Source: Candidatus Enterousia onthequi
GTDB taxonomy: Bacteria > Pseudomonadota > Alphaproteobacteria > Rs-D84
NCBI GenBank assembly: GCA_018064365.1
Contig: JAGHVJ010000005.1
Span: forward strand, 7,982-71,981
Direction of reading: 5' to 3'
Length of the DNA: 64,000 nt
This document shows positions 1 to 64,000 of the stretch, in pieces. The notes beneath the pieces were generated by a model, which saw only the letters and a program-made list of their open reading frames with translations, was not told the DNA's origin and ran no database searches. The translations under genes were made by a program, and so were the position numbers. Each line of letters starts with the position of its first letter. Position 1 is the first letter of the stretch.

Positions 1-4
1 AAGT

Positions 5-1465
5 TTGATTGCATATTTTTCTGGTGGCGAGGTTATTATTTCGCGGACTCATAAATATGATGGTCGTGTGTTGGCGTTTTTAGATTTGTTGCGTGAACGC
101 AATATGACAACCAAAATGCCTTTTTATTCTGATTTGGGTTTAATATCGTCTATTTATAAAACTTACGAAGGACATTTTGGTAATGAAACGCGTGGGCGCG
201 CGGATTTTGATAACCAAATGCAAAAAGATTTTGTTGATATTATCGCACGTGCTGCATCGCAAAAAGTGTCTGATGTGCATATTGAGGTGTCGGACCAGAC
301 AACAATTTATTTTCGTATAGATGGTAGTATGCAGCCAGTGTTGGAATATAATTCTGCATGGGGTGAATCTTTTGTGCGTGCGGCATTTGCATCGGCAGAT
401 ATTTCAAATTCTAACTATGCACAAAATGAATATCAATCTGCGCAAAAAGACGGACGGACTCCGTTGCGTGGAACAAAAGATTTGTATTTGCCAGATGGTG
501 TTACCAGTATTCGTATGCAATTTAATCCGATTGCGTATGGTGCGCGATATGTTGTTATGCGATTGCTGTATGATAATCCGTCCGAAGGTATTAAAACAGA
601 ACAAGAGTTTGGTGAATATGAACGCAAATTGTTGGAACGGTTGCGCGCATATCCAACGGGTTTAGTAATTGTTGCAGGTCCTACTTCGTCTGGTAAATCA
701 ACAACATTGACCCGTAATATGTCGTTGATGTTAAAAGAACGTAATTATGAAATTAATTTGATTACAGTGGAAAATCCTGTGGAGCAAAAAATATTTGGTG
801 CGCATCAAATGCCGGTTGTGAATGCTATGAACGAAGAACAGCGTGATGAAAAATATACTGAGGCTTTGGCGGCGGCTTTGCGTAGTGACCCAGATACACT
901 GATGGTTGGTGAAATAAGAACTTTGGCGGCGGCACAATTGACTGTGCGTGGTGCGTTGTCAGGACATAATGTTTGGACAACTTTGCATGCGAATTCTGCG
1001 ATGGCTGCGTTGACCAGATTGTTAGATATGGGGGTCGAGGCGTTTAAGTTAAAAGAAGAAACTTTGATGCGTGGTTTGGTTTCTATGCGTTTGTTTAAAA
1101 AGTTATGTCCACATTGTCGTGAACCGTTGGCGAATCATCCAGAACATCCTGCATATAAACGTGTTATGGATTCTTTTGGCGAAATCGGGTTGAAGCAAAC
1201 TTTTATTCGTGGCGCAGGTTGCAGTCAATGTAATGGAGCAGGGACTTTTGGTCGTATCAAGGCTGGTGAAATTATTATTACCAACAGTGAATTTTTGCGT
1301 TTAGCAATATCTGGGAATACTGATTTGGCGTTAAAGTATTGGTTGGAAGAAATGGATGGACGCACATTAAAAGAATCTGCGGTGGAATTGATGTTAAAGG
1401 GTATTATTGGTGTTGATGAGTTAGAACGTTGGGTTGGTTTGTTGGATAGACCTGGGGAATATTAA
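5..1465 (+). CDS. GspE/PilB-family secretion/pilus-assembly ATPase (resembles type IVb pilus ATPases). The frame is open to the window edge, so the true N-terminus may lie upstream
   Basis: Walker A GPTSSGKST. Downstream Asp/His-box regions TLMVGEIR and WTTLHAN. Tetracysteine CPHC...CSQC, typical of GspE/PilB rather than PilT/VirB11. No in-frame stop between base 2 and the listed start. Confidence 0.85.
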   Translation: MIAYFSGGEVIISRTHKYDGRVLAFLDLLRERNMTTKMPFYSDLGLISSIYKTYEGHFGNETRGRADFDNQMQKDFVDIIARAASQKVSDVHIEVSDQTTIYFRIDGSMQPVLEYNSAWGESFVRAAFASADISNSNYAQNEYQSAQKDGRTPLRGTKDLYLPDGVTSIRMQFNPIAYGARYVVMRLLYDNPSEGIKTEQEFGEYERKLLERLRAYPTGLVIVAGPTSSGKSTTLTRNMSLMLKERNYEINLITVENPVEQKIFGAHQMPVVNAMNEEQRDEKYTEALAAALRSDPDTLMVGEIRTLAAAQLTVRGALSGHNVWTTLHANSAMAALTRLLDMGVEAFKLKEETLMRGLVSMRLFKKLCPHCREPLANHPEHPAYKRVMDSFGEIGLKQTFIRGAGCSQCNGAGTFGRIKAGEIIITNSEFLRLAISGNTDLALKYWLEEMDGRTLKESAVELMLKGIIGVDELERWVGLLDRPGEY

Positions 1466-1469
1466 ACAA

Positions 1470-2540
1470 ATGGAAAAATTAGAAATATTATATGCAAAAA
1501 TGGTGTTCAAATTGAACACAGAACATCGTTTGGCGATGTTGCGTAAACTGATGTCTTTGTTGCGTAATGATTTTTCGTTGATGGATGCGTTGGGGCGTAT
1601 CGAGCAAATAGAATCTTATAATGGTAAAAAACCAGATGAGCCATATGCGATTGCAATGCGTCAATGGCAAAAAAATCTGGAACAAGGTATGTCGTTTCCA
1701 GATGCAACACGTGGATGGGTGCCGGCAACCGAGACTTTGTTATTGACGTCTGCAAATGTTTCGGATTTGGTTGTTGCGTTGGAAAATATGGAAACGGTTG
1801 TGGTTGGCATGAATAAAATAAAAAATGCTATGCGTAGTGCAATCACATATCCGTTGTTTTTGTTGGTGTTGACTTTTGCTATTATTGTTATGGTTGGTAT
1901 ATATTTAGTGCCGCCGTTGGCATCTGTGGCGGGGTCTGATGTTGCGTGGACGGGGGCGGCAAGTTTGTTGATAACAGTATCTGAATTTTCAATAAATTAT
2001 TGGCATATTATTGCGGCGGTGTTTTTTGGTTTGTGTTTTTTAGTTTGGTTTTCTTTGCCAAATTGGACCGGTTCTTTACGAACAAAGTTTGATAATATTT
2101 CTCCGTGGAATATTTATAAAATACATATATCTGTTGGTTGGTTGATGTCTTTATCGGCAATGGTTGCGGCGGGGGTGTCTGTGCCAGATGCAATGCGTAA
2201 ATTGGCAGATAATTCAAATAGGTATTTGCGTGAAATTTTAGATTCTGCGTTGCAGTATATTGCAAATGGTGATAATTTAGGTGTTGCGCTGGCAAACACT
2301 GGGCGAAATTTTCCGAATAATGAATTGATTGGTGATTTGACTATTTATTCTGATATGAACGATTTTAGTACGAACATATCAAATGTTGCCAAAGATTATT
2401 TACAACATTCTGTGAAAAAAATGGAATCTTTGTCGAGTGCGTTAAACAGTGTTGGTATTTTGTTGGTGTCGGCGATTATTGCGTGGGTTGTTTTGGCTAC
2501 TTTCCAAATGCAAGACCAAATTACAATGATGTTGTCATAA
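1470..2540 (+). CDS. GspF/PilC-family inner-membrane platform protein (356 aa from ATG 1470)
   Basis: Starts 4 nt after the ATPase stop, with GGGGAA upstream. Has three long hydrophobic segments separated by cytoplasmic helical regions. Size and pairing with a GspE-like ATPase fit the family. The longer ORF start at 1434 overlaps the ATPase and was trimmed. Confidence 0.7.
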   Translation: MEKLEILYAKMVFKLNTEHRLAMLRKLMSLLRNDFSLMDALGRIEQIESYNGKKPDEPYAIAMRQWQKNLEQGMSFPDATRGWVPATETLLLTSANVSDLVVALENMETVVVGMNKIKNAMRSAITYPLFLLVLTFAIIVMVGIYLVPPLASVAGSDVAWTGAASLLITVSEFSINYWHIIAAVFFGLCFLVWFSLPNWTGSLRTKFDNISPWNIYKIHISVGWLMSLSAMVAAGVSVPDAMRKLADNSNRYLREILDSALQYIANGDNLGVALANTGRNFPNNELIGDLTIYSDMNDFSTNISNVAKDYLQHSVKKMESLSSALNSVGILLVSAIIAWVVLATFQMQDQITMMLS

Positions 2541-2546
2541 GATAAT

Positions 2547-2580
2547 AAAAAAATCCCAAAATAATATTTGGGATTTTTTT
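2547..2580. terminator. Bidirectional intrinsic terminator between convergent genes
   Basis: AAAAAAATCCCAAA / TTTGGGATTTTTTT perfect inverted repeat around a 6-nt loop, with an A-run on one side and a T-run on the other. Confidence 0.8.
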
Positions 2581-2598
2581 GTATATAAATTTAATTTT

Positions 2599-3168
2599 TT
2601 ATACCATAAATGGTAGGTTTTCTAGCGTCCCAGTTGTGACACGAACATTTACGTCAATCAACATAAATATTGAATCAGGGGTTTGTTTGAAACCGTCTGG
2701 GAAAATGTCTTGGGCCAGTAAATGACTTGTGTTGACGGTCAATTTTGTGACCAGATGGTCGTCGTCCAGAAGTGTATATATTGGGCCAATATTGTTTGGT
2801 GTGTTCGCACCGATTTCATGTTCGTTTTGTGGACAACGCAAACCGTCCATCAATGTTTTTATACGGTTGTCTATGTCAGAGTGTGCAACACCAACGATTT
2901 CTGGGTGCAGCATTAAAATATCTAATTCTGCAATCATATTCAAATTTGGGGTGATGATTGGATTCCAATCAATTCCACCAACATGACGTGTAATCAGTGG
3001 GTTTTTAGATGCGTTTGGTAACATATATTGTGTTAAATTGTCCCATGGAGAGTGTTCTACCAAACGTTTGAGTTGTGGATGAAATTGCATGCGGATATCA
3101 GCAATATGCTGGGCGCGTTTTTTAGGGTTTATAAGGATGTCGCCAAAATAAATAAGTTTGAATTTCAT
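2599..3168 (-). CDS. RusA-like (Holliday junction resolvase fold) protein, 189 aa, larger than canonical RusA
   Basis: Motif SDIDNRIKTLMDGL followed by LLDDDHLV resembles the RusA signature DxDNxxKxxxDxL ... DD. There is an apparent ~16-residue insertion between the acidic clusters. RBS AAAGGA lies 6 nt upstream of the ATG. Confidence 0.45.
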   Translation of the reverse strand: MKFKLIYFGDILINPKKRAQHIADIRMQFHPQLKRLVEHSPWDNLTQYMLPNASKNPLITRHVGGIDWNPIITPNLNMIAELDILMLHPEIVGVAHSDIDNRIKTLMDGLRCPQNEHEIGANTPNNIGPIYTLLDDDHLVTKLTVNTSHLLAQDIFPDGFKQTPDSIFMLIDVNVRVTTGTLENLPFMV

Positions 3169-3171
3169 ATT

Positions 3172-5968
<2,797 letters not shown>

Positions 5969-6005
5969 TCCAAATTTGTTTTTCTATTGATGGGGAGATT
6001 TTGTT

Positions 6006-6857
6006 ATGGATAAAGATAAGAAATTATCAGAACAACAAATAGAACAATTTAATGAGATAAGAAAAGAAATATTACGAAGGTTTAATCGTGTAAAAGCTTA
6101 TTCTCAATTTGATCCAAATGTTTTCCCAGTGAGCGCTCGGGCTTATTCTGAAATAAGTGAGGTTTTAGAGCCGCTTGTAGATGTGCTTAGACAAATAGAT
6201 TTAGAAAAATCTTATGACGATAAAAAATTGGAAAATTTTTTATTGGGGTGGAATAATTCTGCGAATGTTTTTTCTAAACATTATGATAAATTGCATGCCA
6301 AAGGTGTTTTGTATGAAGATGTTTGGGATGGTTTAAATGAATTGGATAGGGGGATAACAAATTTTATGCATGGCTTGGGTGTTTTTCAAGAGTATCAAGA
6401 AAAGAAAGAATTTTTAACAGAACAAGATAAAAATAAAAAAAAGCTGGAATTTGAAAAAGAAAAAACACAAGAATCTGACCCTGTGCAAAAATATGAAAAA
6501 GTAATTGCTGAATTGCGACACATTGATGAAATGGTTGATAGGCAACATAGTGATGAATCTTTTAAAAAAATGATGTTTGGATTAAAAGAACTGCGTGATA
6601 AAAAATTGCTGCCGGATAGATATGTTGAGGCATATAGGGCTATATTTAATGAAACGAAAAAGTGTCGTAATACAGAAAATGGTATATTGAGATTGTCTTC
6701 GGAAATAAATTGGCAAATACAAGAAATGCTTGATATAGACAGCAAAAAACAAAAGTTTGATGATGCAACTAAGGCTGTGCTTGATAAGGGACAAAGAAAA
6801 AATAAATTTTTTGAAGAAATGTTTGATAGAAACAAAATCAAAGGTCAGGATTTGTAA
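6006..6857 (+). CDS. Hypothetical Lys/Glu-rich, probably coiled-coil cytoplasmic protein (283 aa)
   Basis: Intact ORF with GGGGAG RBS. No signal peptide. Long charged heptad-like stretches. No family recognised. Confidence 0.6.
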   Translation: MDKDKKLSEQQIEQFNEIRKEILRRFNRVKAYSQFDPNVFPVSARAYSEISEVLEPLVDVLRQIDLEKSYDDKKLENFLLGWNNSANVFSKHYDKLHAKGVLYEDVWDGLNELDRGITNFMHGLGVFQEYQEKKEFLTEQDKNKKKLEFEKEKTQESDPVQKYEKVIAELRHIDEMVDRQHSDESFKKMMFGLKELRDKKLLPDRYVEAYRAIFNETKKCRNTENGILRLSSEINWQIQEMLDIDSKKQKFDDATKAVLDKGQRKNKFFEEMFDRNKIKGQDL

Positions 6858-6862
6858 TAATT

Positions 6863-7543
6863 ATGTTTACGGCGGATTGGTTTTGGCATCTGGATAAAAC
6901 TTTGCGAGAGCATGGTTTGGATTCGGATGCCATGTCTTTTGATGAAATACGCGCACGGTTGTCAAATCGTGAACGGTTGACTGGTGACGAATTTGCTTTT
7001 GAATGTGCGTATGTAATTTTGGCAGGCGGTTTTTCCCAAAAGACTGCAAAAAAAATTCATAAAATTATTTGTGAAAAATTAAAATCTGGTTGTTCAGATG
7101 TGGCAAGTTTGTTGCAAGTGTTTAATAACAAAAATAAAATAAATGCTATTTCTAAAATTTGGAATAATCGTGATGAATTATGTAATCTGTATTATTCACA
7201 GAAAACATTAGATGATAAATTGAATTTTATTGCGACTTTGCCACATATTGGAAAAATTACAGCAAATCATTTGGCGCGAAATTTGGGTGAAAATGTTGTT
7301 AAATATGATGTTTGGATTCAACGTTTGGGAATTGTGTTTGCACGACAAAAACAAAATTCATCTGTTTCGGTTTTTAATGTTGATAATAAAAAGTTAAGTC
7401 CACAAATAAAAAAATGTTGTGATGATATGTTTGATTGTTTGGCACAAGAAACAAATTTACCAATCGGATATATAGATGTTGTTTTATGGAAGTCTGCACA
7501 AAATGGTTTAATCGCGGAGGTGCAACATGGATGTGAAAATTGA
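6863..7543 (+). CDS. HhH-GPD superfamily DNA glycosylase-like protein (endonuclease III-like active-site spacing, no Fe-S cysteine motif seen)
   Basis: LPHIGKITANHLARNLGENVVKYDVWIQRLG parallels Nth LPGVGRKTANVVL...VDTHIFRV. The Lys and Asp are exactly 18 residues apart, as for K120/D138 of E. coli Nth. Overlaps the ung start by 17 nt. Confidence 0.55.
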   Translation: MFTADWFWHLDKTLREHGLDSDAMSFDEIRARLSNRERLTGDEFAFECAYVILAGGFSQKTAKKIHKIICEKLKSGCSDVASLLQVFNNKNKINAISKIWNNRDELCNLYYSQKTLDDKLNFIATLPHIGKITANHLARNLGENVVKYDVWIQRLGIVFARQKQNSSVSVFNVDNKKLSPQIKKCCDDMFDCLAQETNLPIGYIDVVLWKSAQNGLIAEVQHGCEN

Positions 7544-8189
7544 AGAATCGTGGAAACGCGAATTGTCGCCAGAATTTGATAAAGATTATTTTGTAAAATT
7601 GACTGATTTTGTGCGGCAAGAATATTTATCTGGGCGTGCGATTTATCCTGCGGCGCGTAATATTTTTAATGCGTTTAATTTGTGCCCTGTGGATAAAACG
7701 CGTGTTGTGATTATTGGGCAAGACCCATATCACGAACCAGGTCAAGCGATGGGACTTTGTTTTTCTGTGCCGTCTGGGATTACTGTGCCGCCGTCGTTGG
7801 TAAATATTTATCATGAAATTGAATCTGATTTAGGGCGACCGTCTGTGACCCATGGTGATTTAACGCATTGGGCAAACCAAGGAGTGTTATTATTAAATTC
7901 AACTTTGACTGTGCAGGCTCATTTGGCGGCATCGCATGCGGGTCGTGGTTGGGAACAATTTACAGATGCGGTGATTGCGACATTGGCGCGGCGAAAAAAT
8001 ATTGTTTATTTGTTATGGGGCAGTTATGCCCAGAAAAAAGCGGCCTTGGTTGATGCAACACAAAATCTGGTTTTGAAATCTGTGCATCCATCGCCTTTGT
8101 CGGCATATCGTGGTTTTTTTGGATGTAAACATTTTAGTCAGGCAAATGAATACCTGGTGCAACATGGTTTTCAGCCAATTGATTGGTAA
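7527..8189 (+). CDS. ung: Uracil-DNA glycosylase (family 1)
   Basis: Motifs VIIGQDPYHEPGQAMGLCFSV and HPSPLSA. 220 aa. Confidence 0.93.
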   Translation: MDVKIEESWKRELSPEFDKDYFVKLTDFVRQEYLSGRAIYPAARNIFNAFNLCPVDKTRVVIIGQDPYHEPGQAMGLCFSVPSGITVPPSLVNIYHEIESDLGRPSVTHGDLTHWANQGVLLLNSTLTVQAHLAASHAGRGWEQFTDAVIATLARRKNIVYLLWGSYAQKKAALVDATQNLVLKSVHPSPLSAYRGFFGCKHFSQANEYLVQHGFQPIDW

Positions 8190-8200
8190 TAGATTTTTGT

Positions 8201-8776
8201 TTAGAAATTATGTGTTAAACCCAATCCGTAAAACGCATAAGAGTGGTTATCATCCGCAGTGTTTGCGTTTGAAAAATGTTGAACGAATAGTTCTGTTGCC
8301 CATTTTTTGTTGATGTTATACCCCAGCATTACCTTGAATTGGAATACCAATTTTGCACCCAGACGGGCGTTTTCTTTGGCCTGGAGTCCGGCACCCGCAC
8401 CCGCGCCCATATAAAAACGTTTGTATCGAAATAGGGCGATATCTTCGGTTGCATAACCAATTGGAATAGTGTAATCTTGCCATTTCCAACCGTATTTTTC
8501 ACCCAAACCCAATGTCAGTGAAGCGTTTAAATTTCTACGCGCAGGAATTCTGAAAAATGTTGTTGGTTGAGAATATGTGATTGTCCCGATGTAAAAAGGC
8601 ACAGGGCGCACGGGGGGCGGAAAAAGAATACCGGTATCAAAACCCTGGCCAAAACCAAAGGAAAATTGGTTTTGATATTTGCCCATAAACGGGTTAACTT
8701 CTGGTAAAAAACAAGAATCAGCAAAAGCCATTGTTGGTAATATTATTGGTAATAAAAATAATGTTTTTTTCATCAT
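8201..8776 (-). CDS. Outer-membrane acyloxyacyl hydrolase, lipid A deacylase PagL-like
   Basis: Signal peptide MMKKTLFLLPIILPTMAFA. Beta-barrel-like alternating sequence ending in F. HFSNA motif near the C-terminus, like the PagL His-x-Ser catalytic pair. Start trimmed to the MMKK at 8776. Confidence 0.55.
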   Translation of the reverse strand: MMKKTLFLLPIILPTMAFADSCFLPEVNPFMGKYQNQFSFGFGQGFDTGILFPPPVRPVPFYIGTITYSQPTTFFRIPARRNLNASLTLGLGEKYGWKWQDYTIPIGYATEDIALFRYKRFYMGAGAGAGLQAKENARLGAKLVFQFKVMLGYNINKKWATELFVQHFSNANTADDNHSYAFYGLGLTHNF

Positions 8777-8841
8777 ACGAGCAATAATATCATATTTTGT
8801 GTGTAAAAACAAACGGAATAAATATGTTTTTTTGCAATTGC

Positions 8842-9050
8842 TTGATTTTTCAGATTTGTTAATGTATTATGCATCTCGCACAGGGTGTTCTTGTGTGGGG
8901 AATCACAGCCCCGTTGGTGGACACGATAGAGGTCGTGTTATGGACCTCTCCAACCTAGGTTGGAGTGCGGTGAATATATTGAATAAATCGCTCAATTCTT
9001 ACCAATTGCTGTGAAACTCCAACCATCTATTTTTAGATGGTTTTTTGTTT
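8842..9050 (+). promoter_or_regulatory. Candidate promoter plus ~170-nt structured leader or small RNA, ending in an intrinsic terminator just before the 9068 ORF
   Basis: Promoter: TTGATT (8842-8847), 17 nt spacer, TATTAT (8865-8870). Hairpins: GGGG/CCCC 8897-8912, AGAGGTC/GACCTCT 8928-8949, CTCCAACC/GGTTGGAG 8948-8965. A second CTCCAACC at 9017-9024 overlaps the terminator AACCATCTA-TTTT-TAGATGGTT (9021-9042), which is followed by a T-run. Confidence 0.4.
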
Positions 9051-9067
9051 GAAAATAGGGGGTTGAT

Positions 9068-9391
9068 ATGGTGTCGAGATATGATTCTAATTTTATAGAA
9101 AAACAAACAAAACAAATAAATGGTATATTGGATAATTATCAAAAATCTATGCCATTGGGGTTGGTTGACGAGTTTAAAAAGTTGCGCCCAAAAATTTTGG
9201 AAAAATTGTTGGTACATTATCCAATGGATGTTTTCGAACAGCCTGAAAAATTATGTCGTGATATAGAAATCTTGATTGTTGTTATAGCGTATGATACGGC
9301 GCAGATTACACGGTTCAAGAAACAAAGTGAAATTTTAAAACAAATTCATAAATTTGCGTTGGAACAAGTGCAAAAAAATTTGAGAAAATAA
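9068..9391 (+). CDS. Hypothetical protein (107 aa)
   Basis: Intact ORF with AGGGGG RBS 5-6 nt upstream of the ATG. No family recognised. Confidence 0.5.
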   Translation: MVSRYDSNFIEKQTKQINGILDNYQKSMPLGLVDEFKKLRPKILEKLLVHYPMDVFEQPEKLCRDIEILIVVIAYDTAQITRFKKQSEILKQIHKFALEQVQKNLRK

Positions 9392-9410
9392 GTTTTTTAC
9401 CGAGTTCTGA

Positions 9411-9484
9411 TGGTGCCCTAAGCAAGAATCGGACTTGCGACTCGTCCTTACCAAGGACGTGTTTTACCACTAGACTATTAGGGC
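9411..9484 (-). tRNA. tRNA-Thr (anticodon GGU), CCA encoded
   Basis: Manual cloverleaf on the reverse complement. Acceptor GCCCTAA/TTAGGGC. D-loop AGTGGTA. Anticodon stem CGTCC/GGACG with loop TTGGTAA. T-arm GCAAG-TCCGATT-CTTGC. Discriminator A, then CCA. Confidence 0.9.
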
Positions 9485-9542
9485 AACTGGGGCTATTATA
9501 TCGGGTTTGCTGTAAAAAGCAACAAAAAACGATTAAAAATAA

Positions 9543-9570
9543 TTGCAATTAAAAAAAACTCTGTTATAAT
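9543..9570 (+). promoter_or_regulatory. Sigma70-like promoter for the CAU tRNA
   Basis: TTGCAA (9543-9548), 16 nt spacer, TATAAT (9565-9570). The tRNA 5' end lies 11 nt downstream. Confidence 0.55.
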
Positions 9571-9580
9571 GCGTTCACTT

Positions 9581-9657
9581 GGCGGGATAGCTCAGCTGGT
9601 TAGAGCAGTGGAATCATAATCCACGTGTCGGGGGTCCGAGTCCCTCTCCCGCTACCA
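9581..9657 (+). tRNA. tRNA with CAU anticodon (elongator Met or lysidine-type Ile2, not initiator), CCA encoded
   Basis: Acceptor GGCGGGA/TCCCGCT (G1-U72 wobble). D-arm GCTC-AGCTGGTTA-GAGC. Anticodon stem GTGGA/TCCAC with loop ATCATAA. T-arm GGGGG-TCCGAGT-CCCTC. Lacks the initiator-specific 1:72 mismatch and the three G-C pairs in the anticodon stem. Confidence 0.9.
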
Positions 9658-9664
9658 AGATAAT

Positions 9665-9687
9665 GACCGATTTTGTCGGTCTTTTTT
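9665..9687 (+). terminator. Intrinsic terminator after the tRNA
   Basis: GACCGA-TTTTG-TCGGTC followed by TTTTTT. Confidence 0.7.
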
Positions 9688-9703
9688 GTTTTATAAATAA
9701 ATG

Positions 9704-9732
9704 TTGAAAGTTTTGTTTTTGGGGTATAAAAT
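9704..9732 (+). promoter_or_regulatory. Candidate promoter of the aspS leader
   Basis: TTGAAA (9704-9709), 17 nt spacer, TAAAAT (9727-9732). This would start the transcript ~10 nt before Stem I of the T-box. Confidence 0.45.
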
Positions 9733-9751
9733 ACTCTTGTTTGATTTAAAT

Positions 9752-9913
9752 CGTGTGATGATACGACTGACAACCGTGGAGCGCGTTTTGGGTCTGGCCA
9801 AAAGTAAAAAAGCAGGGTGGCACCGCGCGAAAAAATCTTAGCGCCCCTGGATTTTAAGATTGAAATCGGTGCCGGAAAATTCAATTAAAGCACCGAAATT
9901 AAATAACAAGGTG
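9752..9913 (+). promoter_or_regulatory. T-box riboswitch (tRNA-Asp sensing) controlling aspS
   Basis: GGGTGGCACCGCG at 9815-9827 is embedded in a canonical antiterminator: A1 9813-9817/9845-9849, bulge UGGCACC, A2 9825-9828/9841-9844. Upstream is a K-turn-like stem at 9752-9785 with GAC in its apical loop. Lies directly upstream of an aminoacyl-tRNA synthetase gene. Confidence 0.8.
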
Positions 9914-9920
9914 TTAAAAA

Positions 9921-11699
9921 ATGTTATCTTTGAAATCTAAATACAGAACTCATACTTGTGGTGAGTTGAATATCAGCAATGTTGGCGAAGTCGTGACATT
10001 GTCTGGTTGGGTACATCGTAAACGCGATCACGGGTCGTTGTTGTTTGTGGACTTGCGTGATAATTATGGTATTACACAATGTGTGTTTGATGGGGGCGAT
10101 GAAAATCTGGAAAAAATTCGTCCGGAATCAGTGGTGCAAATCACAGGTCGTGTTGTCGCGCGTGAAGTAGAGGCGATAAACGATAAAATCCCAACAGGTC
10201 ATATTGAAATCCAGGCTTCGGCAAGTGATGTTAAAATTTTAACTAATTCCGAAGTGTTGCCTTTCCAAGTGTTTGGCGATGAAGAAACATCCGAAGAATT
10301 GCGTTATAAATATCGTTTCTTGGATTTGCGTCGTGAAAAATTACATCACAGTATTTTAATGCGCAATAAAATGATGAAATGGTTGCGTGATAAAATGTGG
10401 GATTTGGGTTTTTCAGAATTTCAAACTCCGCTTCTTACTGCGGATTCACCCGAAGGTGCGCGTAGTTTCTTGGTGCCATCACGTTTGCATCATGGTAAAT
10501 TTTATGCGTTGCCCCAAGCACCACAAATGTTTAAACAATTGTTGCAAGTGTCTGGGTTTGACCGTTATTTCCAAATTGCGCCATGTTTTCGTGATGAAGA
10601 TTTGCGTGCGGATAGATTGTTGGAATTTTACCAATTAGATATGGAAATGTCTTTTGTAGATGTGTCTGATATTCAGGCCGTTGGTGAAGAAATTATGCCG
10701 GAAATGGTTAAAACTTTTGCACCTGATGCAAATGTGTATCTAGCAATTCCGCATATATCTTATGATGATGCAATGTTGAAATACGGGTGCGATAAACCGG
10801 ATTTGCGTAATCCTATTTTAATCAGTGATGTGACGGAAATTTTCCGTGGTTCTGAATTTGGGATTTTTGCAAATGCAATTGAAAACGGCAGTGTTGTGCG
10901 TGCTGTGCCGGCACCAAATACCGCAGACCGTCCACGTTCTTGGTATGATAAATTGGTCGAATATGCGGTTAAAGAATTAGGTTTAGGCGGATTGGGGTAT
11001 ATCATTTTTGCCGATGAAGCCAAAGGGCCTGTCGCTAAGAAATTGGATACGGCGCGTATTGAAAAATTGCATGAAATTGCAGGGGACAATTCTTCGTTGT
11101 TCTTTATATGTGATAATGTTGAAAATGCAGCACGTGCAGCGGGCAAATTGCGTAATAAATTAGGTGCAGATTTAGGATTGGTAAATCCACGTGATTTCGC
11201 GTTTTGTTGGGTCGATAATTTCCCGTTCTTTGAACCGGATGAAGACCGCGCAGGTGCGCCAAAATTTACGCATAATCCTTTTTCGTATCCGATTGTGGAT
11301 TCTGTGGAAGAATTATCAACACGCGACCCATTTTCTATCAAGGCGGCACAGTTCGATATGGTGTTGAATGGTCTTGAAATTTGTAGTGGTGGTTTGCGTA
11401 ATTATAATCCAGAGATTATGAAAAAATGTTTCGAAATTGCTGGATATCCATTAGAGGCGGTCGAGAAAAACTTTTCTGGATTATATACTGCGTTTCAATA
11501 TGGTGCGCCACCGCATGGTGGATGTGCGTTTGGTATTGAACGTGTGGTGTCTGAAATTTTGGGCAATGGTGACAGTGTTCGTGAAATCGTTGCGTTCCCT
11601 GCAAATCAACGTGGTCAAGATTTGTTGATGGGATCTCCGAACGATGTTTCTGAACAACAGTTGCGTGATGTTCATATTCAGATTCGCAAGAAAAACTAA
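9921..11699 (+). CDS. aspS: Aspartate--tRNA ligase (bacterial type, 592 aa)
   Basis: N-terminal OB fold (RTHTCGELN...GWVHRKRDHGSLLFVDLRD). Class II motifs FQIAPCFRDEDLRADR and GGCAFGIERV. Bacterial insertion domain present. Confidence 0.97.
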   Translation: MLSLKSKYRTHTCGELNISNVGEVVTLSGWVHRKRDHGSLLFVDLRDNYGITQCVFDGGDENLEKIRPESVVQITGRVVAREVEAINDKIPTGHIEIQASASDVKILTNSEVLPFQVFGDEETSEELRYKYRFLDLRREKLHHSILMRNKMMKWLRDKMWDLGFSEFQTPLLTADSPEGARSFLVPSRLHHGKFYALPQAPQMFKQLLQVSGFDRYFQIAPCFRDEDLRADRLLEFYQLDMEMSFVDVSDIQAVGEEIMPEMVKTFAPDANVYLAIPHISYDDAMLKYGCDKPDLRNPILISDVTEIFRGSEFGIFANAIENGSVVRAVPAPNTADRPRSWYDKLVEYAVKELGLGGLGYIIFADEAKGPVAKKLDTARIEKLHEIAGDNSSLFFICDNVENAARAAGKLRNKLGADLGLVNPRDFAFCWVDNFPFFEPDEDRAGAPKFTHNPFSYPIVDSVEELSTRDPFSIKAAQFDMVLNGLEICSGGLRNYNPEIMKKCFEIAGYPLEAVEKNFSGLYTAFQYGAPPHGGCAFGIERVVSEILGNGDSVREIVAFPANQRGQDLLMGSPNDVSEQQLRDVHIQIRKKN

Positions 11700-11718
11700 A
11701 TCCGTAAAAAAGAAAATG

Positions 11719-11745
11719 CCCACGATTTTTCGTGGGTATTTTTTT
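11719..11745. terminator. Intrinsic terminator between convergent aspS and the AsmA-family gene
   Basis: CCCACG-ATTTTT-CGTGGG followed by TATTTTTTT. An A-rich run on the other side allows bidirectional use. Confidence 0.75.
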
Positions 11746-11747
11746 GT

Positions 11748-14222
11748 TTAATATTTTTCGTGGCTTCTGGTAAATGCGCGCATATATCCAATGTCCAGAT
11801 TGTTGATAATGTCTGTGATTGAATATCTGCGTCGGCCAGATTCGTTTATTGTCATTTCAACAGATGCAGGTTTTGGTGCGGTTCCACGCAATACGAATTC
11901 AAATGTTCCGGTCATAACACGGTTGTTTATAAATAATGCACCAACACCTTCGACATGTGGCATTGATATTGTCAAAGGTCTGGATGTTTCAAAGTTTCCG
12001 TTGTTATATATGCCTGAAATTTTTAATTTCTTTAATCTGGTTTTTCCAGATTCCAGTGCTGCGCCAAGTATGTATTCGGCGTTTAATATTGTTAAATTAT
12101 CTGCATTACTGTAAAACGCATCAAATCCAATTCCAGATATTGTGCCACCTGTAAATGTTGCGTCTATATCGCCAGATAGATTATAAATTAAATCGTTTGC
12201 GGTTTGACCAGATGTGTGTAATTTTATTTCTGCGGTAATGTTAGAATCGCTGATGTTTAATGGTGTGTCAAAGTTTAACAATTCATTAAACATTTGGAAT
12301 TTGTTTAATTGGATTGATATGTCATAATCAAATTTTTTCTTTTCTATGATACTTAACATATTACCACGATTTGTGTCAGATATGGAAAATATTTGGGTGT
12401 CTGGCTTTAATGAATACACAAAGTTTCTGTATATTGTGTCGTTCAAAATCATTGTGTCTGCGGATAAAGATATGTTTATTGGCAAATCAAACAATGTTGC
12501 AATTGGGTGATTTGTTAAAAATTTCATTTCTTCATAATTTTCTGTAAATATTGGGTTGATGAAATTATCAAGGTTTAAAACTTTTGTGTCCAGTGTTAAA
12601 CCAGATTTTGTTGCAACACCAGATAATATTTGGTCGCCAATCATTATGTTTAAATCACTGATTGTGTCGTTGTTAAATGTTCCTGATATTGCGTATCCCA
12701 TATCGTTCAAGAATCGTAAATCAATTCTGGGTAACCATTGTTTGAAATTTATGCCTGTGATTGTGAAATTGTTTTCGTTTATTTCTAATGTCCACTGTTT
12801 ATTTTGTGGGATAAATGTTTTTTTGTTGTTTTTATGCGTATATGTGCCGGGTTGATTAAACATAAAATCTGGTAAAAATTTTATGTCTATATTTAACTCT
12901 TTCAAAGTCATATCGTTTGCATAATTGAATTTTGGTAATATTTGTTTTGGGGTTATAACTAAATTTCCAGACATATCTGAAAATGTAAAATCTATGGTGC
13001 CATTTTCACCAATTCTGGAAACTAATTTCCTGATGGTTTTTAATGATGGCATTTTGTCTGTTGATGTTGCTGTTATGTGAAATATGCCGTTGTCTGATGT
13101 GATTTCGCCAGTAATGTCATTATAGTTAAAGTTTTTGCATTCCCATTTTTGTGGTGTGCCAGAAAAAATACAACTGAATTTTTCGTTTTTGTTGTTTATT
13201 TGTAATCTTGTGTTGTGGACACCGTTGTTGTCGTATGTGCCATCGAATAATTCGATGTTATCCATTATAACATGTTTTAATTCCAGTTTGTTGTTGTTGC
13301 CCAAAGCATTTAATTTCAAATTTGAAAACATATTGTCTTTGAATTTTATTTTCCCAGATAAATCAAGTGTGATACTGGTGTTATTTAACATGGTTTTATC
13401 GGTTGCGATAAAAGATATATCCATGTTCGCATTAGATGATGCAAAGTTTATATATTTAAATCCGTCGGGTAATAATTTTATTGAGCCTGTATAATTATTT
13501 GCATTTATATTTGTGAAATCAAATCCGTATTCGCCATCCCAATTAAATTCCATGGATAAAGATACGGGTTCATTGATTTTTGGATTTTCAAATTCAAACC
13601 ATTTGTTTATGTCGGGAGTGTTTATTGACATTTCGCCTGCTGCGCCACCATCAGGAAATAATGTTCCGCGTATGTGCAAATTATCATTACTGTTTATAAC
13701 AATAAATTCTCCGTTGTCATAGTTTAATTCGTATTTATGTTGTGGGGTACGAATTTGACCAGAAAATTTATTGTTTGATAAAGTTCCCCGAACAATTTTA
13801 TATTCGTGATTCATAAAATCCAGTTCTGTATTATATATGTTTATGTTGTGTGATACAGGTCGAGGAAATAATTCTGTGATTTTGATATTTCCGTTATAAA
13901 TATCCAAATCTGGGTTTAATTTTGCATCTTTGAGATTGAATATTTGTTTAAAAGGGACAGAAAAAGAAACCCTGTCAATTTTGCCAGTTGGAATTTCAAC
14001 ATCGTGCGCAACAATTGTACTGGTCCCCAATAAACTGAAATTTACATTGCCGTTGATTTTTGTTGTCCAACCGGTTTGTTCTTGGATTTTGGCCTGTAAT
14101 ACAGGTTTCATTTTGTTCAGGTTTAACAATGGCGGAATACATAATATCCCGATTACACTAAGTCCCAGAAATACAACGATTGTCCAAAATAAACGGCGTT
14201 TGTGTCTTGGTTTGATTTTCAT
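11748..14222 (-). CDS. AsmA-family outer-membrane biogenesis protein (824 aa)
   Basis: N-terminal basic stretch plus a single TM (RRLFWTIVVFLGLSVIGILCIPPLL), then a long beta-rich Asn/Thr-rich periplasmic region. Architecture is typical of AsmA/TamB-like proteins. The family call is by architecture. Confidence 0.7.
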   Translation of the reverse strand: MKIKPRHKRRLFWTIVVFLGLSVIGILCIPPLLNLNKMKPVLQAKIQEQTGWTTKINGNVNFSLLGTSTIVAHDVEIPTGKIDRVSFSVPFKQIFNLKDAKLNPDLDIYNGNIKITELFPRPVSHNINIYNTELDFMNHEYKIVRGTLSNNKFSGQIRTPQHKYELNYDNGEFIVINSNDNLHIRGTLFPDGGAAGEMSINTPDINKWFEFENPKINEPVSLSMEFNWDGEYGFDFTNINANNYTGSIKLLPDGFKYINFASSNANMDISFIATDKTMLNNTSITLDLSGKIKFKDNMFSNLKLNALGNNNKLELKHVIMDNIELFDGTYDNNGVHNTRLQINNKNEKFSCIFSGTPQKWECKNFNYNDITGEITSDNGIFHITATSTDKMPSLKTIRKLVSRIGENGTIDFTFSDMSGNLVITPKQILPKFNYANDMTLKELNIDIKFLPDFMFNQPGTYTHKNNKKTFIPQNKQWTLEINENNFTITGINFKQWLPRIDLRFLNDMGYAISGTFNNDTISDLNIMIGDQILSGVATKSGLTLDTKVLNLDNFINPIFTENYEEMKFLTNHPIATLFDLPINISLSADTMILNDTIYRNFVYSLKPDTQIFSISDTNRGNMLSIIEKKKFDYDISIQLNKFQMFNELLNFDTPLNISDSNITAEIKLHTSGQTANDLIYNLSGDIDATFTGGTISGIGFDAFYSNADNLTILNAEYILGAALESGKTRLKKLKISGIYNNGNFETSRPLTISMPHVEGVGALFINNRVMTGTFEFVLRGTAPKPASVEMTINESGRRRYSITDIINNLDIGYMRAFTRSHEKY

Positions 14223-14267
14223 TCTCTTTCCCTTGTATTTTGATTATACTGTATTATATTTATATTT

Positions 14268-16259
14268 GTGAATAAAAAAAGTATATTTAATCTTGAATCT
14301 GATTATGCCCCAATGGGGGACCAGCCAAATGCCATACGCGAATTGGTTGACGGTGTTGAACATGGTCGGCGGTCCCAGGTTTTGTTGGGCGTGACGGGGT
14401 CGGGGAAAACATTTACAATGGCAAATGTTATTGCAGAATTGTCGCGGCCGGCATTGTTGATGGCACCTAATAAAATCTTGGCGGCCCAGTTATATACGGA
14501 AATGAAGGCTTTTTTCCCGCATAATCATGTTGAATATTTTGTTTCTTATTATGATTATTACCAGCCCGAGGCATATATTCCTACAACAGATACTTATATA
14601 GATAAAGATGCAGCGATAAATGAACAGTTAGACCGTATGCGGCACAGTGCGACGCGTGCAATGTTAGAAGAACGCGATGTTATTGTTGTGTCGTCTGTGT
14701 CTGCTATTTATGGTATGGGGTCGCCTGAACAATATTCGTCTATGCGGTTGCCATTAAATGTTGGTGATAAAATTGGTGTTGGTGATGTAATTCGTTCTTT
14801 GGTTGATATTCAATATAAAAGAAACGATGTTGCGCCTGCACGTGGTGATTTTCGTGTGCGTGGTGATGTGTTGGATTTGTTCCCGTCGCATACGGCGGAT
14901 ACGGGATGGAAAATTTCTTTTTGGGGTGATGAAATAGAAGAAATTTGGGATTTTGATACTTTGACTGGGGCTAAGTTGCATAAATTAGACAGGGTGGTTG
15001 TTTATCCCAATACTCATTATGCAACACCAATGCCGTCTGTATTACAGGCGATTGAAAATATTCGTCGTGATTTAGATGAACGGTTGAGATATTTTCATGA
15101 CAATATGAAGTATGTCGAAGAACAAAGATTACGCGAACGCGTGAATTTTGATATTGAAATGATGGAAACAACTGGGACTTGTCGTGGAATTGAAAATTAT
15201 TCGCGATATTTATCTGGGCGTTTGCCGGGACAACCACCCCCGACTTTGTTTGAATATTTACCACGTGATGCGGTTTTATTTATAGATGAAAGTCATGTGA
15301 CTGTGCCACAAATTGGTGCAATGTCGCGTGGGGACCGTGCGCGTAAAGAAAATCTGTCGCATTATGGTTTTCGGTTGCCGGCCTGTGTTGATAATCGGCC
15401 ATTGACTTTTGAAGAGTGGGATGCATTACGTCCACAAACTATATTTGTATCTGCAACACCGGCGCAATGGGAATTAGAACAATCAAATGGTGTTGTGTCA
15501 GAGCAAGTAATTCGTCCAACAGGATTGTTGGATCCGGTATGCGAGGTGCGACCAATCGAACACCAGGTTGATGATTTGTTGGAAACTTTGAAAAAAACAC
15601 GTGGACGTGCGCTGGTTACTACATTGACCAAAAAAATGGCAGAGCAATTAAATGATTATCTGAATGAAAATGGGGTCAGGGCGCGTTATCTGCACAGTGA
15701 TATTGAAACATTGGAACGCATAGAATTGTTGCGTGATTTGCGATTGGGTAAATATGATGTTTTGGTTGGAATAAATTTATTGCGTGAAGGTTTGGATGTC
15801 CCAGAGTGTGAATTGGTTGCGATTATGGATGCGGATAAAGAAGGATTTTTGCGTTCTACGCGGTCTTTGATTCAGACGATTGGGCGTGCGGCACGAAATG
15901 CAAATGGACGTGTGATTTTATATGCAGATAATATGACAGAATCTATGCGTGCGGCGTTGGAAGAAACTGCGCGTCGTCGCGAAATTCAAATGAAATATAA
16001 TGCAGAACACGGCATTGTCCCGAAAACTGTGTCCAAGGCCGTATTTGCCGAGGTTGGCGATAAAGATGAAAAAGTGGACAAGAAACGCAAATTTGTGTAT
16101 AATTCTGATGGTGCATGGGACGCGGCCAGTTTGCGCAAAGAAATTGCTGCGTTGACGAAACGTATGAAAAAATGTGCAGAAAATCTGGAATTTGAAGATG
16201 CGGCTGCAATTCGTGACACGATTAATAAAATGCAAGACGATTTGTTATTATTAGAATAG
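14268..16259 (+). CDS. uvrB: Excinuclease ABC subunit B
   Basis: YAPMGDQPNAI, Walker A GVTGSGKT, DESH box, helicase motifs, C-terminal UVR domain (EFEDAAAIRD). GTG start. Confidence 0.97.
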   Translation: MNKKSIFNLESDYAPMGDQPNAIRELVDGVEHGRRSQVLLGVTGSGKTFTMANVIAELSRPALLMAPNKILAAQLYTEMKAFFPHNHVEYFVSYYDYYQPEAYIPTTDTYIDKDAAINEQLDRMRHSATRAMLEERDVIVVSSVSAIYGMGSPEQYSSMRLPLNVGDKIGVGDVIRSLVDIQYKRNDVAPARGDFRVRGDVLDLFPSHTADTGWKISFWGDEIEEIWDFDTLTGAKLHKLDRVVVYPNTHYATPMPSVLQAIENIRRDLDERLRYFHDNMKYVEEQRLRERVNFDIEMMETTGTCRGIENYSRYLSGRLPGQPPPTLFEYLPRDAVLFIDESHVTVPQIGAMSRGDRARKENLSHYGFRLPACVDNRPLTFEEWDALRPQTIFVSATPAQWELEQSNGVVSEQVIRPTGLLDPVCEVRPIEHQVDDLLETLKKTRGRALVTTLTKKMAEQLNDYLNENGVRARYLHSDIETLERIELLRDLRLGKYDVLVGINLLREGLDVPECELVAIMDADKEGFLRSTRSLIQTIGRAARNANGRVILYADNMTESMRAALEETARRREIQMKYNAEHGIVPKTVSKAVFAEVGDKDEKVDKKRKFVYNSDGAWDAASLRKEIAALTKRMKKCAENLEFEDAAAIRDTINKMQDDLLLLE

Positions 16260-16272
16260 GGTGGGGGTTGAT

Positions 16273-16686
16273 ATGAACGAAGTTATTTTGCCAGATGTAA
16301 ATGCTACGCGTGCGTGGGCGCGTGAATTTGCCAAAACTTTGCATGCGCCGGTGACGGTTGCGTTGCATGGTGATTTGGGTATGGGAAAATCAGAAATTGC
16401 ACGTGCAATTATTCAAGAATTGCGCGGTGGAAATACTGTTGTGCCGTCGCCTACATTTACAATTGTGCAGAATTATGATGGGATTTCTCATTTTGATTTG
16501 TATCGTGTGACCGATGCGTCTGAATTGGAAGAAATTGGGCTGAGTTATGCAATTCAAAATGATATTACTTTGATAGAATGGCCGGATGTTGCGTCAGCGA
16601 TGTTGCCAAAGAATACTATTCATCTTTATATATCTTCGTGTGGTGTTGATTGCGATATGGGTCGCAAGGTTGTTATAAAAAAATAA
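16273..16686 (+). CDS. tsaE: tRNA t6A37 biosynthesis ATPase TsaE
   Basis: GDLGMGKSEIARAI P-loop, SPTFT, HFDLYR motifs. ~137 aa from ATG 16273. Confidence 0.85.
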   Translation: MNEVILPDVNATRAWAREFAKTLHAPVTVALHGDLGMGKSEIARAIIQELRGGNTVVPSPTFTIVQNYDGISHFDLYRVTDASELEEIGLSYAIQNDITLIEWPDVASAMLPKNTIHLYISSCGVDCDMGRKVVIKK

Positions 16687-16747
16687 TATCAGAAATTTTT
16701 TTGTTGTGCAGTGTGGTATGGTGGTAAAGCCCATGAAACCCGTTTTG

Positions 16748-16975
16748 AAATGGGTAAAAAAGTGTCGCAAAAAACCTAGGTTTTTTGACAAGTGTTTTTT
16801 TTAGTTTTTTTCAATTTTTTTAATTTTCGGTTTTTTAGCAAAATCAAAGGGTTATAAAATCCGGGCTTTGCACGGCAAAGTGTCGCAAAAAAACCTAGGT
16901 TTTTAGTATACTATTTACAAAGGGAAAAAACTAAGGAAATCTAAGGAAAAATTAAAAGTTTGGGAGAGTAAAAAA
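16748..16975 (+). repeat. 228-bp conserved upstream module, copy 1 (about 95% identical to 51139-51366). Contains two copies of GTGTCGCAAAAAACCTAGGTTTTT
   Basis: Base-by-base comparison with 51139-51366 gives about 12 mismatches. Internal 24-mers start at 16762 and 16880. Each carries the 16-bp palindrome AAAAACCTAGGTTTTT. TATACT at 16907-16912. GGA-rich 5' UTR. Confidence 0.9.
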
Positions 16976-17935
16976 TTGTCTAAAAAGCATATGTTTTTGA
17001 ACGTTTTTTCAAAAATCACACTTTTTGCGTGTGTGTTTTGTGCGTTTTTTATTTCGCCCGTGTTCGCCAGTTTGCCAGCCGGTTATACAGAATTAGAATA
17101 TATCGAATCCAGTGGAACACAGTATATCGATACGGGGATTGTTATAAATTCTTCTAATATTTCAAATGTAAAGTTAGAGTTGATAAATGCCTGTGCAGGT
17201 AATAATTCTGGAAGTATCAGTGGTATATCAAACAACAATATAAAACTGTGGCAAGGACTAACGGCTGTTGGCGCAGGTAGTGCTGATGCGGTGATATATT
17301 ACAGTACAGGGAATTCAGAAAACGGCATAAGTAAAAAAACAGCAAGAACCGATTTTTATAAGTATGTTATAGATACAGCAAACGGAATTTGGGGTATGTA
17401 TAATTTGGACAATTCGGTTGTTTATGAGAAGAACGATATTGTATTTTCAACCACAGAAACTGGTAATACAAAATACGGGTTGTTCGGATTTTACAGGGAC
17501 GCGTATTTCAGTACATCATCTTATGCTCAGAAAATATCATCATTTAAGGCAACGGTAGGTGGAACATTAGTAATTGATTTAATCCCTGCCAGGCGCAATT
17601 CAGATAATGTAGTTGGTATGTATGATTTGGTTTCTAATACATTCAAAAACAATTCAGGCTCTGGTTCGTTTATTGCTGGGCCGGTGGCGGAAATCAAAAT
17701 TGCTACAACAAAAATGGTTGATGAAGAATTTGCGGCGGCGGAGGCAAAATTAGCAACAACTGTTCAAACGATTGAAAGTGTTGTATCACGCACGATTGCT
17801 CAGACCGGACAGATTCAGATATTACAAGATACAAAACAAACCCGTCCTGATGAATCGTGTCCTGCAAATATGAAATGTTTACTTGTTCAAGATGAAGACG
17901 GCACACCGCATTGGTACCCCATCATCGAACCATAA
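16976..17935 (+). CDS. Secreted protein of a paralogous family (conserved signal peptide/N-terminus and C-terminal 80 aa, variable centre), copy 1, 319 aa
   Basis: TTG start after a GGGAGAG RBS. Signal peptide ...SPVFA/S. LPAGYTELEYIESSGTQYIDTG motif. C-terminus nearly identical to the 51367-52392 product. Confidence 0.8.
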   Translation: MSKKHMFLNVFSKITLFACVFCAFFISPVFASLPAGYTELEYIESSGTQYIDTGIVINSSNISNVKLELINACAGNNSGSISGISNNNIKLWQGLTAVGAGSADAVIYYSTGNSENGISKKTARTDFYKYVIDTANGIWGMYNLDNSVVYEKNDIVFSTTETGNTKYGLFGFYRDAYFSTSSYAQKISSFKATVGGTLVIDLIPARRNSDNVVGMYDLVSNTFKNNSGSGSFIAGPVAEIKIATTKMVDEEFAAAEAKLATTVQTIESVVSRTIAQTGQIQILQDTKQTRPDESCPANMKCLLVQDEDGTPHWYPIIEP

Positions 17936-17963
17936 ATTCCGGTACGGGCCGCCGGAATGACGA
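17936..17963. repeat. Solo GC-rich hairpin related to the right end of the 52485-52705 palindromic element
   Basis: ATTCCGG-9 nt-CCGGAATGACGA, compared with ATTCCGC-6 nt-GCGGAATGACGA at 52683-52707. Confidence 0.5.
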
Positions 17964-18044
17964 TAATTATTTTCTACCGTTTGTTTTCTTCTATCTTGAT
18001 TTATTTTTTTGTTTTTTTGGGGGTGGGGTGGTATAATATGAATT

Positions 18045-18524
18045 ATGAGAATTATTGGAATTGATCCGGGGTTATTGCATACTGGTTGGGCGGTGATTGA
18101 TGTCGCAGGCTCGTCACGCACATATATCGCCAGTGGTGTGATTTTGCCGTCGGCTAAATTAGAAATGCCAGAACGGTTAAAATTGATTTTTCGTGGTGTT
18201 ACAGATTTGTGTGAAAAATTCAAACCTGATGTTTGTAGTATAGAAATTATATTTGTGAACCAAAATCCCAAAACTACACTTGCGTTGGGTCAGGCGCGTG
18301 CGGCGGCAATAGTCGCGGTGGGAAATTTAGATATCCCGATTTTTGAATATGAACCAAATATTATTAAAAAGGCTCTGACGGGGGCGGGGCATGCGGACAA
18401 AGAACAGATTTATAAAATGTTGAAAATCTTGCTGCCTGTGGCAAAGCCGAAATCAGCCGATGAATCTGATGCAATTGCGATTGCGATGACGCATGCAAAT
18501 ATGGCACGATTTAATGTGCAATAG
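18045..18524 (+). CDS. ruvC: Crossover junction endodeoxyribonuclease RuvC
   Basis: MRIIGIDPGLLHTGWAVID, EIIFVNQNPKTTLALGQARAAA, DESDAIAIAMTH. 159 aa. Confidence 0.93.
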   Translation: MRIIGIDPGLLHTGWAVIDVAGSSRTYIASGVILPSAKLEMPERLKLIFRGVTDLCEKFKPDVCSIEIIFVNQNPKTTLALGQARAAAIVAVGNLDIPIFEYEPNIIKKALTGAGHADKEQIYKMLKILLPVAKPKSADESDAIAIAMTHANMARFNVQ

Positions 18525-18539
18525 ATGAATTATTGTTTT

Positions 18540-18768
18540 CAGTGCGTTTGCGCACTGTCTCTTCCTTTATGAAAGAAGGAGTACCCGCATTAGCGGGGGA
18601 GGTAATTGTGAAATGTTTGTTTTAACTGGTGTAAAATAATAATTATAAATGAAAGAATAATAAAATTTTTTATGGCGACTGTCGTCGCCGTGCACAATTA
18701 CCCCGTCTTGCTCGCTTCGCTTGCAATCCACCCCTTCTTTCATAAAGAAGGGGACGGTGACGTGGCGG
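18540..18768. repeat. Compound GC-rich palindromic element: two blocks of hairpins around a ~60-bp AT-rich core
   Basis: Left block hairpins: CAGTGCG/CGCACTG, CTCTTCCTTT/AAAGAAGGAG, CCCGC/GCGGG. GGTAATTGTG (18601-18610) is inverted to CACAATTACC (18693-18702). Right block hairpins: GGCGAC/GTCGCC and the perfect CCCCTTCTTT-CAT-AAAGAAGGGG (18731-18753). Confidence 0.75.
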
Positions 18769-18770
18769 TT

Positions 18771-18797
18771 AAAAAAAATCTGGGTGAAAACCCAGAT
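18771..18797 (-). terminator. Intrinsic terminator of the 752-aa gene
   Basis: On the minus strand: ATCTGGGT-TTTC-ACCCAGAT followed by TTTTTTTT. Confidence 0.75.
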
Positions 18798-18820
18798 TTG
18801 ATTTTATTGTTAAATAGTGA

Positions 18821-21079
18821 TTATCCATTATTGTTTCCTGGAACGTATATATAACCACCAGAATTGCTTCTTTTGTTATTTTGTATTTGTTTGTTCAAAT
18901 CATTAATACCCTTGGCAATCCCATTAAAACATGTTTCTACATTATTTGTACTAATTGATTTACAGTTATCGGTATATTTGCTGTCCAATAAAGTTTTCAA
19001 AACTGTTGAATCTGCGGTCAATTGTTTTTTTACATTGTTTTTCAAATTCTTTTTTGTGACATATGGTTGTAATTTAGAATAATTTGAACGCAAGCATGAT
19101 AATGCTGTTTCTTCATCGATTGGGCTGCATGTGTCAAACTCTACCTTGTCTGTGGATTGGTCATCGTCGGATGATGTGCCGCCGGCAACCTGGACAGATG
19201 CCTTTAATACTTCTTTTTCCAACATGACCTTTAATTGTTTAATCATTTGTTCCAGTGTTGCGTATTGTTTATACATTTGTTGTGCAATCACTGTTGTTTT
19301 CAATGCGATGATTTCGTTCATTTTTTCGCGGTCTTCGGATTTTGTTATTTCGTCATTCTTTGTAAATCCCGCGTTCCATGCGTGCGTATCACACAGTGCA
19401 AATACCGGATCAACATAAGAAATATCTATATCCAAATCATAACATGATGATTTGCATTTTTCGGAATCTGTGCCAGGTACATTTTCACAACATGCACCTT
19501 TATCTTTGGCATCTTGGCCCAATGCCTTGGAAACGGTTGCGGCTTTTAATTTATTAATCGCATTTTCTTTGGTGGTATCAAAACCCAATCCACACATTTG
19601 TGCCGCATCATTTGCACATGAGTTGTTGTTTGTAGTTACTATTATATCTGTGCAGTTGGATTTATGTTTTAATGAGCCCTCGGTTTGATTTAACAAAATT
19701 TCCAACAAATCGATATCGATGCCGGATTTATTTTTACTGCTGCTGCGGCGACGGCGAATAAGGCCGTTGTTGATACTGTCGCTGGCACAACCGATACGCA
19801 CAGAACCCGTGGATGATGCGTCGGGATTTAAGATTTTTTCTTGGATTGCGCCATCGTTTGGGTCCAGGTATTTATTCGGTGTGCATGCAATCAAATCTTC
19901 GGGTGGAATAACATTTCCTTCATAACAATCGTGTCCTCCACGAGTGATACCATTATTTTTGCTGGATTTATGTGTGTCTTTTATGCAATTATCTTCATAT
20001 TTATATGTTGGTAAACCGGATTCACATTTTCTGCTTTCTCCTTCGCCAGTGCATTTTTCAGCATAATTCCCGCGGCAAACGTATTCAGCCCAGCGGTTGC
20101 AAGAGCCACTGAAAAACATATAAATATTACCCAAATCGACACCGACCGATTGTGCGGTGAACAATGCGTCGTCCAGGTTGTCCGCCAATGCGTCGTATGG
20201 TTCCATAAATTTGTTTGCCAATTCGCGGAATTTTGCAACACGTTTTGGGGCACTGCAATTATTTCCATTGACCTCGTTACATTTGGCATAGCGGAACGCG
20301 TCACGCATTGTTGTTTTCAAATTATTCAAACTTTGGTCGACGCCTTCCATACTGGTTAAAATTTGTCCCGTTATTGTTGCACGCGCAATCACATCATCCG
20401 ATACACCCGATTTTGCCGCCGCTTCTTGCGCAGCCGTCAAACCAGTTCCCGGATTAGCCTGGACTGCCTGCGCTTGTACCTGTGCCGACGCCGCAGCCGC
20501 AGCCGCAGAAATTGCATCTTGGTTACTGCGTTGAGATTCCGCCAACTGTTGTTGCAAAGAATCTATTTGTGCGCTGTTTTGTTGTTGCATGGATGCCATT
20601 TGTTGCTGCATCGATTGTAATTGTTGTTGCAACGCCGCATTATTTTGTTCCGCCGCCGCGGTGGCTGCCGCCGCGTTTGCCGCCGCCGCATTTTGTGCCG
20701 CGATTGAATCAGATACCAATTGTGCCGCGATTGCGTTTATTAAATCGTCACCGTGTTTTTTGCATGTTGCATTTGAATTTACACATCCCGCAACAATCGG
20801 TTTTGCAATATCCATATTTGCACAACCGCCACCCGAACATTTGGGCGACGCACATCGCAAAATCAAAGAATTACAATTTCCAAAATCTGCCGTAGCCTTG
20901 GGCGACGCCGCATTATTACGCGGATTTGTTGCGTTGTTCCACTGATTACCAACCACCGACCCCATAGAACCATTATATTGGGTTAAATTACTGCCCGCGG
21001 TTTGCGCAATGGGTGCCGCCGCAACCGCAAATGGCGCGCATAAAAACAAAGTCGAAAAAATTTTAATGAACGTTCTCAA
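18821..21079 (-). CDS. Large secreted Cys-rich protein with an Ala/Gln-rich coiled-coil-like region (752 aa), function unknown
   Basis: Signal peptide MRTFIKIFSTLFLCAPFAVAAAP. About 40 Cys scattered through it. AAQNAAAANAAAATAAAEQNNAALQQQLQSMQQQMASMQQQ low-complexity block. No family recognised. Confidence 0.8.
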   Translation of the reverse strand: MRTFIKIFSTLFLCAPFAVAAAPIAQTAGSNLTQYNGSMGSVVGNQWNNATNPRNNAASPKATADFGNCNSLILRCASPKCSGGGCANMDIAKPIVAGCVNSNATCKKHGDDLINAIAAQLVSDSIAAQNAAAANAAAATAAAEQNNAALQQQLQSMQQQMASMQQQNSAQIDSLQQQLAESQRSNQDAISAAAAAASAQVQAQAVQANPGTGLTAAQEAAAKSGVSDDVIARATITGQILTSMEGVDQSLNNLKTTMRDAFRYAKCNEVNGNNCSAPKRVAKFRELANKFMEPYDALADNLDDALFTAQSVGVDLGNIYMFFSGSCNRWAEYVCRGNYAEKCTGEGESRKCESGLPTYKYEDNCIKDTHKSSKNNGITRGGHDCYEGNVIPPEDLIACTPNKYLDPNDGAIQEKILNPDASSTGSVRIGCASDSINNGLIRRRRSSSKNKSGIDIDLLEILLNQTEGSLKHKSNCTDIIVTTNNNSCANDAAQMCGLGFDTTKENAINKLKAATVSKALGQDAKDKGACCENVPGTDSEKCKSSCYDLDIDISYVDPVFALCDTHAWNAGFTKNDEITKSEDREKMNEIIALKTTVIAQQMYKQYATLEQMIKQLKVMLEKEVLKASVQVAGGTSSDDDQSTDKVEFDTCSPIDEETALSCLRSNYSKLQPYVTKKNLKNNVKKQLTADSTVLKTLLDSKYTDNCKSISTNNVETCFNGIAKGINDLNKQIQNNKRSNSGGYIYVPGNNNG

Positions 21080-21150
21080 TGTAAATCTCTCTCGTCATAC
21101 AATTTTATCATATTTTATGATTAAATAAAAGAAATAAATTTTATCTGTTT

Positions 21151-21240
21151 CACAACTGCCCCGTCTGACTCGCATTGCTCGTCATCCACCCCTTCTTTTT
21201 ACCCTGCGGGTAGAAAAGACGGGGAATATCCGGGGGAGGA
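21151..21240. repeat. GC-rich palindromic element whose first 48 nt match 18693-18740 (39/48), in the same orientation
   Basis: CACAACTGCCCCGTCTGACTCGCATTGCTCGTCATCCACCCCTTCTTT, then the hairpin TTTTTACCC-TGC-GGGTAGAAAAGACGGGG. The outer pair is CCCCGTCT/AGACGGGG. Confidence 0.75.
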
Positions 21241-21243
21241 GAA

Positions 21244-21582
21244 CTATTTTTTGTATGTGATTTTGGAAATGGCAGGATATCCGAAATATTTATTTATGCG
21301 GCGCAATATTTCATCGTTTGCGTACGACAACTGTAATGCCAATGCGGTGTTTGCAGGTTTTATAACAACACTATATTTGTTGTCGATTGTTTTTTTTATT
21401 GCAACCAGTTTTGCAATAGATGCAATGTCTGGGCCCATTATTTCATCCCATCGTTCGGTTAAATCAGATACAGATGCAGGTCTGTGAAATGTGCCAAACA
21501 AATTGCCAAACACGCCCGCGAGTGTTGTTGGGCGTGTAATGCGAATGTTTAATTTTTTATCGAATTTATTTTCATTTGACAT
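21244..21582 (-). CDS. DUF721-family protein (113 aa from ATG 21582)
   Basis: RWDEIMGPDIASIAKLVAI...VVIKPANTALALQLSYANDEILRRINKYFG fits the DUF721 pattern (W..i.G......h..p..l......L.v.v......eL......il.rin). The longer ORF-track start overlaps mltA and was trimmed. Confidence 0.65.
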   Translation of the reverse strand: MSNENKFDKKLNIRITRPTTLAGVFGNLFGTFHRPASVSDLTERWDEIMGPDIASIAKLVAIKKTIDNKYSVVIKPANTALALQLSYANDEILRRINKYFGYPAISKITYKK

Positions 21583-22666
21583 TTGTATAAACCTTGGGCA
21601 ACAAGATAAACATTTCGCCAGATGAATGTTGACCGTGTGCATATTTATATGCCGCATCACCAGAGCCAAAGAATATGTCTGCACGAATCCAACCGCGGAT
21701 TGCACTGCCGGTGTCTTGGGCAATCATTAATCGTTGAAATTTGCTGCCGTCTGATAAATTTGTGTTTATGTATACAGGCATACCGACGGTGTAAATACTG
21801 TCGTCGACGGCAATACTGCGAATTTTAGAAAGTGGTGTGCCCAGTTTCCCAATGACTTTTTGAGATTCTGCGGTTTTGAAATATACATATCGTGGATTGT
21901 TATAAATGACTTCGCGTGCAAGCGATGGATTTTTTTTCAAATGTTTCCAAACGGCATCGGCACTGTATCCGCCATCAGGTTTGATACCACGTGCGCGTAA
22001 TTGTTCGCCAATAGATTTAAACTGCATATCGTTTGTTGCACCAAAGTTTAATTTGACAGTTGAACCGTCATCCAATGCCAATAGACCACTGCCTTGGATT
22101 TGGATGTTTTGGACATCGACAATGTTTGCCCAGTATAAAACGCGACCGATTTTATTTTCTACGATTTTCTTTTTGTGGACATTTTTATATTTCGCAGGGT
22201 TGTCTGGGGCCGCCATTAACGGTTCGTTACACTGGGCGGTTTTTGTTCGGCATGCAGGAATTGTTGGTGAATAGTATCCAGTATATGTGCCGGTTTTTTT
22301 GCCAGAATCGTCATAAATGCGATATGGTTGGAAATGTGATTCAAACCATTTGCGCACGGTTTTTGTACTGGCATTTGCGCCAGGCAACATATTGCATTTT
22401 TCACGAACCAGTGCGGCGTCTGGAATTACGCGACCAGTATATTGCAGTTTTGCATTGCATGAATTACGAAATGCTTGTAATGCGTATCTAACATCGTCGT
22501 CTTGCCATCCGGGTAGGTCTGTGTATGACACTGCGCGCAGGTTGGACGGGGCGACTTGGTCATTATTTGTATGGGTTGGGGTTGACATGTCGCAAGATGT
22601 AAGTGTAAAAGCCAGTAATATTGCGCTGAAAATACTGGAAATTTTGGTTGTTTTGAAAATAGTCAT
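21572..22666 (-). CDS. mltA: Membrane-bound lytic murein transglycosylase A (lipoprotein)
   Basis: Lipobox LTSC after the signal peptide. MltA-specific region (LPGWQDDD...ALQAFRNSC). C-terminal 3D-domain motifs QDTGSAIRGWIRADIFFGSG. Confidence 0.85.
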   Translation of the reverse strand: MTIFKTTKISSIFSAILLAFTLTSCDMSTPTHTNNDQVAPSNLRAVSYTDLPGWQDDDVRYALQAFRNSCNAKLQYTGRVIPDAALVREKCNMLPGANASTKTVRKWFESHFQPYRIYDDSGKKTGTYTGYYSPTIPACRTKTAQCNEPLMAAPDNPAKYKNVHKKKIVENKIGRVLYWANIVDVQNIQIQGSGLLALDDGSTVKLNFGATNDMQFKSIGEQLRARGIKPDGGYSADAVWKHLKKNPSLAREVIYNNPRYVYFKTAESQKVIGKLGTPLSKIRSIAVDDSIYTVGMPVYINTNLSDGSKFQRLMIAQDTGSAIRGWIRADIFFGSGDAAYKYAHGQHSSGEMFILLPKVYTNVK

Positions 22667-22748
22667 TTTTTTATTACTCCGCCACTTGTAAAATGTTTTT
22701 CATTTGTTATATTATCATAAAAGCGAGTAAAAAAAAAGGAGCAATCGC

Positions 22749-23204
22749 ATGTCACAGTTTAAAATTATTTCTCAGTTCTTGAAAGATATTTCGTTTGAAA
22801 GTCCAAATGTCCCAGAATTGTTCTTTAACCAAGATAATGGTCAGGCAAAAATTGAAATAAATATCGATATTCAAATCAAGGGTGCAGAAAATAATGTCTT
22901 TATGGTTGATTTGTTGACCAAAGTTCATTCCAAGTTGGATAAAGATAGCAAATCTATCTTTTTAATCGAAACAACTTATTCTGGTTTGGTGCAAATGGAA
23001 GAAGAAAAAGATGAAGAAGCCAAACGTCGTACTTTGTTGATTGATGTGCCACATATGTTGTTCCCGTCTGTACGTGCGTTGGTGACCCGTTTGACAGCAG
23101 AATCTGGATTCCCAGCATTTGTGATGCAACCTGTGGATTTCGAAGCGTTGTATGAACAAAGAAAAAATTCTGCACAACAAAATAATAAACCTGCAAATCA
23201 ATAA
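22749..23204 (+). CDS. secB: Protein-export chaperone SecB
   Basis: FKIISQFLKDISFESPNVPELFF, LLIDVPHMLFPSVRALVTRLTAESGFPAFVMQPVDFEALY. 151 aa. Confidence 0.9.
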   Translation: MSQFKIISQFLKDISFESPNVPELFFNQDNGQAKIEINIDIQIKGAENNVFMVDLLTKVHSKLDKDSKSIFLIETTYSGLVQMEEEKDEEAKRRTLLIDVPHMLFPSVRALVTRLTAESGFPAFVMQPVDFEALYEQRKNSAQQNNKPANQ

Positions 23205-23232
23205 AAAATTTTTGATTTTGGTTGTTTGTTTT

Positions 23233-23267
23233 ATCCCCCATTTGAATTTTTGTGGGGGATTTTTTTG
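23233..23267 (+). terminator. Intrinsic terminator after secB
   Basis: ATCCCCCA-12 nt-TGGGGGAT followed by TTTTTTT. Confidence 0.75.
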
Positions 23268-23334
23268 TGCTGTTTGTATTAGTAAAAAAACTGTGATATA
23301 ATATTTAGACTTATAGAGTTAACAGGAGATAGTT

Positions 23335-24549
23335 TTGGCAAAAGAAAAATATATTGCAATAAATGAAAATGTTGATGGATATTCGTTCGCGAATCTGGGG
23401 TTGTTTACAGGATTTGCAACGGGTGTTTATAATGCTGTTTATTCTTTGGTGATATTGGGGATTTTTACCGGAATTTTTGGTGATGAAAAACTGGCGTCGT
23501 CTGTTGTTGGTGTTTATGTTGCGATGTATTCTGTGTTCTGTATGATGGTTGGTTTGTTTTCCAAAGAATTGCTGCGTTGGTTTTCCAAGGCCAGATTGTT
23601 GGCGTGTGCGTTTTTGTTGACCGCTGTGTGTTATTCGATGATGAGTTTTTCTGTTAAACCTGCAACTTTTTTTGCTTTGGATTATGTGTCTGGGATTGGA
23701 TCAACGATTGTGTTGATATTGATTCCGTTATTTATGGCGGATTTTTCCAAAAATATTGGTATGGCAAAATTAAATGCTCGGTATCATTTATGGGTAAATA
23801 TTGGATGTTTGGTTGCGCCTTTGTTTGCGTTGAATATTGCGGAATGGTTCGGTAATTACAGAATCCCATTTTTGGCATCTGCTATGATTTATGCAGGGGG
23901 GTTGTTGTTCTTTCACCGTTTTGGTATTGTGCAACAAGAAAAAGAAATTAAAAAGGTTAGTCCACGACGTACAATTAAAGCGTTATGGATAAATACTTTG
24001 GCGTTTTTTAGATGCCCAGGTATGCCACGTGCGTATTGTGTGAATTTTGGCTATTATGCGTTGTATGCAATGCGTATTTTGTATGTGCCTATTATTGTGA
24101 TAGAGCAGGGTTTTTCGGCGAGTGTGTTGGGTTGGGTTTTAACACTGGGGATTTTGCCGTATATTATATTTGATTTATTTATAGGAAATTGGGTTAAACG
24201 ATTGGGTAGCAAGTTGTTGATGTCGATTGGCTTGCTGTCTTTTTCTGTGTTGGCATTGTGCGCAACTGTGGTGCATGGCTGGGGGTTGTTGGCAATATTT
24301 GTATTGTGGCAAATTTCTGGGGCGTTTATGGAACCTGTGCATGATTTGTTGTTTTTTGATAATACCAGAAAAAGCGAACAAGACAGATTTTATGGTGTGT
24401 TTCGGACGACTTCGTATTTGCCAAATGTTATTGCGCCGATGTTGGGGGCGTTATGTATTGCGATAACGGGTTCAACATCATCAGTTTGGTATGTTTCTGT
24501 GGTGGTTGGTGTATTTACTTTGTTTGTTTTGCTATCTAAAAAAAGATAA
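23335..24549 (+). CDS. MFS-type transporter (about 12 TM segments), substrate unknown
   Basis: TTG start 8 nt after AGGAG. 404 aa with ~12 hydrophobic helices arranged 6+6 around a basic central loop (QQEKEIKKVSPRRT). Confidence 0.6.
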   Translation: MAKEKYIAINENVDGYSFANLGLFTGFATGVYNAVYSLVILGIFTGIFGDEKLASSVVGVYVAMYSVFCMMVGLFSKELLRWFSKARLLACAFLLTAVCYSMMSFSVKPATFFALDYVSGIGSTIVLILIPLFMADFSKNIGMAKLNARYHLWVNIGCLVAPLFALNIAEWFGNYRIPFLASAMIYAGGLLFFHRFGIVQQEKEIKKVSPRRTIKALWINTLAFFRCPGMPRAYCVNFGYYALYAMRILYVPIIVIEQGFSASVLGWVLTLGILPYIIFDLFIGNWVKRLGSKLLMSIGLLSFSVLALCATVVHGWGLLAIFVLWQISGAFMEPVHDLLFFDNTRKSEQDRFYGVFRTTSYLPNVIAPMLGALCIAITGSTSSVWYVSVVVGVFTLFVLLSKKR

Positions 24550-24619
24550 TTTTATGGCACTTGCAAACGGCAAATTTTCTTAGTATGATTCTTTGTGAAA
24601 AAACAAAGGGGAAATATTT

Positions 24620-25699
24620 ATGGCAAAGAAAGAAAAAGATACTGCGACCGTGTCGGCGAAAAATCCGGCGTTGGAATCTGCTTTGGCGCAAATTCAAAAA
24701 CAATTTGGTAAAGAGGCCATTATGAAAATGGGTGATGGCTCTCAGCAAAATATCGAGGCAATATCGTCTGGTTCATTGGGGTTGGATATCGCATTGGGGA
24801 TTGGTGGTTATCCACGTGGGCGTATTGTTGAGATTTACGGTCCAGAAAGTTCTGGAAAAACAACACTTGCGTTGCATGCCGTGGCCGAGGCTCAGAAAAA
24901 AGGTGGAACATGTGCGTATATTGATGCGGAAAATGCGCTGGACCCAAGTTATGCAAAAAAATTGGGGTGTAATGTTTCTGAATTGATTATTTCACAACCT
25001 GATTCTGGAGAACAGGCGTTAGAAATTGCAGATACTTTGATTAAATCTGGGGCGGTTGATGTCGTGGTTATCGATTCGGTGGCTGCGTTGGTGCCCAAGG
25101 CCGAATTAGAAGGTAATATCGGTGATTCTTTTGTTGGAACGACTGCGCGTTTGATGTCGCAATCTTTGAAAAAATTGGCAGGGTCTGTGTCGCGTAGTAA
25201 TACTCTGTTGATTTTCATAAACCAGATTCGTATGAAAATCGGTGTTATGTTTGGAAATCCAGAAACGACATCTGGTGGAAATGCGTTAAAGTTCTATGCG
25301 TCTGTGCGTTTGGATATTCGCCGGACTGGTGCAATCAAAGATAAAGAAAATGTTATCGGTAATGAAACGCGTGTCAAAATTGTGAAAAACAAAGTTGCGC
25401 CACCTTTTCGGACTGTGGATTTCAAAATTATGTATGGCGAGGGTATTTCCAGAATATCTGAAATTTTGGATATGGGTGTTAAATACAATATTATTGAAAA
25501 GGCAGGTTCGTTTTATTCGTATAATAATGAACGTATGGGCCAAGGTGAGGCTAATGCGCGTCAATGGATAAAAGACCGTCCAGATGTTCAACAAGAATTG
25601 TTGGATAAAATTATGGCCCAGGCGAGTGGTATTGCCGAAGAAATGACTACGGGGCCTGTGGATGATGATAGTGATGCGTCAAGTGATATGGGTGAGTAA
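24620..25699 (+). CDS. recA: Recombinase RecA
   Basis: [85 protein letters not shown]. Confidence 0.98.
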
Positions 25700-25764
25700 A
25701 TTTTTCGGGCGGCGCAAATTTGTGTCGCCTGATATTTAATAAAAAACATAAAAAGGAGTTATAC

Positions 25765-26661
25765 ATGAATTTAGCGCGTTTTTTTGCAGTCGGTGAAGTC
25801 GTTGTGTTGGGGCATATTTTTAATCCTTTGTGGTGGTCGCGTGAACATAGACGCCAACGTCGCAGTGATGTTATATCACGTGTTATACCAAAATATTTTA
25901 AACGGTATTTGCCTGCAGCGGCAGCAATAGATGAACGCCGTGTTGTCAAAGATGATGAACATGAAAAAATTTGGACAATATGGTTGCAGGGCGAAGATAA
26001 AGCGCCGGCTTTGGTAAAGGCGTGTTTCCGCAGTGTTCGTCGTCATTGTAAACAAGAATTGGTTGTTTTGGATGAAAATACGATTTTTGATTATATAACT
26101 TTGCCAGTCGAAATTGTGCAAAAATACAAGGCAGGAAAAATCGCACGTGCGCATTTTGCTGATATTTGTCGTGTGGAATTGTTATATGAACATGGTGGAA
26201 TTTGGTTGGATGCAACTGCATTTGTGACATCGCCGATTGATGATTGGATTATTGAACAAGATTTCTTTGTTTTTTTAACAGGTCATGCAGGCAGTCCATA
26301 CAGTTTTATGCAGAACTGTTTTATTCGTAGTCGCAAAGGGGCGTATTTGTTAGACGCTTGGCGTGCAATGATTTTAGATTATTGGATGCATGAAAATCAT
26401 AACTTTGATTATTTTATGCATCAATTGTTATTTAAAACTTTGGTTATGAATGATGAACGTGCAAAGAAATATTTTGCAAAAATGCCGCATGTAGACCAAG
26501 ATCCGACGCATGTGCTGTGGTGGGATTATCAACATAAACCGTTTAATCAAGAAACTTTTGAGAAGGTGACATCTGGGGCTTTTTTTCAAAAGGTGACATA
26601 TCGTGGTTCGGAAAATCCGGTGCCGGGTTCTTATGCAGATGTAATGATAAATAAAATGTAG
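25765..26661 (+). CDS. Capsular-polysaccharide-synthesis family glycosyltransferase
   Basis: IWTIWLQGEDKAPALVKACFRSV ... HFADICRVELLYEHGGIWLDATAFV matches the Caps_synth-type signature as I recall it. AAAAGGAG RBS before ATG 25765. The ORF-track start at 25720 was trimmed. Confidence 0.65.
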   Translation: MNLARFFAVGEVVVLGHIFNPLWWSREHRRQRRSDVISRVIPKYFKRYLPAAAAIDERRVVKDDEHEKIWTIWLQGEDKAPALVKACFRSVRRHCKQELVVLDENTIFDYITLPVEIVQKYKAGKIARAHFADICRVELLYEHGGIWLDATAFVTSPIDDWIIEQDFFVFLTGHAGSPYSFMQNCFIRSRKGAYLLDAWRAMILDYWMHENHNFDYFMHQLLFKTLVMNDERAKKYFAKMPHVDQDPTHVLWWDYQHKPFNQETFEKVTSGAFFQKVTYRGSENPVPGSYADVMINKM

Positions 26662-26670
26662 GAGATTTTT

Positions 26671-27696
26671 ATGCCAAATAAAAAACCAAAAATTTCAATC
26701 ATTATTCCAATGTATGGTGTGGAAAAATATTTGCGCCGGTGTTTGGATTCTGTATTAAATCAAACTTTTACTGATTGGCAGGCAATTTGTGTTGATGATG
26801 GAAGCCCGGACAAATCTGGGGAAATTGCAGAAGAATATGCCGGGCGGGATGAACGATTTGTTGTTTTGCATAAAGAAAATGGTGGTTTGTCTGATGCACG
26901 AAATTATGGGATGCCACATGCAACGGGTGAATACGTTATGTATTTGGATAGTGATGATTTTATTCATCCGCAAACAATGGAAATTGCATGGAATTTAGCA
27001 CAACGTAATAATAGTGATATTGTATCGTTTACTTATGATAGATTTTATCGCCCGCAATTGATGGTGTATCATAAATTGGGTTTGGATACAGATAATGTTG
27101 TGCCATTTGGTATTCGTAAAAAGTACAATATTGATAAAATAAAATCTAAAACAGTTATGGATGTTTATGAATATGCAACCGACAGTGCGCATAATGCATT
27201 TAACCAAAATCGCAAATGGTTGATTAAACATTGTCAGGTTTGGAAAAATATGTATCGCCGTGATTTGATTTCAGATATTCCGTTTATCAAGGGTATTTTG
27301 TTCGAAGATTTTCCTTGGTGGTCGCGCGTTATGTTGCGTAATCCGCGTGTTACGATTGCCCCATTGCCTTTGTATTATTATATTCCAAACTTTGGTGGAA
27401 TTGTGTTGTCTGCAAAACAATTACGTATTATGCAGAGTTTAATTGCAGGCATTAAAGATTCGTTTGTTTTGTATCGTGACCAGGCAAATGCGCACCAGAT
27501 GGAAAAGTGGTCGGAAAACTTTTTATGGTTCTTTATAAATTGGGCTTTTCGTAAGATTAAATATTTAAAAACTGATGAAGAATTAGCAATTGCGCATCGT
27601 GAATTTACCGATTTATATGATTTGGGGGTGTTTGAAAAGGTGCCAAAAAATCGCCGTAAATTAGCGTTAAAGATAATGGATTTTATTGGTAAATAA
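26671..27696 (+). CDS. Family 2 glycosyltransferase
   Basis: ISIIIPMYGVEKYLRRCLDSVLNQT, VDDGSPD, LDSDD motifs. Confidence 0.85.
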   Translation: MPNKKPKISIIIPMYGVEKYLRRCLDSVLNQTFTDWQAICVDDGSPDKSGEIAEEYAGRDERFVVLHKENGGLSDARNYGMPHATGEYVMYLDSDDFIHPQTMEIAWNLAQRNNSDIVSFTYDRFYRPQLMVYHKLGLDTDNVVPFGIRKKYNIDKIKSKTVMDVYEYATDSAHNAFNQNRKWLIKHCQVWKNMYRRDLISDIPFIKGILFEDFPWWSRVMLRNPRVTIAPLPLYYYIPNFGGIVLSAKQLRIMQSLIAGIKDSFVLYRDQANAHQMEKWSENFLWFFINWAFRKIKYLKTDEELAIAHREFTDLYDLGVFEKVPKNRRKLALKIMDFIGK

Positions 27697-27698
27697 AA

Positions 27699-28697
27699 AT
27701 GAAGACAGCAAAAGTATCAATTATTATTCCGATATATAATGTGGAAAAATATTTGCGGAGGTGTTTGAATTCGGTTGTGGCTCAGACATTTCAAGATTGG
27801 CAGGCGATTTTAATTGATGATGGCGCGACCGATAAGTCTGGTAAAATTGCTGATGAATATGCTGGGCGGGATGAACGATTTGTTGTTATTCATAAAAAAA
27901 ATGCGGGGGTGTCAGCTGCGCGTAATGATGGGTTGAAATTGGCGTGTGGTAAATATGTTTTGTTTGTGGATTCTGATGATATGATACATCCCCAGTTGTT
28001 GGAAATCACCTGTGGTTTTGCAGAAAAAAATGATGCGGATATCGTGTCGTTCAGATATGATAAGGCTTTGTACAATTCTGTGGCACGTGGTATGGATGTT
28101 GATATATGTTTGAAAATGTTTAATTGTAAAAATTATGATTTAAATAAATTGTGCTATAAAAAAACAGATAATTTGATTCGTTTTGCTACAGAAAAAAATC
28201 ATAGTTTTGGTGCGTTTAAAATAAGACATTGTTATCCTGTTGTGCATTTATATAAACGTAGGTTGTTAAAAAATATTAAGTTTGATACTAATATTAAAAT
28301 TGCAGAAGATTTTCCATTTTGGACATCTGTATTGTTGAAAAATCCGCATGCGATTATTTTGACTGTGCCTTTGTATTTTTATATTCCGAACAATCTGTCG
28401 GCATTAAAGACGGCAAATGCACTGAAAGAATTTAGTAATATTTTAATGGCAACAATGGCAGCTTTTAATTCTGTGATGCGTGCGAATCCGGATAAAAAAT
28501 GGATGAAGATATGGAATCGGGAATTTTTATGGCCATTTATAATAACATCTATGCGTTTGGGGTATGAAGTTGATGATGTTGATTTTGTAAAAAAACAATT
28601 GTCAGAAATGGTAATGATTGGTGCATTGGATAATCCACCGACTTTGCAGGCGCGTAAATACAAACGCAGAATTCAAAGATTTATATCTGGAAATTAA
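27699..28697 (+). CDS. Family 2 glycosyltransferase, tandem paralogue of the preceding gene
   Basis: VSIIIPIYNVEKYLRRCLNSVVAQT, IDDGATD, VDSDD. The N-terminal ~100 aa are clearly similar to the 26671-27696 product. Confidence 0.85.
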   Translation: MKTAKVSIIIPIYNVEKYLRRCLNSVVAQTFQDWQAILIDDGATDKSGKIADEYAGRDERFVVIHKKNAGVSAARNDGLKLACGKYVLFVDSDDMIHPQLLEITCGFAEKNDADIVSFRYDKALYNSVARGMDVDICLKMFNCKNYDLNKLCYKKTDNLIRFATEKNHSFGAFKIRHCYPVVHLYKRRLLKNIKFDTNIKIAEDFPFWTSVLLKNPHAIILTVPLYFYIPNNLSALKTANALKEFSNILMATMAAFNSVMRANPDKKWMKIWNREFLWPFIITSMRLGYEVDDVDFVKKQLSEMVMIGALDNPPTLQARKYKRRIQRFISGN

Positions 28698-29530
28698 ATT
28701 CCTGATTTCTTGAAACGTTGTGGGATTTTAACAACTGGCTTTAATCCCATCATACTGGGTTTATCAAATGCGTAAATTGGACGCAAGATTGTTTGCATAA
28801 TGCGTGCAATTTTTAGCCAGTTTTCACCGTGGATTTTAGAGTTGCTTACCGCGTTGATTGTGCCATTTCCGCGTCGTTTCAGGTGGTTTAACCAATCTGT
28901 GCCACGGGCGGCGGCCTTTTGTTCCAACATTTTCAAATCTATTGCGCCGAAATGCAACAGGTATAAATTTTTATCAATATGGAAGTTTTTGCCGCGGACA
29001 CTGTGAAAACCACTGCCCCAGGGGGCGGGTGAATTTTTTACCACAGGTTTTGTGTATCTGGTGGATAATAATGCGTATTCGCGTTGTTCTAAAAATGGTG
29101 CGTTTACATCCAATTCCGATTCGCAATTTGTGTTTTGTCCGATATCCAGTCCCAGTCCAGATAGCGATGTTTTGATTTTTTTATTTGATAAATATTCGGC
29201 CAATGTTTGCTTTGTATTTGGGTCAACAATTAAAAATTCGTCAGAATCACAGCCGATTACAATGTCGTATGTTTTTAATAATTCAGATGCCAAATTCGAT
29301 AGTTTGCCGATTCGGTATTTGTCGCCAGTGCTGCGCGACATTGGGGTATGTGGTAATTTTGTTATATGTGCGTTGCCGGCATTTTGTGGTGCGTTTTGGT
29401 CTGTGCCGTCCAGTAATATATATAAATTTTCTGTGCCGAATTGTTTGCCGTAATATGCAATCCAACGGGATAAAAAAAATTCGTCGTCTCTGGCCATGGT
29501 GATTGCAGCGATTTTTTTTATTTTTTTCAT
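28694..29530 (-). CDS. Putative glycosyltransferase (GT2-like / GT92-like fold)
   Basis: IAAITMARDDEFFLSRWIAYY...YILLDGTDQ...GCDSDEFL pattern. Start trimmed to MKKIKK at 29530, directly after the upstream gene stop. Confidence 0.5.
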   Translation of the reverse strand: MKKIKKIAAITMARDDEFFLSRWIAYYGKQFGTENLYILLDGTDQNAPQNAGNAHITKLPHTPMSRSTGDKYRIGKLSNLASELLKTYDIVIGCDSDEFLIVDPNTKQTLAEYLSNKKIKTSLSGLGLDIGQNTNCESELDVNAPFLEQREYALLSTRYTKPVVKNSPAPWGSGFHSVRGKNFHIDKNLYLLHFGAIDLKMLEQKAAARGTDWLNHLKRRGNGTINAVSNSKIHGENWLKIARIMQTILRPIYAFDKPSMMGLKPVVKIPQRFKKSGI

Positions 29531-29532
29531 GT

Positions 29533-30378
29533 TTATTTCCCCCAAAATTTTTGTATTGCGTATTTTATTCCGCGAATAATAGGTGCAAATGGATTTGGTG
29601 TTAGTAGCCAAGATATGTATTCGCGTGTATATGTGTCGTTTGCGCTAGATATAATTGCATCGTGTGCGGTTTTATCACAGTGCGACAGGACATAATATAA
29701 TTGATGACCGATTGCGCCATTGTGACGGGTGAAAGACATTTTTTTTATAAAAGGACATCCCGATTTGAATAATCTTTTGGGGCTGTTGTATGTCGCGCGT
29801 CCGTATACATGATACAATCCTGACCACGAGCAATTATTGTTTTTGATTAAATTTGATAGACCGTGTTCGTATAAAATGGTAACTGCGCATTTATTGGTTT
29901 GCCGTGTGATGTTGGACATAAATTCGTTAAACCATGTGGAAGTTGCAATTTTTTTGTTTATACACACAAACCAAGATTCCATAAAACGGTGGGTTTTGTG
30001 TATGGATTCTGTCAAACCGCATGCGTCTGTGTTTTGCGATTCCATTTGTTTTAATATTGGCTTGATATTGTGTAAAGGTCCGTAAACAGAATCATTTACC
30101 ATATATACAAAATCATAATCGTTTAAAATATTGTGTTCCAGAGCGTATTGATATGCACGTTTATATGAACCAAAATCGTATTCGCCGTGACGTGTTCCAA
30201 ATGCGGTAATAGTGTAGGGGGTGATTTTAGATAGTTCTGGATCAGAACAATCAGAATCCATACACAAGATAACGTCACCATATTTAGATAATGATTTTAT
30301 ATAAAAAACCAAAGCATCGTCAATGATGCCTTTTTTATTATAACCCGCAAGTAAGAATAATCGTTTATTTCTAGACAT
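29533..30378 (-). CDS. Putative polysaccharide/LPS biosynthesis protein, RgpF (rhamnan synthesis F)-like
   Basis: HGEYDFGSYKRAY, MVNDSVYGP, ESWF motifs resemble the RgpF-type family. Assigned from memory only. Confidence 0.45.
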   Translation of the reverse strand: MSRNKRLFLLAGYNKKGIIDDALVFYIKSLSKYGDVILCMDSDCSDPELSKITPYTITAFGTRHGEYDFGSYKRAYQYALEHNILNDYDFVYMVNDSVYGPLHNIKPILKQMESQNTDACGLTESIHKTHRFMESWFVCINKKIATSTWFNEFMSNITRQTNKCAVTILYEHGLSNLIKNNNCSWSGLYHVYGRATYNSPKRLFKSGCPFIKKMSFTRHNGAIGHQLYYVLSHCDKTAHDAIISSANDTYTREYISWLLTPNPFAPIIRGIKYAIQKFWGK

Positions 30379-30442
30379 GAATTTAATCTTTGTTTATAAT
30401 ATACATGTTTTATGGATGTTTTGCAAGAAGGGATATATTAAA

Positions 30443-31366
30443 ATGGCTGTTATAACATATGACAATAAACGACAAGACATAACATTTTGTACAATGTTGT
30501 TTAAGATGCCAGAACAGAAAAATCTTGGTGCGTTAAAGCATATGGAACGTAAGTTTGAAAACTTTTACCTGCCGTCATTGAAAAATTTAATAGAAACATT
30601 TAAGCGGGTCGCATTGTGGTGTGATAAAGAGACTGCAGAATATTTGAAAAAATATGGATTAGATAAACAGATTGATATGCGTGTAATGGATTTTACAGAT
30701 TTGCCACATTATTGCGAAAAACAAGAATGGCTGGATATTTTGTATAAAATGTATGGTAAAACAGGCTATCTTTTCCATCATAAGACACCCGAAGACTGGA
30801 TTGATTATTTGATATTGATTGCTGCAAAACCGTCTGTTATGGACTGGGCGGCAACAAGAAATACTTTTAAAACAAAATATTTTATGTGGTTAGATGGCGG
30901 GTCTTTTAATTCTAATTATGCTGGGGTTTGGAAAGATTGGAATGGAAGTATAAAGGCAAATCCGGAAAGGGTGCGTATTACAATATCTAAAACATTGGGT
31001 AAGACCAGGCCGCGTTTTGTTCCTAATTTTATTTATAGAATATATAGGAAAACACAAAAAATTATGCCTGCAACCAAACAAACTTTGGTTAGACAGTCGT
31101 TGCAAGATATTGCGATGATTAATGCGGATTATGATGTGCCCGCATGTAGTTTTATGGCAACTGCTGAAAATGTTCATAAATTTTATGATTGGTTTGAAAT
31201 GGTGCGTAAAATAATGAAAAATCATGGTTGGGTTTCGACTGAACAGGCTGTGTTCCAGGCGATGATGAAATTTGATACAACAAATATGTTTGAATTGTCT
31301 TATGTGTACGGGTATTCAGGTGTTTATGCAGAGGTTGCAAAAGAAAAACCAGATCATTTATTGTAA
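30443..31366 (+). CDS. Hypothetical protein, possibly HtrL/WlaTC-like glycosyltransferase
   Basis: Divergently transcribed from the previous gene inside the glycosyltransferase island. Weak resemblance around DYLILIAAKPSVMDWAA...YFMWLDGG. Start set at ATG 30443. Confidence 0.35.
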   Translation: MAVITYDNKRQDITFCTMLFKMPEQKNLGALKHMERKFENFYLPSLKNLIETFKRVALWCDKETAEYLKKYGLDKQIDMRVMDFTDLPHYCEKQEWLDILYKMYGKTGYLFHHKTPEDWIDYLILIAAKPSVMDWAATRNTFKTKYFMWLDGGSFNSNYAGVWKDWNGSIKANPERVRITISKTLGKTRPRFVPNFIYRIYRKTQKIMPATKQTLVRQSLQDIAMINADYDVPACSFMATAENVHKFYDWFEMVRKIMKNHGWVSTEQAVFQAMMKFDTTNMFELSYVYGYSGVYAEVAKEKPDHLL

Positions 31367-31371
31367 AAAAT

Positions 31372-31396
31372 ATCGGATTTTAATCCGATGTTTTTT
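31372..31396 (+). terminator. Intrinsic terminator after the 30443-31366 gene
   Basis: ATCGGATT/AATCCGAT inverted repeat followed by GTTTTTT. Confidence 0.6.
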
Positions 31397-31436
31397 AGTT
31401 TTGGTATATATTTATTCATTATGTCATCATACAAGT

Positions 31437-31460
31437 AAAACCGCCGATTGGGCGGTTTTG
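31437..31460 (-). terminator. Intrinsic terminator after typA
   Basis: CCGCC-GATTG-GGCGG flanked by an A-run (a T-run on the minus strand). Confidence 0.65.
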
Positions 31461-31462
31461 TT

Positions 31463-33310
31463 TTAATCAGCATTTTCTGCGAAACGGTATGCTTTTTTGC
31501 GTTTGCCACTGTCTAATTCTTTTTTACGCAGGCGAATCGTTGTTGGGGTTACCTCTACTAATTCGTCGTCTTGGATATAAGACAATGCTTCTTCTAATGA
31601 TATTCTGCGTGGTGGGGCCAAGAATAATTTTTCATCAGCCGTTACACTACGCACATTGGTCAATTGTTTGCCACGAACTGGGTTGACTTCGATATCATTT
31701 TCTTTGCTGTGTTCGCCGACAATCATACCACTGTAAACTTCGGTTTGTGGTTCAACAAACAAAACACCACGTGGTTCCAAGTTGTGTAATGCGTATGTTG
31801 TGGTTTGTCCAGCCTCCATCGATACCAAAACGCCAGGGCGGTATTGAGTGATTGGACCGCGGTATAAATCGTATTTATCAAATACGCGGTTCATAATACC
31901 TGTGCCACGTGTGTCTGTACGGAATTCTGATAAATAACCAATAAGTCCGCGTGATGGTGCAGAAAATACGATGCGTGTTTTACCGATACCGGATGGTTTC
32001 ATTTCTGTAATTGTTGCCTTGCGCTTGGTCATTTTTTCAATAACAACACCGCTGAATTCATCGTCTACATCGATAACAACTTCTTCGATTGGTTCTAATT
32101 TTTCGCCGTTTTCGTTTGCGTGTGTGATAACACGTGGGCGACTGACGGATAATTCAAAACCTTCGCGGCGCATTGTTTCAATCAAAATTCCCAGTTGCAA
32201 TTCACCACGACCAGAAACTTCGAAAGATTCATTGTTTGCGCTTTGTGTTACTTTCAATGCGATGTTTGTTTCGGCTTCGCGGAACAATCTTTCGCCAATC
32301 ATACGAGATGTCAATTTTTTACCAGATTTACCAGCTAAAGGTGATGTGTTCACAAAAAATGTCATCGTCAGGGTTGGTGGGTCAATTGGTAATGCAGGGA
32401 TTGGTTCTGAAACACTGGGGTCGCATAATGTGTCCGCCACAGTTGCCTTGGAAAATCCAGCCAAAACAACAATGTCGCCGGCAGATGCAGAATCGCGAGA
32501 TACTTTGTTCACGCCCGCATGTTCGATAATTTTGGTGATTTTTGCAGTTTCAATCAATTCGCCTTTCATATTTATTGCTTTGACTGTTTGTCCGACGCGG
32601 ACACTGCCGGATTCAATTTTTCCTGTTAAAATGCGTCCGACATAGGGGTCGGCCTCTAATGTTGTGGCCAACATTGTAAATGGTGCATCCAGTTGGCAGC
32701 GTGTGCCGTTGCAATCAGGTGCCGGAACGTGGTCTACAATCAGTTGGAATAATGGTTTTAAATTTTTGTCTGGGTTATTGACGTCGGTCAAATCACGCAC
32801 AGCCCAACCATCACGGCCAACAGCATATAAATAAGGGAAGTCTAATTGTGCGTCTGTGGCACCCAATTTGTCGAACAGGTCAAATGTTTCTGATAACACT
32901 TCGTCAGGACGGGCATCGCCACGGTCGATTTTGTTGATGCACACGATTGGGCGTAGTCCCAGTTTTAATGCCTTGGACAATACAAATTTTGTTTGGGGCA
33001 GTGGACCTTCGGCACTGTCGACCAATAATACCACGCCATCAACCATAGATAAAATACGTTCAACTTCGCCACCGAAATCAGCGTGGCCCGGAGTGTCAAC
33101 AATGTTGATTTTATATTCGCCCCATTGGATAGATGTTGGCTTTGCGGATATTGTAATTCCGCGTTCGCGTTCGATATCGCCACTGTCCATAACGCGGTCT
33201 TCGACGCGTTCGTTATCGCGGAAAGTTCCCGCCTGTTTTAACATGTTATCGACCAAGGTTGTTTTTCCGTGGTCCACGTGAGCAATAATTGCAATATTGC
33301 GAATTTTCAT
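31463..33310 (-). CDS. typA: Translational GTPase TypA/BipA
   Basis: MKIRNIAIIAHVDHGKTTLVD, DTPGHADFGGEVER, NKIDR. Five-domain EF-G-like layout, 615 aa from ATG 33310. Confidence 0.95.
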   Translation of the reverse strand: MKIRNIAIIAHVDHGKTTLVDNMLKQAGTFRDNERVEDRVMDSGDIERERGITISAKPTSIQWGEYKINIVDTPGHADFGGEVERILSMVDGVVLLVDSAEGPLPQTKFVLSKALKLGLRPIVCINKIDRGDARPDEVLSETFDLFDKLGATDAQLDFPYLYAVGRDGWAVRDLTDVNNPDKNLKPLFQLIVDHVPAPDCNGTRCQLDAPFTMLATTLEADPYVGRILTGKIESGSVRVGQTVKAINMKGELIETAKITKIIEHAGVNKVSRDSASAGDIVVLAGFSKATVADTLCDPSVSEPIPALPIDPPTLTMTFFVNTSPLAGKSGKKLTSRMIGERLFREAETNIALKVTQSANNESFEVSGRGELQLGILIETMRREGFELSVSRPRVITHANENGEKLEPIEEVVIDVDDEFSGVVIEKMTKRKATITEMKPSGIGKTRIVFSAPSRGLIGYLSEFRTDTRGTGIMNRVFDKYDLYRGPITQYRPGVLVSMEAGQTTTYALHNLEPRGVLFVEPQTEVYSGMIVGEHSKENDIEVNPVRGKQLTNVRSVTADEKLFLAPPRRISLEEALSYIQDDELVEVTPTTIRLRKKELDSGKRKKAYRFAENAD

Positions 33311-33458
33311 ATGATTATCCCTATGTTTTTTTGTAATAAGTGTATAGATTATACTATATTTTTTTAATTTCAACAAATTATATTACATATATTGACTTTT
33401 TGTAATTTTTGTCTATAATACAGTGTGTAAGTGATAAAAATAGAAAAAGAGGGTTGTT

Positions 33459-33932
33459 ATGGAAAAACAATTAGATATGGCAAAAGTAATCGAAAAATTT
33501 TTTAATTCTGCGGCACAATACATAGAGAAAATGCGTGCTTTATATGTTGATAAAGCAGATTTAGAATCGTTTGATAGGGGAATTTCTAATTTTTCTGAAT
33601 TGCGTAAAGTTGCGGAATCTTTGCCAAATATCACAGATTGGAATACAAGATATGGTGTGGCACAAAAATTGTCAGGAATGCATGTGGATGCAATGTTGTT
33701 TATGAAACCAGATTCACGTGATAATAGCACGTATATTGCTTTTAGAGACTTTTTGTATGCGTTGTCTAATTATTATCAATTGGGTGGTGTTGGTACGTTA
33801 AGAGAACAATTTTTGGCAGCTTATAAAGTGTGGTGTTATAAGATGTCTAGTAATCCTTTGAAGGATTTTATATATCCGTTTGTACCTGTGTCTTATTTCG
33901 CTAAACAGGCACAAAAGGAAACATCAAGATAA
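33459..33932 (+). CDS. Hypothetical cytoplasmic protein (157 aa)
   Basis: Intact ORF followed by a strong terminator. No signal peptide. No family recognised. Confidence 0.55.
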   Translation: MEKQLDMAKVIEKFFNSAAQYIEKMRALYVDKADLESFDRGISNFSELRKVAESLPNITDWNTRYGVAQKLSGMHVDAMLFMKPDSRDNSTYIAFRDFLYALSNYYQLGGVGTLREQFLAAYKVWCYKMSSNPLKDFIYPFVPVSYFAKQAQKETSR

Positions 33933-33960
33933 AAAAAACGCCCATTTGGGCGTTTTTTTT
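33931..33960. terminator. Bidirectional intrinsic terminator between the 33459 ORF and serS
   Basis: AAAAAAAACGCCCA-TT-TGGGCGTTTTTTTT. Confidence 0.85.
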
Positions 33961-35239
33961 AATGTGTGCCACCAATTTTTGTTCTGCCCCCCATAAGTGG
34001 TTGCAAAGCCTTTGGTATGTTCACCGAACCGTCTGCATTTTGATGGTTTTCAATTATTGGTACCAATGCGCGGGGCAGTGCAATTCCGGTGTTGTTTAAT
34101 GTTGCAACAAATTTGACTTCGTTTGTTCCGTTTTCGCGATAACGTGTGTTCGTGCGGCGGGCCTGGAATGTGCCGATTGATGAGCAAGAACCCAATTCAC
34201 GATATGTGTTTTCAGATGGAATCCATGCCTCGACATCGTTCATTTTAACCTTGTTAAATCCCATGTCGCCGGTCGAGTTTGCAATTACGCGATATGGTAA
34301 TTCTAAATCTTGCATAATTTCACATAGGTTGTTTAATAGAAATTCGTGCATTTGGTCAGATTCTTCCGGTTTGCAGAATATGTATTGTTCAACCTTGTTA
34401 AATTGGTGAAAACGAACCAATCCACGTGTGTCGCGACCGGCGGCACCGGCCTCGCGTCGGAAACATGGTGAAAATCCAGCGTATTTAATTGGTAATGCGG
34501 ATTCTGGTAAAATTTCATCTGTATGCAAAGAATTTAATATGATTTCAGCCGTTCCAGCCAAGCATCTGTCTGTGCCATTTAACATAAACACATCGTCGTT
34601 CATAACTGATAAATCCGAACCAATAAAATGACCGGCGTTGAATATTGTTTGTGGTTTTGTAATTGCGGGACATTCTATGTAAGTGAATCCTTTGGATATT
34701 AGTTTTTGTATTACATATGTTTGTATTGCCAGTTCTAATTCAGCCAATTCACCGCGTAATGCGTATGTGCGTGTGCCACAAATGCCAGCGATTTTTTCTG
34801 GACACCACCAGTTGTTCATATCCAGTAAATCCCATTGTGGACGTGGTGTAAAATCAAATTTGCGTGGTGTACCAACGGTTTTTATAACAGTGTTTGCCGA
34901 TTCATCTGGACCAATTGGTGCGTTTTTAGATGGAACCTGCGGAACACGATGCATTAAATCGTTTAATTTGATTTCCAGGTCGGATAATGCCGCCATATCA
35001 TTTGCAATTTCTTGGGAAATTTCTTTGCTGCGTTGAATCAATGGGGCTTTATCAGTTGCTGTTGGAATTTCGCGTGATATTTTGTTTTTTTCAGCCGTCA
35101 TTGTTTGAGTGACTGTTTTTAATTCACGAACTCGTGCGTCTGTCATTAATAATTCGTCAACCACATCAGGAAAGTTCTTAACCCGACATGCGTTGCGCAC
35201 GATATCTGGATTTTCACGAATAAATTTTATATCCAACAT
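33959..35239 (-). CDS. serS: Serine--tRNA ligase
   Basis: N-terminal coiled-coil arm (MLDIKFIRENPDIV...). Class II motifs FSPCFRREAGAAGRDTRGLVRFHQFNKVE and NNTGIALPRALVPIIENHQ. Confidence 0.96.
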   Translation of the reverse strand: MLDIKFIRENPDIVRNACRVKNFPDVVDELLMTDARVRELKTVTQTMTAEKNKISREIPTATDKAPLIQRSKEISQEIANDMAALSDLEIKLNDLMHRVPQVPSKNAPIGPDESANTVIKTVGTPRKFDFTPRPQWDLLDMNNWWCPEKIAGICGTRTYALRGELAELELAIQTYVIQKLISKGFTYIECPAITKPQTIFNAGHFIGSDLSVMNDDVFMLNGTDRCLAGTAEIILNSLHTDEILPESALPIKYAGFSPCFRREAGAAGRDTRGLVRFHQFNKVEQYIFCKPEESDQMHEFLLNNLCEIMQDLELPYRVIANSTGDMGFNKVKMNDVEAWIPSENTYRELGSCSSIGTFQARRTNTRYRENGTNEVKFVATLNNTGIALPRALVPIIENHQNADGSVNIPKALQPLMGGRTKIGGTH

Positions 35240-35240
35240 T

Positions 35241-36140
35241 TTAGTTATCCTTTGTGTTTATATACGCAATAGCAGACATGGCGGCACTGCATCCAGTTCC
35301 CACAGCGGTTGCAACCTGCATTTGAATACCACTTTGTTCGTCGCCTGCAACAAACAAACCGCGGGGCAGGTTGTCTGGAATTACGCGTCCCATGTTGTCG
35401 CGTTTTATATCTTCGGTCAGGTAATCTGTATTAGCCTCGTGTCCGATGGCAACAAAAATTCCGTCGCAAATAATATCTTCGCCGGTTGTGGTGGTTGCAA
35501 TCAATTCGTCCGAATCGTCTTTTTTACGAATAGATTTTAATTCTGTATTGAATACAGGTGTGATATTTTCACGGGCGGCCACACGGTCGCATAAAATAGC
35601 CTCGGCCCGGGTGAACGCAGATTTGCGGTAAATGATTTTTACATTTTCTGCCAAATCGGATAAATACAGTGCGTCATTTAGTGCGCTGTTTCCGCCACCG
35701 ATAACCAATACGCGTTTTCCAGAATAGAAAAATCCGTCACATGTTGCACAATATGAAACGCCACGTCCAACCAGATTGCATGCACCATCAATTTCAAGTC
35801 TGCGTGCGCGTGCGCCGGTTGCCATTATAACCGCCGGGGCGGTGTATGTTTTGCCGTTATCGCATTGGACAGTATATGTGAAATTATCGTCCCATTTTAT
35901 ATCTGTTGCCGATGCATATGTGATTTCGGCACCGAATTTTGTTGCCTGGTTCAGTGTTGCCTGAATCCAGTCCATGCCAGACCCCATATACCCTGGGAAA
36001 TTTTCCAAGTTCGCAATTTCAGATGTTTGGCCACCCAATGTGTCGCCCGCAATAATTAAAGTTTTTTTGTTTGCACGTGCAGTATATATTGCGGCGGTCA
36101 ATCCTGCGGGACCCGAGCCTAGAATAATAATATCGTACAT
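35241..36140 (-). CDS. trxB: Thioredoxin-disulfide reductase
   Basis: IIILGSGPAGLTAAIYTARA, redox-active CATCDG, GGGNSA NADPH motif. 299 aa. Stop is 1 nt from the serS start. Confidence 0.93.
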   Translation of the reverse strand: MYDIIILGSGPAGLTAAIYTARANKKTLIIAGDTLGGQTSEIANLENFPGYMGSGMDWIQATLNQATKFGAEITYASATDIKWDDNFTYTVQCDNGKTYTAPAVIMATGARARRLEIDGACNLVGRGVSYCATCDGFFYSGKRVLVIGGGNSALNDALYLSDLAENVKIIYRKSAFTRAEAILCDRVAARENITPVFNTELKSIRKKDDSDELIATTTTGEDIICDGIFVAIGHEANTDYLTEDIKRDNMGRVIPDNLPRGLFVAGDEQSGIQMQVATAVGTGCSAAMSAIAYINTKDN

Positions 36141-36214
36141 TTTTATATCCCTATTTTCCTTTTTCGTTTGGCCTTAGCATAACACGGGTGGTGTAAATGT
36201 GCAACCGAATTAAA

Positions 36215-36715
36215 TTATTTATTAAAATGTTTTTTTAATGTGTTGTATGCGGTTGTTATTTTGGTAAATTCGGTCGCAGCAGATGATTTATCGGCGGCGG
36301 TGTCGGGGTGATATTTTTTTGCAAGTGCGCGATATTTTGTGCCAATTTCACGCCAACTGGCGGTTAACGGTAATCCCAGCGTTTTTAATGCCCCACTGAT
36401 AGATGTTGGTAATTTGCTTTTTGGGGGCGTATAGTCAAATTGACCGCGGCCAGATAAAAAATCGTTCAAGAATTTTATGTAATCTGCTGTGTCTGCATTA
36501 GATTTTGTTTTTTCTTTTAATGGTGCGCCAAATGTTTCGCGTTCCCAGTCCGCTTCGATTTCTTCGGGGGTCATATCGGCATAATAATTCCAGTTTTTAT
36601 TGTATTCAGCCGCGTGTTCTGGACAGAAATGCCAATATTCGCGCAAATCACGATTTTTTGGCGCACGACATGTGCCGGCCTTGGTGCAGCCTGGGTGATC
36701 ACATTTTGTTATCAT
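36215..36715 (-). CDS. J-domain (DnaJ-like) protein with an N-terminal Cys/His cluster
   Basis: C-terminal J domain with HPD (YRALAKKYHPDTAADK). N-terminal CDHPGC...CRAP...HFCPEH. Confidence 0.7.
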   Translation of the reverse strand: MITKCDHPGCTKAGTCRAPKNRDLREYWHFCPEHAAEYNKNWNYYADMTPEEIEADWERETFGAPLKEKTKSNADTADYIKFLNDFLSGRGQFDYTPPKSKLPTSISGALKTLGLPLTASWREIGTKYRALAKKYHPDTAADKSSAATEFTKITTAYNTLKKHFNK

Positions 36716-37581
36716 TATTGTTTGACCTTTGCTTTATTTGATAATGGATGATAATTTTCCACAGTTGTGCGTAATTGTTCAGGCAAAACATGGGTATAAA
36801 TTTGTGTTGTTGAAATGTCTTCGTGACCCAACATTGTTTGTATTGCGCGCAAATTCGCGCCATGTGATAGTAAATGCGATGCAAACGAGTGGCGTAATAC
36901 GTGCGGCGATACGCGGTTTGGTTCGATGCCGGCAAGTATCGCACATTTTTTTAGTATTTTGAAAAATCCATCGCGTGTTATGTGGCCTGTTTGGCCTGTG
37001 CCAGGAAAAATGTATTTAGAATCGGTGTCTCCGCGTATATCCAGCCATTTATGTAATGCCATAATGGCGCCTTGGTGCATCGGAACAATGCGTTCTTTGG
37101 CACCTTTGCCATGGATTAGCAAGTGGTCGCCCAGATTTGCGGTCATGGGTAATTCGCATAATTCAGATACGCGTAATCCTGATGCGTAAACCAGTTCCAG
37201 CATTGCATGCAGACGAACGGAATTTTTTATGTCGCCCGCAGATGATATTAGTAATTCTATTTCATCAACAGATAATAATTTTGGCAATGGTCGTGTGCGT
37301 TTTGGTAATTCTAAATTTTTTGTTGGGTTTGTTTGAATTATTTTTTCCAACATTAAAAATTTATAAAATCCACGTAGACTACTTGCCTTGCGAGCAATAG
37401 AAGATGCACGGTCGGGCAGGTTGGATAAATAATTTTGTATGTCGTCTGGGGTTGCGTTTATTAATCCATTTGGTAATGCATCGTTCGCATGATTCAAATC
37501 TGATGCATAACTTTGGATTGTTTTTTCGCCACGACCACGTTCGGCAGATAGTGCTTCGAGAAAGATATCTATATAATTCAT
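36715..37581 (-). CDS. xerD: Tyrosine site-specific recombinase XerD (XerC not excluded)
   Basis: ASGLRVSEL, HGKGAKERIVP, LRHSFASHLLSHGANLRAIQTMLGHEDISTTQIYTHV. Housekeeping context. TAATG overlap with the downstream J-domain gene. Confidence 0.75.
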   Translation of the reverse strand: MNYIDIFLEALSAERGRGEKTIQSYASDLNHANDALPNGLINATPDDIQNYLSNLPDRASSIARKASSLRGFYKFLMLEKIIQTNPTKNLELPKRTRPLPKLLSVDEIELLISSAGDIKNSVRLHAMLELVYASGLRVSELCELPMTANLGDHLLIHGKGAKERIVPMHQGAIMALHKWLDIRGDTDSKYIFPGTGQTGHITRDGFFKILKKCAILAGIEPNRVSPHVLRHSFASHLLSHGANLRAIQTMLGHEDISTTQIYTHVLPEQLRTTVENYHPLSNKAKVKQ

Positions 37582-37706
37582 GGATACAGTTCCAATTCAA
37601 TGGTTGTTTGTGTGGGGGCAAAATACATAATCATAAATGCAACCAATATGATAATGAATATCCAAATTAGAATTTTTTTTGTGTTTTTCTTCTTTTTTAA
37701 CGGCAT
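37578..37706 (-). CDS. Candidate small membrane protein (42 aa), below the ORF-track size cutoff
   Basis: MPLKKKKNTKKILIWIFIIILVAFMIMYFAPTQTTIELELYP. AAGGGA RBS 6-7 nt upstream. Stop overlaps the xerD start (ATGA). Basic N-terminus plus one TM. Confidence 0.35.
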   Translation of the reverse strand: MPLKKKKNTKKILIWIFIIILVAFMIMYFAPTQTTIELELYP

Positions 37707-37727
37707 CAGATTTCCCTTTTATAAAAA

Positions 37728-38789
37728 TTATATCGTGTCAAAGTGTTCGATAAATACGCCAGCCGCAGCAATGATTATGATTGGTGGTGCGATAATTGCC
37801 AATATTGGGGGTAATGCGCCCGTTGACCCCAGTGCATTAAATGTGTTGATTAAGAAATACATTAAAAAGCATGTGATGATTCCCAAACTGAATTTTAATC
37901 CGAAATTAAAGTTTCTGCGTTGACGAGTTTGGGAAAAAGCGACCCCCAATGTTGTCATGGCAATCATTGTCAATGGTAAAAACAATAATGTCCAAAATTG
38001 AACCAGGTGTCCCCGCATCGGTGCGCCAATAGATGTCATTTTTTGGATAAATTTTGGCAATTCCCAAAATGAAATTTGATTTGGTTGCAGGTATCTGTCC
38101 AATACTGTTTGTGGTGTTGTTTTGGTTGCTATTTCCCATGCCCCAGACGATATGTTTCCGCGTGAATCCCATATTTGTGCATTGTTTGAAAACATGCCGG
38201 ATTCTGATAATGTGACAGATTCTGTTTGAATGCGGTTTTGTAATTTAAAGTTTTTATCTTGGATAAAAATTTTTGCGTCTATAAAAACCAGATTTGAATC
38301 TTGTTTTTTCATATCACGTGCCGCCATAGTTAAAAAATGGTTGTTTCCTTCTTCGCGGAGCCATATTGTGTCGTCAACCAATTGTAAATCATGATTGTTT
38401 AGATTTTTATAACTGATGCTCACAAAATATGGATTTATAACGGTTGTTGTGAATATGCCGATGATTGCAGCACCAACTAAAAAAGGACGTGCAATTTGAT
38501 ATGGGGACATACCTGCGCTGGATATTATAATAGATTCAGATGATTTTGTCATATTGTACATGGCCAGTAATGTGCCCATAAATACCGCCAGTGGTAAAAA
38601 CATTGGGACGTATTCTAATAATCGTATCCATGCGTCTGTGATTGCAGACCACACGTCGGGGTTTGATGGTAAGCGTTCAACAAATGTGACAGCATAAATA
38701 ATGCCGCATACAATGAGTAATATTAAACCAACGCCACCAAAAAAGCGACGCAACAAGAATCTGGATAAAATATTTGGTACAATACGCAT
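37728..38789 (-). CDS. LPS export ABC permease, LptF/LptG family
   Basis: N-terminal ILSRFLLRRFFGG... Six hydrophobic segments with a large periplasmic loop in the middle. 353 aa from ATG 38789. Confidence 0.8.
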   Translation of the reverse strand: MRIVPNILSRFLLRRFFGGVGLILLIVCGIIYAVTFVERLPSNPDVWSAITDAWIRLLEYVPMFLPLAVFMGTLLAMYNMTKSSESIIISSAGMSPYQIARPFLVGAAIIGIFTTTVINPYFVSISYKNLNNHDLQLVDDTIWLREEGNNHFLTMAARDMKKQDSNLVFIDAKIFIQDKNFKLQNRIQTESVTLSESGMFSNNAQIWDSRGNISSGAWEIATKTTPQTVLDRYLQPNQISFWELPKFIQKMTSIGAPMRGHLVQFWTLLFLPLTMIAMTTLGVAFSQTRQRRNFNFGLKFSLGIITCFLMYFLINTFNALGSTGALPPILAIIAPPIIIIAAAGVFIEHFDTI

Positions 38790-38885
38790 TATCTTTATGA
38801 TTATAACCTTGTTATTTGATAATTGCAAAATTAAAATGAAAGTGTATAATTTCGCGGTGTAGTTATAAATTGTTAGGTGATTATT

Positions 38886-39356
38886 ATGGAAAAGAAACCA
38901 ATTTCACGTGCTGGATTTGAAGCACTGTTAAAAGAATTAAAAGATTTAAAGGAAGTTCAACGCCCTGAAATATTGCGTGTTGTTCAATGGGCGCGGTCTT
39001 TGGGGGATTTGTCAGAAAATGCTGATTACAGTGCGGCACGTGAAAAACAACGTCAAATTGATAAAAGAATTCAATATATCGAAGAAATTGTGTCTAATGC
39101 AAATGTGATTGATGTTGATTCTTTGTCTGGGAATCGTGTTGTGTTTGGCGCGCGTGTTGTTGCCGAAGATGAAGATGGCAATCGTATGCAATGTCGGATT
39201 TTGTCGGATGTGGAATCTGATGGACGACAAATAATTTCTTGTACTTCGCCGGTGGGACGTGCGTTGATTGGTCGCTGTGTTGGTGATTGTTGCACGGTTA
39301 AATTGCCGTCTGGGGAAAAAGAATTTGAAATTATCGAGGTTAAATTCAAAGAATAA
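38886..39356 (+). CDS. greA: Transcription elongation factor GreA
   Basis: ISRAGFEALLKELKDLKEVQRPEILRVVQWARSLGDLSENADYSAAREKQ. AGGTGA RBS before ATG 38886. Confidence 0.93.
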   Translation: MEKKPISRAGFEALLKELKDLKEVQRPEILRVVQWARSLGDLSENADYSAAREKQRQIDKRIQYIEEIVSNANVIDVDSLSGNRVVFGARVVAEDEDGNRMQCRILSDVESDGRQIISCTSPVGRALIGRCVGDCCTVKLPSGEKEFEIIEVKFKE

Positions 39357-39387
39357 AATTTTTTAAATCAGAAAGGTAAGGAAATTT

Positions 39388-41163
39388 ATGTCTGTTCGGG
39401 TATTGCCTGATTTTTTGGTGAATCAAATCGCTGCCGGCGAGGTGGTAGAAAATCCCGCCAGTGTGGTTAAAGAACTGGTGGAAAATGCGCTGGATGCGGG
39501 GGCAGACCAAATTGTTATTGATGTCGTTGATGGTGGACGGACAAGTATTTCTGTTGTTGATAATGGGCATGGGATGGGGCGTGAAGATTTGTCTCGGGCG
39601 ATATTGCGACACGCAACTTCTAAATTGCCAGATGATGATTTAACGCATATTACATATATGGGGTTCCGTGGCGAGGCATTGCCTTCAATCGCTTCTGTGT
39701 CGGATATGACGATTGATACATTTACAGATGGTGATGTAAATGGATGGCAATTAAATGCGACAACTGGTGAAATACGGCCTTGTTCGTGGGATAGTGGAAC
39801 GCGTATTCGTGTGCAAAATTTATTTTCACGAACGCCGGCTCGATTAAAATTTTTGCGTGGGGATAGGGCGGAAACAATGTCCGTGTTGGATGTTGTTAAA
39901 CGGTTGGCGATGGCGCGTCGTGATGTTGGATTTGTATTGAATAACAAATGGTTTTTTCCAAAAAATCAAGATTTATTAGAACGTATGGTCGCAGTTATGG
40001 GGGATGATATTGTCGGACGCATGTTGGAAATCAATGCAAAATCCGAATCGGATGATATGAAATTGACGGGTTTTATATCAGAACCGACTCTGCGGCGTGC
40101 GTCGGGTGTTGACCAATTTTTATTTGTTAACGGCAGACCTGTTAAAGACAAGGTTGTTGTTGGGGCTTTGCGTGCGGCATATATGGATGTTATGCATGCG
40201 CGTGAGTTTCCTTTGTGTGCTTTGTTTCTGGAATTAAATCCGGCAAATGTTGATGTTAATGTATCGCCTGCCAAGACCGAAGTGCATTTTTTAGAACCAT
40301 CGCATGTGCGTGCGTTTATAATAAAGCATTTACGTGCACGATTGGCCGAGACAATGCATGATGTTTCGTTGAATAATGTTGTGCGACATACTGAAATGAC
40401 GCCTGTTCAAATGAATATACCAAAACAGAGTAATAGTGTTGATTTTGCGCGTACTGAAAATAAAGCAGGTGTGTTTCGTGTTGCGGCACCTGAATCACAT
40501 AAAGATTTCTTTGTGCCACATGTTGCATCTGATTTTACTGTCAAAAAAGTGCCATGCGGTGATGTGGTGTCGCAATGTGTGGATGATGCGTTTTCTGATA
40601 TGCCTTTGGGACGGGCGATTGGACAAATTGGTGATAAATATATATTGGCTGAAAAAGATAATAATTTAATTATTGTTGACCAACATGCGGCGCATGAACG
40701 TATCACGTATGAACGTGTTCGCCAACATGCGATAAAGGTGCAGCCTTTGTTAACGCCGATTGTTATAAATATGCGTGATGCGGATGTTGTTGCGATTATG
40801 TCAATCCAAGATGAATTAAAATCTTCGGGGTTGGGGGTGGATGCGTTTGGTGATACGGCGGTCGCAATATTTGAAAAACCCAGCAGTTGGGATTTGAATT
40901 GGGCAGATTTGTTGCATGATATTGCAGACGAGGTTCGCGCCAATGGACATTCGGTACAATTAAATGAAAAACTGCATTTGAAATTGGCAAATTGGGCGTG
41001 TCATCATTCTGTGCGTGCAGGACAAAAATTAGATTTGAATCAAATGAACGCGTTATTGCGTGATATAGAAAATACTACACGTGGCGGTCAATGTAATCAT
41101 GGGCGTCCAGTGTATAAAATTATTCCAATTTCTGATTTGGATATAATTTTTGAAAGAAGTTAA
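39388..41163 (+). CDS. mutL: DNA mismatch repair protein MutL
   Basis: IAAGEVVENPASVVKELVENALDAGA, VVDNGHGM, GFRGEALPSI. C-terminal dimerisation domain with DQHAAHERI. Confidence 0.95.
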   Translation: MSVRVLPDFLVNQIAAGEVVENPASVVKELVENALDAGADQIVIDVVDGGRTSISVVDNGHGMGREDLSRAILRHATSKLPDDDLTHITYMGFRGEALPSIASVSDMTIDTFTDGDVNGWQLNATTGEIRPCSWDSGTRIRVQNLFSRTPARLKFLRGDRAETMSVLDVVKRLAMARRDVGFVLNNKWFFPKNQDLLERMVAVMGDDIVGRMLEINAKSESDDMKLTGFISEPTLRRASGVDQFLFVNGRPVKDKVVVGALRAAYMDVMHAREFPLCALFLELNPANVDVNVSPAKTEVHFLEPSHVRAFIIKHLRARLAETMHDVSLNNVVRHTEMTPVQMNIPKQSNSVDFARTENKAGVFRVAAPESHKDFFVPHVASDFTVKKVPCGDVVSQCVDDAFSDMPLGRAIGQIGDKYILAEKDNNLIIVDQHAAHERITYERVRQHAIKVQPLLTPIVINMRDADVVAIMSIQDELKSSGLGVDAFGDTAVAIFEKPSSWDLNWADLLHDIADEVRANGHSVQLNEKLHLKLANWACHHSVRAGQKLDLNQMNALLRDIENTTRGGQCNHGRPVYKIIPISDLDIIFERS

Positions 41164-41232
41164 ATTTTTTGATTGTGGAAAAAATAGAAATATGTTATTA
41201 TTTACAGCAAGATGTGAACAAAGGAAGGGAAC

Positions 41233-41661
41233 ATGAAAAAAATTTTGTTTGGTATTTTTGGTGTGTTGTTGGGTGTTGCTGGTGCAAATGCGGCGGATAT
41301 AATAAAAACAGCGACAACAAATACTGTGAATAGAAGGATTTATAATATCAATTATGGTAGTGCGGCGACTGCAGATTTGACCAGAGGGTATCGCAAGGGG
41401 GTTATTCCGCAGACGAATGAGTTGAATACAGCAGAGGGCAATACAAGTAGTGATATTAGTGGTGTTACAGTTGGAAATTTGGCTGCTGCGTCGACCGAGT
41501 CAATAACGGCAAATACTGCGAATATCAAGGTGTTGGATCGTGATAAATTGGTGACGCCAGGGACTGGTAATTGTACGACGGGTGTGCCGTGTGGGTATGT
41601 GACAATTGGAAATCATGCTAATGATTCAACAAATCATGTTTGGGTCAAGATTGTTGAATAG
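41233..41661 (+). CDS. Small secreted protein (142 aa) sharing a C-terminal Cys-loop module with the 16976 and 51367 paralogues
   Basis: Signal peptide MKKILFGIFGVLLGVAGANA. The C-terminus IKVLDRDKLVTPGTGNCTTGVPCGYV...HVWVKIVE parallels IQILQDTKQTRPDESCPANMKCLLV...HWYPIIEP. Confidence 0.65.
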   Translation: MKKILFGIFGVLLGVAGANAADIIKTATTNTVNRRIYNINYGSAATADLTRGYRKGVIPQTNELNTAEGNTSSDISGVTVGNLAAASTESITANTANIKVLDRDKLVTPGTGNCTTGVPCGYVTIGNHANDSTNHVWVKIVE

Positions 41662-41717
41662 TTGTGTATTGATATGGATAGAAAAAAATTGTGATATATT
41701 CGTTTTTTTGAATTTTG

Positions 41718-41746
41718 TTCGGCATATTTTTATGCCGAATTTTTTT
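41718..41746 (+). terminator. Intrinsic terminator
   Basis: TTCGGCATA-TTTT-TATGCCGAA followed by TTTTTTT. Confidence 0.8.
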
Positions 41747-41835
41747 GTTTTTATCCTTTGTTGAGTTTTGGTAATTTTTTCTTTACTTTTTCGGCTTTTT
41801 TGTCTATGTTGCACACATAATCAAAAGGAGAAATC

Positions 41836-42153
41836 ATGGAAAATACTGTTGATATGGCAAATGTTGTAACCCCAGATGCGGCTGCGGCCCAGAATGGCAG
41901 TTGGTTTGGTATGCTGGTGTATTGTGCGATTGTGTTTGGAATTATTTATTTTGTGATGGTGTGTCCGACTAAACGTCGTATGGCAGAATATCAAAAAATG
42001 CTGGATTCTTTGCAGGTTGGTAATCGTGTTTTGGCAGGCGGTATTTATGGAACGATTAAGTCTATAAGTGAAAAATCTGTTGAATTAGAAATTGCAAAAG
42101 GCGTTGTTGTCGAGGTCAGCAAAAATGCTGTGGCGTCTGTTGAATCAAAATAA
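41836..42153 (+). CDS. yajC: Preprotein translocase subunit YajC
   Basis: Single TM, then PTKRRMAEYQKMLDSLQVGNRVLAGGIYGTIKSI. Immediately upstream of secD. Confidence 0.88.
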   Translation: MENTVDMANVVTPDAAAAQNGSWFGMLVYCAIVFGIIYFVMVCPTKRRMAEYQKMLDSLQVGNRVLAGGIYGTIKSISEKSVELEIAKGVVVEVSKNAVASVESK

Positions 42154-42168
42154 AAGGGTGGTTTAGTT

Positions 42169-43728
42169 ATGTTTAAAAAACTGGCGATTGTTTTTGTTGC
42201 GCTGTTTTGTGTGTTGTTGTCTGTGCCGACAATGTTTTCTGGGGCGGCGCGGTATTTCCCGTCTTGGGTTCATCCGATAAATCTGGGTTTGGATTTAAAA
42301 GGTGGGGCTCAATTATTATTAGAGGTCAATACCGACCAAATGTTTGTGGATAAATCTGTCCAATTGTATGACGAAGTTCGTGCTGCATTGGTGGACAGAA
42401 ATCGTGGTGTTATTCGGTTTTCTAATTTGCGCAATGTGGATGGTGTTATTACATTAAATGTGCGTGATTCGTCAGAAGTGTCCAAGGCCAAGGGTAGATT
42501 GAAAAGTGTCTTGGGAACAGGAACAGATGTGTCATCGTCGGGTTCTGTGGTGCGTGTGGCATATACGGACAAGCAGAAACAGGAAATGGTAAATGATGCT
42601 TTGGCACGTAGTATCGAAATTGTGCGTCGTCGTATAGATGCGTTGGGGACAAAAGAACCGTCTATTCAAAGTCAGGGTGGTAAATATATATTGGTACAGT
42701 TGCCGGGGGTTGATAACCCGGAACGTATTAAAGAGTTGATTGGACAGACTGCAAAAATGACATTTCATTTGGTAAATGAAAGTGTGTCGCCAGAACAGTT
42801 GTATTCTGGTCATGCGCCAAATGGAACGATGTTTTTACCATATATGGAAAACCCGGCGCAAATGGTGCCGGTGTATTCCAGAGTTGAGGTGTCTGGTGAT
42901 TCTTTGAAAGATTCCCAGGCGGATTTTGACCAAAATAATATGCCTGTGGTGACAACTGTGTTTGATGCGGCTGGGGCGCGTCGGTTTGCAAAGTTGACGA
43001 CCGAGCATGTAAATGAAAGATTCGCGATTGTTTTGGATGGTAAGGTTTTGTCTGCGCCAAATATTCGTGAACCAATTCCAGGTGGACGTGGTCAGATTTC
43101 TGGTGGGTTTACATTACAAGGTGCCAAAGATTTGGCTGTGTTGTTGCGTAGTGGTGCGTTGCCTGCGCCGCTGATAGTGATTGAAGAACGCACAGTGGGG
43201 GCTGGTTTGGGGGCGGATACAATTGCGTCTGGTAAAATTGGCTCTGCGATTGGTGTGTTGTTTGTTATATTGTTTATGATAATAACATACGGATTTTTTG
43301 GTTTTATTGCGGATGTTGTATTGTTGGTGAATTTGGCGATGATTGTTGGTGTTTCTGCGTTATGTGGTGCAACATTAACTTTGCCAGGTATCGCAGGTAT
43401 CGTGTTGACTTTGGGTATGGCGGTGGACGCGAATATTTTGCCGTATGAACGTATCCGTGACGAAGTGCGTGCCGGTGTCCCAACGTTGCGTGCGGTCGAT
43501 ATGGGCTTTACGCGTTCTGTCAAGACTGTTATGGATGGAAATTTGACGAATTTAATTTGCTCGTTGATATTGTTTGAATTTGGTGCAGGTCCGATTCGTG
43601 GGTTTGCTGTGACATTATCAATCGGTGTGATAACAACTTTGTTTACTTGTCTTGTGTTGTCGCGTGTGTTGATTGATTGGTATATGGGTGGTAAAAATAA
43701 AAAAATCGGATTTATTAGAAATAAGTAA
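42169..43728 (+). CDS. secD: Protein translocase subunit SecD
   Basis: INLGLDLKGGAQLLLEV, large periplasmic domain, C-terminal six-TM bundle with GIAGIVLTLGMAVDANIL. Confidence 0.93.
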   Translation: MFKKLAIVFVALFCVLLSVPTMFSGAARYFPSWVHPINLGLDLKGGAQLLLEVNTDQMFVDKSVQLYDEVRAALVDRNRGVIRFSNLRNVDGVITLNVRDSSEVSKAKGRLKSVLGTGTDVSSSGSVVRVAYTDKQKQEMVNDALARSIEIVRRRIDALGTKEPSIQSQGGKYILVQLPGVDNPERIKELIGQTAKMTFHLVNESVSPEQLYSGHAPNGTMFLPYMENPAQMVPVYSRVEVSGDSLKDSQADFDQNNMPVVTTVFDAAGARRFAKLTTEHVNERFAIVLDGKVLSAPNIREPIPGGRGQISGGFTLQGAKDLAVLLRSGALPAPLIVIEERTVGAGLGADTIASGKIGSAIGVLFVILFMIITYGFFGFIADVVLLVNLAMIVGVSALCGATLTLPGIAGIVLTLGMAVDANILPYERIRDEVRAGVPTLRAVDMGFTRSVKTVMDGNLTNLICSLILFEFGAGPIRGFAVTLSIGVITTLFTCLVLSRVLIDWYMGGKNKKIGFIRNK

Positions 43729-43741
43729 AAGGGTGGATGTT

Positions 43742-44605
43742 ATGCAATTACATTTTATGAAATATCGCAAGTTGTCTTACTGGATATCTGGGATATTGGT
43801 TTTGTTGTCGGTTGTGTGTTTGGTCTTTCGTGGATTAAATTATGGAATTGACTTTTCTGGGGGTATCTCGATGGAGGTTATTCCGCAATCTGCTGATTAT
43901 ACTGTTGATAAAATGCGTGCGGCGTTGGCGGAATTTAAACCAGAATTACAGGCCGTGGATGGTGGTGCTGTGTTGGTGCGTGTTGGTTTGCCAAAAGGTT
44001 CAACTGATGCTCAACAAAATGAAAGGGTTAGCCAGATTAAAAATATCTTGGGTGATAATGTTTCTTATTCCCAGGTACAGATTGTTGGACCAAAAATTGG
44101 TGGCGAATTGATTCGTGGCGGTATTTTGGCTGTATTAGTTTCGTTTGTTTTGATGTCTGTTTATATCTGGATTCGTTATCGCGGCGGATATGCGGTTGGC
44201 TCATTTGTATCGTTGGTTTTGGATTTTGTTTTAATGTTTGGGTTCTTTTCGTTGACAGGATTAGAATTTAATCAGACGGCAATTGCAGTTATTTTGATGG
44301 GTATCGGATATTCTATTAATGACAAGGTTGTAAACTATGACCGAATCGATGAAAATATTAAACGCTATCATAAAATGCATATGGATGATTTGATTGATTT
44401 ATCTGTGAATGAAATGTTGCATCGAACTGTGATGACCAGTGTTTCGACAATTCTGGCGATGGTCGGGTTGTATGTGTTTGGTGGTATAATGCTGCATGAT
44501 TTTGCGGTTGCTATGACATTTAGTATTGTTATGGGAACATTGACATCTATTTATATTTCTAATGTTATTTTGTATCACTTTAATTTGCGTGAAACAAAAT
44601 ATTAA
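43742..44605 (+). CDS. secF: Protein translocase subunit SecF
   Basis: LNYGIDFSGG, GYSINDKVVNYDRIDEN. Start set at ATG 43742 rather than the overlapping ORF-track start. Confidence 0.9.
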   Translation: MQLHFMKYRKLSYWISGILVLLSVVCLVFRGLNYGIDFSGGISMEVIPQSADYTVDKMRAALAEFKPELQAVDGGAVLVRVGLPKGSTDAQQNERVSQIKNILGDNVSYSQVQIVGPKIGGELIRGGILAVLVSFVLMSVYIWIRYRGGYAVGSFVSLVLDFVLMFGFFSLTGLEFNQTAIAVILMGIGYSINDKVVNYDRIDENIKRYHKMHMDDLIDLSVNEMLHRTVMTSVSTILAMVGLYVFGGIMLHDFAVAMTFSIVMGTLTSIYISNVILYHFNLRETKY

Positions 44606-44638
44606 ACGTATTGGTCAATGCATAAAAAGGGGGGCGTA

Positions 44639-46102
44639 ATGAAAATATCAACAATAATTTGTTCTATGGTTTTTGCATTGACTGTTGGTTTAGCGCATGC
44701 AAATGTGCCGGATGCTGCGGTTGATACATTTGCAGAAATTTATGAAAAGTTAGATTCTGTCCAGTGGGGTGGAAAAAATATAGGCGTTGTTATTGAGTCG
44801 TTAGAACATTTAAGTCCAAATGCGCATTTGGCGGCAACAGATGATAGAATTATTTTAGTGTGGCGCGATTCTATTGTGGGTAATTTTGCGCAACCGCGTG
44901 CCGGAGATTGGGTAGGATATGGTAAAATTACAACTGCGTTGATTGATAAGATGCGTGAACGCGATGATTCTTTGGCGGCGATGAATATGGATGAAATGTA
45001 TGAACGCGCGTTTGATGCGTTGATGCAAGGGATAGATGAAAGTGGTAGATATATTCCACAAAAAAAATTATTAGCAAATTATGATAATCGTATTTTAACC
45101 AGTCTTGGCTTGTCGGGGTGGCGCGATGAAAAAGGCAATTTTCGTGTCGGATCTGTGATTCAAGGGTCACCTGCTGATATGGCTGGGGTGGCACAATACG
45201 ATTTGATTGATATGGTTAATGGAAAATATGTTCGTGATATGAATGATTTGGAATTAGATGCGGTTTTCCAAGGCTTAAACAGTGGAACTGCAAAATTGCA
45301 TTTGTTGACACCGTCTGGTAATCGTAGTGTTGTTTTACGTCGTGCAACAATTGTTTTAACAGATGCGGATATTATTTTCCGTCCAATAGATGATGGTGGA
45401 ATATTGGAAATTATCGTAAATGAAGTTTCTGATAATGCGGTCAATATTGTGAACGAAGCTTTGGCTAAATATAAAAATGCAACGGGAATTATTTTAGATT
45501 TAAGGGCGGCAAATGGTACTGATGCGCGTGTTGCGACAAAGTTGGCTGGATTATTCTTGGGTGGGAAACCTGTTATGCGTGTATCTCAGACTGCGGGTGA
45601 AGATATGGAATATGTGCCGGGTGGCGATGCGGCAACGGACGCAATGTTGGTTGTTTTAATGTCGAATACTACACGTGGAACGCCAGAGGCGATTGCGTCT
45701 GCGATTTATGAAAATTCGCGTGGGGTGTTGGTCGGAACCCCAACAGCAGGGGGTGCGCGTATCGCAACACGTATTGATTTGTCAAATGGTGGCGCATTGG
45801 AATTATTGAACAAGTCTATTAAATCTGGTTCTGGGATTGATTTAGATTCTCGGGGTGTTTTCCCAATTGTGTGTTTATCAAATATTCGTTCAAATCGTCA
45901 GCAAAATGCTTTCTTTGTAAATGTGATAAATAATGATTTTAATATTCAAGATTTTAACAAAAATAAAAAAGTTGATGTGGCGGCTGTGCGCAAGGGATGT
46001 CCTGTGTTTACCAGTGGCGATGATGAAGATATGATGGCATCTGCGGTCGCAACAAAAATTTTAACGGATAAAATAATATATAATAGGTTGATTGCAGAGT
46101 AA
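44639..46102 (+). CDS. S41 (C-terminal processing peptidase)-family homologue with PDZ domain. The catalytic Ser/Lys appear substituted
   Basis: Signal peptide. PDZ segment VIQGSPADMAGVAQYDLIDMVNG. S41 core ILDLRAANG... . The SASASE...TFGKG block of Prc aligns without gaps to TRGTPE...TAGGA. Confidence 0.7.
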   Translation: MKISTIICSMVFALTVGLAHANVPDAAVDTFAEIYEKLDSVQWGGKNIGVVIESLEHLSPNAHLAATDDRIILVWRDSIVGNFAQPRAGDWVGYGKITTALIDKMRERDDSLAAMNMDEMYERAFDALMQGIDESGRYIPQKKLLANYDNRILTSLGLSGWRDEKGNFRVGSVIQGSPADMAGVAQYDLIDMVNGKYVRDMNDLELDAVFQGLNSGTAKLHLLTPSGNRSVVLRRATIVLTDADIIFRPIDDGGILEIIVNEVSDNAVNIVNEALAKYKNATGIILDLRAANGTDARVATKLAGLFLGGKPVMRVSQTAGEDMEYVPGGDAATDAMLVVLMSNTTRGTPEAIASAIYENSRGVLVGTPTAGGARIATRIDLSNGGALELLNKSIKSGSGIDLDSRGVFPIVCLSNIRSNRQQNAFFVNVINNDFNIQDFNKNKKVDVAAVRKGCPVFTSGDDEDMMASAVATKILTDKIIYNRLIAE

Positions 46103-46112
46103 GGAAAGGCAA

Positions 46113-46796
46113 ATGTTTATTTCAAAACAAAATACAATTAGATGGAAACTTTTGGTTGTTGCAATGTTGGTTGTTGCGGTGGCTGTGTGGTTGGGTGTTC
46201 GTCAATATGATATACCTGTGTATTTATATTTGCAGCGATATAATTATGCTGTGTGGCGTTGGTTTGCACATATTTTCGATGGCAAGGTTTGGATTGTTGT
46301 GTTTGGTTTGGCAACGATAATTATGTATTTGAAAAAAACATATGATTTGCGAAATGACCCGACAACGCATATGCATTGGTTTAATATTAAATTTTTAACA
46401 CGTGATGCGTATGCAAAATTAAAAAACAGTAATGCGTTTTTGGTATTTTGTTCTTTGTTGGGAACGGGTGTTGTTGTTGAAATATTAAAGTTTGTGATTG
46501 GACGTGCGCGACCAATATTTTTTGATGAATTTAGAATCGTTGGATTTTTCCCGTGGACATCAGAGTGGGCTTTTAATTCTATGCCATCTGGACATACAGC
46601 GTTATCGTTTGCAGGATTGGTTATGTTGGGCATGTTGATGCCACGGTTTAAATGGTTGACGTGGACATTGGCGATTGTAATTGGGGTATCCCGTGTTGCG
46701 GTTGGGGCGCATTGGCCGACAGATGTGTTGTTGGGGGCGTTTATAGGTATGGTAATGGCCGATTTTGTTTTGGCAATCGTACGAAGAAAAAAATGA
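46113..46796 (+). CDS. PAP2-family membrane phosphatase (lipid phosphatase; lipid A/undecaprenyl-PP phosphatase type)
   Basis: All three PAP2 motifs are present: KFVIGRARP, PSGH, SRVAVGAHWPTD. Multiple TM segments. Confidence 0.8.
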   Translation: MFISKQNTIRWKLLVVAMLVVAVAVWLGVRQYDIPVYLYLQRYNYAVWRWFAHIFDGKVWIVVFGLATIIMYLKKTYDLRNDPTTHMHWFNIKFLTRDAYAKLKNSNAFLVFCSLLGTGVVVEILKFVIGRARPIFFDEFRIVGFFPWTSEWAFNSMPSGHTALSFAGLVMLGMLMPRFKWLTWTLAIVIGVSRVAVGAHWPTDVLLGAFIGMVMADFVLAIVRRKK

Positions 46797-46802
46797 TTTA
46801 AT

Positions 46803-46831
46803 CCGACGGAATTCCGTCGGTTTTGTTTTTT
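46803..46831 (+). terminator. Intrinsic terminator
   Basis: Perfect palindrome CCGACGGAATTCCGTCGG followed by TTTTGTTTTTT. Confidence 0.8.
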
Positions 46832-46877
46832 GTAAACCTGTCTTTAATTTTAGGATTTTTTGTGATATAATCGGCGT

Positions 46878-49100
46878 ATGGAGAAAAAATCTAGATTTTT
46901 ACCGGAAAGGTTATCTGGTGCATTAAAAGACTTGGCTTGGCGTTTGTTGGGCGGGTTGATGTTTTTGTTTGGTGGTGTCGCAATTTTGGCGGCTGTGTTT
47001 CATAATCCGTATCTGGATGGATGGGCGACTGCCAGTACTTTTGGTAATCATGGTTTAATGGGGAATTTTATTGCGTTTATGCGATATGTGTTTGGTTTTA
47101 TGCCAATGATATTCTTGTTTTTGTGTTTGATGCGTGGTGGATTGTATTTTATCGGTGGGCGAAGTGATGATGTAACCCCAGAATACAATGTGTTGCGTGG
47201 ATTTATTGCATTATGTTTTGGTTGTATGGCGTTTGGAATGTTGGTGCCAGGTGGGTCTTTTGGTGGAATGTTGGGTGCGATTGTATCATCTGATATTGGT
47301 TATTTGATTGGTAATTGGCAGATTGCAATTGGTATTTTGTGTTTGGTTTCTTTTGCATGGATGGCGGGTGTTTTGTTAAATATAAAATGGTCATATGTTG
47401 TTCGTGTTGCCAAGTTGGTATGGAAAACAATTCGTTGGGTGTTGTCTGCGTTTCATATTTTGCCTGTGCGCGCTGATGATGAAATTGCAGAAGAAGAGGT
47501 TGTTGAAGAGGAAGCAGTAGAAGAAGAACAAGAAGAAGTCGCAGAAGAAAAACCAAAGAAAAAACGCAATGTTCGCAAGGTTGCACGCAATGATGAAACA
47601 GTTGTGGAATATGAATTGCCAGATCCTGCGTTTTTGGAAAAATCTGTGTTTGGAAAAAATATTGTGACCCCAGAATTAAAACGCAATGCCGAAGCGATGG
47701 AAGTTCATTTTTCGCAATATAATGTGTATGGCACGGTTACTGGAATTCGGCCTGGGCCGATTGTAACATTGTATGAATTTATGCCGGATGACGGAACAAA
47801 AATTGCCGATGTGACCAAGACTGTCAAAGATATGACACGCGCCATGGCGACAGAAAATATCCGTATTGCACATATTCCGTCTACTCAATTGATTGGTGTA
47901 GAAATGGTGAATTTGAAACGGCAAACGGTGCGTTTTCGTGGGCTGATTGAAAACGATATATTTGTAAATTCGCGGTATAAAATACCATTGGCGTTGGGTG
48001 TGGATATTGGTGGTAATCCAATGTATTTTGATTTGGCAAAAATGCCACATATGTTGATTGCTGGACGCACTGGGTCTGGAAAATCTGTATTTGTACAAAC
48101 AATAATTACTTCGATTGTGTATCATTTTACACCAGATAAATGCAAGTTGATTATTATTGATCCAAAAGGTGTCGATTTTGGATTTTGGGATGATATCCCG
48201 CATTTGATTACACCAATTGTAAAATTAGATCCGGCGGCGGCTGTAAATGCATTGAAATGGGCGGTGCGTGAAATGGAAGAACGTTATAAACAATTACAAA
48301 TTGTAAATGCGCGTAATATTGAAAGTTATAATGAAATTGTTGCTGGTAAACGTGCGGCAGGTGAAAAAATTACTCAACAAGTTGCGGTTGGCACAGATGA
48401 AGAAACTGGTGAAATGTTATTTGAAACGCAAGAGGTTGATTTGTCTGATATGCCGTATATAGTGATTATTATTGACGAGGTTGCGGATTTGATGTCTTTG
48501 GCGCGCAAAGAGGTCGAGGCATGTGTTCAACGTATTGCCCAAAAGGCGCGTGCGGCGGGAATTCATTTGGTTATGGCAACCCAGCGACCTGATGCTACGA
48601 CAATTACCGGCGTTATCAAGGCGAATTTCCCAACACGTGTTTCTTTCCAGGCGCGTAGTGTGATTGATTCGATGACTACATTGGGCGAAAAAGGCGCAGA
48701 ACAATTGTTGGCGATGGGCGATATGTTATTCAGCGAAGCGGGCAGGGTGCCTGTGCGAATTCATGCGGCATTTATTTCTGATGAGGAGTTGACGCGGATT
48801 GGTGATTTCTTGCGTAATATGGCAGAGCCAGAATATGCGGCGGGTGTTACTGATATGTCAGACCCAGAAGATGGTGCTGCGGTCGCTGCCCAATCTGCGT
48901 CAGAGAGTAAAGCCGCCAAAGATGGGGATTTATATACCCAAGCCAAGGAAATTGTTATTCGTGATAAAAAACCGACAATTTCTTATATCCAACGACGGTT
49001 AGGAATTGGTTATAACAAGGCTGCTGGATTTATGGAACGTATGGAACAAGAAGGTATTGTCAGTGCGCCTGATGCAAATAACAAACGGCAAATATTGTAA
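46878..49100 (+). CDS. ftsK: DNA translocase FtsK
   Basis: N-terminal TM domain. Acidic linker (EEEVVEEEAVEEEQEE). Motor with Walker A GRTGSGKS and IIIDEVADL. C-terminal gamma winged helix (ISYIQRRLGIGYNKAAGFMERME). Confidence 0.95.
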   Translation: MEKKSRFLPERLSGALKDLAWRLLGGLMFLFGGVAILAAVFHNPYLDGWATASTFGNHGLMGNFIAFMRYVFGFMPMIFLFLCLMRGGLYFIGGRSDDVTPEYNVLRGFIALCFGCMAFGMLVPGGSFGGMLGAIVSSDIGYLIGNWQIAIGILCLVSFAWMAGVLLNIKWSYVVRVAKLVWKTIRWVLSAFHILPVRADDEIAEEEVVEEEAVEEEQEEVAEEKPKKKRNVRKVARNDETVVEYELPDPAFLEKSVFGKNIVTPELKRNAEAMEVHFSQYNVYGTVTGIRPGPIVTLYEFMPDDGTKIADVTKTVKDMTRAMATENIRIAHIPSTQLIGVEMVNLKRQTVRFRGLIENDIFVNSRYKIPLALGVDIGGNPMYFDLAKMPHMLIAGRTGSGKSVFVQTIITSIVYHFTPDKCKLIIIDPKGVDFGFWDDIPHLITPIVKLDPAAAVNALKWAVREMEERYKQLQIVNARNIESYNEIVAGKRAAGEKITQQVAVGTDEETGEMLFETQEVDLSDMPYIVIIIDEVADLMSLARKEVEACVQRIAQKARAAGIHLVMATQRPDATTITGVIKANFPTRVSFQARSVIDSMTTLGEKGAEQLLAMGDMLFSEAGRVPVRIHAAFISDEELTRIGDFLRNMAEPEYAAGVTDMSDPEDGAAVAAQSASESKAAKDGDLYTQAKEIVIRDKKPTISYIQRRLGIGYNKAAGFMERMEQEGIVSAPDANNKRQIL

Positions 49101-49160
49101 TTTAGGGCTTTTTTATAATTTTAATATGTGATATAATTTCGGATAGAAAAGGAGTTTTTA

Positions 49161-50339
49161 ATGAAAAAAAGTTTATTTGGTTTTTGTGCAGTTTTGGGCT
49201 GTGTTGCGGCATTGGATGCGTCAGCGGCCACAGGACGCAGCGCGGTGTATTCCAGTATTGATATGCGAAATGCTGATGGTGATACAATCAGAATAAATCG
49301 CAGTGCGAGTGAATCTTATTCAAATGATTTTGATAGACGTGTGCCTGGTCGCACAACAACGACAAGTCGTTCAGGAATGTATGATGGTATGACCAGTGGT
49401 TATACTCGTCATGTTGAACCTGTTGCGGTTTCAGAACATAAAATGGTTTCTAAACGCACATATTTGCCGGGTAAGACATATAAATCTGCAAAACGTAAAT
49501 ATTTTATTGCAAATCCGTTCTATCAACCATTACAGGGTCGTTTTGGTGCGGTTACAACGGGCGAATATATGCAAGGAACTTATAAATTTGCAGATGTTGA
49601 TAGAACTTTGACCGAGATGTCCATCAAAGAAGATTTTAGTTATGGTTTGACAGATAGAATCGCTTTGCAGGGGATGGCAAAATATAATTCTGATAAATTG
49701 AGTTGGAAGAATTCCCTTGGGGTTGAAGATGTCAATAAAGGGCACAGTTTGAATTTGTATGGTTTGGGAATCCAAGGTCGCATTGTTGATACAGATGAAT
49801 GGATTTCAACATTGTCTGGATATTATGAACATCAAAAACACGGTGTTGATTATTTTATCGCAGATTTAAAGGCTGGATATAAAGTTGCAACATCTACTAT
49901 CTATGGTTTGGGACGTGTGTGGGCTGTGGATATGGAAGGTGATATTTATGGTGATTATATGGAAGATGCAACAACGTGGGCAATGTTAAAATATGGTAAT
50001 GCTGATGACACTTTGCTGATGGGCGAATTGGGCATGGGTGTTTGGACTGTTTTGGCCGAAGATTGGACTTTGAATGTCGAAGGTGTGTTTGGTGCATATG
50101 ATTGGCATAACCAGTTTTCAATCAAAGGCGCTTTTGGTTGGCAACCAAATGATAATTTCGCTTTGAATTTGTATGCAAAAACATCTTTGTATGACAGTGC
50201 AGATGGTAAAGATTTGGATTTGTATTATGGGAATTTGCCATTGAATGCGACTAATTGGGCGGCTGCAACATTGTATAATGTTGAATTGTCCAAAGTGCAA
50301 GAATGGTCTGTGGGATTGCAGGTTATGTTTCAATTTTAA
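49161..50339 (+). CDS. Putative outer-membrane beta-barrel protein (392 aa)
   Basis: Signal peptide ending ALDASA. Alternating hydrophobic pattern. Gly/Tyr/Asp rich. C-terminal ...GLQVMFQF with a terminal Phe. Confidence 0.55.
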   Translation: MKKSLFGFCAVLGCVAALDASAATGRSAVYSSIDMRNADGDTIRINRSASESYSNDFDRRVPGRTTTTSRSGMYDGMTSGYTRHVEPVAVSEHKMVSKRTYLPGKTYKSAKRKYFIANPFYQPLQGRFGAVTTGEYMQGTYKFADVDRTLTEMSIKEDFSYGLTDRIALQGMAKYNSDKLSWKNSLGVEDVNKGHSLNLYGLGIQGRIVDTDEWISTLSGYYEHQKHGVDYFIADLKAGYKVATSTIYGLGRVWAVDMEGDIYGDYMEDATTWAMLKYGNADDTLLMGELGMGVWTVLAEDWTLNVEGVFGAYDWHNQFSIKGAFGWQPNDNFALNLYAKTSLYDSADGKDLDLYYGNLPLNATNWAAATLYNVELSKVQEWSVGLQVMFQF

Positions 50340-50364
50340 TATCTAGTTGCGCTGGGATAAAAAA

Positions 50365-51093
50365 ATGAAAAAAGTGTTGTTTGGTATTTTTGGGGCGATT
50401 GCAATAACGTGTTCTGGATATGCAGAAGATGTTGAATTGTTGCCGGTGGATACATCTGACCCATTGTATATGTTGGAAGATGAACATTTGTTGTCTGTAT
50501 CAGATATCACATATGGCGATGATTTGTTGCGTTTGGGACAATCGTTTTCTTATGGATTGAATAATCGTTTGATGGCGGGCGCAAATGTGCATTACCAGTT
50601 TGATTTTGTGCGCGCACGCAAAGAACGCGGTTTTTCCAGTATTGAATTGACTGGGGCGTATCGTGCGGGGCTGCCAGATGATAATTCTGCAAATGTGTCA
50701 ACCGACATATTGTTCGGTGCGCGATTCGGTGGTAATCGCCATGTGCGTGAACCAGATTTTGCGAAATCCAGTTATTTCGCAGGATTGCGTGTTGGTCGTC
50801 AATGGGCGGGGTTGACATTGTCTGGGACAGTAAAATCGACATGGGTGTTTGATGATACACGTGGTGTGTCGTATATCGATTTTGTGCCCGAGGCGTATTT
50901 CCGTATGGTTTATGGTTGGCGTGCAGGTATCGGGTTTACGGCACGTGTTGCGACAAATCCTGAATTTGATCGCGAGTGGTGGAAATTCAAATTGGTTAAA
51001 CAATTTGGTCGAACTCAGTATGGTGCAATGTATTCTTATGAATACGAAGAAGAAAATTCTACGGTTGGTTTGTATGTAAATATATTGTTTTAA
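50365..51093 (+). CDS. Putative small outer-membrane beta-barrel protein (242 aa)
   Basis: Signal peptide MKKVLFGIFGAIAITCSGYA. Beta-strand-like alternation. C-terminal ...GLYVNILF. Confidence 0.5.
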   Translation: MKKVLFGIFGAIAITCSGYAEDVELLPVDTSDPLYMLEDEHLLSVSDITYGDDLLRLGQSFSYGLNNRLMAGANVHYQFDFVRARKERGFSSIELTGAYRAGLPDDNSANVSTDILFGARFGGNRHVREPDFAKSSYFAGLRVGRQWAGLTLSGTVKSTWVFDDTRGVSYIDFVPEAYFRMVYGWRAGIGFTARVATNPEFDREWWKFKLVKQFGRTQYGAMYSYEYEEENSTVGLYVNILF

Positions 51094-51117
51094 AAAAGTG
51101 CCAAATGGCACTTTTTT
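51092..51117 (+). terminator. Intrinsic terminator
   Basis: AAAAAAGTGCCA-AA-TGGCACTTTTTT. Confidence 0.8.
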
Positions 51118-51138
51118 ATTTCATAAAATTGGTCGTGT

Positions 51139-51366
51139 AAATGGGTAAAAAAGTGTCGCAAAAAACCTAGGTTTTTTGACAAGTGTTTTTTTTAGTTTTT
51201 TTCAATTTTTTTAATTTTCGATTTTTTAGCAAAATCAAAGGGTTATAAAATCCGGGCTTTGTAGGGCAAAGTGTCGCAAAAAAACCTAGGTTTTTGGTAT
51301 ACTATGCACAAAGGGAAAAACCTAAGGAAATCTAAGGAAAAATTAAAATATCGAGAGAGTAAAAAA
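51139..51366 (+). repeat. 228-bp conserved upstream module, copy 2 (see 16748-16975)
   Basis: Same length and ~95% identity to copy 1. CCTAGG palindromes at 51166-51171 and 51285-51290. TATACT retained. Confidence 0.9.
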
Positions 51367-52392
51367 ATGCATAAAAAACACATATTTTTGAGCATTTTTT
51401 CAAAAATCACAATTTTTGCATGTGTTTTTTGTGCATTTTTTGTGTCGCCCGTATTCGCAACTTTGCCAGCCGGTTATACAGAGTTGGAATATATCGAATC
51501 CACCGGAACACAGTATATTAATACGGGAGTAACAGGTTCAACTACATTAGGTTTAAATATAGATTATATGTATACTACAGCAAATTCACCAGCAGGGTTA
51601 ATTGGTATTTACCAACCAACTGTTCCACGTAATGATACTCTTTTCGTTACGACAAACTCTGGTTCGGTTGATGCTTCTGGTCTGATGTTGATTTCTAAAG
51701 GTAAAGATATTTCAAACAAAAATCGTAAAACTCCTCCTATAAACGAAAAGTTTAATGCGAAGATTAACTGGTTAGGTGATGGAGAAATCAACTGGAATAA
51801 TGGCGAATCAACTAATACAGATGGCTCAAATGATGCAGTAGCGCATAGTATAATTTTGTTTGGTAGAGAATACAATAGTGCATATAAATATACTAATGCA
51901 AGAGTGTACTTATGTCAAATATCTGATGGAGCACGTATTGTTATGAACTTCATCCCTGCTAAACGCACTGCCGATAATGTTTTGGGTATGTATGATACTG
52001 TGTCGGGGACATTTTTTACGAATTCTGGGACAGGCGATTTTGTTGCGGGGCCGGTTGCTAATTGTAAAACTTTTGGAACAGACGGTGTTATGTGTGCCGC
52101 ATGTAAATCTGGTTATAGACTTGATAGTAATGGCGGCTGCGTGGGTGTGATAGAGATTGCAACGACAAAAATGGTGGATGATGAATTTGCGGCGGCGGAG
52201 GCCAAATTGGCAACCACAGTTCAAACAATTGAAAGTGTTGTATCACGCACAATAACCCAAACTGGGCAGATTCAGGTATTACAAGATACAAAACAAACAC
52301 GCCCCGATGAAAGTTGCCCTGCGAATATGAAATGCCTACTGGTCCAAGATGAAGACGGGACACCACATTGGTACCCGATTATCGAGCCGTAA
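51367..52392 (+). CDS. Secreted protein of the paralogous family, copy 2 (341 aa from ATG 51367)
   Basis: N-terminal 54 aa ~80% identical and C-terminal 80 aa 76/80 identical to the 16976 product. Divergent centre plus an extra Cys-rich insert NCKTFGTDGVMCAACKSGYRLDSNGGC. The ORF-track start at 51271 lies in the conserved non-coding module and was trimmed. Confidence 0.8.
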   Translation: MHKKHIFLSIFSKITIFACVFCAFFVSPVFATLPAGYTELEYIESTGTQYINTGVTGSTTLGLNIDYMYTTANSPAGLIGIYQPTVPRNDTLFVTTNSGSVDASGLMLISKGKDISNKNRKTPPINEKFNAKINWLGDGEINWNNGESTNTDGSNDAVAHSIILFGREYNSAYKYTNARVYLCQISDGARIVMNFIPAKRTADNVLGMYDTVSGTFFTNSGTGDFVAGPVANCKTFGTDGVMCAACKSGYRLDSNGGCVGVIEIATTKMVDDEFAAAEAKLATTVQTIESVVSRTITQTGQIQVLQDTKQTRPDESCPANMKCLLVQDEDGTPHWYPIIEP

Positions 52393-52484
52393 TACAGTTT
52401 TGGTTTTATGGTTGATATATGTTGACTTATAAAATCAAAAAAACAGATGCATGAAAATGTGTCAAAACTTTCAGGGCTTTTTTT

Positions 52485-52705
52485 GTCATTGCGAGCGAAC
52501 GGAGTTCAACTTGCGCAACAGCGCAAGGCCGAACGAGTGAGACGTGGCAATCCAGTCAATAATAAAGTCCAGCATACTGCTTGTGTTCTGCGTCATACCG
52601 CCGCAGGGCGGTATCCAGTTGCCCATCGGGCAACCTGTGTAATGATGCAAAATGACGCAAGTTTTGCAAAATGCAAAACTGGATTCCGCACTCCTGCGGA
52701 ATGAC
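52485..52705. repeat. GC-rich nested-palindrome element (REP/RPE/MITE-like, ~220 bp) in a convergent intergenic region
   Basis: Ends GTCATTGCGAGCG... and ...CTGCGGAATGAC are imperfectly inverted. Internal hairpins: CTTGCGC/GCGCAAG, TACCGCC/GGCGGTA, GTTGCCC/GGGCAAC, AATCCAGT/ACTGGATT. Much more GC-rich than its surroundings. Confidence 0.75.
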
Positions 52706-52763
52706 GAATTTGAATTATCGTTGATGTTCGTTATTGCTTTTATCTGTGTTATGGTTTTTGAAA

Positions 52764-54041
52764 TTATTTTTTGTTTAATTTTTCCCTTAATCCGTCCCAG
52801 TATTCTATGCGTTTTTTTATTTCGCGTTCGAATCCGCGTTCAACGGGTGTATAAAAACGCGTGCGCGGCATTTTTTCTGGAAAACAGTTTTGTCCGGAAA
52901 ATCCCAATGCGGTATCTGGTTCGTAAATGTATCCGGCGCCATATCCCATATTCTTCATCATTTTTGTTGGCGCATTCAAAATGTTTTTTGGTGGGGGCAG
53001 ACTGCCTGTGTCACGCGCGGATTTATATGACGATATTATTGCGCGTTCACATGCGTTGCTTTTTGGGGCAGTGCCTAAATATACAACCAATTCTGTTAGT
53101 GCGATGTCGCCTTCGGGACTGCCCAAACGTTCGTATGCGTTCCATGCGTTGATTGCGACGGATAATGCGTTGGGGTCTGCCAGTCCGATATCTTCCATTG
53201 CGAATCGGGTCAGACGTCTGAATATATATTTTGCATCTTGGCCGGATGTCATCATGCGTGCAACCCAATATAATGCCGCGTCTGTATCACTTGCACGTAA
53301 TGATTTATGCACAGCCGATATTAAATTATAGTGTTCGTCGCCAGTTTTATCTGATAATGGTGAACGTTTTTGAATCGCGTTGTCCAGTGCATCGTTGTCT
53401 AAATCGTGTTTGAAATTTGCGTTGCTGATATATTCAACTGTGTTTAATAAAAATCTGGCATCGCCGTCAGCCATTTGTGCCAAATGGATTTTTGCATCAT
53501 TGGTCAATGGTAATTTTTTGCCCAGAAATTTTTCAGCCCTGGATATTAAAATCATTAAATCGTCTGTCCCCAATGCCGTCAATACCCCAATGTGGCAACG
53601 GGACAATAATGCGTTGTTTAAATTAAAACTGGGGTTTTCGGTGGTTGCGCCAATAAATACAACTGTGCCGTCTTCTAGATATGGTAATAATGTGTCTTGT
53701 TGGGTTTTGTTAAACCGGTGAATTTCGTCGATAAACAGTAATGTGCCACGTCCGATGTCGCGATTCATGCGTGCAGCATCCATTGCTTTTTTTATATCGT
53801 TCGAGCCAGAAAAAACTGCAGACATTGGAACGAAATCCATGTCTATGGTATTCGCCAATGCGCGCGCAATTGTTGTTTTGCCGCACCCCGGAGGCCCCCA
53901 TAAAATTATGTTTGATAATTTTTGGTTATCTACCATGCGCCGTATTAGTCCGTTTTCGCCCAACAGGTTTGTTTGCCCCACAATTTCATCTATGGTTTCT
54001 GGGCGCATTTGGTCGGCCAAAGGTCTGGATTCGTTTTTCAT
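52764..54041 (-). CDS. rarA: Replication-associated recombination protein A (RarA/MgsA AAA+ ATPase)
   Basis: RPETIDEIVGQ, ILWGPPGCGKTTIARALA, LFIDEIHRFNKTQQD, C-terminal MgsA domain YLGTAPKSNA. Confidence 0.93.
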   Translation of the reverse strand: MKNESRPLADQMRPETIDEIVGQTNLLGENGLIRRMVDNQKLSNIILWGPPGCGKTTIARALANTIDMDFVPMSAVFSGSNDIKKAMDAARMNRDIGRGTLLFIDEIHRFNKTQQDTLLPYLEDGTVVFIGATTENPSFNLNNALLSRCHIGVLTALGTDDLMILISRAEKFLGKKLPLTNDAKIHLAQMADGDARFLLNTVEYISNANFKHDLDNDALDNAIQKRSPLSDKTGDEHYNLISAVHKSLRASDTDAALYWVARMMTSGQDAKYIFRRLTRFAMEDIGLADPNALSVAINAWNAYERLGSPEGDIALTELVVYLGTAPKSNACERAIISSYKSARDTGSLPPPKNILNAPTKMMKNMGYGAGYIYEPDTALGFSGQNCFPEKMPRTRFYTPVERGFEREIKKRIEYWDGLREKLNKK

Positions 54042-54114
54042 TGTTTTATTTTACTTTATTTTACTTGTTGTTTATTTGTGGTATAATTGTAGAAAATAAA
54101 AGGTTTTTTGGCAA

Positions 54115-54480
54115 ATGGTAAATAATATAAAAAATAGTAACGAGTGGACTTTGGCGGTTGCAAATCTGGCAGCGGCGGCGATGGCGAATAATCCAAATTT
54201 GTCGATGGTTGATGCGGTAAATGCGGCACGGGCTACGTTATGTGGAACAACGGTTACACCACAACAAATCGCGGATTCTGTGCATTCAGACAAGATTCAA
54301 TGTCTGGAAGATGGAACGTGGCATGTTATGTTGCGGCGGTATATTAGACGGCGTTTTAATATGACGCCTGAACAATATCGTGCCAAGTGGGGATTGCCAG
54401 AAGATTATCCTTTTGTTGCGCCAAACTATGCTCATGTGCGGTCGAAAATTGCAAAAAAAACGGGATTGGGTAAAAAATAA
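54115..54480 (+). CDS. mucR: MucR/Ros-family transcriptional regulator with substituted zinc ligands
   Basis: CLEDGTWHVMLRRYIRRRFNMTPEQYRAKWGLPEDYPFVAPNYAHVRSKIAKKTGLG aligns with Ros [44 protein letters not shown]. Confidence 0.85.
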   Translation: MVNNIKNSNEWTLAVANLAAAAMANNPNLSMVDAVNAARATLCGTTVTPQQIADSVHSDKIQCLEDGTWHVMLRRYIRRRFNMTPEQYRAKWGLPEDYPFVAPNYAHVRSKIAKKTGLGKK

Positions 54481-54483
54481 TTT

Positions 54484-56292
54484 ATGGGGGAAATTATGAC
54501 TGAAAAATATCGCAAGGCAGTTTACAAGCCAATTAAATTGATGAATAAGCAAATTGGAAAAATTGCAAAAAAAGATGCGCCTACAAAGACTAAAAAGTTT
54601 CTAAAAGGGTCGGCTTTGGTTGGTTTAGGGTTGGTTGATTTGATAATGATGCTGACTCGGTTGATTGCGTTTGATAACAGGGCAATGCGTTTGTTGGAAA
54701 AAAAATTGTCTGAAATTAATGTTGGAAAAGACAAACAGGGACGTGATAAAAAATTTCCATCTTTGGTGAAAAACAATCCAAATGTGTCTGCATTTATTAT
54801 TTGGTGGGCAATGCTGGCTGGGACGATTGGTATTGGGTCGGCGATTACAAATGCGTTTGGTGATAAAGATATCGATAATGTTAAACGGCAAGAGGAAAAA
54901 GTAAAAAAACAGTCTGGTACAGATGAAAAAACTGTGTCTTTTGAAGTTGCCAAAAAACAGGCGCAAATAAAAGAAAGGTTGGATAAAAAAATAAAAATGA
55001 CCAATGACAGTGTTTTGAAACAAGCGGTGTTGGATAATTTTGCATATACCCAGGCGGTTTTGTTTTCTACTGAAAATTATAGAACAGATTGGTTTTGTGA
55101 TTATAACACAGGTAATGCAAATACTTTGGGGGTTGGTTTGTTTTATTTGCCAGATGCGAAACATTCGTATGATTTTACATCTACGTCGTGGGCAAAAACA
55201 TCTGATATGTACAAAGAATATCCAAAAAATAAATCTGGTAAGCCCAGAGATTTGACTGATGATGAAGTGTATGATGGAATTGCTGGGTGGTTCTTTTATA
55301 TGGATGGTGGACGTAATTTTAAGCGTGGTATGTGCGATGTTTTGGGTAAATCTAACATTTATTTAACACCTCGTGATTTAACTGTGATTTCTTCTGTGAC
55401 TTTTAATTCGTTGCAATGTGGTAAAAAGTTTTGTGAATTTATTGTTGCACACCCTAATAATCGTCAGGCTTGGGCGAAATATTTGTTGCAGGTTGATGAT
55501 GTGGTTAGTGCGAATAGATTAAACAATTTTCCAGGTTTAAAATCGCGCCGAGTGCATGAAATCTTGTTGTTATTGGATGTTGATAATTATTGCAGTGATA
55601 TGTTCTGTGTGCAAATTGATGGACATCATTCCAGTGCTGTATCGTATGCAAATAATTATTTTGATAAATTGAAAATAAATTTTGCAGATTCTGTTTTGGT
55701 GCAGGCAAAAAGTGCTATTTGTAATGGTGTTGTTGCAAATGGTTTTAATGTGTGTGAAGCAGTACAAAAGTCTGAGAAATATCGTGATGATGTTTTTGCG
55801 TATTGTGCGGATGTCGATTCGTTCTTGTACGCGGATAAATCTCGTCAGAAAATATATGATGAGGCATTGGAAAGTTATCGTGATAAAGATTATGAAACTG
55901 CGTTGCGTGGTTTTAACAAGGTTGTTGAAATGGGTGGGGTTAGTCCGGATTTGTTTAATGATTTGGCAATTACATATATTCATTATGAAGATTATGATAT
56001 GTCTATCAAGATGTCTAAGCGTGCATTGGATTTTGGTAATAAAAAAACAATGTCTGCGTCTTATTTTAATTTAGGACTGGCATATGAAAAGAAGGGGGAT
56101 AAAAAACAGGCAGAGGTATATTATTCTAAAGCGGTAGAATTAGATAATGAAACTGCGAAAAAGAAGTTAAATAAATTGAAAAAAGATAATGCGAAAAAAA
56201 TGTCGAATGCTGTGGCAGAAATAACTCGTAAGCAAATGAATACATCTGGTTTTGCAAAGGGGCTGTTTGTAAAAGATAAAAATTATGTTTAA
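54484..56292 (+). CDS. Membrane-anchored protein with a possible lysozyme-like (GH24-type E...D...T motif) central region and C-terminal TPR repeats
   Basis: Two hydrophobic helices near the N-terminus. STENYRTDWFCDYNTGNANTLGVG resembles the T4-lysozyme E-x8-D-x5-T-x-G-x-G motif, with a 2-residue insertion (T at +17 not +15). TPR-like YETALRGFNKVVEMGG and NLGLAYEKKGDKKQAEVYYSKAVELD. Confidence 0.5.
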   Translation: MGEIMTEKYRKAVYKPIKLMNKQIGKIAKKDAPTKTKKFLKGSALVGLGLVDLIMMLTRLIAFDNRAMRLLEKKLSEINVGKDKQGRDKKFPSLVKNNPNVSAFIIWWAMLAGTIGIGSAITNAFGDKDIDNVKRQEEKVKKQSGTDEKTVSFEVAKKQAQIKERLDKKIKMTNDSVLKQAVLDNFAYTQAVLFSTENYRTDWFCDYNTGNANTLGVGLFYLPDAKHSYDFTSTSWAKTSDMYKEYPKNKSGKPRDLTDDEVYDGIAGWFFYMDGGRNFKRGMCDVLGKSNIYLTPRDLTVISSVTFNSLQCGKKFCEFIVAHPNNRQAWAKYLLQVDDVVSANRLNNFPGLKSRRVHEILLLLDVDNYCSDMFCVQIDGHHSSAVSYANNYFDKLKINFADSVLVQAKSAICNGVVANGFNVCEAVQKSEKYRDDVFAYCADVDSFLYADKSRQKIYDEALESYRDKDYETALRGFNKVVEMGGVSPDLFNDLAITYIHYEDYDMSIKMSKRALDFGNKKTMSASYFNLGLAYEKKGDKKQAEVYYSKAVELDNETAKKKLNKLKKDNAKKMSNAVAEITRKQMNTSGFAKGLFVKDKNYV

Positions 56293-56303
56293 GGTGTTGC
56301 AAG

Positions 56304-58235
56304 ATGAAAGTTTGTGTCAATTACAACGATAAACGTTGGAAAAAATATAATATAGATTTTGAAAAAATTGCAAATGCAGTTGTTGGTAAAAAATGTCAAG
56401 ATGCCGAAGTGTCTATTATATTGACAGATGATGCGGAAATTCACGCGTTGAATAAAATGTATCGTAATATTGATAAACCGACAAATGTTTTGTCTTTTGA
56501 ATTGGATGATGATATTTTGCTGGGTGATATTTATATATCGTTGGATACTGTTGTGACCCAGGCGCGTGATGCGGGTATTTCTGTGGAGGCACATACGGCG
56601 CATATGGTTGTACATGGTATGTTTCATTTATTGGGGTATGACCATTTGACAGAAAGAGAAGCGTGCGTAATGGAATCCAAAGAAATAAAAGTTTTGAAAA
56701 AACTGGGTATAAAAAATCCGTATGGTGATGAACAAAGTTTTCCATGGTGGAAGTATGTTGCAACGGGTGTGTTGGGCGCGGTTGCTGCGTTTGGTTTTGC
56801 ACCGTTTAATTTATGGTGGTTGACTGTTTTGTCTGTGGCTGGGGCGTATTGGTTGTTGTGTTCTGGTGGGGCAAAGGTTGGCTTTTGGCGTGCTTGGTTG
56901 CGTGCAATGCCGTTTGGTGCAATGTATGCGATATCTATGTTTTGGTGGGTGTTAAATTCGATTTATGTGGTGCCTGAACTGGCACGTCAGTTTGCGATAT
57001 GGACTGTGCCGGGGTTGGTTGGCATTGGTATCGTTGGTGCAATTATATTTACAATTCCGTTTGTATTGACATTGTGTATATACATAAAATCTGGGGCGAG
57101 ACCAATTTTGTTTGCTGGGGCTTGGATGAGTGTCTTGTGGTTGCGCGAATGGTTGTTTACTGGTTTTCCGTGGAATCCGATTGCAAATATTATGTTGCCG
57201 TATCCGGTGGTTTCTAATTCTATGTCTGTATTTGGGGCGTTGGGGTTGACGTTTATTATTGTTGGATTGGTGGCGACGGTTGTACAAATGTTGTGTAATC
57301 GGCGTAATTGGGTATTACGTTGGGTGTTTTTGTTTTTTGTTTTATTGTTGGGTATCGGCATTCTTGGTGGATATAATAATATCAAATTGTCTGGTTTGGG
57401 TGATGATTCTGGTGTTGTGCGTATTGTACAACCTGCGACGACACAGCAAAAAAAGATTTCTTTATCGCGTGTAGATGCATTGAATCAGGCAAAAAATAGA
57501 GTTCAATCGTTGATTGATTTGGCGGGTGATGTGAGTAATGTTGATTTGGTTGTATATCCAGAAACATCGTATCCGTTTGTTTTGTTGCGTAATGATGTAT
57601 TGCCTATTGCAGAAAAATTAAACAAGCGCGTTATCATTGGTTCAAATGTGTATGATGCGGGTAATGTTTATAATTCTTTGGTTGTTTCAGGAGCAGATGG
57701 TTCGATATTTGATATATATGATAAATCGCATTTAGTGCCTTTTGGTGAATATGGACCGATTAAATTTGTGCCTGCGCCGGCAAATTTAACCGCGGGTGAT
57801 GGCGCGACTGTTATATCGATAGATGGTAGTGCAGGGCGAAATTTCGTTTTTGCACCGGCTGTATGTTATGAAATTATTTTTTCTGATGCAGTTGTAAAAC
57901 AATCTGGGGTAGATGCGATTATAAATATAACAAATGATACTTGGTTTGGAAAAACACCGGGGACGTATCAACATTTGGATATGGTGCGTCGTGCAGCAAT
58001 AGAATCAGGAGTTCCGGTTATACGTGCGAATTATTCTGGTATCAGTGCTTTTGTTGGTGCAGATGGGGCGATAATTTCGCAGTTGCCGATTGGTCAGGTT
58101 GGAATTTTGGACGGAACAGTACATGGTTCGCATATGACATTATATCGTATGTTGGGTCGTGATGCGTGGTTTTTTATAATCTTTTTGATTGCGTTTTTTG
58201 CCGGATTTGTTGCGTATAGAGCAGATAAAGAATAA
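56304..58235 (+). CDS. Single 643-aa ORF fusing endoribonuclease YbeY (aa 1-140) to apolipoprotein N-acyltransferase Lnt (aa ~145-643)
   Basis: YbeY part: TNVLSFE, HGMFHLLGYDH. Lnt part: multi-TM N-domain, then CN-hydrolase motifs VVYPETS, YDKSHLVPFGEY, VCYEIIF. There is no stop codon and no ATG between the two parts. Confidence 0.85.
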   Translation: MKVCVNYNDKRWKKYNIDFEKIANAVVGKKCQDAEVSIILTDDAEIHALNKMYRNIDKPTNVLSFELDDDILLGDIYISLDTVVTQARDAGISVEAHTAHMVVHGMFHLLGYDHLTEREACVMESKEIKVLKKLGIKNPYGDEQSFPWWKYVATGVLGAVAAFGFAPFNLWWLTVLSVAGAYWLLCSGGAKVGFWRAWLRAMPFGAMYAISMFWWVLNSIYVVPELARQFAIWTVPGLVGIGIVGAIIFTIPFVLTLCIYIKSGARPILFAGAWMSVLWLREWLFTGFPWNPIANIMLPYPVVSNSMSVFGALGLTFIIVGLVATVVQMLCNRRNWVLRWVFLFFVLLLGIGILGGYNNIKLSGLGDDSGVVRIVQPATTQQKKISLSRVDALNQAKNRVQSLIDLAGDVSNVDLVVYPETSYPFVLLRNDVLPIAEKLNKRVIIGSNVYDAGNVYNSLVVSGADGSIFDIYDKSHLVPFGEYGPIKFVPAPANLTAGDGATVISIDGSAGRNFVFAPAVCYEIIFSDAVVKQSGVDAIINITNDTWFGKTPGTYQHLDMVRRAAIESGVPVIRANYSGISAFVGADGAIISQLPIGQVGILDGTVHGSHMTLYRMLGRDAWFFIIFLIAFFAGFVAYRADKE

Positions 58236-58241
58236 TAAAAA

Positions 58242-58445
58242 TTATTTATGAACAGTTTTTAATATCCAAACGCGGATTGCCGAAGACAAGTTTGTGTTTG
58301 GTGTGCGTGTTTGGTCTATTTCAGATATAATAGATGCAATAGATTTGTTTTTGATTCGTGCTATATGCTGTAATTCTGCAATAAATTCTTGTTCCAATGA
58401 TATACTGGTTTGGTGACCGGATAAAGATACGGATAATTTTTTCAT
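58242..58445 (-). CDS. Ribbon-helix-helix protein (RHH_4-like), 67 aa from ATG 58445
   Basis: KLSVSLSGHQTSISLEQEFIAELQHIARIKNKSIASIISEID...NLSSAIRVWIL matches the RHH_4 pattern as I recall it. The start overlaps the upstream stop (TAATG). Confidence 0.6.
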   Translation of the reverse strand: MKKLSVSLSGHQTSISLEQEFIAELQHIARIKNKSIASIISEIDQTRTPNTNLSSAIRVWILKTVHK

Positions 58446-58879
58446 TATAATTTTCCCCCCATTAGGCAATCGTATAATGCGCGATATGCATTGTCGTATG
58501 TCCTTAGAGTATTACCGTTTATGTTATTTAACATATAATATGTGCCAAAAGAATCGAATGCAAACCAAAACAAATCGTTTCTGGCGAATACGGTTTTGTT
58601 TTTTAATGTTGGTATGTTGCGTATTTCTTCGTTTATTTGCACAATACTGGGGATTGGAAAATTTGCCCCGTTTGGTAATTCTGATGGTCCAAACATGTAT
58701 CCAGTGCCCAGGTTAATTCCGGCTGTTTGCATATATAAACTGATAATTTGGTTTGGTAACATGGCGCATTTTTTTTGTTGCAGATTTGAATTTGCAAATT
58801 CTATGGTTCGGGTGTTTGATGGCCCCCATATTAGTGCGCCTTTGTTTTTTATTGATGATAAAAATTCGTCTAGGTTCAT
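58445..58879 (-). CDS. SMI1/KNR4 (SUKH)-like protein, 144 aa
   Basis: Pattern LPNQIISLYMQTAGINLGTGYMFGP ... TVFARNDLFWFAFDSFGTYYML resembles SUKH immunity-type domains. Motif-level call only. Confidence 0.45.
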   Translation of the reverse strand: MNLDEFLSSIKNKGALIWGPSNTRTIEFANSNLQQKKCAMLPNQIISLYMQTAGINLGTGYMFGPSELPNGANFPIPSIVQINEEIRNIPTLKNKTVFARNDLFWFAFDSFGTYYMLNNINGNTLRTYDNAYRALYDCLMGGKL

Positions 58880-58884
58880 ATTTT

Positions 58885-59391
58885 TTATCCCAAAGAGTTG
58901 TTGTTAGCAATTTGTGCCGCCATTTGTGCGAGCCTGTCAGATGTTGCGTTTCCGCCGGCACCGCCACCAGCCGTGTGTGTTGTAATATATATTGCGTGCG
59001 CAGGATTTGGTAACCATAATGTTTCGTTTCCAGATTGTTCCATAATAAATCTGTCTAGTCTGTGTGAATGTGGAAATGTTTGGCATAAAAACATATTTTC
59101 AATAGATAGTTCGCCACCAAGTGTAATTGGTATTCTCCATCGAATAGACGTGTTGCGTGGTAATGCGCGTCCGGTCAATAATCCCATAAATTCGTTTTGT
59201 GATAAATTCATAAACGCTAGTTCTGTTGCGCAATCTGTTAATGTCATCATAAAATCGTGTGCCAATTTATGATATTTTTGAAACCAATCTGGTGGTAATT
59301 GTGTTGTATGTGGGGTGTATTCAATAATTGGCATATCATCCATCCCCAGTTCTGATATTCGTGCAATGGCAGCGGTTTCAGATATTTTCAT
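58885..59391 (-). CDS. Hypothetical 168-aa protein with a degenerate HNH-like (beta-beta-alpha-metal) segment and a Gly-rich tail
   Basis: RWRIPITLGGELSIENMFLCQTFPHSH resembles HHIIPxxxGGxxxxxNLxxLCxxCH, but with the first His pair replaced. Followed by GGGAGGN. ATGA overlap with the upstream gene. Confidence 0.4.
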   Translation of the reverse strand: MKISETAAIARISELGMDDMPIIEYTPHTTQLPPDWFQKYHKLAHDFMMTLTDCATELAFMNLSQNEFMGLLTGRALPRNTSIRWRIPITLGGELSIENMFLCQTFPHSHRLDRFIMEQSGNETLWLPNPAHAIYITTHTAGGGAGGNATSDRLAQMAAQIANNNSLG

Positions 59392-60281
59392 TGTTTTTTC
59401 CCAAGGTATGTAATAACTGTTTCAATATATCCACGAAACGCGTTCATGCTGTCTGATTCTATATCTGCATCAGATTCAGAGATGTTTGGTGTTTCGTCGA
59501 TTATCGTTGCTAAATCGTCAAGTGTTTCTAGGTCTAAAATCGCGTCTACTTTGTCATTGTCAATTGGATTTATTATAAAGGCATTTATATCGATGTCGAT
59601 ATCTTCAAGTGTTTCTTGGAAAGTCGATTGCAATGCCAACATGACGTCCGTCATTTGTTCGTGTGATATGTCGCATGCACCCAACCACAATGTTTCGTCT
59701 GTTCCTAATGCAATTACAGATAATTGTGTGTTGGCAATGTTTGTTTGTGATAATACAGTATAATCATTTTTTTCAAAAATATCCCGGATTTCATGCGTAT
59801 AGCGCGGTTCTGGTGTTTGTGTTTTTTGCTGTGTTGTTGTGGTGGTATTGTGTGTTTTGGTTTGTCTGTTTGGTAAATTATTTTGTGAATTGATTTGTAT
59901 GTGTAAATGCGGGGGGCGTTGAATTGTTGGCGTTTTTTCAGTTGTATTTTGTTGTGTTGGTTGTGTTTCTGGAATTGTTGGTATTGGTGATGTGGTGTTT
60001 TTTTCTGGTTCTGGTTTTTTTATAATGATTTTTCTAAAACGGGGGCGAAATAACATATACAGGCCCAGTATCCCAGATGTTATTGCAATGGTGATTGCAA
60101 TATAAAATCCGGTCGCAATTTGTTGGTTGGTTGCCTGGGCTTTGGCGACGTATGTCCAATGTGTGTTTGAAAATATATTGAAATTATATACGGTGTTTAA
60201 CCAAAAGTCCAAAGCCAACACTATGGCCAAACACCATAGCGTACCAAGTAAAATACAATTTATGCGTTCGTGTAATTTCAT
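59388..60281 (-). CDS. Membrane protein with two N-terminal TM helices, a Thr/Pro/Gln-rich linker and an acidic C-terminal domain (297 aa from ATG 60281)
   Basis: Hydrophobic segments ILLGTLWCLAIVLALDFWL and FYIAITIAITSGILGLYMLF. Low-complexity PEPEKNTTSPIPTIPETQPTQQNTTEKTPT...TTTTTQQKTQTPEP. First gene of a four-gene overlapping operon. Confidence 0.6.
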   Translation of the reverse strand: MKLHERINCILLGTLWCLAIVLALDFWLNTVYNFNIFSNTHWTYVAKAQATNQQIATGFYIAITIAITSGILGLYMLFRPRFRKIIIKKPEPEKNTTSPIPTIPETQPTQQNTTEKTPTIQRPPHLHIQINSQNNLPNRQTKTHNTTTTTQQKTQTPEPRYTHEIRDIFEKNDYTVLSQTNIANTQLSVIALGTDETLWLGACDISHEQMTDVMLALQSTFQETLEDIDIDINAFIINPIDNDKVDAILDLETLDDLATIIDETPNISESDADIESDSMNAFRGYIETVITYLGKKQ

Positions 60282-60323
60282 TTGTTTCAATTATATCATA
60301 TTTATGATAAACTAGAAAGCATA

Positions 60324-60998
60324 ATGATAAATATGAAAGAGATTTTTGAAAATGATAATGTCATCAAGCGGGTCTTGTGGTGGCTGGATGATGAATCAGA
60401 TGATGCAGATTTGGCGGGTGGGGCGGAAAATGCTGTGAACTCGCATGTTGTGAGGTTGTCTGTTGTTCCGGCCAAGGTTCGTGTGGTTTGGCCATGGGTG
60501 GAACGTTTTAGAATTAAAATTATTCCGCGTTTTTATGTCGATTCTGTTGCCGGGAATTGTGTTCCAGAGTTGTGTGCTGATATAAATTCTTGTTTGAAGC
60601 ATGGGGCAGATGGTGCACATGTTATTCTGAAATTAAATGATTTGAATCGATTCGTTGAATCTGTGTCTCCGGTTAGGAGTGATTTGTTTTTTAACAAGTT
60701 TTTGTCTGTTGGTTTTGATGTGTTCGATATTTGGCCGTTGGATTGGACGGGTGTGTTTGATGCGTTAAAAAAGTTGCGTGCAAATTCTTTGTTATTGGTG
60801 TTGACACATGATGACGGTGATAAGTCTGATTTTATTGGTCGTATTTATGGTGCGTTAGAAAATTGGGATGCGTTACCAGACACAGAATTGCACATTATGT
60901 TGGGGGATGGTTTTAACCGTGCCGAGCAAGTGTATCGTTTGGTTGAAAAAGTAAAACCCGAATTATTGGATAAATTATATTTCTGGGTTGGGTATTGA
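60324..60998 (+). CDS. Hypothetical protein (about 224 aa), divergent from the four-gene operon
   Basis: Intact ORF. Start uncertain (ATG 60324 or 60333). The 3' end overlaps the convergent trmB by 24 nt. No family recognised. Confidence 0.5.
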   Translation: MINMKEIFENDNVIKRVLWWLDDESDDADLAGGAENAVNSHVVRLSVVPAKVRVVWPWVERFRIKIIPRFYVDSVAGNCVPELCADINSCLKHGADGAHVILKLNDLNRFVESVSPVRSDLFFNKFLSVGFDVFDIWPLDWTGVFDALKKLRANSLLLVLTHDDGDKSDFIGRIYGALENWDALPDTELHIMLGDGFNRAEQVYRLVEKVKPELLDKLYFWVGY

Positions 60999-61631
60999 TT
61001 TTGTTAAAATCATATATTTGGGTTCTATGGTGCCAGCCATATTTTTTTCTTGATAACGTGTATGAATTGTAGAAAGTGGCGGAAACAATGCATATAGCGC
61101 GGTTTTTTTGTTTTGTTCTGCAATCCAATCAAAATATTCCCAATGGTCGGTGCCAATTATAATTTGGCCGTTTTGTGTTAAATGTTCGCCCAATAAGTTT
61201 AAAAAATCTGAATTTAATAATCGACGTTTTTCGTGTCTTGCTTTGGGCCAAGGGTCAGGGTGTAAAACCCATATTTCGGAAAATTTTATATCAGAATCAT
61301 GTAATAATTTACGAACATCGTCAGGCCAAATCTGGATGTTTTTATATTCTGGTATGATTTGATTGTCCGATTCGCTGGTTATTGCAGATAATAATGCCGC
61401 AACGCCGTTCATAAATGGTTCTGCGCCAATAATTATAGAGGCGGGATTTCGAATCGCTAATTCGCGGACATGTTCACCATTTCCAAACCCAATTTCCAGA
61501 ATTAAATCCCCGGTGTTTTTTGCGTTTTTTGGTGAAATGGCCGGCAAAATATTCGCCAGTAACGATTGTTTTCGTGACGATAATTTTTTACCGTGACGGC
61601 GACCAAATGTTCTTATTTCTTGTTTTTCCAT
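60975..61631 (-). CDS. trmB: tRNA (guanine46-N7)-methyltransferase
   Basis: LEIGFGNGEHV SAM motif and HPDPWPKARHEKRRL signature. Confidence 0.9.
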   Translation of the reverse strand: MEKQEIRTFGRRHGKKLSSRKQSLLANILPAISPKNAKNTGDLILEIGFGNGEHVRELAIRNPASIIIGAEPFMNGVAALLSAITSESDNQIIPEYKNIQIWPDDVRKLLHDSDIKFSEIWVLHPDPWPKARHEKRRLLNSDFLNLLGEHLTQNGQIIIGTDHWEYFDWIAEQNKKTALYALFPPLSTIHTRYQEKNMAGTIEPKYMILTKSIPNPEI

Positions 61632-61677
61632 ATAATTAGTATAGAATCAGTTTGTTATAAACACAAGGAAAACGAAA

Positions 61678-63255
61678 ATGCGTAACGGATTAAAACCAGA
61701 TTTAATTGAACGGGTTTTGGGGGCAAAGCCAAAATATACTATTGCAGAGTTAGAAGAAAAGTTCCCTGTGCGTGATTTGCCAGATGGTGCTTTTGTGACG
61801 CGTTTTGCGCCCAGTCCGACAGGTTTTATGCACTTGGGTAATTTATACAGCGGTTTGATTGATTATAAATTAGCGCAACAATCAAATGGTATTTTTATGT
61901 TACGAATCGAAGATACAGATACTAAACGTGAAATCAAAGAGGCGGTTGGTGTTGTAATAGATTCTTTGGCAAAGTTTGGCATCACATATACTAATGATGA
62001 AAAGTATGGACCATATTATCAATCACAACGCAAGGATATTTATCATAGTGTTGCTGCGTATTTATTGGAAAAAGGTTTAGCATATCCTTGCTTTTTAACC
62101 CAAGAAGAGATGGATGAAATTCGTGAAAACCAGAAATCTGCGGGTTTTGCCACTGGTATTTATGGTGAATTTGCACGTGATCGTGATTTGACAGATACAG
62201 AAATTATTGCGCATTTAGATAAAGGCGAGGTTCCATCGATTCGTTTGTATTCTACGGGAAGTCCAGAACAACGCATTTTTTGTAAAGATGCTGTGCGCGG
62301 TTCTATTTCGGTTCCAGAAAATAACGAAGATATTGTTTTGATTAAATCAACAGATCGGTTGCCGACATATCATTTTGCGCATTTGTGTGATGACCATTTT
62401 ATGCGTGTGACACATGTTGTGCGTGGCGAAGAATATTTTGGAACGGTTGCACTGCATATTCAAATGTTTCGGATGATGGGTTGGAAATTACCAAATTATA
62501 TTCATACATCAACATTGGATAAAATTGATTCTGAAACAGGAAAACAACGTAAGATGTCTAAACGTAAAGATCCTGAAAACAATGTTGCGTTTTTCTTGTC
62601 TGGTGGTTGGCCGGCAGAGGCTTTGATTGAATACCTTGGAAATATCTTGGCGCCTGGATATGAAGAGGCAAAAAACAAAGGCATGGTTAAAAATTTCTGG
62701 GAATACGAAATGAAGCCAAAGAAAATTCCAATGTCTGGTGCGTTGTTTGATATGAATAAATTGCAGTGGTGGGCCAAGGAATATATTGGGGCAATGGCGG
62801 TTCCTGATTTGGTAAAAAGTGTTTGTGATTGGGTAAATGAATATGGTGATGATGTTAATAAAAAACAAATTGCAGATGTCGATTACCTGACGCGCATTTT
62901 ATCAATTGAACGCGATAATCCAAAGCGTATACGCAAGGATTTTATTACATGGAAACAAACATTAAACGAGGTTGCGTATTTTTGGGATGATTTGTTCCAA
63001 TCTAATAAAGATTTTGATTTTAACAAAGATATATTAGATGCGTTTTTATCAAGTTTTGATATCTCGGATGATAAAGATACTTGGTGGAATAAAATTGTTG
63101 AAATTGCTCAACGCATGGGGGTAAAAAACGGCGATGTGGCGATGAATTTACGTGTTGCTGTAACGGGGCGCACAAATACGCCGGATTTGTATTCGGTAAT
63201 GCAAGTGATGGGTAATGCGCGTGTTGTTGCCAGGGTGAACAAGGCGAAAAAATAG
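61678..63255 (+). CDS. gltX: Glutamate--tRNA ligase
   Basis: RFAPSPTGFMHLGN (HIGH-type), KMSKRK (KMSKS-type), C-terminal anticodon-binding region NLRVAVTGRTNTPDLYSVMQVMG. Confidence 0.9.
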   Translation: MRNGLKPDLIERVLGAKPKYTIAELEEKFPVRDLPDGAFVTRFAPSPTGFMHLGNLYSGLIDYKLAQQSNGIFMLRIEDTDTKREIKEAVGVVIDSLAKFGITYTNDEKYGPYYQSQRKDIYHSVAAYLLEKGLAYPCFLTQEEMDEIRENQKSAGFATGIYGEFARDRDLTDTEIIAHLDKGEVPSIRLYSTGSPEQRIFCKDAVRGSISVPENNEDIVLIKSTDRLPTYHFAHLCDDHFMRVTHVVRGEEYFGTVALHIQMFRMMGWKLPNYIHTSTLDKIDSETGKQRKMSKRKDPENNVAFFLSGGWPAEALIEYLGNILAPGYEEAKNKGMVKNFWEYEMKPKKIPMSGALFDMNKLQWWAKEYIGAMAVPDLVKSVCDWVNEYGDDVNKKQIADVDYLTRILSIERDNPKRIRKDFITWKQTLNEVAYFWDDLFQSNKDFDFNKDILDAFLSSFDISDDKDTWWNKIVEIAQRMGVKNGDVAMNLRVAVTGRTNTPDLYSVMQVMGNARVVARVNKAKK

Positions 63256-63340
63256 AGTTATCTTTACTTTTTTGCTTGGTTTTGAAATCTTGTGGTTGAG
63301 AAATGTTGACTTTTGTCACGTTTTTGTTTATGATTGTCTC

Positions 63341-63403
63341 ATGATTTTTGAAAAGTTTATTTTTACTATGACTACTACTACAACCCCTGTGGGGGTGCGG
63401 TAA
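63341..63403 (+). promoter_or_regulatory. Candidate Thr-rich leader mini-ORF upstream of thrS (MIFEKFIFTMTTTTTPVGVR, or the 11-codon version from ATG 63368)
   Basis: ACT ACT ACT ACA ACC at 63371-63385, in frame with ATGs at 63341 and 63368 and a TAA at 63401. Promoter-like TTGACT-17-TATGAT at 63306-63334. No convincing Shine-Dalgarno. Confidence 0.3.
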
Positions 63404-63409
63404 TTTTAT

Positions 63410-63438
63410 TTGCACATATTTTTTGTGCGTATTATAAT
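63410..63438 (+). promoter_or_regulatory. Candidate thrS-proximal promoter
   Basis: TTGCAC (63410-63415), 17 nt spacer, TATAAT (63433-63438). Confidence 0.5.
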
Positions 63439-63492
63439 CTAAATCAATTTCAAATTAAAAAATAAAAATATAGATAAAAAAGGTTGTTTATT

Positions 63493-64000
63493 ATGTCTTA
63501 TCCGATTGAAACGATTCGTCACTCGTTGGCACATGTTATGGCGGCGGCGGTTAAAAAATTACATCCGGAAATTAAATTTGCGGGTGGTCCGGCAATTGAA
63601 AACGGATTCTATTATGATTTCGATACAGATTACAGATTTTCCGAGGAAGATTTTGAAAAAATCGAAAAGGAAATGCGGGATTTGATTAAATCAAATGGTA
63701 GATTTGAACAAAGAATTGTAAGTTTGTCTGAGGCCAAAGAGTTATTTCATGATCAACCATATAAAATGGAATGGTTAAATGAATATGATGCCGCAGGCGA
63801 GGCTTTGTCTGTTTATACATTCCGTGATTTTACGGATTTGTGTCGTGGACCCCATGTTGAAAGTTCCAAAGATTTGCCACGTGATGGTTTTAAAATTCGT
63901 TCTGTGGCGGGGGCGTATTGGAAGGGGGATTCTAAAAATAAAATGCTGCAAAGAATTTATGTTGATGCATTTGCCAGCAGAGAAGATTTGGATAATTTCT
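63493..64000 (+). CDS. thrS: Threonine--tRNA ligase, 5' part (runs off the window). Begins at the editing-domain motif without a TGS domain
   Basis: MSYPIETIRHSLAHVMAAAVKKLHPEIKFAGGPAIENGFYYDFD parallels E. coli ThrRS residues ~66-105 ([38 protein letters not shown]). AAAAGG RBS. An in-frame TAA lies 15 nt upstream of the ATG. Confidence 0.9.
   Translation, partial: MSYPIETIRHSLAHVMAAAVKKLHPEIKFAGGPAIENGFYYDFDTDYRFSEEDFEKIEKEMRDLIKSNGRFEQRIVSLSEAKELFHDQPYKMEWLNEYDAAGEALSVYTFRDFTDLCRGPHVESSKDLPRDGFKIRSVAGAYWKGDSKNKMLQRIYVDAFASREDLDNF

Follow-up and report, generated by a model that had tools for sequence, protein, structure and literature searches.

ORF1 and ORF2, two paralogous genes in the 64,000 nt stretch of DNA that was analysed (the window), are best explained as members of a family of secreted lectin-like proteins whose genes each carry an inverton switch of their own and whose coding sequences are exchanged between strains, an explanation that we regard as probable. 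The window originates from the MAG Candidatus Enterousia onthequi, which came from horse-faeces metagenomes (Gilroy et al., PMC8957277) and is classified as Alphaproteobacteria incertae sedis. Enterousia is assigned to the GTDB order Rs-D84 and has genomes of less than 1 Mb that lack respiration and most biosynthesis, for which a partner-dependent lifestyle has been proposed; these gut Alphaproteobacteria are uncultured and the way in which they interact with a partner is unreported (PMC12306168). Phase variation in Enterousia is not mentioned in that paper, and a literature search joining invertons, Alphaproteobacteria and gut gave only a general inverton survey.

Two paralogous genes and their family

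Both genes described in the earlier note were present in the window at the positions listed in Table 1. The start of ORF2 was set at ATG 51367; a longer ORF beginning with GTG at 51271 (373 aa) corresponds to the conserved 5' leader being read through. The whole proteins were 50% identical (BLASTP, E 1e-103), and the identity was concentrated at the ends as had been claimed: the value of about 80% given for the N-terminal 54 aa was measured as 81%, and the 76 identical residues in the C-terminal 80 aa (95%) were reproduced. Self-comparison of the window gave DNA matches of 91% between 51139–51527 and 16748–17136 and of 85% between 52156–52392 and 17699–17935, and the 228 nt 5' of the start codons were 95% identical between the two genes. 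The centres alone gave nothing colinear by BLASTP, the best match being 13 aa long, out of register and with an E value of 0.068. A Cys-rich insert had been noted for the second copy only, and it was found at aa 232–258 of ORF2 with no counterpart in ORF1. Neither tblastn nor self-blastn identified further copies or silent partial cassettes in the window beyond ORF1 and ORF2.

Table 1. Positions of the features discussed, numbered from the first letter of the window.
Feature	Position	Strand	Description
Hairpin AAAAAAGTGCC-AAAT-GGCACTTTTTT	51092..51117	+	3' end of upstream 248-aa gene; read from sequence
ORF2 left site AAAGTGTCGC-A6-CCTAGG-T6-GACAAGTG	51150..51185	.	core 51159-51178; CCTAGG 51166-51171
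Putative invertible segment, ORF2	51169..51287	.	119 bp, centre to centre of the CCTAGG pair; orientation A
ORF2 right site AAAGTGTCGC-A7-CCTAGG-T5	51268..51296	.	CCTAGG 51285-51290
Fixed -10-like TATACT after TGg (extended -10)	51298..51303	+	just outside the putative invertible segment
Conserved 5' leader	51304..51366	+	SD-like GAGAGAG 51353-51359; 9-locus cassette alignment
ORF2	51367..52392	+	ATG start; MBP9999233.1, KBT14_00880
ORF2 signal peptide, aa 1-31	51367..51459	+	predicted cleavage between MHKKHIFLSIFSKITIFACVFCAFFVSPVFA and TLPAGY; n-h-c pattern by inspection; model helix 6-25
ORF2 head, aa 32-231	51460..52059	+	one predicted ConA/LamG-like beta-sandwich; AF2 model m2cf1d2ffb910
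ORF2 optional 4-Cys mini-domain, aa 232-258	52060..52140	+	NCKTFGTDGVMCAACKSGYRLDSNGGC; three short strands in model
ORF2 constant C-module, aa 262-341	52150..52392	+	AF2 model and protein identity to ORF1
ORF1 switch (putative)	16759..16912	.	left core 16769-16786, right core 16887-16904, agTATACT 16907-16912; orientation A
ORF1	16976..17935	+	TTG start; signal peptide, predicted ConA/LamG-like head aa 32 to ~238, without Cys insert
ORF1 constant C-module	17693..17932	+	
Xer-type tyrosine recombinase	36715..37581	-	Pfam Phage_integrase 1.9e-42 and SAM_1

The two genes are part of a much larger family. A protein database search returned 1294 relatives, all of them without a family name. At least 18 paralogues with the KBT14 tag were listed, giving at least 19 with ORF1, and at least 27 carried the MJ164 tag of the sister MAG (GCA_024402795.1), which is approximately 97% identical to the MAG of the window. 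The family is therefore not restricted to two copies, and these counts support the proposal of a diversifying secreted or surface family, with the location being predicted. With locus tags numbered by fives to about 4455, the family may account for some 2–3% of the genes. When genome contigs were scanned with the C-module the distant loci L001–L003 were among the matches listed.

All family copies had Sec signal peptides. Each copy examined was either a single gene or one of a tandem pair set between housekeeping genes, with tsaE/ruvC, an OMP-like gene/rarA, secG, rho, adk and others as neighbors and no phage genes seen nearby. Neither of the window ORFs could be placed in any family of Pfam, NCBIfam or PHROGs, with only noise at E≤1 being returned from Pfam and NCBIfam, and searches of PDB sequences with the C-module and with family profiles as queries gave no match.

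Protein architecture and predicted fold

AlphaFold models of ORF2 (m2cf1d2ffb910, pLDDT 73) and ORF1 (mcee51e7be01f, pLDDT 75) were of moderate confidence and had the same overall arrangement, in which a signal helix precedes one beta-sandwich (residues 37 to about 224–236), and a helix of about 37 residues and a terminal beta-hairpin come after it. In the ORF2 model four cysteines are carried on three short strands between the head and the helix. The hydrophobic residues of the helix are spaced by 3–4 in both models, and the constant C-module consists of this heptad-patterned helix of ~37 residues followed by a CPANMKC loop and the beta-hairpin (LLVQDEDGTPHWYPII). The conserved strands of the N-terminus and the conserved IPAxR..AGP strands belong to this one sandwich. 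In the ORF2 head it is the edge strands that are conserved (LPAGYTELEYIESTGTQYI.. and IPAKR..GMYD..F.AGPV), around a hypervariable core.

The head of each protein is thus predicted to be a single ConA/LamG-like domain with a hypervariable core. With the N-terminal motif, the IPAxR..GMYD..AGP strands and the centre all in one sandwich, the models argue against the centre being a foreign module that was swapped in. The centres had been described as unrelated, which holds for their pairwise sequence similarity but not for their structure, where both models place them in the core of the same predicted domain.

A Foldseek search of the PDB with the ORF2 model, of the kind that had been proposed, gave LG/LNS domains of agrin, laminin and neurexin, pentraxin and CBM40 as the top matches; these were weak, with E values of ~1e-3 and TM scores of ~0.5. 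Matches in BFVD, a database of predicted viral structures, had E values from 6e-17 to 1e-10, with several phage proteins carrying a ConA-like lectin/glucanase annotation among them, and the top match common to both models was an uncharacterised gut Siphoviridae protein (6e-17 for ORF2 and 1.5e-13 for ORF1). The earlier suggestion of a lectin or jelly-roll protein agrees with this predicted fold. Among curated sequence models for ConA/LamG (e.g. Laminin_G_3) there was no Pfam or NCBIfam match to either window ORF.

What the paralogues have in common is the signal peptide and their C-terminal ~80 residues; their heads differ. Class A heads, which include those of ORF1 and ORF2, start with LPAGYTELEYIESTGTQYIDTG and end with IPAKR..GMYD..F.AGP; variants contain a nested insertion (P0018, P0019 and P0021), a further domain (P0009 and P0012) or two heads (P0002). 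The 4-Cys mini-domain that is absent from ORF1 is also present in P0003, and the 8–10 cysteines of P0004 and P0006–8 suggest that these may carry it as well. Class B heads (e.g. P0070, P0081 and P0086) are unrelated to class A, and P0070 matched the PHROG tail-fibre family phrog_6782 at 2e-6. In other genera the usual order is head, C-module and then a second head.

Lipoprotein sorting was considered and rejected on inspection only, as the h-region window preceding the Cys contains a Lys and a good signal peptidase I site is present between VFA and T.

A putative invertible segment upstream of each gene

The conserved cassette of ORF2 begins ~20 nt past the hairpin at the end of the upstream gene, a hairpin that is also found at the orthologous locus L005 of the sister MAG. 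Within the cassette are two palindromic cores, C-A6-CCTAGG-T6-G and C-A7-CCTAGG-T5-G, of which four were observed in the window compared with none expected. The segment between them carries TTGACA/TGTCAA at its left end together with phased T/A tracts. The left site and the paired-site layout are kept in nine loci, and 11 of the 13 copies examined have a cassette of their own, while the two tandem paralogues at L022 are without one. Read-through peptides of the form '..KNLGFLY..' mark the core in several more loci. In Enterousia the sites were found directly upstream of family genes only, with constant spacing to the -10 element and the start codon. Comparison of the cassette with Rfam gave sub-threshold noise only.

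The orientation of the segment was surveyed in ten cassettes, comprising loci of the sister MAG MJ164 beside the window copies, which gave eight in state A, one in state B and one solo site. The locus in state B is the orthologue of ORF2 (L005, 9857–9992), where the segment is the reverse complement of that at ORF2, ORF1 and L004; the opposite orientation was thus seen at one locus in a comparison of two consensus MAG assemblies. The A/T runs at the junctions of L005 are A6..T7 and A6..T5, as opposed to A6..T6 and A7..T5 in the A state, which is exactly as expected from a reciprocal crossover within CCTAGG of an A-state cassette. The solo site (L007, 9914–9930) is without exactly the 119-bp segment and could be a deletion product of the symmetric core or an assembly collapse across a 27-nt direct repeat.

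A promoter scan found no plus-strand promoter upstream of ORF2 in the orientation present in the window. The gene-strand sequence TTGTCA-N18-TATACT with an upstream TG was found at L005 only. When the segments were flipped in silico, all eight A-state loci gained TTGTCA-18-TATACT and L005 lost it. The promoter of orientation B, TTGTCA-N18-TGgTATACT, matches 10 of 12 positions of an extended -10 promoter, and on inspection the phased A-tracts upstream of its -35 resemble an UP element. From this consensus matching, orientation A would correspond to OFF and orientation B to ON. The cassette had been called a conserved promoter cassette; its conservation (95%) was borne out, but it is without a -35 in the window orientation and looks like an inverton, that is, a split-promoter switch belonging to each gene.

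A similar layout was found in two other genera (loci L028 and L029), where the encoded proteins are 32–34% identical to ORF2. The order at these loci is a terminator, a GTGTCGC-A6-CCTAGG site, a segment of ~94 nt, a second site, TATATT/TATAAT, an SD and ATG. The assembled orientation gave TCGCCA-18-TATAAT compared with TTGCAT-18-TATAAT when flipped, with the assembled form scoring equal or better, and the consensus scores at L028 and L029 do not separate ON from OFF.

Candidate recombinase

Short inverted arms about a 6-bp centre are the usual geometry of tyrosine-recombinase sites. A single gene for an Xer-type tyrosine recombinase lies in the window; its product scored 297 bits with NCBIfam NF001399 and fell below the cut-off of the XerD equivalog. 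It is a weak invertase candidate and may be a housekeeping XerC/D. No other recombinase was found in the window or in the Pfam lists of the MJ164 loci L004, L005, L007, L008, L022, L024 and L026. From a palindromic overlap such as CCTAGG a tyrosine recombinase would gain no directionality, an unusual property for a switch dedicated to inversion.

Selection on modules and coding-sequence replacement

The ratio of dN to dS was determined for each module, as had been suggested. The C-modules of ORF1 and ORF2 gave a dS of 1.18, a dN of 0.036 and an omega of 0.03, and the N-modules gave a dS of 0.50 and an omega of 0.19. Over all C-module comparisons dN/dS was 0.03–0.07 with a dS of 0.5–1.2, indicating purifying selection at the protein level. 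On the same dS values, recent gene conversion was rejected as an explanation for the conserved C-module. The cassette is 95% identical, compared with a synonymous-site difference of 36–59% in the adjoining coding modules; a non-coding sequence so far above the adjoining synonymous identity indicates that the DNA itself is constrained or homogenised.

Contig JAKSTA010000001.1 of the sister MAG is collinear with the window and 97–98% identical to it, and in both MAGs family loci occupy the same places, between tsaE and ruvC and between the OMP-like gene and rarA. Sliding identity was 97–100% up to the cassette, 82–90% in the signal peptide and N-module, ~40% (random level) in the centre, 80–95% in the C-module and 95–100% directly past the stop codon. 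Synonymous divergence of the C-module at these orthologous loci was 0.5–0.75, compared with 0.04–0.18 for tsaE, rarA and ruvC. The near-identical flanks combined with the high synonymous divergence of the C-module indicate replacement of the entire coding sequence at each of the two loci. The breakpoints between strains, for which a comparison had been advised, are at the cassette or 5' end and at the stop codon. Exchange through conserved flanks, as the earlier note envisaged, is thereby supported at both orthologous loci of a genome that is otherwise 97–98% identical. When 40 heads were compared none were near-identical across genomes, the best pair being 66% identical and most ~40%.

Two other routes to variation were tried and rejected. 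The centres are not targets of a DGR, as self-blastn of the window shows no template repeat of either centre and the centres differ throughout and not at scattered sites. A silent-cassette system of the Anaplasma msp2 or Borrelia vls type does not fit, with no partial copies in the window and all examined copies being full-length.

Proposed mechanism and alternative explanations

In the explanation that we prefer, ORF1 and ORF2 would be members of a large Sec-exported family in Ca. Enterousia. The variable N-terminal head would bind a ligand, through a ConA/LamG-like jelly roll in the proteins described here and through a phage-tail-fibre-like domain in other paralogues, and the C-module, with its coiled-coil-type helix and hairpin, may oligomerise the protein and dock it to a common envelope partner. 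A recombinase, probably of the tyrosine/Xer type, would cross over inside CCTAGG and so invert the 119-bp segment. In orientation B the TTGTCA and A-tracts of the segment would be placed 18 nt 5' of the fixed TGgTATACT, creating a sigma-70-type promoter and turning the gene ON; in orientation A, that of both window copies, the -35 would be missing and the gene OFF. Homologous recombination, with the cassette/signal-peptide region and the 3' end serving as arms, would exchange whole coding sequences between strains and so give each strain a repertoire of its own.

The cassette could instead be a static shared promoter and 5' leader kept by selection or gene conversion, with the L005 inversion and the solo site being assembly artefacts and any regulation achieved by other means. 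We consider this rather unlikely. In its favor, inversion was observed at only one of ten loci, and an assembler could be misled by short palindromes that recur at ~30 loci. Contig ends within family genes or cassettes are common in both MAGs and leave 'partial' proteins, which shows that assembly was stressed here. An artefact would nevertheless have to account for an inverted segment that contains locus-specific substitutions between correctly ordered unique flanks, and for A/T runs at both junctions that are those predicted for a reciprocal crossover. While no dedicated invertase was found in the window or in the MJ164 loci listed above, a static promoter is difficult to reconcile with a sigma-70-like promoter at none of the eight A loci and a 10/12 extended -10 promoter in B, or with the presence of paired palindromes in the two loci of other genera that encode proteins 32–34% identical to ORF2.

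The similarity of the heads to ConA-like proteins of gut phages, the match of one class B paralogue to a PHROG tail-fibre family and a fibre-like design in which a coiled coil leads into a C-terminal hairpin would also be expected if the genes were remnants of prophage or tailocin tail fibres, their shared ends resulting from phage module shuffling and not from cellular surface variation. The position of the copies among housekeeping genes away from phage genes, the Sec signal peptides on all of them, the insignificant PHROG matches of both window proteins and a tblastn search of 50,697 phage genomes with the ORF2 head that gave no match make such an origin very improbable. We attach equally little credence to the paired palindromes being the ends of a MITE-like element that had entered the DNA 5' of an ancestral family gene and was later duplicated together with that gene, without a regulatory role. 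In favor of such an element, a related core, GGTCGC-A6-CCTAGG-T5-GGAC, is dispersed in unrelated JGI metagenome contigs without a family gene; the metagenome contig scan with the core pattern found no Enterousia loci, only an unrelated repeat in other organisms. The Enterousia sites, by contrast, were found only directly 5' of family genes with fixed spacing to the -10 and start, and in one of its orientations the segment supplies a -35 with a spacing of exactly 18 nt.

Relation to known systems and significance

The mpl (P35) lipoprotein family of Mycoplasma penetrans is described as 38 genes at several loci with an invertible promoter for each gene, for which Xer-like tyrosine recombinases are the proposed invertases (Horino et al. 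2003, summarised in PMC2268961). Both are scattered multigene families of a reduced-genome, host-associated organism with an invertible element (putative in Enterousia) at each gene, an arrangement that would allow genes to switch independently. The proteins are non-homologous, mpl being lipoproteins of a wall-less bacterium while the Enterousia products belong to a diderm, have Sec signal peptides and combine predicted ConA-like or tail-fibre-like heads with a constant coiled-coil tail. In Enterousia, moreover, the putative promoter is divided between the segment, which carries the -35, and the sequence beyond it, which carries the -10, and the recombination core is a perfect palindrome.

Invertible promoters of capsule and surface-protein loci in Bacteroides fragilis are attributed to global invertases, namely Mpi and the Tsr tyrosine recombinases (PMC11602134, PMC2268961). 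Like Enterousia, Bacteroides is a gut commensal with many dispersed loci sharing one inverted-repeat consensus, a pattern that points to one trans-acting recombinase switching the surface architecture. Unlike Enterousia, Bacteroides switches mostly polysaccharide operons, with other inverted repeats and the whole promoter inside the invertible region, and its global invertase is named, whereas the Enterousia enzyme is a candidate at most. In the fimS/FimB-FimE system of E. coli, inverted repeats and tyrosine recombinases give ON/OFF switching of an adhesin; the 314-bp fimS element occurs at a single locus, contains the complete promoter and has the recombinase genes next to it. The Enterousia cassette resembles it as a short element between inverted repeats but serves a multigene repertoire. 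The predicted head fold resembles ConA-like lectin and LamG domains, including phage ConA-like receptor-binding proteins, but differs from the known members in having no Pfam or NCBIfam match and no solved relative by sequence. Invertible promoters themselves are known; what would be new here, judging from the sequences, is a per-gene split-promoter inverton combined with strain-level replacement of whole heads.

If this is correct, the known designs would be extended by an inverton that splits its promoter and has a fully palindromic core. The defined junction sequences allow ON and OFF states to be counted in existing metagenome reads, the compact recombination site can be tested against the few recombinases of these genomes, and the family supplies candidate adhesins to try in enrichment or co-culture. 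It is possible, though we put it forward only tentatively and think it less likely true than false, that the genome-reduced and probably partner-dependent Rs-D84/Enterousia choose or change the cell or glycan to which they attach by means of phase-variable secreted fibres with phage-RBP-like or lectin-like heads, using split-promoter invertons with an Xer-type recombinase and head swapping within constant ends, a mycoplasma-style system that would have arisen independently from phage-like modules. A switch at each gene together with strain-specific repertoires would imply strong diversifying pressure on the cell surface, for which host immunity, phage and partner choice are possible sources.

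Divergence and assembly of the family loci

ORF1, one of the two secreted lectin-like family members in the window, is adjoined by a 752-aa Cys-rich secreted protein that has an identity of just 77–87% to its orthologue in the sister MAG (locus tag MJ164), compared to 97% for the flanks. The dS between the window and MJ164 was 0.18 for the adjacent ruvC and 0.04–0.06 for tsaE and rarA. Two readings fit this divergence: the protein is a second surface gene that is evolving fast, or recombination at ORF1 has left a tract that spills over into its neighbours. Two tandem glycosyltransferase paralogues elsewhere in the window have a 224-nt stretch in common, with an identity of 78%. The window also contains a T2SS/T4P-type ATPase (PF00437) and a platform protein (PF00482). 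These may belong to a pilus or an export system; the genome itself is described as lacking flagella.

Many KBT14 (the MAG of the window) and MJ164 contigs terminate within the cassette (the conserved upstream DNA that contains the putatively invertible 119-bp segment) or within family genes, giving proteins marked as partial (for example P0010, P0013, P0014, P0018, P0019, P0070, P0082 and P0116). The family fragments the assemblies of both MAGs, and its copy numbers are therefore lower bounds.

Positions of the features described
Feature	Sequence	Position	Strand
ATPase and platform protein	window	5-2540	
Stretch between ORF1 and the Cys-rich protein	window	18045-18524	
Cys-rich secreted protein	window	18821-21079	-
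Glycosyltransferase paralogue	window	26671-27696	
Glycosyltransferase paralogue	window	27699-28697	
Solo recombination site	L007 (MJ164)	9914-9930	
P0095 and P0006	L022 (MJ164)	2634-4978	
Leader upstream of P0029	L030 (Logan SRR9866653)	6480-6800	

A solo site and members lacking the cassette

Upstream of the family gene P0079 there is a single recombination site, GTGTCGC-A6-CCTAGG-T5-GGTATACT, from which the 119-bp segment is precisely absent, with the downstream leader and gene intact. Either a deletion at the symmetric core has locked the gene OFF, or the assembly has collapsed at this point. A core identical to that of the Enterousia sites was also observed in a dispersed repeat, ..ATGGTCGC-A6-CCTAGG-T5-GGAC.., on unrelated JGI contigs (L010-L021; Ga0056128, Ga0209454, Ga0209367 and Ga0209671), none of which carried a family gene near the repeat.

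The cassette is absent from the tandem family genes P0095 and P0006, which have a different signal peptide and a variant C-end, CPAGKKC..HWYEIIE, carried by most of the more distant homologues. P0029 is also a family member without the CCTAGG cassette; its leader of approximately 300 nt gave no Rfam match and ends in a terminator-like hairpin, CCGTCTGAATTTTCGACGGTTTTTT. This leader may provide a different, RNA-based control.

Follow-up and report, generated by a model that had tools for sequence, protein, structure and literature searches.

A Vertically Inherited Four-Gene Operon of Candidatus Enterousia Probably Derived from a Secreted HNH Toxin and Its SUKH-Type Immunity Protein

The window analyzed here, a stretch of 64,000 nucleotides of DNA from Candidatus Enterousia onthequi, contains a compact minus-strand operon of four genes (positions 58242–60281) that encodes a pseudo-HNH protein together with a protein predicted to adopt the SUKH fold. 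We conclude that this vertically inherited operon probably arose by domestication of a secreted HNH-DNase toxin and its SUKH/YrhA-type immunity protein, whose descendants would now form a pseudo-nuclease/SUKH pair. Because the active site has been erased, yet all four genes are kept as core genes, the pair encoded by genes 2 and 3 probably does a new job.

The four open reading frames are tightly packed. Gene 1 (59388–60281), which starts with ATG, encodes an inner-membrane protein of 297 residues, as judged from its ORF and sequence, and its TGA stop overlaps the ATG of gene 2 (58885–59391, 168 residues) as ATGA at 59388–59391. A 5-nt gap (58880–58884) separates gene 2 from gene 3 (58445–58879, 144 residues), and the TAA of gene 3 overlaps the ATG of gene 4 (58242–58445, 67 residues) as TAATG at 58443–58447. 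In the window sequence these junctions are exactly as the preliminary description had given them, and its view of the block as four translationally coupled genes that form an operon with no named function holds. Across 81 orthologous loci the median spacings at the three junctions are −1, 6, and 1 nt, and because this spacing is conserved, the packing does not reflect chance.

The operon is inherited vertically and is syntenic across the whole order Rs-D84 as well as in a more distant clade. The arrangement ybeY-lnt, operon, divergent orf, and trmB has the same order and position in essentially all 80 species loci that we fetched from the Rs-D84 (Ca. Enterousia) lineage, so that the four genes are found together well beyond this one genome; the site is fixed, and the operon is single-copy within each of these loci. 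In the more distant clade (∼33% identity in gene 2 and 40% in lnt), the same four genes again adjoin ybeY-lnt. Relatives of gene 2 are encoded in 232 stretches of a species-representative genome collection. The lineage has reduced genomes of about 0.7–1 Mb (PMC12306168), and a complete chromosome of 716 kb has the operon. The median identity of gene 2 (57%) compares with 55% for lnt, and dN/dS values (0.12–0.23 for gene 1, 0–0.08 for gene 2, and 0.03–0.11 for gene 3) accompany strong purifying selection on all four genes.

To assign gene 2, we combined its ORF and homologs with an AF2 model and profile comparisons. Its 339 homologs (54–89% identity, nearly all ∼168 residues) share an architecture of a helical cap, a beta-beta-alpha core, a Gly-rich tail, and a C-terminal helix. 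In the model (pLDDT 81.7) the core comprises beta strands at residues 81–85 and 100–104 and an alpha helix at 105–117. The tail carries an invariant GG(N)ATxDR motif and leads to the C-terminal helix, before which the chain is flexible (pLDDT <50 at 140–152). The best Foldseek matches in PDB and BFVD are mostly HNH domains, but weak (E of at least 0.37), and because this structural match is weak by itself, the HNH assignment rests on profile homology. In hhalign comparisons with the HNH protein of IncHI2 plasmids, the Rs-D84 profile (alignment A1) scored 89.7% (E = 1.8e-6) and the family profile (A4) scored 98.6% (E = 5.6e-16), while the family profile scored 98.4% with E. coli YhhZ. These profile comparisons place gene 2 in the HNH toxin-domain family that includes the C-termini of YhhZ (Hcp-HNH) and of the IncHI2-plasmid HNH endonuclease.

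The catalytic residues of this family have been replaced in Rs-D84, where the toxin motif VHHK..N..PYH reads IR[FW]R..N..PHS. All three active-site His positions are affected: residue 84 is Arg in 118 of 120 sequences, residue 85 is Phe, Trp, or Leu, and residue 109 is Ser in 100 of 120, with R84, W85, and S109 in the window protein. The structural Asn (N99) is invariant. Two other histidines, H108 and H110, lie close to the old active site; neither is invariant. The charge pattern of a basic toxin and an acidic immunity protein has likewise been lost in Rs-D84 (pI 5.6–6.4 for gene 2 and 5.8–9.0 for gene 3). The missing canonical His residues are no strict proof that all catalysis is lost; HNH toxins that are deeply divergent and have unusual active sites are known (Rehh preprint). 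Rehh (Tox-REHH) itself was considered as a relative and rejected, since by its description it is a different, polymorphic family.

The relatives of gene 2 outside Rs-D84 point to its ancestry. The gene 2 domain of a sister clade of uncultured alphaproteobacteria (“MWDWS” proteins; loci L084, L085, L089, L092, and L093) matches an “HNH endonuclease” encoded on 458 enterobacterial plasmids (433 conjugative), where a “YrhA family protein” follows it. In the IncHI2 plasmid that we examined, this pair adjoins trhG and trhH, and its HNH protein passes the Pfam HNH family (PF01844, 27.1 bits against a cut-off of 21.4). YhhZ has an Hcp domain, and yrhA lies directly downstream of its gene. The gene order in the sister clade is two gene 1-like paralogs, then VirD4, then genes 2 and 3; it is kept in five loci, and TrbL/VirB6-like genes lie near these VirD4-linked clusters. 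In the sister clades pI is 9.2–9.8 for gene 2 (7.2 in L093) and 4.7–5.1 for gene 3. The proteins of the VirD4-linked clade are highly conserved; of the three His positions their gene 2 retains two, the second His of the HH pair, which is the general-base position, being absent. We rejected a full H-N-H triad (H84/N99/H113) in this clade, as the Pfam-positive enterobacterial proteins set the reference as HH..N..H. With the second His missing from the VirD4-linked clade as well, the alphaproteobacterial family may descend from a protein that was never an active toxin.

Gene 3 is the cognate partner of gene 2. In all clades a gene 3 homolog of 140–144 residues directly follows the gene 2 homolog, so that the pairing of an immunity-type gene immediately downstream of a toxin-domain gene, as expected of polymorphic toxin systems, is kept throughout. 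We took the solved SUKH structures 2PRV, 3D5P, 2ICG, 2PAG, and Knr4 as the fold reference. Foldseek comparison of the AF2 model (pLDDT 92.1) with the PDB returned the SMI1/KNR4 structure 3d5p (E = 8.4e-4, probability 1.0, TM 0.57/0.61) and 2icg (probability 1.0, TM 0.65/0.60), along with Knr4, an FBXO3 complex, and 2pag. The modeled structure thus shows a SUKH (SMI1/KNR4) fold, and the protein appears YrhA-like, of the immunity-protein lineage. At the sequence level gene 3 passes no curated SUKH cut-off (Pfam SMI1_KNR4 or SUKH_6, NCBIfam YrhA): it matches the YrhA family NF038335 over nearly its full length at E = 5.7e-5 (23 bits against a cut-off of 55) and SUKH_6 at 13.6 bits against 27, and 36 orthologs gave nine sub-threshold matches (5 + 4) to SMI1_KNR4 or SUKH_6. 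NCBI labels an identical protein as SMI1/KNR4 family. The hhalign comparison of the Rs-D84 gene 3 profile with plasmid YrhA was not significant; sister-clade gene 3 proteins gave weak matches to it.

Gene 1 has two hydrophobic segments (approximately residues 6–29 and 55–79). The loop connecting these transmembrane helices has a conserved motif, FN(I/L)FSxxHWxY...Q, in which H41, W42, and Q49 are invariant (alignment A6). A linker rich in Thr, Pro, and Gln, with an RPP(R/H)L motif, leads to an acidic C-terminal domain (29 Asp and Glu against 7 Lys and Arg), which is predicted from the positive-inside rule to face the cytosol. The window protein gave no match in a Pfam search. Its distant homologs in L091 (E = 0.016, 16.1 bits) and L092 (E = 0.0011, 20.0 bits) match NERD (PF08378) below the gathering cut-off of 22.1 bits, in both cases over profile positions 12–110 of 111, and the Rs-D84 proteins have a deletion of ∼25 residues inside the corresponding region (alignment A6). 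These sub-threshold matches suggest that the C-terminal domain may be a shortened NERD-like (nuclease-related) domain.

Gene 4 matches Pfam RHH_4 (PF13467) at E = 2e-20 (residues 2–64, profile positions 2–66 of 67) and is a putative autoregulator of the operon. It is 52–79% identical across Rs-D84 and was found in L090 and L091 as well; our literature search on RHH_4 (PF13467) found nothing relevant. The picture of the four products in the preliminary description agrees with these results: hydropathy and charge bear out a two-TM protein with a Thr/Pro/Gln linker and an acidic C-domain, alignment and catalytic-column analysis a degenerate HNH-like segment with a GGGAGGN tail, the AF2 model and Foldseek a SUKH-like protein, and Pfam (73 bits against a cut-off of 25) a ribbon-helix-helix protein.

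The start codons of gene 1 and of the divergent plus-strand gene orf224 (60324–60998) are separated by a control region of 42 bp (60282–60323). It contains, on the minus strand, the motif TTTATCAyAAATATGATAyAAT (60290–60311), which is palindromic (TATCAy-N4-ATGATA): each arm is an extended −10 box, and the two stand back to back, TGnTAyAAT facing gene 1 and TGATAAA(C/G)T facing orf224. The motif occurs once in the whole window and 73 of 75 orthologous loci carry it, in 70 of them at 8–10 nt from the ATG, although the flanking proteins are only 33–41% identical; a mirrored TGCTATAAT arrangement, analogous to the motif, is found in L090 and L091. The divergent −10 boxes would act as the promoter of gene 1 and orf224, and because the −10 box ends 8–10 nt before the gene 1 ATG, the gene 1 mRNA would be leaderless or nearly so. 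The palindrome is also a candidate RHH operator; two divergent −10 boxes alone can explain it, with no operator needed. As judged from its presence in the loci and from alignment, orf224 is a conserved neighbor, located divergently from gene 1 in nearly all of them, with a homolog in L091 (28% identity, E = 1e-18); it gave no Pfam or PDB match, including with the profile from alignment A7, and is without a family assignment. Because orf224 shares the control region and is probably co-regulated with the operon, the unit may functionally comprise five genes.

From this material we infer a heterodimer, its tethering to the membrane, and autoregulation by the RHH protein. Like toxin-immunity pairs, the products of genes 2 and 3 would still bind each other tightly as a heterodimer, but their complex would no longer be a nuclease. 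Gene 1 would hold this complex on the cytoplasmic side of the inner membrane, and the C-terminal tail of gene 2, Gly-linked and conserved (GGNATxDR and a helix), could serve as a docking peptide. Binding of the RHH_4 protein to the palindrome in the divergent promoter would set the level of orf224 and of the leaderless, translationally coupled transcript of genes 1–4. The present role would probably be a structural or regulatory membrane task inherited from a secretion-system coupling module, important enough to outlast extreme genome reduction. We propose more tentatively, as a possibility to which we give somewhat less than even weight, that a toxin/immunity pair has become an indispensable, catalytically dead module long fixed in a free-standing lineage whose genomes rank among the most reduced in the alphaproteobacteria. 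There, together with a NERD-like membrane protein and the RHH regulator, it would serve a new process; it could, for instance, be a sensor or scaffold anchored in the membrane and derived from a type IV coupling-protein complex.

It is unlikely that the operon is instead an active effector-immunity system. In that case the product of gene 2 would be a toxin exported to neighboring cells, acting as a nuclease of non-canonical type or in some other way, with gene 3 shielding the producing cell and gene 4 controlling expression. Export could then use a type IV secretion system (T4SS) encoded elsewhere, with the C-terminal tail as signal and gene 1 as dock. The toxin-then-immunity gene order and the YhhZ/YrhA-type homology fit such a system, as do the position of the sister-clade genes directly behind VirD4 with TrbL/VirB6-like genes in the same loci, the flexible gene 2 tail and following helix, which resemble those of many T4SS substrates, and the precedent of divergent HNH toxins with odd active sites. 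The lineage is also metabolically dependent on other organisms and is missing standard nutrient transporters (PMC12306168). However, all three active-site His have been lost, and an acidic gene 2 beside a gene 3 that is not acidic reverses the nuclease/DNA-mimic pattern of the sister clades. The fetched Rs-D84 loci show no trafficking domain, no polymorphism, and no immunity arrays around the stand-alone gene 2, and instead of the sporadic distribution and diversification of polymorphic toxins, the 80 loci have one copy each with dN/dS at 0–0.1. Trafficking domains or secretion linkage of the gene 2 family appear only in the relatives, as Hcp, VirD4, or trh genes; neither the 64-kb window nor any of the 16-kb Rs-D84 loci contains VirD4 or another T4SS or secretion gene. 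We found no literature linking RF32 with type IV secretion, and secretion systems are not mentioned in the Enterousia paper (PMC12306168).

The VirD4-linked clusters bear on a second alternative, in which there was never a toxin in the alphaproteobacteria. In the Dot/Icm coupling-protein complex, DotM, DotN, and IcmSW surround DotL. By analogy, the products of genes 1–3 could belong to a type IV coupling-protein complex as accessory or adaptor subunits, kept in Rs-D84, with or without an unlinked VirD4, to pass substrates to a membrane machine. The five sister-clade loci place two gene 1-like genes, VirD4, and genes 2 and 3 in a conserved order, their highly conserved proteins already lack the general-base His, and gene 1 is built like a membrane anchor with a cytosolic domain. 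Against this, we detected no homology to known T4CP adaptors, no VirD4 lies near the Rs-D84 operon, and both the basic gene 2 with acidic SUKH protein of the VirD4-linked clade and the homology to Hcp-fused and plasmid HNH-YrhA proteins fit toxin-immunity better; we regard this explanation, too, as improbable.

We consider it very improbable that the operon is an ordinary addiction module of the type II toxin-antitoxin kind, or an anti-phage defense module, in which the RHH protein would act as antitoxin or repressor, even though an RHH protein, tight packing, and a nuclease-fold protein are all present, since the unit has four genes, with the RHH gene last and the SUKH gene between it and the nuclease-fold gene, a chromosomal position fixed across the order and beyond rather than a sporadic distribution, lost catalytic residues, retention in genomes of 0.7–1 Mb, and no PADLOC or PHROG matches. 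More broadly, genes 1–3 have nothing above threshold in Pfam, NCBIfam, PADLOC, or PHROGs; in PADLOC-DB gene 4 has only a spurious DpdE fragment (E = 0.011), and PDB sequence searches with the gene 2, gene 3, and orf224 profiles returned nothing meaningful. The window protein has no relatives in plasmid, phage, or viral-contig collections, and a viral association was rejected, the viral contigs being without any relative. The suggestion in the preliminary description of a toxin-immunity, addiction, or defense module therefore stands for its domain vocabulary, namely the homology of gene 2 to HNH toxin domains that precede YrhA-type immunity genes and the SUKH nature of gene 3. A present-day module of this kind at a variable site is not supported, in view of vertical synteny, the low dN/dS of gene 2 (0–0.08), the lack of mobile-element, PADLOC, and PHROGs matches, and the loss of three His residues.

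Toxin-immunity pairs are normally fast-evolving, mobile, and dispensable; a YhhZ/YrhA-type pair is here under constraint of housekeeping strength, in genomes of 0.7–1 Mb that retain little without need. If domestication is the right explanation, the operon would be a clear and testable example of how core cell biology can take over a conflict system by exaptation. It would also point to an essential or near-essential process in widespread uncultured gut and rumen bacteria (Rs-D84/Ca. Enterousia) and offer a handle on the needs of these symbionts. Several hundred “hypothetical” proteins can now be assigned a family relationship, and one family links E. coli YhhZ/YrhA, the pair in the IncHI2 transfer region, and the VirD4-adjacent genes of uncultured alphaproteobacteria.

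The closest known systems are similar to the operon in part. Genes 2 and 3 resemble YhhZ-YrhA and the IncHI2 pairs in belonging to the same HNH sub-family, including a helical cap upstream of the beta-beta-alpha core, with a small SUKH/YrhA-like gene immediately downstream; YhhZ, the IncHI2 proteins, and the sister-clade members are linked to secretion or conjugation through an Hcp domain, trhG/trhH, and VirD4, respectively. The enterobacterial proteins differ in being 345–392 residues long, with an N-terminal delivery domain and VHHK..N..PYH intact, in residing on plasmids or islands, and in passing or approaching Pfam HNH, whereas the window gene 2 is stand-alone and acidic, has none of the three His, carries an extra invariant GGNATxDR tail, and is part of a core four-gene operon with membrane and RHH_4 proteins. 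YhhZ/YrhA can be likened, by architecture alone, to the Hcp-ET1-type T6SS HNH-DNase effectors with their immunity proteins, of which Hcp-ET1 has been experimentally tested (PMC6730261). In the VirD4-linked clusters genes 1, 2, and 3 have the same relative order, and gene 3 again has 144 residues. They differ from the Rs-D84 operon in that the gene 1-like genes and gene 2 are separated by a VirD4/TraG coupling-protein gene and an RHH_4 gene is missing; moreover, their gene 2 product is mostly basic and carries a long N-terminal extension rich in Pro and Gln, and their gene 3 product is acidic. SUKH immunity proteins form tandem arrays of diverged paralogs, accompany large multidomain toxins, and are sporadically distributed, and many bacterial SUKH genes immediately follow an HNH-fold gene (Zhang, Iyer & Aravind 2011; PMC3113570). 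Gene 3 shares their fold and this placement, but it is a single vertically inherited copy outside any array, with dN/dS ∼0.05 and a dead toxin partner. Syd of E. coli belongs to another SUKH group (SUKH-2), is without a nuclease-fold partner or RHH gene, and is likened to gene 3 by its fold; as a SecY-binding protein, it sets a precedent for the recruitment of a bacterial SUKH protein to housekeeping work on the cytoplasmic side of a membrane complex.

The preliminary description had placed four minus-strand ORFs in the operon at 58242–60281, joined by ATGA, 5-nt gap, and TAATG junctions, and all of these are present in the sequence exactly as claimed. Gene 1 (59388–60281, minus strand; 297 aa counted from the ATG, a TTG upstream at 60290 being a less likely start) meets gene 2 (58885–59391, minus strand, 168 aa) in an ATGA at 59388–59391. 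A 5-nt gap (58880–58884) separates gene 2 from gene 3 (58445–58879, minus strand, 144 aa), which in turn meets gene 4 (58242–58445, minus strand, 67 aa) in a TAATG at 58443–58447. The median intergenic spacings across 81 orthologous loci are −1, 6, and 1 nt, and the coupling is thus a conserved property. Pairwise Nei-Gojobori comparison of unsaturated pairs gave dN/dS values of 0.12–0.23 for gene 1, 0–0.08 for gene 2, 0.03–0.11 for gene 3, and 0–0.29 for gene 4; all four genes are real and subject to purifying selection.

Gene 4 encodes a clear RHH_4 protein (PF13467, 2e-20). Gene 3 adopts a SUKH fold: its AlphaFold2 model (pLDDT 92) finds its best PDB match in the SMI1/KNR4-family structure 3d5p (E 8.4e-4, prob 1.0), with 2icg, yeast Knr4, an FBXO3-containing SCF complex (9kbd), and 2pag as further best matches. 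At the sequence level, gene 3 scores under the curated cut-offs for SUKH_6 and for the NCBIfam YrhA family (5.7e-5, near full length), and the nine SUKH-model matches among 36 gene 3 orthologs are all sub-threshold. Gene 1 encodes a membrane protein with two TM segments; by the positive-inside rule, its linker and acidic C-domain should lie in the cytosol. The inter-TM loop (FNIFSxxHWxY...Q) is strongly conserved. In distant homologs, the C-domain matches the full length of NERD, though below threshold; in Rs-D84, the window's order, it carries a deletion of ~25 residues within the NERD-like region.

An exhaustive profile search with gene 2 against 1.8 billion representative proteins returned only 80 matches, and the family is small. 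Its distant members share 24–33% identity, and in every context examined a SUKH-like gene of 140–144 aa lies directly 3′ of the gene 2 homolog, its product scoring 89–94% against the gene 3 profile in hhalign. In a VirD4-linked clade of sister alphaproteobacteria, gene 2 starts MWDWS... and bears long, P/Q-rich N-terminal extensions, and the gene order is two gene 1 paralogs, a VirD4/TraG coupling-protein gene, then gene 2 and gene 3; at two of these loci, L092 and L093, TrbL/VirB6-like genes lie divergent and upstream. The T4SS-like neighbourhoods of these two loci (L092 1–9964 and L093 1–9986) contain VirD4 and, in a row, four uncharacterised accessory proteins (324–368 aa) that match no Pfam family; two of the four are gene 1 paralogs, and in L092 one has a segment in common with the C terminus of the TrbL-like protein.

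The gene 2 domain of the VirD4-linked clade matches “HNH endonuclease” proteins encoded by 458 enterobacterial plasmids (433 conjugative), and a “YrhA family protein” comes next in both records inspected (2/2). On the IncHI2 plasmid NC_021845.1 (L095 7359–8936), this HNH + YrhA pair lies in the transfer region, adjoining trhG and trhH; the HNH protein clears the Pfam HNH cut-off (27.1 bits versus 21.4) and aligns at 98.6% (E 5.6e-16) to the family profile and at 89.7% to the Rs-D84 profile. E. coli K-12 YhhZ, in which an Hcp domain precedes the C-terminal domain and which is followed by yrhA, aligns at 98.4%. The K-12 yhhZ-yrhA locus (L096 3864–6310) is homologous to the IncHI2 pair, and its yrhA is disrupted by IS1E. 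Since SUKH proteins are proposed immunity partners of HNH-type nuclease toxins (PMC3113570), the gene 2/gene 3 pair belongs to a family of toxin domains with immunity proteins that has been tied to VirD4, to conjugative T4SS, and to T6SS.

The gene 2 model (pLDDT 81.7) comprises a helical N-terminal part, a beta-beta-alpha unit (residues 81–85, 100–104, and 105–117), a disordered Gly-rich stretch (140–152), and a C-terminal helix; Foldseek searches of PDB and BFVD gave no significant match, the top ones being mostly HNH domains. We compared the active sites of three clades in one common alignment, with Rs-D84 counts taken over 120 sequences. The pattern reads VHHK ... N ... PYH in the enterobacterial proteins, IH(I/V)R ... 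N ... P(F/Y)H in the VirD4-linked clade, and IR(F/W)R ... N ... PHS in Rs-D84. The structural Asn (N99) is invariant. Rs-D84 has other residues at all three His positions (R84 in 118/120, F/W/L at position 85, S109 in 100/120), and H108 and H110, near the old site, are not invariant. The gene 2 domain has a pI of 9.2–9.8 in the VirD4-linked and P0148 clades (7.2 in L093), where its SUKH partner has a pI of 4.7–5.1; the corresponding ranges in Rs-D84 and in L090/L091, a distant four-gene clade, are 5.6–6.4 and 5.8–9.0. GG(N)ATxDR, a C-terminal motif specific to this family, stays invariant in gene 2; the enterobacterial toxins lack it. Most simply read, the lineage lost nuclease chemistry and kept a protein-protein module.

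The four-gene clades have also gained the RHH_4 gene, and VirD4 linkage is absent from them. A rival reading is that gene 2 is still an active exported effector, with a non-canonical activity. Another holds that these genes are a T4CP adaptor set that was never toxic. In the mechanism proposed here, gene 2 and gene 3 would form a stable, non-toxic heterodimer that gene 1 may tether to the inner membrane, possibly via the gene 2 tail, and the role of the module would be independent of secretion, descended from a coupling-protein or toxin-delivery assembly.

Close homologs of gene 2 (n = 339, nearly all ~168 aa) derive from alphaproteobacterial MAGs of gut and rumen, and scanning a single genome for each GTDB species yielded 232 stretches encoding a gene 2 relative. 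By tblastn, the gene 1–4 order is kept in essentially all of the 80 loci fetched (labelled as Ca. Enterousia, Alphaproteobacteria, or Rickettsiales MAGs), with gaps only in short or truncated contigs such as L023. The flanks are constant, with gltX, trmB, and the divergent ORF on one side and a ybeY-lnt fusion gene, usually with mucR, on the other. Across the more distant Rs-D84 loci, genes 1 to 4 have median identities of 33%, 57%, 51%, and 67%, respectively, against 55% for lnt and 67% for trmB. Genomes of the GTDB order Rs-D84 measure ~0.67–1.0 Mb, and the TCA cycle, respiration, and flagella are missing from them (PMC12306168); one fetched locus, L049, comes from a complete 716-kb chromosome carrying the operon. 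This record (OZ246409.1, 716,531 bp) is titled “uncultured Muribaculaceae bacterium” despite its Rs-D84-type operon, and its flanks (gltX, trmB, ybeY-lnt, and mucR) are alphaproteobacterial and syntenic; the taxonomic label looks wrong.

The much more distant L090/L091 clade (gene 2 ~33% and lnt ~40% identity) keeps the arrangement of gene 1, gene 2, gene 3, RHH_4 gene, divergent ORF, and ybeY-lnt. No relatives of the window's gene 2 were found in 72,556 plasmids, 50,697 phage records, or IMG/VR contigs, and PADLOC matched no component of the operon. The operon is a vertically inherited core unit, not a mobile island. The classical toxin-antitoxin or defence module that the preliminary description had guessed at is the least likely reading, because both distribution and constraint argue against it.

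Only 42 bp lie between the start of gene 1 (60281) and that of orf224 (start 60324), its divergent 224-aa neighbour, and conservation of this region far exceeds that of the flanking proteins. The motif TTTATCAyAAATATGATAyAAT, a palindrome of the form TATCAy-N4-ATGATA, is found in 73 of 75 loci and occurs once in the window. One arm forms a perfect extended −10 box (TGATATAAT) ending 8–10 nt before the gene 1 ATG, so close that the transcript should be leaderless or nearly so; the other forms a mirrored box, TGATAAA(C/G)T, lying ~10 nt ahead of the orf224 ATG. The distant clade has an analogous mirrored TGCTATAAT pair. It is reasonable to infer that the RHH_4 protein binds this palindrome as a candidate operator, and gene 4 may autoregulate both divergent promoters, though the symmetry could come from the two promoters alone. 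The orf224 gene is conserved together with the operon, and its product falls in no recognisable family, with no Pfam or PDB match. Its homologs in L090/L091 (23–28% identity) are followed by an M23 peptidase gene, and in the window orf224 (60324–60998, plus strand) overlaps trmB (60975–61631, minus strand) by 24 nt, 3′ end on 3′ end.

On the other side, the fused ybeY-lnt gene (56304–58235, plus strand) is a 643-aa ORF with YbeY, LNT_N, and CN_hydrolase Pfam domains, as matched on the identical gene of locus L001; it is convergent with gene 4, their stop codons just 6 nt apart, and the fusion also occurs in L090 and L091. Beyond it (54115–56292, plus strand) lies a MucR/Ros-family regulator of 121 aa, followed by a TPR-repeat protein of 602 aa whose N terminus includes a hydrophobic region; mucR is well conserved and its TPR neighbour poorly so (22–65% identity, missing from many loci). 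The window is otherwise housekeeping (gyrB, aspS, asmA-like, uvrB, typA, mutL, secD, ftsK, and a ctpA-like S41 peptidase gene), with a 752-aa ORF lacking a Pfam match at E 1e-5 (18821–21079, minus strand) and two divergent tRNA genes (9414–9484, minus strand, and 9581–9654, plus strand), the sole Rfam matches in the 64 kb.

The operon draws its components from known superfamilies (HNH by descent, SUKH, RHH_4, and possibly NERD), and pairs of an HNH-type domain and a YrhA/SUKH gene are of a known kind; YhhZ, compared at the level of architecture, is built like the T6SS HNH-DNase effectors of the Hcp-ET1 class (PMC6730261). The operon is not a new defence system, but a well-documented candidate case of a conflict module that has been exapted. 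What is new is the link of these alphaproteobacterial “hypotheticals” to the YhhZ/YrhA and IncHI2 pairs, the gene 1-like membrane proteins in a VirD4-flanking arrangement, and the probable conversion, in a lineage of reduced genomes, to a core operon that is catalytically dead and under strong constraint.
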